From contig NC_068994.1 of assembly GCF_001194135.2 (NCBI RefSeq), positions 26,210,883 through 26,243,499 on the forward strand: a DNA stretch of 32,617 bases. The letters are read 5' to 3'. Positions 1 through 32,617 of this stretch are shown piece by piece (positions within the stretch are counted from its first letter, which is position 1; each line of letters starts with the position of its first letter). The notes beneath the pieces were generated by a model. The model was given only the letters and a program-made list of their open reading frames with translations, was not told where the DNA came from and searched no databases. The stretch comes from Octopus bimaculoides (Eukaryota). The position numbers were made by a program, and so were the translations under genes.

Positions 1-45
<45 letters not shown>
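1..45. repeat. (AC)n/(AT)n microsatellite
   Basis: Direct reading of the sequence. Confidence 0.95.
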
Positions 46-479
46 ACCTGAAGGAAATACAGGAGGAAAGAGAGAGTGGGAGACTTCAGGATGGAGATAG
101 TGGCAAAATGTTGGTCATACTCACAAGGAATGGGGATCAGAGTATAAATGAGATGGTTGAGTAAAGGAAGAGAGAGATATAGATAGTGGCAAGTGCCAGG
201 GCATACCCTTGAGGTTTGAACACCATAATATAAGTGACAGGATATTGCAAAGGTAGTGCGATTAAAGAATGTAAGTGGCGAAAGACTTGGGTTATATACA
301 GAGTTGGAAGGGCTACCAGATAGCAATGATACAGAGGAACAGGAGTGTAAGGAGAGGATTAGGGGAGTGAGAAATAGGCATAGTGAATGAAGGAGGAAAT
401 GCAAGAAAGGGCTGTATTTTCTTTCTGGTAGCACACCTGTTTCTGTCTTTATTCCTGATCTTTCTGTCTCCAGCTGGGT

Positions 480-936
480 AACCTTGTACTTCGTCTATAG
501 CAAGACACCTGTATCTGTCTCACTATAACTTTTTCCTCATCACCTCCTTCAATACCTCCTCCCCTTTTAAAAGTTTTCGTCTTGCAAGTACTTGGTGACT
601 GTGTCAGTGCAGGTGCCACTTAAAAGCCCCAGTCCACACTGTAAAGTGGTTGGTGTTTGGAAGGGTATCCAGCTGTAAAAACCTAGCCAAAACTGACCTT
701 GCCTGTGCTTGTGCCATGTAAAAAGCACCACTCACCTCGCCTGTGCTGGTGTCACATAAAAAGCACTAAGTCCACTCTGCTGAGTGGTTGGTGTTAGGAA
801 GAGCATCCAGCTGTAAAAACCCTGCCAAAACAGTCACAGAAGTCTGATGCAAGCTTTGGTCTGGCCAGTGCTTGTGATACCATCCCACCCATGCTAGTAT
901 GGAACACGGATGTTAAATGATGATAATGATGATGAT
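480..936 (+). mobile_element. Interspersed repeat with RTE-LINE-like 3' tail ending (GAT)n; carries an internal duplication
   Basis: Motif GTGGTTGGTGTT(T/A)GGAAG(G/A)G(T/C)ATCCAGCTGTAAAAACC occurs twice (~601-693 and ~739-831). Ends CCCATGCTAGTATGGAACACGGATGTTAAATGATGATAATGATGATGAT. The same tail recurs at ~3870, 16690, 26820 and 31990. 5' boundary approximate. Confidence 0.7.
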
Positions 937-1004
937 ATATATATGCGTGCATACAGATATTTATGCATATTCATAACCTAAATAGAACAAGATCTATTTA
1001 CTTT

Positions 1005-1220
1005 GACCAAATCATCATCACCATCATGTTGTTGTCGTTGGCATCATAATCATCATCATCATCATTGTCGTCATCGGCATCATGGTTGTCGTCGTCATTG
1101 TCATCATCATCACTATCACAATCATGATCACTACCGCCTAACCACCAACAACACAACCACCACTACTACAACTAACACAAACAATACCAAAATTACTACC
1201 AATAATTCCATGATTTTGTT
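1005..1220. repeat. Low-complexity (CAT)/(CGT)/(CAA)/(CTA) trinucleotide tract
   Basis: Direct reading; accounts for the His/Cys/Thr/Asn-rich ORF at 1003-1356. Confidence 0.85.
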
Positions 1221-1375
1221 CAACAGAAGATACAATACAATGACTGTAATGTTTAGAAGGAAGATGGCAGTGAAGGGAAAAATAAAGGAGAGGAATATAC
1301 GTAGAATAGAAGGTACCATAACAATAACAACATATATACATATACCATACACATAACATCACTTGCAACAAGACA

Positions 1376-1594
1376 GATTCTTTTCTATTCTAGGCACAAG
1401 GTTCAAAATTTTTGAAGAGGGGGCTAGTCTATTAGATCGACCCTATTACGCAACTGGTACTTAATTTATCGACCCTGAAAGGATGAAAAGCGAAGTCGAC
1501 CTTGGCAGAATTTGAACTCAGAATGTAAAGACAGACGAAATACCGCTAAGCATTTCGCCCAGCGTGCTAACGTTTCTGCCAGCTCACTGCCTTC
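1376..1594 (-). mobile_element. tRNA-derived SINE, family 1
   Basis: Minus strand reads GGCAGTGAGCTGGCAGAAACGTTAGCACGC (A-box-like), GAGTTCAAATT (B-box-like), then the central GGTCGACTT..TTTCATCCTTTCAGGGTCGATAAATTAAGTACCAG, and a tail ending AGAATAGAAAAGAAT. Candidate TSD CAACAAGACA at 1366-1375 and 2199-2208. Confidence 0.85.
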
Positions 1595-2051
1595 NNNNNN
1601 NNNNNNNNNNNNNNNNNNNNNNNNNNNNNNNNNNNNNNNNNNNNNNNNNNNNNNNNNNNNNNNNNNNNNNNNNNNNNNNNNNNNNNNNNNNNNNNNNNNN
1701 NNNNNNNNNNNNNNNNNNNNNNNNNNNNNNNNNNNNNNNNNNNNNNNNNNNNNNNNNNNNNNNNNNNNNNNNNNNNNNNNNNNNNNNNNNNNNNNNNNNN
1801 NNNNNNNNNNNNNNNNNNNNNNNNNNNNNNNNNNNNNNNNNNNNNNNNNNNNNNNNNNNNNNNNNNNNNNNNNNNNNNNNNNNNNNNNNNNNNNNNNNNN
1901 NNNNNNNNNNNNNNNNNNNNNNNNNNNNNNNNNNNNNNNNNNNNNNNNNNNNNNNNNNNNNNNNNNNNNNNNNNNNNNNNNNNNNNNNNNNNNNNNNNNN
2001 NNNNNNNNNNNNNNNNNNNNNNNNNNNNNNNNNNNNNNNNNNNNNNNNNNN
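1595..2051. other. Assembly gap, probably spurious (contig overlap)
   Basis: N run flanked by an identical 148-bp sequence (1447-1594 = 2052-2199). Confidence 0.8.
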
Positions 2052-2199
2052 TACGCAACTGGTACTTAATTTATCGACCCTGAAAGGATGAAAAGCGAAG
2101 TCGACCTTGGCAGAATTTGAACTCAGAATGTAAAGACAGACGAAATACCGCTAAGCATTTCGCCCAGCGTGCTAACGTTTCTGCCAGCTCACTGCCTTC
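2052..2199 (-). mobile_element. Exact duplicate of the SINE head at 1447-1594 (likely assembly artefact)
   Basis: Base-for-base identical 148 bp on the other side of the gap. Confidence 0.8.
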
Positions 2200-2330
2200 A
2201 ACAAGACATAGATTGCAACAAAAATGATGGTGCGTACACACAACAATAAGTGTATACATCCTATTCACACAACAGTAACATACACCTGAACAACAGAGAC
2301 ATATGTACAAACATGCACACACATACACTC

Positions 2331-2450
2331 ATTTATTCAGACACAGATGTACACAACGCACACACACACACACGCACGCACGCACGCACACATACACGCA
2401 CCACCCCGATCACCACCACTACCACCTCCAGCTGTGTAACCACCATCAAC
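2331..2450. repeat. CA-rich / (CAC)n low-complexity tract
   Basis: Direct reading. Confidence 0.8.
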
Positions 2451-2799
2451 CTCATCTTCAAATTGACAACAGTGAAAACATGAAAGTCCAATTAAAGATA
2501 TGAAGAATAATGTTCATGATTGTTGTCAGAACAATCACTTCATGTCTACCATTGTTATCCACCATTTTGGCACTCCTCCCTCTACTCAGCCTATTGTATT
2601 GCAGATATTGGAACCATATCTCCAGTGTCTGTGGAGAACCCAGTGTGTATTAGCAAAATCCACTGTATTACAAACATTGTAATATTGCCTGGGTCAGGAT
2701 TAACCCAGTATTTTGATGTGTTGTTACTTCATACTGTTGTAACCAATGGCTTGTGGTTTCTTTCTGAGTTTAACTTAAACTTCTTTTAGAGGTCATGGC

Positions 2800-3045
2800 T
2801 GCTGCTACTACATCATCAACATCACGACAACAGAAATTCTTCTACAAAATCATCACCACTACAACAGCTATTACAATACTAGCACTTTTACAACAACAAC
2901 ACCACAACACAACTACAGCACCAATGTCACTACAAAACCAACACTGCTACAGCCCAACACCACCACAATACCAGCATCATTGCAAAACATCATCACTACA
3001 ATACCAAAACTGCTACAATACCAGCACTAGTACAACACAAATTAC
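2800..3045. repeat. Degenerate (CAA/CAC/CTA) trinucleotide low-complexity tract
   Basis: Direct reading; accounts for the Thr/Gln-rich ORF 2795-3109. Confidence 0.75.
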
Positions 3046-3669
3046 TCAGGCTTTTATTCAGACAAGTATATATAGGAATATATTAACTAATTTGTCTGTT
3101 TGTTTTTAAGATAGAAGGGTATTATTTGAATGAGATTTGGTAGCTATTTCTGGTAGGATTTCATGAATACATTAGAGACACTCTCTCATTAGTTCAGTTT
3201 CAATGAGATATTGTTATTATTAAGCCTCGGGTCAGCTCTAATCCAACTGACCTATAATCTAAGATGTTCCAGTAGTGCTCTTCCAATCATTTGTTCCCAA
3301 ACACTATAAAGAACAACATTGACTAACAACTTCCTCTTAAAATAACAGGTAATTTGAAGGAATCAATCCTCCTTTCTGAGCCACTTCTTTCTCTCTCACC
3401 TTATGCTCTCCATATTGTTATTTCCCATCAGCTGCTCTGCCACTCTTATTCATCACTCACTATATTCATCTCTACCCCCATATCTAACCATCTGTTACTC
3501 TCCTCTCACTCTCCTGAAACTATCCTCCTCTTCCCACCTTCCCAATCCACTGTCCGTATCCTCTCTTATCCACACCTCTTTGTACCTCAAGAGTTTGCTC
3601 TAGCACTCCATCAGTACCACCTTTAACTTCTTCCCATTCACTAGCCCACCTTTATATCATGTGGGGTAG

Positions 3670-4052
3670 CCATGTGTCTTCTCTATAGCAAGATACCTGT
3701 GATTGGTCTTTTATCATACTTTAGCTTCTCAGCACCTAGTATAAAACCATCCAACTTCTCAAATACTCTCCTTCCACTCACTTTGTTATGGGGTCTTTTT
3801 GCCTGTTCTCTTTTTGTCTTGCAAGTTATTAGTCCTCACTAGTGCTGAAGGCATGAAACAAATCACCTGGTATACACTGTAAAATGATTGACATTAAGAA
3901 GAGCATACAGCAGTAGATGCCATACCAAAAAATGACATAGGAGTTTCATGCAGCCCTGCAGCTTGTTGGATCCTGTCATAGCATCCAACGCATGTCAGTA
4001 TGGGAAACAGACAATATGATGATGATGATGATGACAATGACAATGATGATGA
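3670..4052 (+). mobile_element. Older copy of the RTE-tailed interspersed repeat
   Basis: Shares CTATAGCAAGA(T/C)ACCTGT and GTCTTGCAAGT with 480-936, then GAAGAGCATACAGC..CATGTCAGTATGGGAAACAGAC and a (GAT/GAC)n tail. Preceded by a pyrimidine-rich tract (3354-3660). Confidence 0.6.
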
Positions 4053-4305
4053 CAATGATTTGGTGGCTATTTCTGCTAGGGTGAATGACCACATGAAGGC
4101 CTCTCTCTTTAACTTGGTTCTAATTAATTACAATGTTAGCTCTTGTCCCATTACCCTAAAACTTTTCCTTTGATATGCACATCAATAAAACCATATCTTT
4201 GAAATATTTCCAGCCCTGAGCACTTTTTTTATTGTCAATTATAATCAGTTAGGATTAGTTATCATATGTCTTCATTCTTAGTAATTACAGTTGTATTAGC
4301 ATTAT

Positions 4306-4329
4306 CACACACACACACACAGACACACA

Positions 4330-4372
<43 letters not shown>

Positions 4373-4385
4373 ACACACACACACA
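4306..4385. repeat. (CA)n microsatellite
   Basis: Direct reading. Confidence 0.95.
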
Positions 4386-4416
4386 GAGAGTAACTACTAT
4401 ATTCTTTTTCTTCTAC

Positions 4417-4463
<47 letters not shown>
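4417..4463. repeat. (TTA)n microsatellite
   Basis: Direct reading. Confidence 0.95.
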
Positions 4464-4760
4464 GGTTGTCACACATATTTACTAGATTAATAAAGCTGCC
4501 TGCTGCAGATAAATTATTCATTTTGACAAAGTCATTTCTCAGAACTGATTTTTCTCTCTCACAAATTACTTGTGTTTCTGTGTATTGTGAGTTCTATTGT
4601 TGTAGTGGTAATGTTGTTGTAATTGGTAGTTGTGGTGGTGATGGTGAAGGTGTTTGGTGGTGATGGTGGTGACAGTGGTGTTGGTTTTTTTTTCTCCCCC
4701 ATTTATTACTGCAGTGATATCATTTTTAGTTATAGAATTTCTAACCAGTGGTATAGACAG

Positions 4761-4866
4761 ATCATCATCGTCATCATCATCATCATCGTCTTCTTCTTCT
4801 TCTTCTTCTTCTTCTTCTTCTTCTTCTTCTTCTTCTTCTTCTTCTTCTTCTTCTTCTTCTTCTTCT
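4761..4866. repeat. Compound (CAT)n-(CTT)n microsatellite
   Basis: Direct reading; source of the poly-S/F/E/D ORFs. Confidence 0.95.
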
Positions 4867-5831
4867 GTTATTGTCATTATCGTTGCCTTAATGAGGACAA
4901 ATATGATTGATCATCATGACAATGATCTACATTGCCATTCTCACTCCCATGGTCACTATGATTATCACTGCTATCATATTAGGATAATGATGATCCTCAT
5001 CGTTGTTGTCATTGTTGCTACCATCTTCATCATCCTCATAATTTAAATATTCCTAAAGATGACAGGTGCAATCATAAACAATTAGCACCATTATTTCTCT
5101 TCCTTTGCAGTGGCAGTCACTTAGGGTCTCTGCAAAGGAATCAAATCTACTGGATATTCATTCACGGTTGTGCTCCCACTTTTCATAAGTTTTGTGGAAG
5201 CAATATTGTTTACTTGTCATCACCAAAATTTGTGACTGAATTTGACATCCCCTAGCTATCCCTAATCCTTCTGTGGAATCCATTCATTCTTCATCTCAAC
5301 AGATTAGAAGTGTTATGTCAATCCATACCATTGCATTAGGTTCTGTTATATCACCCCTCACTTCTTTCTCTATATTAATAATCTTCTTGTTACTCTAATT
5401 AACAACACACACTTCTATGGCCATGTTACAATACTTTTACTCCTTCTTAGCCTTCTATACACAGGTAAGTCAAGCATGTAACCTAAACCCATGTTTTGAT
5501 CTACACTCTGAGTCCACAAAGGTTAAACCTTAGAATCTCCTTCGTTTGGGATATGACACAACCTTGTTACTTTCAACAGTACTTAGACGTGAACACAATA
5601 CATGTAATATATGAAGTAATAAATTTTCTATTTCACCTTTGGTTATCAAACTCATAAAAGTAAAACCCTTAAAATCACTATAAATGTTTCTCACCACATC
5701 AGATGATCTCTGTGATGACCATACATATCTAAAATTGGCAAGCAATTGCATTACAATGATTATCGTACCTCTTTAGAGCCAGAAAAACACACACACACAC
5801 TAATATGTTTATTTATATATGTGAGTGTATG

Positions 5832-5835
<4 letters not shown>

Positions 5836-5892
<57 letters not shown>

Positions 5893-6245
5893 NNNNNNNN
5901 NNNNNNNNNNNNNNNNNNNNNNNNNNNNNNNNNNNNNNNNNNNNNNNNNNNNNNNNNNNNNNNNNNNNNNNNNNNNNNNNNNNNNNNNNNNNNNNNNNNN
6001 NNNNNNNNNNNNNNNNNNNNNNNNNNNNNNNNNNNNNNNNNNNNNNNNNNNNNNNNNNNNNNNNNNNNNNNNNNNNNNNNNNNNNNNNNNNNNNNNNNNN
6101 NNNNNNNNNNNNNNNNNNNNNNNNNNNNNNNNNNNNNNNNNNNNNNNNNNNNNNNNNNNNNNNNNNNNNNNNNNNNNNNNNNNNNNNNNNNNNNNNNNNN
6201 NNNNNNNNNNNNNNNNNNNNNNNNNNNNNNNNNNNNNNNNNNNNN

Positions 6246-6292
<47 letters not shown>
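5836..6292. repeat. (TA)n microsatellite interrupted by an assembly gap (N 5893-6245)
   Basis: TA repeats on both sides of the N run. Confidence 0.9.
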
Positions 6293-6294
<2 letters not shown>

Positions 6295-6724
6295 ACATAT
6301 ATATTCTTTTATTCTTTTACTGGTTTCAGTCATTTTGACTGCAGCCCTATACATACATATGTGTGTGTGTGTGTATAAACATTAATATCAAACAATGAGA
6401 ACGAATGCTCAACACCGTATTAGTGGATAAACATTCTCTATTCATGGTTTCATGTTGAGAGATATATCTCTCAGCAATTATTTATGTCTGTCACGTGGAA
6501 AGTTGTTCATCTCCATTTTGGATAAAAATACAATAAAACAATAAAATCACGTGAAATCACATGAGTTTTGGGAATAAACAAATAAATATGCATCTCAAAG
6601 GGGGAACAACTCCCAAAATATTATCTCCCTTGTATTAATTTGAATTTTATAAATATTAAGTTTGCGTTTAAATTGGTGTGCAAACGTACATATAACCATA
6701 CCTGCATTATGCATATTTAGTAAT

Positions 6725-7085
6725 TTGTATTTGCATATATGTGTGTGCATTCATTTGTTGTGAATTCATAGAATTGTNNNNNNNNNNNNNNNNNNNNNNN
6801 NNNNNNNNNNNNNNNNNNNNNNNNNNNNNNNNNNNNNNNNNNNNNNNNNNNNNNNNNNNNNNNNNNNNNNNNNNNNNNNNNNNNNNNNNNNNNNNNNNNN
6901 NNNNNNNNNNNNNNNNNNNNNNNNNNNNNNNNNNNNNNNNNNNNNNNNNNNNNNNNNNNNNNNNNNNNNNNNNNNNNNNNNNNNNNNNNNNNNNNNNNNN
7001 NNNNNNNNNNNNNNNNNNNNNNNNNNNNNNNNTTGTATTTGCATATATGTGTGTGCATTCATTTGTTGTGAATTCATAGAATTGT
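6725..7085. other. Assembly gap (6778-7032) with an identical 53-bp sequence on both sides
   Basis: TTGTATTTGCATATATG...GAATTGT at 6725-6777 and at 7033-7085. Confidence 0.8.
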
Positions 7086-7089
7086 ATAT

Positions 7090-7345
7090 TTATAAGTTTG
7101 TGCATATATTCATTCTGTGAATCATTTGGTTTCATGTGCATATGCACATATACACATATATGTGTATGCACACACTTACACACACACATACATACACACA
7201 CGTACTCACATATACACACACATAGATATACACCCATATTTATACATGCATACACACACATACATACATACATATATATACATATACACACACAAAATGC
7301 ATACATGTGTATACACACATGCACACACATCATTGCATCTGCATT
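7090..7345. repeat. CA/TA-rich low-complexity tract
   Basis: Direct reading. Confidence 0.8.
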
Positions 7346-7649
7346 ATGCACTTTGTTGTGTTTGAATGTTTACTCATAATTGTAGAGTTTCACATTTCTT
7401 TCACATATATTGATGTCCAACTTGGTTCTTGGGATTATTTCTGAGATTATGGAGTTATGGATTCATAAATGAGTGTATATCATGTGATGTCATGGGTATG
7501 TATGATGTCCATATATTTGTGTAATGAGGGAGCTCAGCATAAGTTGATGAGGGTATGTATCTTTCATACATAAAGTTCATATAATGCATATGGTTGCTGT
7601 TTAGAGAACAAAACCCTATCCAAGTTGGGTGGTGGTGGTAGCAAAGAAA

Positions 7650-8330
7650 GTAGTGGGCCCTGTTTGAAAATTAAGAGTGTGAACTGTTACTTGTGTGTGC
7701 AGGGGGAAAATGTTTCATCCATAATATTTAAAATATTTGTATTTGATGTAATAATGTTTAATTTTTCAGTGATGCAAAGTTTGGAGTTTGCTGCCCTGTC
7801 CCCTGTATTAGTTGGCCTTAGCAATAATGCTCTAGATTATGTGGGGGTTGTTCACACCTCTCTCTTTTTCCATGTCCATACCATATTGGATAAAGATGTT
7901 GTGTGTTATTTGTTTATGTCTCTAAACAAAACCAAATGCTGCATATGACTTTCTTTGAAGTTTTTTCCTGTCATTCCGATACATGTTTTTTTGTTACTCT
8001 ATACAAATTCGTGATGTTGGCCTTGTACCCCAGTTCTTTCTCCAGGCACTCATTGTTCAGCCATCTGCAGATCCGTAATTACATAGTCTTGGGTGGGGTG
8101 AAGGTTTCTAATATTGTTATCTAATGGTGATCACATACAATCGACCCTATATTGGGGAAGCAACAATAGATAACTTTAACTGTATTTCTATTGAAGATCT
8201 TAAGGTATTTGTGTCAGTGTGGGAAGTGGTTGTCTATTGATTTTAAGAATTTTCTAGCCATGTTAGTAGTTACATTTGTTACTATATGGGAGATTGCACC
8301 ATATTTTCCTCTGCCTCATTGCACAACTAT
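7650..8330 (-). mobile_element. Penelope-like element (PLE) remnant: post-RT linker and GIY-YIG endonuclease, disabled
   Basis: Manual minus-strand translation gives RKIWCNLPYS/NVTTNMARKFLKSIDNHFPH*HKYLKIFNRNTVKVIYCCFPNIGSIV, then KTCIGMTGKNFKE..TTSLSNMVW..LCITEKLNII..SPCTHK. These match typical PLE linker and GIY-YIG C-terminal motifs, with stops and frameshifts. Confidence 0.85.
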
Positions 8331-8434
8331 ATTGACATCACACATATCCATGACAACATATGATATCAGTTGCACGGTTTGGATATCCACAAATAAAGTA
8401 CTCTCGATATTAAATTTTTGTATATTAAATCTTT

Positions 8435-8822
8435 TGTGTAGTAAGTAACTTGCTTACCAACCACATGGTTCCGGATTCAGTCCCACTGCGTGGCATCTTG
8501 GGCAAGTGTCTACTACTATAGCCTCGGGCCGACCAAAGCCTTGTGAGTGGATTTGGTAGACGGAAACTGAAAGAAGCCTGTCGTATATATGTATATATAT
8601 ATATGTGTGTGTGTTCGTGTGTCTGTGTTTGTCCCCCTAGCATTGCTTGACAAACGATGCTGGCGTGTTTATGTCCCCGTCACTTAGCGGTTCGGCAAAA
8701 GAGACCGGTAGAATAAGTACTAGGCTCACAAAGAATAAGTCCCGGGGTCGATTTTCTCGACTAAAGGCGGTGCTCCAGCATGGCCGCAGTCAAATGACTG
8801 AAACAAGTAAAAGTAAAAGAGT
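8435..8822 (+). mobile_element. tRNA-headed SINE, family 2 (slightly 5'-truncated)
   Basis: B-box-like GGATTCAGTCC, body GGCAAGTGTC..GCCTCGGGCCGACCAAAGCCTTGTGAGTGGATTTGGTAGACGGAAACTG, internal (TA/TG)n, tail GACTGAAACAAGTAAAAG. Close second copy at 24636-25008. Confidence 0.9.
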
Positions 8823-8859
8823 GATCCCACACAACAAAAGCCTAAAACACTTGCACTAA

Positions 8860-10110
8860 AACACTTCCTTGTGCTAAAACACTTCCTTCTTGCACCATAA
8901 CACTTCATTGACCTTCGGCCAGCCTGATACCTCCACACTTTGTTGACCAAACTTGTCCTCTTCCTCAACTGCTTCTCGTTTGCGGAGGAATTTTACCAAC
9001 ATTTCTCAGGAGTAGCCATGGGAACGAGAATGGGCCGCAACTATGTGAACCTGTTTGTTGGCTATGTTGAGGCCCAATATACTCTCACTATTCAATGGTC
9101 CCACTACTGAGCTATGTGGTTGCTATATTGATGACTGTATCGGCGTGACCTCACTCTCCGTGAACATCTTGACTCCTTCCTCTCCTCTGTCAAATCCTTC
9201 CAGCCTGCCCTTGAATTCTCTTGCTCTGTCTCTAACTCTTCCGTCGAATTTTTTGACATTTTTGTCAACATACACCACCCCGCTCGCACCACCTCCATCT
9301 ACTACAAACACACTGACTCATGCTTCTACCTTAACTTCTCCTCCTCCTACTCTACCCACACCAAACTCCCCATCCCCTACTCCCAATTCCTCCATCTACG
9401 TAGGCTCTGCAGTGACGACCATGACTTTGTGACCCAGTCTCAACTCACCATTATCCACACTGCCCTTGCCCAGGCACAACCTGTAGACCGTGACTCTGCT
9501 CTTTCTCCTCGCACCCACCCCACCTTACCTGTCTCTAGTTTCCCCTCACCTACTACCCCTCCAATGCATCATTCTCCGAGCCTTCTGGTGACTCCAATCC
9601 AACCCCTCCACCTCACACATCTCCCCTAACCTACTCCTCTTCTTCAAACGAGCCCATAACCTGCGTGACCTCCTGGTCCACAGTTTCTTCTCTACCCCTG
9701 CCTCCCAGCCTGGCTCCTTCCCCTGCTCTCAACCATACTGTCACACCTGCCTCTACCTCTCCATCACGCCACCGACTCCAGCACCTATACTAATGTTATT
9801 TACAGCATCTCCTGATCTCTCTGTCCTTTCCTATTCATTGGTCAAATGGGACTCCGCTTTGCTGACTGGTTCGTGGAGCACGTCTGAGACATCAGACTTG
9901 GCAATGATACCCAGGTCTCGCACCACTTCTGCTCTACTGGTCATTCCCTACATGTCTGTGTTCGGACTGTCTCTGCACAGGTGCCACTCCACATACATTA
10001 GCACTGACCACTTCTCAGCACCCACACCACACACCTTCACTGTGAACAGGAATGAATTTTCTCTCTTCGTTCCTTTGCACCTTATGGGTTCAACTTACTA
10101 CCTCTCTTCA
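8860..10110 (+). mobile_element. PLE remnant of a second lineage: RT core to GIY-YIG endonuclease, disabled
   Basis: Manual translation: LVLFLNCFSF..FYQHFSGVAMGTRMG..YVNLFVGYVE, then CYIDDCIG (catalytic YIDD), TSIYYKHTDS..IPYSQFLHLRRLCSDD, FKRAHNLRDLLVHS, GSFPCSQPYCHTC, NVIYSIS*SLCPFLFIGQMG..FVEHV*DIR, IFSLRSFAPYGFN. Frameshifts and internal deletions are present. Neptune-like assignment is tentative. Confidence 0.9.
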
Positions 10111-10149
10111 TCTGACACCAACCCCACACAGATTCCCGCATGCCTTCTT

Positions 10150-11110
10150 CATTAAACTGCCTCTCTCCTCCACATACACACCTCATACTACCTGCCTTGG
10201 TACTCTCACTACACACACACCACTATACAAATATCCATACACACTGTTCAATATATTACTAACTTCACACAACATTACACCTACACCTACAAACACCTTC
10301 CCACTCCACACACCATTATCCACACATTCACACACCATTATCCATACGACCACAGACACTCTTCAATAGTGTTACCACACATACAACTATACGAGCAGCC
10401 CAACACACTGTTTAAACTCAATACATACACCACACACCATCAAGCACACTACCACATCCATACAAGCACATAATACCTGAAAACAGACAATATATACACA
10501 TACACACAACACACATAGACACAGATAATTTTTGCTCACAAAATACACCATACACATGTACAAGCACACATTAACTGCTACAAACAACACACACACACGT
10601 CTATACGTTAGCACGCCGGGCGAAATGCTTAACGGTAATTCGTCTGCCGCTACGTTTCATCCTTTCGGGGTCGATTAAATAAGTACCAGTTACGCACTGG
10701 GGTCGGTATTATCGACTTAATCCGTTTGTCTGTCCTTGTTTGTCCCCTCTGTGTGTAGCCCCTTGTGGGTAGTAAAGAAATAACACACGTCTATACGTGC
10801 GCGTGCGCACGCACACACAAAACGCACGTCACTCCACACAACACATACACTAGGTTACTTGTAGACATACACACACACAGGCCCATGCGTTTGCACACAT
10901 ACATGATAACCCCACACATACATACACATGTCCACATGCACACACATATACCTACCAGTACATGGAATACATATTGCTCCACATAATGTACACACTGGGT
11001 TACTTGTACACATACACACACACAGGTTCACATAATTTTCAACTTGCCCACACATACATATTCACACACTCACCCCCATTCACACACACACACACCATTC
11101 TCACATATAC
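10150..11110. repeat. Degenerate CA-rich low-complexity region hosting a SINE insertion
   Basis: Direct reading. Confidence 0.75.
10605..10782 (+). mobile_element. SINE family 1 copy: 5'-truncated, B-box deleted, alternative 3' tail, 16-bp TSD
   Basis: ACACACGTCTATACGT at 10593-10608 and 10783-10798. Aligns to the 1376-1594 copy except for a ~35-nt internal deletion and a different tail. Confidence 0.9.
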
Positions 11111-11404
11111 ACATACCATTCTCACATACACACACATTTGTGCACCTTAGTTCGTTGGGATCACCATTATCGTTATTATTATTATCTCCCTTTCATTCAG
11201 CCTCTTTTTCCCAGTCATCTCGTCATGTTGGACCATTGGACTCTGCACGTTATTTATGTCTCTCCGTCTTTTTTTTCCTCATAATACTTTCTGTCAAAGA
11301 GCGTAGGCTTGAAATGTAAAAGACTTTTCCATTCTTCCTAAGCATTAAACTAATACACCTGGTTGTTGTTCCTACACCTGTATTTGTCTTTTGTTTCTAT
11401 AAAT

Positions 11405-11515
11405 TTGTATATATATATATATATATATGTATAACATAAAAATAATATATATATATATGTGCATATATACATACATATATGTACATACATATATACGTAT
11501 ATACATATGTGTATA
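11405..11515. repeat. (TA)n / (TACA)-rich tract
   Basis: Direct reading. Confidence 0.85.
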
Positions 11516-11927
11516 TGGGTACAGGACGTCATTAAACATAAACAACTGGGAATACGAAAGCAACATCAAATACGAAATACAAAAACATGGAATTCGCACT
11601 TTTTTTGCAAACAATGAAAGAAACAAATGGAAAGCAAGACAAGTAGCATAAAGAACGACTATTCATCAGTTGTCAGCTGTTTATCTACTCCACATTTTGA
11701 GCAATTTGTATATATATATATATNNNNNNNNNNTGTGTTTCTTTCAGTGTTTACAAATAGCACAGAAAAAATAAATAAATAGTTAGCAGGGTAGCAAAAA
11801 TTCACACAAGTACCAAGGATATAACACCATACTTATAAAGGTAGAAACTCCAGGTTTAGGTGACAGTTTTTTGTATAATATAGATAAATAAATGGAGTTA
11901 AACGCAGGTGTTATTCAAATCTTTTTA

Positions 11928-12015
11928 CTTCCAACATATGTTTCGAAGAAAACATTGGTATTATTCCAGAAGGAATAAAATGGTGTAAAACAATGCAATC
12001 TTCTCATCAGGGAAA
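11928..12015 (-). ncRNA. Minimal type I hammerhead ribozyme motif with extended helix II
   Basis: Minus strand: TTTCC-CTGATGA-GAAGA...TCTTC-GAAAC-ATAT-GT-T-GGAAG. All core nucleotides present; helix II G10.1-C11.1 with 5 bp; palindromic helix III ACATATGT; helix I TTTCC/GGAAG. Confidence 0.75.
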
Positions 12016-12334
12016 GAAAGAAACCAAACACATCAATAAGACATTTTAACAGAATGTGATGACTGCGTATGTGATGAAGAGAACGGCATCAAGTTTTTTA
12101 AAAAACCATTAGTAGATATGTCAAGGTAGTTTATAGAAAGAGAAGGAGGAGAAAGAAAGAAATTAGGAGAAAACTAATAGTGGGGAGATATAGAGCGATA
12201 AGTGAATTAGAATAAAGCTTAAAGGCATGGAAGTAAATATATTTAGTGGAAGTGAAATGTAAGAAGACAGTCAAAGGTCGAATTTTATAGAATGGTAAGT
12301 GATTTCTACCATGGTCTAACTTGGAAAATCAAAG

Positions 12335-12625
12335 CAATATAGCCAAACAGTCTGAGCTGGTGCTCTCAAAACATACAAGTAATAGGATGCATCTCAATTT
12401 CTGAGTAGAATCTTTGGTTGGATACAAAATCTAACCAATGTTTAGCCATAATCCTGTGGAGTACCCTGATACCAAAGGTGTTCGAGTGGTCCCTAAGGGG
12501 CCTGGACAGTGTTCAAGCCTCACAACTATAGAGCAGGAGAGGGGAGGACCAGATATCTGAATACCCGAATCTTTGTCCTCTTGCACAGATATCTGTGGTG
12601 TCGAACTCCCTCATCCACAACTGCA
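12335..12625 (-). mobile_element. RTE-type LINE ORF2 C-terminal fragment, disabled
   Basis: Minus strand: RYLCKRTKIRVFRYLVLP/LLYSCEA*TLS..FGIRVLHRIMAKHWLDFVSNQR..EHQLRLFGYIA. Confidence 0.85.
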
Positions 12626-12639
12626 CCATCTCAAAATTT

Positions 12640-12765
12640 GGTATTTGCTTGGAAGAAATATTCTGTATCTTTATCTCTAATAACAGGTTATTAAATTGTG
12701 GAAACAAATTAACAGTAAACTGTGCACATTCATTTAGCAATGTATTTAAATATTTTCCAGACATA
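12640..12765 (+). mobile_element. PLE 3'-end fragment (end of the GIY-YIG ORF)
   Basis: IFCIFISNNRLLNCGNKLTVNCAH; diverged homologue of 15560-15690. Confidence 0.75.
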
Positions 12766-12859
12766 TGAAGAGAAATATTTTTAACAATAGAATCAGTAAT
12801 ATTTCTGGGATGATATTGAAATTTTACTTATGTTCTTAAGATTTTCATTGGGTTTGTGG

Positions 12860-13510
12860 TATGGTTAGTATGCTCTTGTACATAAATCCAAATCAACATC
12901 GAGAAAATTAACATTACTATGTTTATTTCTAGGAAAATAGACCTTCATATATCTAGGCTAACTGTTAATGAGCAGATATTGAAGAATAATGAAAAGTACT
13001 ACAACAATGCTCTCACTGAAGCTTGACATAAGGATAAAATATTCTATATCCCAAATATGAAATTAGAGAATATATGAAATGAGTTATTATTATGAACCAA
13101 GTAGATATATGTAAAAAGAAGAGTTAATATAAAACAAAATATCTGGACAAGGATAATGAGGATTTCAGTCATGTTGAATATCACAATAATGCGAATAGTT
13201 GCATAATTGATAATGATATAATATAAGTAAACCCCATAATAAATAATTTAAAAAAAAACATGCAATAGACATAAAACTGAGGTTTTTAACAAAAACAGTG
13301 ACCACCTCCCTAAAAGAAAAGCTAGATGTAGACATATGATATACAGTCTTCAGGACTCAGATACCTGCAAAATTCTTTGATGCATTATCCCCCATCTAGC
13401 ATATACAGTGAAATTTTCAATTGGTATGCAATTCAGTTTGCCTTTTTGACAACTAGAAACCTAGCCCAAATTATTGCAGAACACAGTTTCAAGAGAATTC
13501 ACTAGTAGGA
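12860..13510 (+). mobile_element. AT-rich PLE remnant, RT C-terminal/linker part (continues at ~15280)
   Basis: IDLHISRLTVNEQILKNNEKYYNNALTEA*HKDKIFYIP and IFNWYAIQFAFLTTRNLAQIIAEH. Confidence 0.7.
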
Positions 13511-13565
13511 ATGTAGTAAACACTAATAAAACTAATATAAAAAGTAATAATATGATTGGTAATAA

Positions 13566-13746
13566 TTCTTTCTAACAAGGCCTGAAATTTGGTGGGAGGA
13601 GACTAATCGATTACACTGGTACTTAATTTATTGATCCCGAAAGGCAAAGTTAACCATAGTGGAATTTGAAATCAGAATGTACGGACGGATGAGATGCAGT
13701 AAAGCATTTTGCTCGTCATGGTAATGCTTGTGCCAGCTCACCACCT
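13566..13746 (-). mobile_element. SINE family 1, diverged copy with internal deletions
   Basis: Aligns to 1376-1594 (CTGGTACTTAATTTAT, GAATTTGAA..CAGAATGT, GCCAGCTCACC); same tail type. Confidence 0.8.
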
Positions 13747-13795
13747 GATAATGATATTAACTATATGGTAATAATAATAATAATAACTATAGGAA

Positions 13796-14082
13796 TGTGG
13801 GGATGAACCGGAAGAAGAGGGCCATAATGTAAATGGTCAAGGGACTGACCGGAAGAAGAAGCATGAGAAGGGAAGTATGGGGGAAACAGGACAGGGTCGG
13901 CCTCTTTTGGCCGACTGAGGTATCGTGAACAGACGTCAGAGAATTCGTTCCCGGGTTGGTCAGATAACAGCTGCTTATACTGGGTGACAGGGTAAGGCAG
14001 GATTGCTGGAGTGACTATTACTAGACAGGCACAGACGAGAGAGGAAGATAGGTGAATCTCTTTTCATTTCCCATGCATGACA
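13796..14082 (+). repeat. 5' LTR (287 bp)
   Basis: TGTGGGGATGAA...CATGCATGACA; about 83% identical to the 3' LTR by manual count. Confidence 0.85.
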
Positions 14083-14130
14083 AGCTATTCCCGCGATTGT
14101 ATACATACGTCATTATCCACTTGATATATA

Positions 14131-14664
14131 ATGGCAGCAAAGATAAGGATCAGCAGTGATGTCATCAGACTTTTCTATGGCGAAGGTGACATAGTAGCCT
14201 GGATTCGAAAAGTCAAAGTTGTGGCCAGGCTAGAAGACATTGAAGATGTGGCAGGCCTCATGGCCCTGTATTTGGAGGGGAGTGCACTAGCACTGTACCT
14301 CGAAATGGATGAAGAAGAACTACTGAGCACAGTGAAAATCGAGCAGTGCTTGAGAGAGGCTTACACAGATGGAGAGTATACCACTTTTGCTAAGCTGGGA
14401 ATGATCAGATGGAGAGGGGAACAGGTTGATGAATACGCTGCAGAGGTATGGAAGCTGGTTGTGTTGTCTGGTCTTAATGGTGAGGGACTTGACAAAGCCT
14501 TTGTAAATGGCTTTCCCGATGACGTGTCGGTGTGGCTACAACAGTTGCCAGGTGGCAACAAAATGGCAATGAGCAAGCTCATCATACAAGCCCACATGTT
14601 GACACAAAACACCGGGCAGAAGGCAGTAGTGATGGCAGTTTCAGATGCCTGCAATGCTGCATGA
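14131..14664 (+). CDS. gag: Retrotransposon Gag-like protein, C-terminally truncated (177 aa)
   Basis: FYGEGDIVAWIRKVKVVARL..ALYLEGSALALY..WRGEQVDEYA..AFVNGFPD resembles Ty3/Gypsy gag capsid-region motifs. No CCHC knuckle before the stop. Confidence 0.7.
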   Translation: MAAKIRISSDVIRLFYGEGDIVAWIRKVKVVARLEDIEDVAGLMALYLEGSALALYLEMDEEELLSTVKIEQCLREAYTDGEYTTFAKLGMIRWRGEQVDEYAAEVWKLVVLSGLNGEGLDKAFVNGFPDDVSVWLQQLPGGNKMAMSKLIIQAHMLTQNTGQKAVVMAVSDACNAA

Positions 14665-14744
14665 TGGCCAGGCGCCCACCTGGGTGGGTGATAGATTTCA
14701 ACATGGAGTGAAGTGAGGAGGTGATCTTTGAGATCAGGGGTGTG

Positions 14745-15029
14745 TGTGAGGATGAGCTGGAAGAAGAGGCCCATGACATCAATGGTCAAGGGACTGACTG
14801 GGAGAGGAAGTGAGAAGGGAAGCGCAGGGGAGACAAGAAAGGGTCAGCCATTTTGGGCCGGCCAAAGGATCATGAACAGACGTTAGGGAATTCACCCCTG
14901 GGTTGGTCAGATAGCAGCTGCTTATACTGGGTGACAGTGCAGGGCAGGATCGCTGGAGTGACTACTACAAGATAGGCACAGACGAGATAGGAAGGTAGGT
15001 GAACCTCTTTTCATTTCGCATGCATGACA
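14745..15029 (+). repeat. 3' LTR (285 bp)
   Basis: TGTGAGGATGAG...CATGCATGACA, preceded by a short G-rich tract. Confidence 0.85.
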
Positions 15030-15279
15030 ATGGATAAGGTAGAACATAACATGAATGATTCTAGTGAGATAATGAACATCTGTTTGGCTAACAGTAATAT
15101 TGTAAGAGAGGTAACTGAACCTAAACCACAGTCATATTAATTAAATGAACCAAGTAAGGAATCCAATAACACACCTAATTTAATCTATAGCGAAATCAAT
15201 GATATGTAATACTACAGACAAAGTACATAATGCTTCTATCAGTAGCAAGCAGAGAGTTAATGTTAATAAGCATTATTGT

Positions 15280-15700
15280 CATTGTAACAACAAATTAGTA
15301 TGTCCACTTGAAGGGTAATGCCTCAGAAAAAAAAAACCTTAGTAAAGTGACAGCTGATATTTCTAATTATTATGTAGTCATGTACTACTGACTTTAAGCA
15401 AAAATTATGTAAACACTTTTCTTCTTTCAAAAATATGTAAAACATGAATTGTACAAGTTTGAGTAGGTCATCTGGACTTTAAAGGACAGGGACAATAAAT
15501 ATTATATTAAATGGGCAATTATTGGTATTTCTTCCCTGTATACTAATGGGAATTCGAAATATGATCTCTACTTGGGAGAAATATTCCATAGTTTTACCTC
15601 TAATAACATGTTATTAAATTGTGGAAACAAATTAACAGTAAAATGCACACATTCATATAGAAAAGTATTTAAGAATTTTCCAAACAAGGATTTTTAATTA
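15280..15700 (+). mobile_element. PLE GIY-YIG endonuclease region, disabled (3' part of the element starting ~12860)
   Basis: HCNNKLVCPLEG*CL, TTDFKQKLCKHFSSFKN..TSLS/VIWTLKDRDNKYYIKWAII..LLNCGNKLTVKCTH. Confidence 0.85.
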
Positions 15701-16689
15701 GAAATCATGTAGATAAAAGGATACAAGTTAACCTTGTCAAATAATCACAAATTTACAAAGTTAGACTTTAACAAATTTACACTAAATCTCACAATTATGT
15801 TTTTTTGTTTGTTTTTTTTTTGTGTGAATCGAGACAAAATATGTTAGAATTTCAACTTTGTTCATCTCAATCAATACTAAACTTCCACTGTTCAAAATAG
15901 TATAAAACGTTATTGCTATGGACTGGTCTGGTTATCCAAATGAAATGACATTTATTTCCTCTTTCTTTTGATTCCTTTTAAATTTATCTTATATTGTATC
16001 ATATTATCCTCATTATGAGTTGTCAGTGGTGTGAATGCATTCTGACCTAATTAAGGTTATTTTCTACTACTAAGTGTATAAAATGATCTGTTCCCTTAAT
16101 GTTTAAAAAGGTCATTCTAAGTTTAAATGATTCCAGAACTATAGTCATATCGTATTTCAATGCAAACTCTGTCTTGTACTCTGAAGTTTTGTGGTCCCTC
16201 ACCTAGAATATACCTTAAGAAGTATGAGCTAATACTTGAATCTTCAGTTTTCTCCTCCTACCTGCATTGCTAAATTCTTGAACAAAGCTGCAATGGAATG
16301 TCTACTCGGGATGAATATGTACTACAACTGATTTAAATTTGAATTAGCTAAATGCACATAATTGCCACACCAAAGGATCCTTGGACACTTATCCAGCAGA
16401 AATACATGTCAGATTGGAATTTGATGGAAATTAAGCTTTAATAAATAAATGTTGAAGATGTACAATTCTTTATTCTTTTTATGTCTTGATTATATACTTT
16501 GTATGCTGCATGAAATCCAATGAAGTCAACTTAGGATTTACTTATCGAGTAAAGTAACATTTAATTGCTTATCTTAAACAGTTGTGTATGTTCCCTTCCT
16601 GTTGATGTGGTTAGCCAGAACTGGATTATATCAGTGCAAATAAGGTACTTGCTTGGATTCCCATTCTCTATTCCATTGTGTTGGCCAAA

Positions 16690-16806
16690 ACAGACACAGT
16701 AGCCTTGGGTAGATTTTCTACCTGGCCAGCTCCTGCCAACCATCCTACCCATACATGCAAGGAAAAGGGGCATTAAACGATGACGACGATGATGATGATG
16801 ATGACG
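16690..16806 (+). mobile_element. RTE-like 3' tail fragment ending (GAT/GAC)n
   Basis: CCAGCTCCTGCCAACCATCCTACCCATACATGCAAGGAAAAGGGGCATTAAACGATGACGACGATGATG. Confidence 0.65.
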
Positions 16807-17050
16807 ATTATGATATGTTTAATATGTATGTCCAACTTAACTTGGATGGGCTGTGTAAATGCTATAAACTTCAGTTATTGTCCTGAGAAATCAAATCATA
16901 TAGACCAGCGTTTCTCAACTGGGGTTCTCCGGAACCCTAGGGTTCTGAAAAAGGTTCCTAGGGCTTCTGTGAGAAAGAGTGAGATAAGCTATTGCTAATT
17001 TCATGATTGTAATATTACTATATATGTACAACATATTATTGGTTATTGTA

Positions 17051-18330
17051 TTAGGTTGTTCCAAAAAATAATGGCTGCTCTAAGTGTTGTGTTTTGAAAC
17101 GCAATTTTATCATAGTATTTTAATTATACTTTAGATGAATTTCAACATACTTAATAATTGATATATGCTCTTTGATAATTTTCTACTTATTTCAGGCAGA
17201 AAACATTTTTGAAGTATAGGCACCCTTAATTATGAACATGATAAAAAAGGACCTTTGCTTACTTTTCTTGCTTAAGTTGGAGCTTGGGCACAATTCCTCC
17301 CAAACTGCTGCCAATATCAAGAGGGCATGGAGAGAAGGGTCCACAAGTGATCACACAGTACGAAGGTGGTTTCAGAAATTCTGTAGTGGTGATGAGAGCC
17401 TTGAAGATGAAGAAAGTAGAGGACGGTCATGCAGTCTTGACAATGAACAATTGAAAGCAATTGTTGAATAAACCTATGTCAAAGTGTCAGAGAAATGTCT
17501 CAGGGACTCGGTGTTGGTATTGCAACGGTCTCACACAATCTGCAGAAGATTGGTAAAGTGAAAAAGCTCGATAAATGAGTATTGCATGAGCTCAATGAAA
17601 ATCAAAATGTTTGGCGTTTTGGAGTGTATTTGATGCTCTTTCTGCGAAACACCAATGATCCTTTCCTTGACTGAATAGTCACTTGTGACGAAAAGTGGAT
17701 CCTTTATGATCCATAAACGATCAGGTCAATAGCTTGATTGTGATGAGTCCTCCAAACATTTCCCAAAGCCAAAGTTGCATCAGCAAAAGATTATGGTGAC
17801 CGTCTGGTGATCTGCAATTGGTGTTGTCCATCACAGCTTTGTGGAAGCCAATCAGATCATTACAGCAGAGGTTTACTACAATCAACTCACTGAAATGCAT
17901 GCTCACTTGCAAAAAATGAGATCTGCATTAGTGAATTGGCATGGCCCACTTCTGCTCCACGATAATGTAAAGCTACATATTGCAAAAATGACGCTGCCGA
18001 AACTCAGACTTGGGATATGAGACTTTACCACATCCTCCATATTTTCCTTATCTTTTACTCACTGACTACCATTTTTTTAAAGCATTTAAAAACGTTTTTA
18101 AGTGATAAAACTCTTAGGTCTAAACCAGAGGTGGAATCAGCTTTCAAAGATTTCTTAGCATCAAAGCCAATAAGTTTTTATCAACAAGGCATAAATAATC
18201 TCGTTGATCGATAGCAGAGATGCGTAGATGTTCACGGCTCATACTTTGACTAATCAAAACATTTCTATTGTTAATTTTCCAGAATAAGATGATGTTTCTG
18301 AAATCGGCCATTATTTTCAGAACAACCTAA
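17051..18330 (+). mobile_element. Full-length mariner (Tc1/mariner, DD34D) transposon
   Basis: TIRs TTAGGTTGTTCCAAAAAATAATGGC and GCCATTATTTTCAGAACAACCTAA, flanked by TA on both sides; 1280 bp. Confidence 0.95.
17232..18253 (+). pseudogene. Mariner transposase pseudogene
   Basis: HTVRRWFQKFCSGDESLED, *VLHEL (WVPHEL), IVTCDEKW, LLHDN, PHPPYFPYLLLTDYHFF. Several stops; a 2-nt deletion between the 2nd and 3rd Asp restores D34D spacing when corrected. Confidence 0.92.
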
Positions 18331-18396
18331 TAATATTGTAATATAGACATCATCCTATCTAACCTATTATGTTATCAAAAAGATATAACAATCATA

Positions 18397-18410
18397 TACA
18401 CACACACACA

Positions 18411-18466
<56 letters not shown>
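18397..18466. repeat. (CA)n microsatellite
   Basis: Direct reading. Confidence 0.95.
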
Positions 18467-18471
<5 letters not shown>

Positions 18472-18900
18472 TTAGAGCTATAACGCGATCCATCGTAAAA
18501 ATTTGTTTAATGACCTATGTACATTTCGATGCAATATCCCGACTCACTCTTGTCTGTGATAAAAAATGGAATATTGTATCTCTTCAGGGTCAGGTTTGAT
18601 TAATTCATAGCAGACAGTAAATAACAGACAGCATTAATAATTGTCCTTAAATTACATGTGCATAAACAAGTTGTAATGACATGAAGCATATTGACACTGC
18701 ATACAATATCGGTTAAGAAAACTGTTATATAGTAAAGTAAGTAAGTAGTGTTGTTAACTTAGGATATTAATCTAGGATGTTAAGTAACGACAAGTAAAGG
18801 ACGCTGTAATTTCAATAAAAACCGTTGAACTTTTGAAAGTAAATAAAACGAAGAAAGAAAATAATCTGTTATATATTATAATAAAAAAAATTATAAATTA

Positions 18901-19740
18901 ATGGCCAAAGAGAGGTAAATCTAATAAATAATATTTCTGAAATATATAATCGACTCAAATGTGCATAATCATATCAAATAATTATATTTCATTTCAAGTT
19001 GAGAACAGTAATGAGACTTATTTTAAGTTTATGTAAACAAGATAAATTAGAGAATATAAATTATAAATAATAATAAATTAGGTTACATTCAGATTGCAGC
19101 TATCAAAGTTTCAGAAAAAATATATTAATTTAGCTTAGTAATGGAGTTCAAATACAATATTAAAAATAATATCAAAAGAAGGAATGGATTTAATCGATAA
19201 AGTAAAAAGTAAACAATTATTACGATGTAATCGTTACTATCTCACATATAAATATAAATGAAAAATTAAGTAACTATTATCATGCAAAGTAGGTAGATGA
19301 ATACGACGCTATTATATCAAATAATTCATTAGATACTTGAGAAAAAAGCCAACTCACTTAAAAAAAGTTATCTGTAATAGACCATAACAGAAATAAAGTT
19401 AACATAAAAAAATTCATGGTCAAAGAGAGGTAAATCTAGCAAGATAATATATATTTTTTTGTAGAATCTAAATAATTCACTCAATGTGATTAATCCTATC
19501 AAATCATTATATTGATTTTTAAATTAAAATATTTTTGAGACAAATAAAGGATATGTAATCAAGATAATTAAGAAATTATAAATTATAAATTACAAAGTAA
19601 AAATAAATTAGGTTACACTCAAATAGCAATCATCGAAACCTTAAATATACATTACATTAACTTAGTAGTGAGATTAAATAAATGAAGGGATTTATACGAT
19701 AAAGCAAGCAGTCAACAATAATTTCGATGTCATCTATACA
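18901..19740 (+). repeat. Diverged direct duplication (~330-bp units, ~516-bp spacing) in AT-rich DNA
   Basis: ATGG(C/T)CAAAGAGAGGTAAATCTA at 18901 and 19417; AATAAATTAGGTTACA and GATTTA..CGATAAAG recur in register. Confidence 0.75.
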
Positions 19741-19944
19741 AAAATTACATAGGATTATCAGAGAAACATCAATAAAGTAAGAACCAAACTTACCATTGTA
19801 AATATAGGAAAAGGTTGTATGAAATTAAAGCTAAACTAATTTAACATAATATCCTGGTATGTAGTTAAAGCTAAGTCAAGTTAAAATAATATCCTACTAT
19901 GTAGCAAACTAACATCTCCAAAGTAGATTTTAAAAAAATAAAAA

Positions 19945-20809
19945 CGTATGTTTACTCATATGTTTACATCTGAAAGCTCTATATGTGATTTTATTAACTA
20001 GGTCACCCTTAGAGAAAAGTATGAAATACAATTCTAAATTACAGAGGGAACAAAAATCTTTGCCCTTGTCGTAAGGAAATTATTTTCCTATAATTGACCA
20101 TTCTAAAGAATACTCCTTATTTTGGTCTTTAAGTTGCCAAATTAATCTACTAAGCACCATGCTATTTTGTTTCTTTCTATCTCTAAATGTTGAATAATGG
20201 TTCGATATTCTTTTCGAAATTTCGAGCGAAGACGATCCAATATAAACCCTAATTTCATTTTTGGTTAATACATTACACTGATATACAGTATCTTTAGCTT
20301 TAGCATTTACACTTGGGAATTTAATTCTATTAGGATTTAGTTCTGATATTACTATTTTGTTGGTTGTTATTATTAATAATATTGGTATTATTATTTTTGT
20401 TAACTTTTAAATTATCTATAACTGTGTCACCTGGAAAATTAAGATTATTACTTATATTTATATTATTTGACTCTTCAATAAAATTAGAGCTTAATAGTTT
20501 CACGTTATGGGCGGCGATAATTTGTGTTAAATTCTTGGTATTTGAAAAGCCAAATCTGACCTTATGTGCGTTTATGATTTTGTAGTAATGCGAGTTTTTG
20601 GGAAAATTCCTACTAACTACATTCCTGAACAGGGTAACTAAGTTCGACTTAATTTGTTTACCAAATGGAATAACGAACCATAAATTATCCTCATTTTTGG
20701 TTTTATAACCATTACTACTATTCCTAAAGAATTTTATTCTACCTCTGTTAGGATTGGATTCATGTCTAGGGTATTGTGGTTTATCTCTATTCTTTCTTAC
20801 GATGTTAAT
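19945..20809 (-). mobile_element. AT-rich PLE remnant: linker and GIY-YIG endonuclease
   Basis: ORF track gives LWFVIPFGKQIKSNL..YYKIINAHKVRFGFSNTKNLTQIIAAHN. Manual extension gives DTVYQCNV..RVYIGSSS..RISNHYSTF..LSRLIWQLKD..LEWSII..CSLCNLE..CKH. Confidence 0.92.
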
Positions 20810-21375
20810 ATTATTATTATTTAGTGAGAGAGCAGTGCATGCCATCAAAGTGACACTGGGGTAAAATATACGAAGCCCATTATACCCATCATGACTACCT
20901 GTCTGACAAGGGTACACCAGGCACATGCATCACAGCCATATGTGTGCGACATGGTGATCTCATATCAAGATAAACAGCCCATGACCTTGCAGGTGGGGCC
21001 CAGTTAGAATTTTTTTCAGGTCGAGTAGCCCATCCCGCTCAAAAGGTCTCTGAATAAAGTTCGTTTAAGGATGTTGAGCAAAACACCCATGTTTCCAAAG
21101 GTGAACTATTCAAACCCCAAAGAATTCCTCTCAACACATGACTATGATGCTCCCCCACTACTTCTGTTCATGATCAGAGATGCACATATCGTCAGCCACC
21201 AAGGGACATGCTCAACTGGTTAAGGTTAAACAACTGACAAGCAAATCTGTGGTATTAAGCAGAATATTTGCTGTAGCCCATCTTTTATACCAAGACAAAA
21301 CAATGTACATGATAACACTTCCAATCAGTTAAAATCAGAAGCCATGAGAAGCACTGCTTGGTACTGCATCCGGGC
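20810..21375 (-). mobile_element. ~560-bp non-coding retroposon with (TAA)n tail, inserted in the PLE Asn tract
   Basis: Abrupt GC-richer segment bounded by (AAT)n on both sides; PLE-like coding resumes beyond it. Family not named with certainty. Confidence 0.65.
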
Positions 21376-21376
21376 A

Positions 21377-21388
21377 TTTATTATTATT

Positions 21389-21430
<42 letters not shown>
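21377..21430. repeat. (ATT)n microsatellite (PLE Asn-coding tract on the minus strand)
   Basis: Direct reading. Confidence 0.85.
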
Positions 21431-21433
<3 letters not shown>

Positions 21434-21495
21434 ATTGCTAATATTTTCACCTGCCTTAAGGGAATCAGAATCTGGTTTAATATAGTATACATTTT
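21420..21495 (-). mobile_element. Probable upstream continuation of the 19945-20809 PLE
   Basis: Minus strand ENVYYIKPDSDSLKAGENISNINNNN could join NNNNINIVRKNRDK across the insertion. Confidence 0.5.
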
Positions 21496-21502
21496 CTTTA
21501 TA

Positions 21503-21566
<64 letters not shown>
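21503..21566. repeat. Compound C-run/(CT)n/(AT)n microsatellite
   Basis: Direct reading. Confidence 0.9.
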
Positions 21567-21569
<3 letters not shown>

Positions 21570-22539
21570 ATTTACCATGAGAACTACAATGAAAAAATAT
21601 GACAAGGATATGGTATACAATTTTTTTGTGCGGGAGTTTATTGAGACATGTAATTTATTTATTTTCAGGGTTACGCAAGGGTAAAAAGGTTGAGAAACAC
21701 CGATATAGACAAATAGTGCTAAAAAGCACTGATTATATCAACAGATGAATTTCATCTTCAATATATCTTCACATCAACAATAATTGACAACTACACACTG
21801 AATGCTTGACTGAATTACTCATTACAAAGACTGCTTAAGTCACTAATAGGTAATTTATATTCAGGCTGTCAGCTTTTTGCAGCACCACTGACTGTTTAGT
21901 CAGTGTTAAAATATATCAGCTTGGCAAGATTTTGGTGTAGCATTTGATGTTTAGGTGTCTATTGCTTATGATGCAAAAATACACTGAAATCATGTGATGC
22001 TATTGTCCTTACACTGGGGCTGACAAAAATCATCCACCAATGTAATCTGAGCTTTTTAGCTCTATTTGTCTATACAAGATGATTTCTTAGGACAATAACT
22101 GCAGTTTATGGCATTTACACAGCTCAACCAAGTTAAGTAGGATGTGTAAATTAATTATATATATCAAAAGGCTTTGTTATAATACTATTCCACAGCTATA
22201 CCAACAATCCAATAATGCTAATCGACAGATACAAAAACAGCCATACCAGCAATCCAACATATCTCCTGGGCAGTACCATACAATAAGATATTGTAATACT
22301 ATATTAATATATTAAGATATATTAAATACATTATAATATAGGTGGTTATAGTAATTAAAACCAAAAAGGGAAAATTAATAAATGAGGGTGAAAAATAGCA
22401 CCTATAATTGCTAGAAATGAGAGCTAAAATTTAACTCGAACAGCAACACAAAAGCACTAACCTCATGAAATATTTGGGACTGTGAGCAGCAAGCTACATC
22501 TTTCATTGGCGAGCTACACTAGCAGAATGAAGTAGTTTG

Positions 22540-23450
22540 ATAAAACATTATCTCCTGAAGAGGATCTGGAAAAGGAGAGAGTGCCAGAAGACTGGAAGAA
22601 AGGACACCTTGGTAAAACTGCTTAAGAAAGGGGACCTGTCATCCTACAATAACTGGAGGGAAATCATGCTACTATCCATCGCAGAGAAAGTATTGATGAA
22701 AATTATCCCTGAGAGATTGAAGACCGCCTTGAACAAGACACTTCAGGATGAACAAGCAGACTTCCATCAAGATAGATCCTACACAGACTACATCACAACA
22801 ATGTGGATTATCATCGAGCAGTCCCTAGAGTGGCAGGCTCCCTTATACACAGTCTTGTCGACTTTCAGAAGACTTTTGATAGTGTCAACAGAGATGTCAT
22901 CTGGAAACTGATGTACTATTACGGCTTCTCACAGAAGTTCATCATCATCATACAACAGCCATATGAAGATGTCACCTGTCAAGTCATCCACAGCAGGAAA
23001 CTGATGGAACTCTTCATTGTGCAAACCGGCGTCTGACAAGGTTGTTTGCTTTCACTGACGATCTTCCTGATGGTGGTTAACTGGATCATGAGACAAGCCA
23101 CAGCAGGCAAGAGATAAGGCTTCCAGTGGACCTTTGAGAAACAATTGGAAGACCTAAACTATGCAGACGACATCAGTCTTCTCTCCCGCAAGCAGCAACA
23201 TGCACAGGAGAAGTTATGTTGTGTTGCAGAAGCGGAAAGGACTGGCCTCCAGATCAACATTAAGAAGACAGAGGTCATGAGAGTGAACAACAGACAGCAA
23301 GACCCAGTGCAACTACACCAGAAGAATATCAAGGATGTAGACAGGTTTGTTTACCTGGGCAGTGTTGTCAGTAAAGATGGAAGGGACAGATGAGGACATT
23401 AAATGCTGAATAAACAAATCCTGACATGCCTTCAACACCTTGCGACCAAT
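22540..23450 (+). mobile_element. RTE-clade LINE reverse transcriptase fragment, disabled
   Basis: KKGDLSSYNNWREIMLLS, EQADF..DRSYTDYI, VDFQKTFDSVNR, GV*QGCLLS..F, LNYADDISLLS, INIKKTEVM, FVYLGSVV. Confidence 0.95.
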
Positions 23451-23452
23451 CT

Positions 23453-25200
23453 TATGATGAAGTTAATGTAGTTAAAATGGCTAGGAAATCGTTGATTAAA
23501 TATAATAATAAACTGTGAGCTAGGAAGTATACTAGGGACTATTTTGATATACCAATGGGGGCAACCGATTCAACACAGGTAACTGATTTAGTAGGTATAT
23601 ATTTATTATCAAAACTTCAATTGGAAAACTTAAAATTGGAGGGTGGTTTATATAGGGATGACCTTTTATTACTAACTAAGGATTGCACCAATAAAACACT
23701 AGAATTATTTAAGAAGAAACTATATAGTTTTTTTTTAAAGAAATGGATTAACGATTACTATATATAATGAGAACTATGATGTTAATTATTTAGATGCTAA
23801 TTTTAATTTAATAACAGGTAAAACCCAACCATTGCATAAAATTAATGAAAACATTAGATATATTAATGCTAATAGTAATCATTCACCTTCAATTAAGAAA
23901 TTGTTGACATATAATATAGGTAAGAGAATATCGTTACTTTCTTCTAATTTTGAGATTTTCTAAAACTTTAATAATTCTTTAATAATTCGAAATATAATTA
24001 TAATATCAAAGATTATAATATTAATAATCTATTTATTTTCTGTAATAATAAACATAACATTAAGAATTATGATAAGGTCTGCTTGGGTAATAATGGTAAG
24101 AATAATATGTATTATGATAATAAAGAACATAAACATAATTATAATGGACAAAATAATAAGATTAAATTTAATTCATTTAATGATAATAATAAATTTAATA
24201 ATATAAATAATAAATATAATAATATCAATAATAAGAACAAAATTAGGCTAATTATTCCTTACGGCGTTCAAGTTAAAACTAACATTATTAAAGAGATTTT
24301 AAATCTAATTGATATATTCCTTAGAGATAATAAAAAAATATAATAATATTTTTTCTAGTAATAATTTGGGAGTTGGTTATTCTACTACTAATAATGTTGG
24401 TAACATTATTTCTTCTTTTAATAAATTTAAGTTAAATAAGTTTTACAAATATAAATTAAACGCTTATTCTAATAATAATAATAAGGACAAGGATATAATT
24501 AATTGTACATGTAGAGATAAGACCAAATGTAAATTTAATAATAAATGTGATTTGAAGGATGTGGTGTATAAATGTATAGTGACTTTAATTGATGGGAATA
24601 AATTTAATGGTTATAATTTAAATAAGATTTACATAGGCGCGGGAGTGGCTGTGTGGTAAGTACCTTGCTTACCAACCACATGGNNNNNNNNNNAAGTGTC
24701 TTCTACTATAGCCTCGGGCCGACCAAAGCCTTGTGAGTGGATTTGGTAGACGGAAACTGAAAGAAGCCCGTCGTATATGTGTATATATGTATGTGTGTGT
24801 GTATGTCTGTGTTTGTCCCCCCCAACATCGCTTGACAACCGATGCTGGTGTGTTTACGTCCCCGTAACTTAGCGGTTCGGCAAAAGAGACCGATAGAATA
24901 AGTACTAGGCTTCCAAAGAATAAGTCCTGGGGTCGATTTGTTCGACTAAAAGTGGTACTCCAGCATGGCCACAGTCAAATGACTGAAACAAGTAAAAGAG
25001 TAAAGAGTATAGGATCGACTTCGAATAAAATTAGATTATGTGTGGCTTAACACACGAATTCCTTTAAGAATAGAAATTTGTGTTGTATTCAGTATAAGAT
25101 TAGACTGTAAATGAGAAATGAGCTATCTGTATTTACACAACAATAATATTATTCAAATATATAATTTTTTTGAAGTTTTGCATATTTGAAATGTTCTATG
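23453..25200 (+). mobile_element. AT-rich PLE remnant: RT core to GIY-YIG, interrupted by a SINE
   Basis: FDIPMGATDSTQVTDLVGIYLL..GGLYRDD (catalytic), LIIPYGVQVKTNI, YSTTNNVGNIISSFN, CTCRDKTKCKFNNKC..VVYKC..KIYIG/STSNKIR. 3' boundary approximate. Confidence 0.9.
24636..25008 (+). mobile_element. tRNA-headed SINE, family 2, full length
   Basis: Head GGCGCGGGAGTGGCTGTGTGG (A-box-like); body matches 8435-8822; candidate TSD ATAGG at 24633-24637 and 25009-25013. Confidence 0.92.
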
Positions 25201-25628
25201 AATAAATCTGAATAAATTGTATCAAATCTTTGTTTTTTGGGTTGTTTTTTTACTTCAAGGACTCAAGTTTCTCAAGTTTATGTCATAAAGAATTTGTGAC
25301 ATTGTAACGAGTAACATTGATTGTAAGATTGGAAACCTTTATAATGAGAGTAAAACACATGCAGGTTGTTGTTTAGGCCTGTCAAAGTAGTTTTTCTTTC
25401 ACCAACTGCTGATGTAGTCATAGCCAATCTGTTGGAACATCTACTTGGTTGTTTTACTTGTTAGGAAAAGCAGCTATATCTCCTTCAAATTATGCTCTAC
25501 CATCTTTGATAAGGAAATAACACATTAGACAATGCTGTTCAGCATTTGTGTAAAAAGATAAGGTGGTCACAGTTGGAATACACTTGATCATATGTCTGTC
25601 TGGTCTACTGGAACTAATCTGGAGTAAA

Positions 25629-25683
25629 AGGAGGAGGAGGAGGAAGAGGAGGAGAAGTAAAACGAGGAGGAAGAGGAGGAGGA
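25629..25683. repeat. (GAG)n purine repeat
   Basis: Direct reading. Confidence 0.9.
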
Positions 25684-25930
25684 ACTCAAATTGAAACTAC
25701 TTCTGGATAAAGTTCTTTGAATAACCCACAGAGAAAAGAAAAGGTTTAGGGATTAATATTAAAACTGACAGATCTGGAGTAGAGAGGGCATGTTATTGAC
25801 GAGGTTGTAAATAGTGACAAAAAGATGTTGATAAACCTAGCCAACTGATTAACTGACTGAATGATTAATCAAACAATTGAAAAGAAAAAAGAAGTGAAAT
25901 AAAACCAGTGTGTCTATTATTACATCTACA

Positions 25931-26350
25931 GGCAATAAAGGATTTCTCTTACAATGTCAAGGGCAGATAGTACGATGCTTGCATTGGAAGTGAGCTGCTG
26001 CATGGCAGTGAAACATGGGCCTTGAATGCAGAAAATGTGAAAACTAGAAAAAAACTGAGATGAACATATTTCATTGGTTGTGCTGTAAAGGTGCATGAAC
26101 GACAAATTATAAATGAACTGTGATAAGAAGAATCAGATGTAGTGTGCAAAAGAAGAGACCGCAATAGTATGGCTGCATGGTGCAGATGGAGGATGACAGC
26201 TGCATAATGAGTACTGAATGCTCAGAGTGAATTGTACCTGTGGAAGAGGTTGACAAAAGAAGGCTTGGGATATGATAATGAAAAATGATCTCAAATATTA
26301 TATCTGATGAAGGAGATTACAGAAGACTATGTCAGCTGCTGATAGGTAGT
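25931..26350 (+). mobile_element. RTE-type LINE ORF2 C-terminal fragment, disabled
   Basis: VKGR*YDACIGSELLHGSETWAL, IRCSVQKKRPQ*YGCMVQMEDDSCI, CGRG*QKKAWD..KNDL. Confidence 0.8.
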
Positions 26351-26819
26351 ACTTCTGATTTCCTGCACAAACTTCTTAGAATGGCTGCTAAAATAGTTGG
26401 ATAATCTTCTCTCCTCCTAGCCTACACCTATTCTATACCCTCTCATTGCTTTATCAGCTCATCTATTCTTCTACCATGACACTCACCCTTTGAATTCTGA
26501 ATAGCCCCTACCGCCATCACTCACATTGTACTTTCCCTCCTTCCTCTATCCTGTATCATGATACTTCAGTGGGGAGGGAAGGATTGGACTCTTGCAACCT
26601 TCACTCACACTTTCTCAGTCATTTGTTAACTTGCTCTCTTCTGTTCACCTTTTTTGGCATGTTACTTTGAGAATATACTCTAGCACCTCTTCCTTCTCTA
26701 TCACTCTCTCCACTACCACCCTCTCACAACAATAGATTCATTCCTCCTATCATACTGTAACTTCTTCCAATACTCATTCTTTCTCCTATTCTCTCTTTCA
26801 GTGGTGGAAACTTTGTTTT

Positions 26820-27032
26820 TACTGTCTGATTGGTGCTGGTGGTACAGAACAAAAATACATTCAGTACTTTCTGCAAAAGGTTTGGCATCAGGAAGGGAAT
26901 CCAGCCACAGAAACCACACCAAAACTAAAGCATTGGAGCAAGATGCAGTCCTCCAATTCATCAGATCAGGACAAACCATCTAACTCATGCCTGCATGGAA
27001 AGTGGGTGTAAAATGATGAGGAAAATTATGAT
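26820..27032 (+). mobile_element. RTE-like 3' tail repeat (preceded by pyrimidine-rich 26400-26810)
   Basis: TTGGCATCAGGAAGGGAATCCAGCCACAGAAACC..CTCATGCCTGCATGGAAAGTGGGTGTAAAATGATGA. Confidence 0.7.
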
Positions 27033-27475
27033 AATACATATTCACAAATATACACATGTACACATAACCACATTTGCACATATATACATACACACATACA
27101 CATGCACACAAAATACATGTGTGTGTGTGTGTGTGCATATATGTGTGTGCATGTGTGTATACATAACTATAATTCTTTCAGAACTGCCAATAACTGTACA
27201 TAGATGCCTGAGGAAAAAGTTAATGAAAGAGATCTCCCCACCAAATCTCAGACATAAAACCGTCATTACAGCTACTAAGCTCCAAATATGAATTGCAATC
27301 ATTAAGTGCTCTTACATGCAATACCAAGCTGCTTAACAATTTAAATATCCATTTTGTCTGCTTGGCTGTCAATTATGCTCTCTTTTTTTCTCTCATTCTT
27401 CTCTCACTTTCTCTATCTTTCACTCTCTTTCACTTAACTTTCAATGTATTCAGTGATATAAGATATAATATGCAA

Positions 27476-27526
<51 letters not shown>

Positions 27527-27550
27527 CACACACATTATATATATATATAT
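27476..27550. repeat. (CA)n then (TA)n microsatellite
   Basis: Direct reading. Confidence 0.95.
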
Positions 27551-28519
27551 AAACAATGAATTAAATAGATACAATTGACAATCCAATAATTTATCTATAT
27601 TATAATATAACATAATATACTATGAATATAAATATAATATAATATAGCATTAAAAAATCATTAAAAAAACAAAATAACCAAAACTTTTTTTTTAACTTAT
27701 ATACATTTTTTGATATATAAACAATTCAGTTCACTTATATAAGTCTCATCAGAGCTAAAATTTAAAGAGAGATGAAATTCCATGTGAAAGGACGGCTAGA
27801 TAGTAAAAGAATTAATTCAAAAGCCTATGCATTATGAGCGTGAGTGTTATCATTTCAACTACATAGCAATTACAATTAAAAAACAACAAAATTATAACAG
27901 ACAAAATAAGTAGAATCTACAACTATCGAAATGATATTAATCCAAACTCGTTTAGTTCAAAGACAATCTTTTGCTATTATAACATACAACAACAATATAT
28001 AGGTATTTAAATTAACTATCAGGGTCTTACTTAATATAGAGACTGTAATAAAATGTGTAAAAAAATATAAATGATAATTACATTGGTAATATATAAGAAC
28101 TCTTCTATTTATTTAAAGTTATTGATATAAAGAAGATTGTTTAAAGTAACTAATAAAAAATGTTCTTTATTCATTTAGTTTATTGGAGGGAGAATTCCAT
28201 AATAGATACCTAGAGAAACCTAACAAAAATGTTCTTCGTTTACTTCATTTATCATGAGGAGAATTCCATAATAAATATGAAGATAAACTTAGAACTACAA
28301 TCACTAGAACCTAAATTACCCCATAGATATAGAATTAGGCTATAATAATGGATATGAAATTTTACTAGTTTTTTAGAAGTAACCAGATTTGAAGTTACTT
28401 AAATAAGGATATTATGGAAGGGAGAACTCAGAAAATAAAAATTAAGTAATATAAAATCATTAAAAACCAAAAGGCAGAAACAGGAGTTACATGGTTGCAT
28501 AAAATTGTACACATACAGT

Positions 28520-28780
28520 GTCTATCTATCTACATATATATATATATATAGATAGATAGATACACACACACACATATATATATGCATATATATATGCATA
28601 TATATATATNNNNNNNNNNNNNNNNNNNNNNNNNNNNNNNNNNNNNNNNNNNNNNNNNNNNNNNNNNNNNNNNNNNNNNNNNNNNNNNNNNNNNNNNNNN
28701 NNNNNNNNNNNNNNNNNNNNNNNNNNNNNNNNNNNNNATACATACATACATACATACATACATATATTCATACATACATA
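28520..28780. repeat. TA/TATC/TACA simple repeats around an assembly gap (N 28610-28737)
   Basis: Direct reading. Confidence 0.85.
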
Positions 28781-29225
28781 TATACCATAAAAACACATGT
28801 AACTTATGCCCTTTATTCTGCAAGAATAAAAATAAACTTTAGTGGGTGCATAAATTATATGAGTAGATTGTTTCCAGAATTTTTTTGAATTTTTTTTGTT
28901 GAAAAAGGATGTACAAAACGTAAACATTCATACTGGAAGTTGACTCATTTAATGACAGAATGGGTTTTTACAGATAAAATAATGGCTTAAATATAATGAA
29001 GGAGACTTTTATTCATGTTGGAGGGTATAATGCTTACTTTTTCTGTATAAATTTACTAAAACTATTAAATGGTTAACTACTTTTTGAAGTCTGATGTTCA
29101 TGCTGGTAAACACGGTCTGGGCCATATTTTTCATTGCTTGGAGTTTCTACCTATCGCAATGGAGCACCATTGACATAGTGATATGGATATTTCTAACTGA
29201 AAAAATGTAATGATATAGATAATCT

Positions 29226-29535
29226 TACATTTCTAAATCTCTCAGAGAGATTTATGCAGTAGCAGCACGATAAAGTGATAGTATGTTGTCAACTTAATGT
29301 GACAGTCCCATGAAAGGGAAGAATACTGCTATTATTTAGCCCTAGGAAAAACACCGTTTCCTGTTGGACTTGACACATTTCCTGTGTCCTTATGTTTTCA
29401 AAGTGAAGATAAGCACCTCCACCCAGCAAAGCCAGCATCCCAGAGACTAGTTTCAAAGTCACATTAAGTTGACAACATTCAATCACTTTATCGTGCTGCT
29501 ACTGCATAAACCTCTCTGAGAGATCTAGAAATGTA
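29226..29535. repeat. Inverted repeat: 78-bp arms (74/78 identical) around a 154-bp spacer
   Basis: Arms 29226-29303 and 29458-29535. Confidence 0.95.
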
Positions 29536-29874
29536 TTATTTCTCTTTTCAAAAATCAGTGAATATATTTCACTTGAAATATATGTTTTCAAAGGCGGATA
29601 GGCATTGACAGCTAGCAAAGCCACGCCTTTTACATCTGCGACATGTTGTCTTCAGTTTGTTACTTGCAGTATGTGAGTTCCTTTCCTGTTCTGTTTATTG
29701 AAAATTTGTGTTATTTGAAGTGAAATATTTAAATTGAAATTGAACTGTTGTCCTTTGAAAAATGGTCGCCCTGTTGGGTAGAAAAATTTCTGTAATTTTG
29801 AGAACTGTGATTTTTACAAAAATATTTTCTGGAGATTTTCTTGTCATTTGTGAAAAGGGTGAAGAAACGAAGTT

Positions 29875-31205
29875 ATGGAGACCCAACCAGCCATCAGCTA
29901 TGCTGCAACAACGGGAAGAGGTATGAATAACAACGTTTTGCAGGTTAAAGAAGGGAAATTCGACGAGAGGAGACTGAAAAAGGAGAATGAATAGTTAAGG
30001 AAGGAAGTAGCCTGAGGCTGACCCCACCAAAAGAGGTAATGGAGGAAACAGCAAAAAAAAAAACAAAAAAACTGTTGTGTATAGAACGCTACCAAACTCA
30101 AGCAAAAGGGTGAAAATAGCAACCATTGAAGCAATGGAGAAGTGTCTTAAGGATATCAAGCACCTTACCACTTACTACACCAGAGGCAAGAAGTACGGCA
30201 CAGTGGAAGTTCGGTTTGCAACCAAACAGGATGCAATAAAGTGCTCCACATGAGGTTGGAAGAATGGGCACTTCTGCCAACCTACTGTGGCAAACGTGTG
30301 GCCAGAATTAGAATTGGCAGATTCAAACGTGGCTGGTAACAACCATCCTCTTCAATGCGGAGGAGAAGACCAATATGCTGAAGGTAATGAGGACAACACA
30401 GGTAAACTGGTTTGGATACGGCCTTGAGGTGACAGTCCAAATCAGTTTGCCAGACCTGCATAAAATTGTTGACGAAATTATGTTGTAAGAGGATGTTAAA
30501 TTAAGAGAGGTAGTGGAGGGAAGACCTCCCATCTGCTACCACTGTGGAATATGGGGACACATGCAAGCAAGGTGTCCCCAGAAACAAGAAGTAGAACAGG
30601 AGCAGCAGTAGGAGGAGGTGGAACAAGAAGTGGTAGCACAAAGCCAAATAAGTGAAGAGAAGGAAAACGTAGAAGAAAAATACTCAGTTGGTAAAAGGAA
30701 AAAGAAAAGAGATGAAAATGCATATTCACCACCAAAAAAACTGCAAAAAAAGAGAAAAGGCAACTTAGAGGAGATACAAATTGAAAGAACAGAAATAACA
30801 AAAAAGAAAATTACAGAAGTATGCAGAAAGAAAAGGAAACAACAATAAAGAGTAAGAGTGAGATAGAGATGGTTGAGACACAAAAACCAGGAACGTCAGG
30901 AGAGAATAGAGATGGGAAATGGGAAGGAGTAGCGAAAGGAAAAAAATGCGAGGATGATGATAGAATATAAAAAGAGCATAGAAATAGAGAAGTGGATCAC
31001 TAAATTGAAAAACGTAATCAGAGTGAAATTGTCAGGGATGGAGCATACCGAAGACGGCAGGGCAGTTTTGCTAGAGAGAGAGAAAATAGAAAGATTAAAA
31101 GAATTGTTTGGTGAACAAATTGTATTATCGGAGTTGTGGATATGATGCGATGAACTACTACCAGTAGTGCCATTTGAAGACATAGTGCAGTACTTAGTCA
31201 ATTGA
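29875..31205 (+). pseudogene. Decayed gag/ORF1-like nucleic-acid-binding protein with CCHC zinc knuckle
   Basis: METQPAISYAATT start; RGKKYGTVEVRFAT (RRM-like, tentative); LLPTYCGKRVARIRIG; VVEGRPPICYHCGIWGHMQARC (CX2CX4HX4C at 30534-30575); K/E-rich tail. Several stops and frameshifts; no RT or endonuclease follows. Confidence 0.8.
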
Positions 31206-31453
31206 AAGTAAGTGGAATTTGTAAAATTAAAATGTTTTAAAAATGGAAGAACAATGAACTGTTCATGAATATGTGTTGCATAAACAGTTAAATGACACTA
31301 CCTGCGTTTGGGGCACAGGTAAGAGAGTTCATTTTTCATTATATCATTATATTCATATTCATTCGATTTATGTTTTATGTACCCCACTGTATTGTGTTGT
31401 CTGTCTTTGTTCATTCCTTCTTTGTAAGAGCCAATGTGCTCATAATAAAGAAT

Positions 31454-31527
31454 AAAGCCAGCAAGCCATGTTACTCCAGACTGATGATGAGCAATGACTC
31501 TGAAACTAGTCTCTGGATGCTGGATTT
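31454..31527 (+). ncRNA. Minimal type I hammerhead ribozyme motif
   Basis: TCCAGA-CTGATGA-TGAGCAATGACTCT-GAAAC-TA-GT-C-TCTGGA. Helix I 6 bp perfect, extended past an 11-nt bulge by AAAGCCAGCA/TGCTGGATTT (9/10). Palindromic helix III ACTAGT. Predicted cleavage after C31511. Helix II is weak (GAG/CTC with a T.T at its base). Confidence 0.8.
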
Positions 31528-31684
31528 GCTGGGTGGAGGTGCTTATCTTCACTTTGAAAACATAAGGACACAGGAAATGTGTCAAGTCCAACAGGAAACG
31601 GTGTTTCCTAGGGCTAAATAACAGTAAAATTCTTCCCTTTCATGGGACTGTCACATTAAGTTGGCAACATACTATCACTTTATG

Positions 31685-31874
31685 GATAATCTTGATTGTA
31701 TGTTTTTATTTTTGTCCGTTTATTACTAGGCACAGTTTTAAGTTTGTCATACTGTTTACACCAATTTTGAACATTGGCGTCATTAACATTAAAATACCTT
31801 CTGGCAGCTCTACTGTCATGTTCAAATGCATATTCAACATACTTAATTTCCCCTTCGCAGTAAATGATCCACAA
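31685..31874 (-). mobile_element. pogo/Tigger-like transposase N-terminal (Brinker-type HTH) fragment
   Basis: KYVEYAFEHDSRAARRYFNVNDANVQNWCKQYDKLK resembles the pogo-family DNA-binding domain; no TIR confirmed. Confidence 0.65.
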
Positions 31875-31989
31875 GTTTTGCCCATACTAACAATAATAGT
31901 AACATTTAATGAGTTTGAAAGGGATTAAAATTTTGATACTCCGTATCAAAGATTCCGACAAGAATAGGTGGAAAAAAATAGTTTGCCTT

Positions 31990-32138
31990 TGGAAGAGCAT
32001 CTAGCTATAAAACCATACCGAAACAGACACAATAGCTTGGTGTACTCTTCTACCTGCCTGGCTCCTGTCAAACTCTTCAACCCATGCTAGCATGGAAGGT
32101 GGACGTTAAACAATGATGATGATGATGATGATGATGAT
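31990..32138 (+). mobile_element. RTE-like 3' tail fragment ending (GAT)n
   Basis: GGAAGAGCATCTAGCTATAAAACC..CCCATGCTAGCATGGAAGGTGGACGTTAAACAATGATGATG. Confidence 0.75.
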
Positions 32139-32589
32139 ATATATGTGTGTGAATGTGTGTGTGTGATGTGAAAACATGTAGTCTGCTGGTTAGGTTGTTA
32201 TACTCATAATCATGAGGATCAATGTGAATGGATCAAATAAATGTTTACCTGAAATAGTGCAGATCCTGTTCAAATCTAAGATCCCTAACTCTCTATCAAA
32301 CCCTAGATCAGAATTTTTCAGCAGTTGTATGCATATGTATAAATATATATTGAAGAATTGGAAAATTCCACCTATTCCTGACTAACTTGATATTTTTCAA
32401 GCCCTATGATTTAACATCTAAGGAGGATAGCTCTTTTGCCTTTTAACATTTCTTCTATTACCCAATTTTTTTTAGTTCATTATATGTGGTGTGTACCAGA
32501 AGAATATATTTGAGTATTTCTCAGCATATGAAACTATTAGTAGCACTTAAATATATGTATTGAGCTCTTTAAATGAATAATAATTATAT

Positions 32590-32617
32590 ATTTATATATA
32601 TATATATATATATATAT
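32590..32617. repeat. (TA)n microsatellite
   Basis: Direct reading. Confidence 0.9.

What the first reader, a model, noticed from the sequence alone, without database searches (positions are those of the whole stretch)
29226..31683. Hammerhead-bearing, gag-only retroelement with Penelope-like terminal architecture
Seen in sequence: the plus strand reads rc(B)-rc(A) | B - 5' region - one ~440-codon decayed ORF with a CCHC knuckle - two AATAAA (31444, 31451) - hammerhead - A - first 34 nt of B. No RT, endonuclease or integrase sequence was found inside. Established: PLEs carry minimal hammerheads in their pseudo-LTRs and often insert as partial tandems with an inverted 5'-truncated copy. They normally encode RT plus GIY-YIG, whereas CCHC ORF1/gag proteins are typical of LINE and LTR elements. 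Inference: this may be a non-autonomous family that pairs a PLE/retrozyme-type ribozyme terminus with a LINE-like ORF1 and is mobilised in trans, plausibly by the PLEs abundant in this window. I cannot establish novelty without a database search.
Basis: partly seen in the sequence, partly recalled or inferred. Interest (0 to 1): 0.85.

Follow-up and report, generated by a model that had tools for sequence, protein, structure and literature searches.

The report
Gag-only ribozyme-bearing octopus retroelement
This is a dead copy of an octopus jumping gene that has the repeat ends and self-cutting RNA motif of Penelope-like elements but carries only a LINE-type RNA-binding "gag" gene and no copying enzyme. 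It must therefore have been moved by another element's enzymes, a combination I did not find described in the papers I could search.

Summary
Window 29227-31684 is one insertion flanked by a 9-bp target duplication (GATAATCTT). It consists of an inverted 5'-truncated copy, then a direct copy. The direct copy holds a 5'UTR, a roughly 443-codon decayed ORF, two AATAAA signals, a type-I hammerhead motif, a structured non-coding region and a 34-nt tail. No RT, endonuclease or integrase is present.

The same composite sits at an unrelated locus in Octopus sinensis (84% identity). A diverged relative with a homologous pseudo-LTR and hammerhead sits in O. bimaculoides. The hammerhead helices covary between the two lineages.

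The ORF is a two-RRM plus CCHC protein, the Jockey-like ORF1p architecture of LINEs. A distant homologue in marine-metagenome contigs is ORF1 of an APE-type LINE. About 1,000 relatives were found; all those carrying a source name are from octopods, and none of the ten longest has RT or EN.

Best reading: a non-autonomous, PLE-type retroelement family built from a retrozyme-like 331-nt module plus a LINE-type ORF1 cassette, moved in trans. No autonomous partner was found, and Repbase/Dfam could not be searched. I rate it a new variant of known kinds, of moderate interest.

The parts
29218..29226 (.). Left copy of the 9-bp target-site duplication, GATAATCTT
   Evidence: Read. An identical 9-mer lies at 31685-31693, immediately outside both element ends.
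29227..29461 (-). Inverted 5'-truncated copy. It holds the reverse complement of the hammerhead 3' half, region A and the first ~80 nt of B.
   Evidence: 96.1% identical (9 mismatches in 232) to the direct sequence 31495-31683 + 29492-29537. It overlaps the direct copy by 4 nt (GTCA, 29458-29461).
29458..29537 (+). Region B, the start of the direct copy. Its first 34 nt recur as the 3' tail.
   Evidence: family D1, pair I2.
29538..29874 (+). 5'UTR. It holds the 3' strand of a long-range stem (about 29580-29625), which includes the motif AGCTAGCAAAGCCA (29610-29623), and a conserved 5'-splice-site-like GTGAGT (29673-29678).
29875..31205 (+). Decayed ORF of about 443 codons: N-terminal region, RRM1 (about 30071-30250), RRM2 (about 30250-30485), CCHC knuckle (30534-30575), a K/E-rich linker and a conserved C-terminal domain (30954-31202). 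Lesions: at least 4 frameshifts (near 30000, 30060, 30250, 30325) and premature stops at 29992, 30486, 30609, 30846, 30864, 30930 and 31143.
   Evidence: coordinates; zf-CCHC; tandem-RRM fold of the relative P0005; LINE ORF1 homology.
31206..31474 (+). 3'UTR with AATAAA at 31444-31449 and 31451-31456, and a second copy of the short motif (AGCCAGCAAGCCATG, 31456-31470)
   Evidence: The 3'UTR is conserved in L001, L002 and L009.
31475..31517 (+). Type-I hammerhead ribozyme motif. Helix I has 6 bp, helix II has 3 bp plus a U.U, and helix III has 1 bp with the palindromic loop CUAG. Predicted cleavage falls between 31511 and 31512.
   Evidence: Not detected by Rfam.
31518..31649 (+). Region A, the structured non-coding part of the pseudo-LTR. 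It holds conserved hairpins and the 5' strand of the long-range stem (about 31518-31560).
31650..31683 (+). 34-nt 3' tail (the first 34 nt of B repeated), followed by one unmatched G at 31684
   Evidence: D1, 91%. The L001 copy ends at the same point.
31685..31693 (.). Right copy of the 9-bp target-site duplication, GATAATCTT
   Evidence: Read.

Best explanation
The region is a dead copy of a non-autonomous retroelement family of octopods. The family joins two modules.

(i) A retrozyme-like non-coding module of about 331 nt. It holds a type-I hammerhead, followed by a highly structured RNA domain that a ~42-bp long-range stem closes. This module forms the pseudo-LTRs.

(ii) A cassette made of a 5'UTR, a LINE-type (Jockey-like) ORF1 and a 3'UTR with poly(A) signals. 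The ORF1 has two RRMs, a CCHC knuckle and a C-terminal domain.

Shown: the anatomy; the 9-bp TSD; the same composite at an unrelated locus in a second species; a diverged family with homologous pLTR and hammerhead; covariation in the hammerhead helices and in the long stem; the tandem-RRM fold; homology to the ORF1 of an APE-type LINE; and the absence of RT or EN.

Inferred: over-length or circular transcripts carrying the module are recognised in trans by the RT/GIY-YIG protein of an autonomous Penelope-like element. That protein cuts both target strands and starts reverse transcription at two internal sites in B (about nt 34 and nt 80). This would produce the direct copy with its 34-nt tail, the head-to-head inverted truncated copy, and the short TSD.

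Also inferred: the hammerhead, acting as a dimer through its ACUAGU palindrome, trims multimeric RNA to unit length. The ORF1 protein, when intact, would package or chaperone the RNA.

This copy inserted roughly 5-10 million years ago and now encodes nothing functional.
For: Architecture and TSD.

Second full copy: L001 5094-7325 matches window 29463-31683 at 84%. It has a complete 5' pLTR (4901-5122), its own inverted fragment (4773-4900) and non-homologous flanks.

Diverged family: in L002 the ORF is ~70-73% identical and the pLTR 65-74%. It has the same order of parts and a hammerhead at the same position.

Hammerhead: it occurs in 1 of 300 shuffles. Five of 11 pairs show compensatory changes, and 82% of cells pair against 22-58% when the partners are slid. 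Its helix sizes and palindromic loop fit the canonical metazoan type-I hammerhead (PMC4209133).

Non-coding module: 331 nt, 38% GC, folding z-score -3.5. The conserved long stem has 6 compensatory pairs. Animal retrozymes are ~170-400 nt, low-GC and highly self-paired (PMC7229834), and are proposed to derive from PLE pLTRs (bioRxiv 10.64898/2026.07.22.740005).

ORF: the AF2 model has pLDDT 80, and its PDB matches are tandem-RRM proteins. Jockey-like ORF1p is defined as RRM(s) plus CCHC (PMC3905857). BLASTP against the LINE ORF1 P0155 gives E 2e-17. That ORF1 is followed by an APE-domain ORF2.

No RT or EN. None of the 10 longest family hits has RT or EN.

PLE precedents: pLTR-ORF-pLTR plus an inverted pLTR, a 9-bp TSD and a 31-bp tail, and a host gene moved in trans between pLTRs (PMC3846280). 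Both target strands are cut and extended, with internal RT initiation that explains the tail (PMC11167929). A 30-40-bp tail and an inverted 5'-truncated copy are typical (PMC8557442).
Against: No autonomous PLE sharing this pLTR was found, because eukaryotic genomes could not be searched by DNA.

Only three loci, representing two lineages, support the linkage, so the covariation rests on very few independent sequences.

Rfam does not call the hammerhead. Every copy seen carries a defect: U.U at positions 10.1-11.1 in the window; A9>C in one L001 copy; loss of the helix I 5' strand in the other L001 copy; G5>A in L002. Self-cleavage is untested.

The poly(A) signals lie just upstream of the hammerhead, so a normally polyadenylated mRNA would lack the module at its 3' end. 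A 65-nt fragment in L001 ends at that poly(A)-site region and has a 16-17-bp TSD, which could point to LINE-type mobilisation of some transcripts.

The in-window PLE remnants are unconfirmed.
Confidence: 0.7

Rival explanations
1. It is an internal-deletion derivative of an as yet unsampled autonomous octopod PLE that natively has two ORFs: a gag-like ORF1, then RT-GIY-YIG. On this view the ORF1 is a PLE gene rather than a LINE-derived cassette.
For: A PLE with a 3' hammerhead and an upstream zf-CCHC gag-like ORF exists (Chlamys-2_cBra, PMC8557442). Non-autonomous PLE derivatives that keep their pLTRs are known from the same paper. I could not survey octopus PLEs.
Against: In three loci the ORF is followed by a conserved ~260-nt 3'UTR with AATAAA, and then directly by the hammerhead. 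No RT or EN remnant is present. None of the 10 longest of ~1,000 homologues has RT or EN. The only homologue seen next to a polymerase gene is a LINE ORF1.
Confidence: 0.15
2. It is a LINE-derived ORF1-only element of the HAL1 or HeT-A kind, moved by a LINE ORF2 protein. The hammerhead-bearing region would be just UTR sequence.
For: The ORF1 is homologous to a LINE ORF1. ORF1-only non-autonomous LINE derivatives are known: HAL1 (PMC5753468) and HeT-A (PMC5537684). A 65-nt fragment in L001 ends near the poly(A) site and has a 16-17-bp TSD.
Against: There is no poly(A) or simple-repeat tail at either full copy. Partial-tandem pLTRs, a head-to-head inverted truncated copy, a 34-nt tail shared by two loci, and tandem arrays are PLE signatures, not LINE signatures. 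No LINE ORF2 homologue lies near any octopod copy.
Confidence: 0.1
3. It is a one-off nesting or an assembly artefact: an ORF1 fragment that landed inside a retrozyme or PLE repeat, or a mis-joined inverted repeat.
For: The window is a gapped draft assembly containing runs of N. PLE tandem and inverted structures are known to confuse assemblies (PMC8557442).
Against: The same junctions occur in another species' assembly at an unrelated locus. A clean 9-bp TSD brackets the whole structure. The pLTR and the ORF have diverged by similar amounts between families, which argues for long-term linkage.
Confidence: 0.03

Closest known systems
Penelope-like elements (canonical EN+ PLEs such as Penelope/Poseidon and A. 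vaga Pen2a)
   Same: Partial-tandem pseudo-LTRs, an inverted 5'-truncated copy joined head-to-head with short overlap, a 30-40-nt tail, a short TSD (9 bp in Pen2a) and a hammerhead in the pLTR (PMC8557442, PMC3846280, PMC4209133, PMC11167929).
   Different: It has no RT and no GIY-YIG endonuclease. Instead it carries a LINE-type RRM-RRM-CCHC ORF with its own 3'UTR and poly(A) signals.
Animal (non-LTR) retrozymes
   Same: A type-I hammerhead with 6-bp helix I, ~4-bp helix II and 1-bp helix III capped by a palindromic loop. The non-coding module is ~331 nt, 38% GC and strongly self-paired. Both are non-autonomous and both are presumed to depend on PLEs (PMC7229834; bioRxiv 10.64898/2026.07.22.740005).
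   Different: Retrozymes are ~170-400-nt non-coding tandem repeats. Here the unit is 2,192 nt and carries a protein-coding cassette. No long tandem array of the module alone was seen.
PLE pLTR-mediated capture of a foreign gene (NRPS gene between Pen3a pLTRs in Adineta vaga)
   Same: A gene unrelated to PLE enzymes sits between two direct pLTRs and one inverted pLTR, with an 8-bp TSD, and was moved in trans (PMC3846280).
   Different: That case is a single captured host gene. Here the cargo is a retroelement ORF1 and the composite forms diverged families in several octopod species.
ORF1-only non-autonomous LINE derivatives (mammalian HAL1, Drosophila HeT-A)
   Same: They encode only the ORF1/Gag-like RNA-binding protein and rely on an RT supplied in trans (PMC5753468, PMC5537684).
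   Different: Those keep LINE-type ends and LINE-type mobilisation. This element has PLE-type ends and a hammerhead.
Chlamys-2_cBra (a PLE of Chara braunii)
   Same: It combines a canonical 3' hammerhead with an upstream gag-like zf-CCHC ORF (PMC8557442).
   Different: It is autonomous, with RT and N-terminal EN, and comes from a green alga. Homology between the two ORFs was not tested.

Membership tests
Penelope-like element (autonomous) | Telomerase-like reverse transcriptase ORF | tested here: not met
   No RT Pfam hit in the three forward frames of 29227-31684. The unit is only 2,192 nt.
Penelope-like element (autonomous) | GIY-YIG endonuclease | tested here: not met
   no hit.
Penelope-like element (insertion architecture) | Pseudo-LTRs from a partial tandem, an adjacent inverted 5'-truncated copy, a 30-40-bp tail and a short TSD | tested here: met
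   L001 has both pLTRs. The window copy has the 3' pLTR, the inverted copy, a 34-nt tail and a 9-bp TSD. Criteria are taken from PMC8557442 and PMC3846280.
Penelope-like element / retrozyme | Hammerhead ribozyme motif in the terminal repeat | tested here: met
   Core CUGAUGA...GAAA with helices I-III at 31475-31517. It occurs in 1 of 300 shuffles and covaries with the L002 copy. Catalysis was not tested.
Rfam Hammerhead_1 (RF00163) | Score at or above the family gathering threshold | tested here: not met
   No hammerhead match at gathering score or at E<=10.
Animal non-LTR retrozyme | Short (~170-400 nt) non-coding unit in tandem repeats | tested here: not met
   The unit is 2,192 nt and holds an ORF. 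The non-coding module alone is 331 nt but was not seen as its own tandem array.
Animal non-LTR retrozyme | Expression as unit-length circular RNA | not testable with these tools
   No RNA data were available.
Jockey-like LINE ORF1p | [quoted passage not shown] | tested here: met
   The model of the relative P0005 shows two beta-alpha-beta-beta-alpha-beta units with tandem-RRM PDB matches. The CCHC is at 30534-30575. The definition is from PMC3905857.
LINE (non-LTR retrotransposon) | An ORF2 with APE or RLE endonuclease plus RT downstream of ORF1, and a poly(A) or repeat 3' tail | tested here: not met
   Absent in the window, L001 and L002. Present only in the distant relative L010/L013.
HAL1/HeT-A-type ORF1-only LINE derivative | ORF1 only, with LINE-type termini | tested here: inconclusive
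   The ORF1-only condition is met. The termini are PLE-type rather than LINE-type. One short L001 fragment has a LINE-like TSD.

The most novel reading that the evidence does not exclude
Octopods may harbour a previously undescribed class of chimeric retroelements. In it, a retrozyme-like hammerhead module, dependent on PLE enzymes, has stably acquired a LINE-type ORF1p gene. The result would be a non-autonomous element that brings its own RNA-packaging protein while borrowing RT/EN from a different retroelement class. Head-to-tail arrays of different gag cassettes would arise by template switching at a short conserved motif, which doubles as one strand of a structural stem.
Probability: 0.4. 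Interest if true: 0.7.

Novelty: new variant of a known kind. Interest (0 to 1): 0.55.

Why it matters
If the family is as inferred, it shows modular exchange between three retroelement kinds: PLE ends, a retrozyme-like ribozyme domain and a LINE ORF1.

It also gives a natural test of two open questions. The first is what hammerheads and pLTR RNA structures do in PLE-type retrotransposition. The second is whether an ORF1p-type chaperone can serve an RT from another element class.

It matters for annotation as well. About 1,000 homologous ORF fragments exist, and the ones carrying a source name are all octopod. Several are currently labelled as host genes, for example 'eukaryotic translation initiation factor 3 subunit J-A-like' and 'EPM2A-interacting 1-like', or are fused to WD40, LDL-receptor or C2H2 gene models.

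The copy in the window is itself inert.

Tried and rejected
- Rfam, at gathering score and at E<=10, gave no hammerhead. I therefore wrote a descriptor scan with shuffle controls.
- The third, broad-profile homologous-protein search was swamped by low-complexity words and returned only 2 proteins. This cost me the chance to fetch more chromosomal loci or to search for an octopus PLE RT.
- Short Logan contigs carrying relatives (L003-L008, L011-L012, L014-L018) showed no A/B pLTR homology and no hammerhead.
- A hammerhead-like hit in L009 (588-645) has no RT or EN nearby and was dropped as uninformative.
- Pfam and PDB searches of the putative in-window PLE remnants were negative.
- An exact look-up of a window ORF, meant to identify the source assembly, found nothing.
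- My first BLAST tables mixed L001 and L002 hits, because both records sat in one file. One search corrects this.
- A consensus-frame count of stops failed after the first frameshift. Lesions were instead located from tblastn frames and the frame translations.
- No supplementary TE libraries were available as text.
Full report
**Source and context.** The window is a draft eukaryotic sequence: AT-rich, full of microsatellites and interrupted by runs of N. The closest proteins to the ORF come from Octopus sinensis and O. bimaculoides, so the source is an octopus genome.

**Observation.**
- Arms 29349-29440 and 31515-31606 are 92 nt long and 99% complementary.
- Arms 29221-29303/29458-29540 and 29270-29352/31601-31683 are 83 nt long and 93% complementary.
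- 29458-29491 recurs directly at 31650-31683, 2,192 nt downstream.

Reading the ends adds a perfect 9-bp direct repeat, GATAATCTT, at 29218-29226 and 31685-31693. The inverted partial copy and the direct copy therefore belong to one insertion, 29227-31684.

The inverted copy is 96.1% identical to the corresponding direct sequence, with 9 mismatches in 232 positions. The two copies overlap head-to-head by 4 nt.

The two AATAAA signals are at 31444 and 31451.

**Hammerhead.** Rfam gives no hammerhead, at gathering score or at E<=10. A descriptor scan finds exactly one motif in the window, at 31475-31517. It reads UCCAGA / CUGAUGA / UGAG-CAAUGA-CUCU / GAAA / CUAG / UC / UCUGGA.
- Its geometry is a 6-bp helix I, a ~4-bp helix II and a 1-bp helix III capped by a 4-nt palindromic loop. 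This matches the canonical metazoan type-I hammerhead, which is thought to act as a dimer (PMC4209133). A15.1-CUAG-U16.1 forms the 6-nt palindrome ACUAGU.
- A motif of this quality occurs in 1 of 300 dinucleotide-preserving shuffles of the window.
- In the diverged O. bimaculoides relative (L002 8581-8625) the motif sits at the same position. There helix I is UCUGUG/CACAGA and helix II is GGG/CCC.
- Five of 11 pairs carry compensatory changes. 82% of cells pair, against 22-58% when the partners are slid.
- Every copy has one lesion: U.U at 10.1-11.1 in the window, A9>C and a lost helix I strand in the two L001 copies, and G5>A in L002. The element was therefore selected as a hammerhead, but the present copies are probably inactive.

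**ORF.** tblastn with relatives places the ORF at 29875-31205 in four frame segments.
- It has at least 4 frameshifts, and premature stops at 29992, 30486, 30609, 30846, 30864, 30930 and 31143.
- The only Pfam match in the three forward frames is a weak zf-CCHC at 30534-30575. No RT, endonuclease or integrase is found.
- An AlphaFold2 model of the intact 294-aa relative P0005 has mean pLDDT 80, above 90 in the core. It shows two beta-alpha-beta-beta-alpha-beta units followed by the knuckle.
- All significant PDB matches are tandem-RRM proteins, including IMP3 RRM12, NONO and hnRNP A1 UP1.
- One or two RRMs immediately followed by CCHC knuckles defines Jockey-like LINE ORF1p (PMC3905857).
- A further ~85-residue C-terminal domain (30954-31202) is shared with the O. 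bimaculoides protein P0006. Its function is unknown.

**Relatives of the ORF.** A profile search of 1.8 billion representative proteins gives 1,008 hits at E<=1e-3 and 410 at E<=1e-10.
- The hits that carry a source name are all octopod: O. vulgaris, O. sinensis, O. bimaculoides and Argonauta hians.
- None of the ten longest has an RT or EN domain. Their extra WD40, LDL-receptor and C2H2 domains look like chimeric gene models.
- One distant homologue, P0155/P0158, shares 29% identity over RRM1-RRM2-CCHC (BLASTP E 2e-17). It lies on two marine-metagenome contigs.
- On those contigs it is directly followed by an ORF with a complete Exo_endo_phos (APE) domain and the start of an RT. It is preceded by an ORF with zf-RVT. 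That is ORF1 of an APE-type LINE, so the cassette is LINE-type by both architecture and homology.

**Other loci.**
- L001 (O. sinensis, in an intron of a Wtap-like gene) holds a full copy. L001 5094-7325 matches window 29463-31683 at 84% overall, 89.7% in the ORF.
- L001 also has a complete 5' pLTR carrying the hammerhead (4901-5122) and its own inverted fragment (4773-4900). Its 3' end point (...CACTTTAT) and its inverted-copy end point (...GAAATG) are the same as in the window, but its flanks are unrelated.
- I saw no disabling lesion shared by the window and L001 ORFs.
- L002 (O. bimaculoides) is a head-to-tail array of three mutually divergent gag cassettes. They share about 35% amino-acid identity with each other; the middle one is the window's homologue at ~70-73% nucleotide identity.
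- The L002 array is bounded by a 5'-truncated and a 3' pLTR that are homologous to A/B at 65-74% identity.
- ORF and hammerhead terminus are thus linked at three loci, in two diverged lineages and at least two species. Between the lineages the ORF and the pLTR have diverged by similar amounts. This argues for long-standing linkage rather than a one-off nesting.

**Non-coding module.** A short motif occurs twice: in the 5'UTR (AGCTAGCAAAGCCA, 29610) and between the poly(A) signals and the hammerhead (AGCCAGCAAGCCATG, 31456). In L002 the equivalent motif, CTCTAGCCGAACAAT, marks every cassette boundary.
- The sequence between the two motif copies, taken in tandem or circular order, is 331 nt with 38% GC. 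It folds far better than shuffles, with z = -3.5.
- RNAalifold on the window, L001 and L002 predicts a ~42-bp long-range stem. It joins the segment just after the hammerhead (about 31518-31560) to 5'UTR 29580-29625, which includes the motif. Six pairs are compensatory, and internal hairpins are conserved.
- In size, composition, self-pairing and ribozyme type, this module resembles an animal retrozyme monomer (PMC7229834). Retrozymes have recently been argued to derive from PLE pLTRs.

**Mechanism.** The insertion signature is that of PLEs: direct pLTRs from an over-length copy, a head-to-head inverted 5'-truncated copy with microhomology, a 30-40-bp tail and a short TSD (PMC8557442).
- Pen2a of Adineta vaga has the same layout, with a 9-bp TSD and a 31-bp tail.
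- In the same genome a host NRPS gene lying between Pen3a pLTRs was moved in trans (PMC3846280).
- A purified PLE protein cuts and extends both target strands. It starts reverse transcription at two adjacent internal RNA sites, which explains the tail (PMC11167929).
- Here the direct copy ends at B nt 34 and the inverted copy at B nt ~80, in both the window and L001.

I therefore infer mobilisation in trans by a PLE RT/EN that recognises the module. The template would be a tandem or circular RNA, and the hammerhead would trim multimers. This step is inferred, not shown. No partner PLE was identified, and the RT/GIY-YIG-like remnants I read in the window were not confirmed by Pfam or PDB searches.

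**Age.** The window's arms differ by 3.9%, the L001 pLTRs by 7.8% and the L002 pLTRs by 11.3%. Published octopus calibrations put Jukes-Cantor distance 0.09 at about 25 My and 0.2 at about 56 My from consensus (PMC13282606). On that scale the insertions are of the order of 5, 11 and 16 My old. These figures are rough, because gene conversion between arms is possible.

The window ORF carries more lesions than ~2% divergence per arm would predict. The copy may therefore already have been defective when it inserted, which would fit ORF function being dispensable in cis. That is a weak inference from small numbers.

**Comparison and novelty.**
- Gag-only non-autonomous retroelements are known (HAL1, HeT-A).
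- Non-autonomous PLE derivatives and foreign genes carried between pLTRs are known.
- One autonomous algal PLE combines a hammerhead with a zf-CCHC ORF.
- Full-text searches found no paper describing a retrozyme- or PLE-type hammerhead element that carries a LINE-type ORF1 and no polymerase.
- Repbase and Dfam could not be consulted.

I rate it a new variant of known kinds. It is interesting to transposon specialists, while the window copy itself is an inert relic.

Noticed in passing
L002 4120-8850 (O. bimaculoides CM046603:68018009-68030449): A head-to-tail array of three mutually divergent gag cassettes (~35% amino-acid identity) lies inside one pair of pLTRs. The cassettes are joined at 'AATAAAGA + 4-6 nt + CTCTAGCCGAACAAT' with no hammerhead between them. 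L011 also shows two gag units in tandem. This suggests template switching or recombination at the short motif.
   Followed up: partly
L001 7970-8050: A ~65-nt fragment of the element's 3'UTR end (...AATAAAGAATAAAGCTAGCAAAG) stops just before the hammerhead core. It has no A-tail and is flanked by a 16-17-bp direct repeat (ACTTGAACTTGCACCAA). It could be a severely 5'-truncated retro-copy made from a transcript that ended at the poly(A) site.
   Followed up: partly
window 29673-29678; also L001, L002 and L003 5'UTRs (alignment A7): A 5'-splice-site-like (G)TGAGT is the best-conserved block of the 5'UTR, even in the distant relative L003. A possible acceptor lies near 29860 in the window. A retained 5'UTR intron is a known PLE peculiarity. 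No RNA evidence was available.
   Followed up: partly
window 9049-10152 (+), 23519-24656 (+), 20083-20929 (-): Translations read like RT-thumb plus Cys-motif plus GIY-YIG remnants (YIDD; 'Y.K.TD..YL..SSHP'; 'CxC...VVYKC...YIG'). The last two are in inverted orientation around a LINE-type RT fragment (22531-23390, YADD). Pfam and PDB sequence searches gave no support.
   Followed up: partly
window 14131-14664 (+): An intact 177-aa ORF in a GC-richer patch looks like an LTR-retrotransposon Gag N-terminus. It has no Pfam hit, and no exact match is on record in the gene collection.
   Followed up: partly
L003-L008 (Logan contigs from SRR11869384-94): An intact 294-aa relative (P0005), which lacks the C-terminal domain, is assembled identically in six sequencing runs of an unidentified species. 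It could be an active element or a domesticated gene there.
   Followed up: no
L010 and L013 (ENA marine-metagenome contigs): An APE-type LINE has an unusually long 861-aa ORF1. Only residues ~295-487 match the RRM-RRM-CCHC core, and the rest has no Pfam domain. The host organism is unknown.
   Followed up: partly
Proteins P0004, P0020, P0045, P0040, P0035: Public gene models label fragments of this gag family as host genes ('eIF3 subunit J-A-like', 'EPM2A-interacting 1-like') or fuse them to WD40, LDL-receptor or C2H2 zinc-finger genes. These are probably annotation artefacts.
   Followed up: partly
L009 588-645: An isolated hammerhead-like motif with a CGCG palindromic loop and a long helix II region has no nearby RT, EN or gag. 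It may be a chance match or a stray retrozyme fragment.
   Followed up: partly
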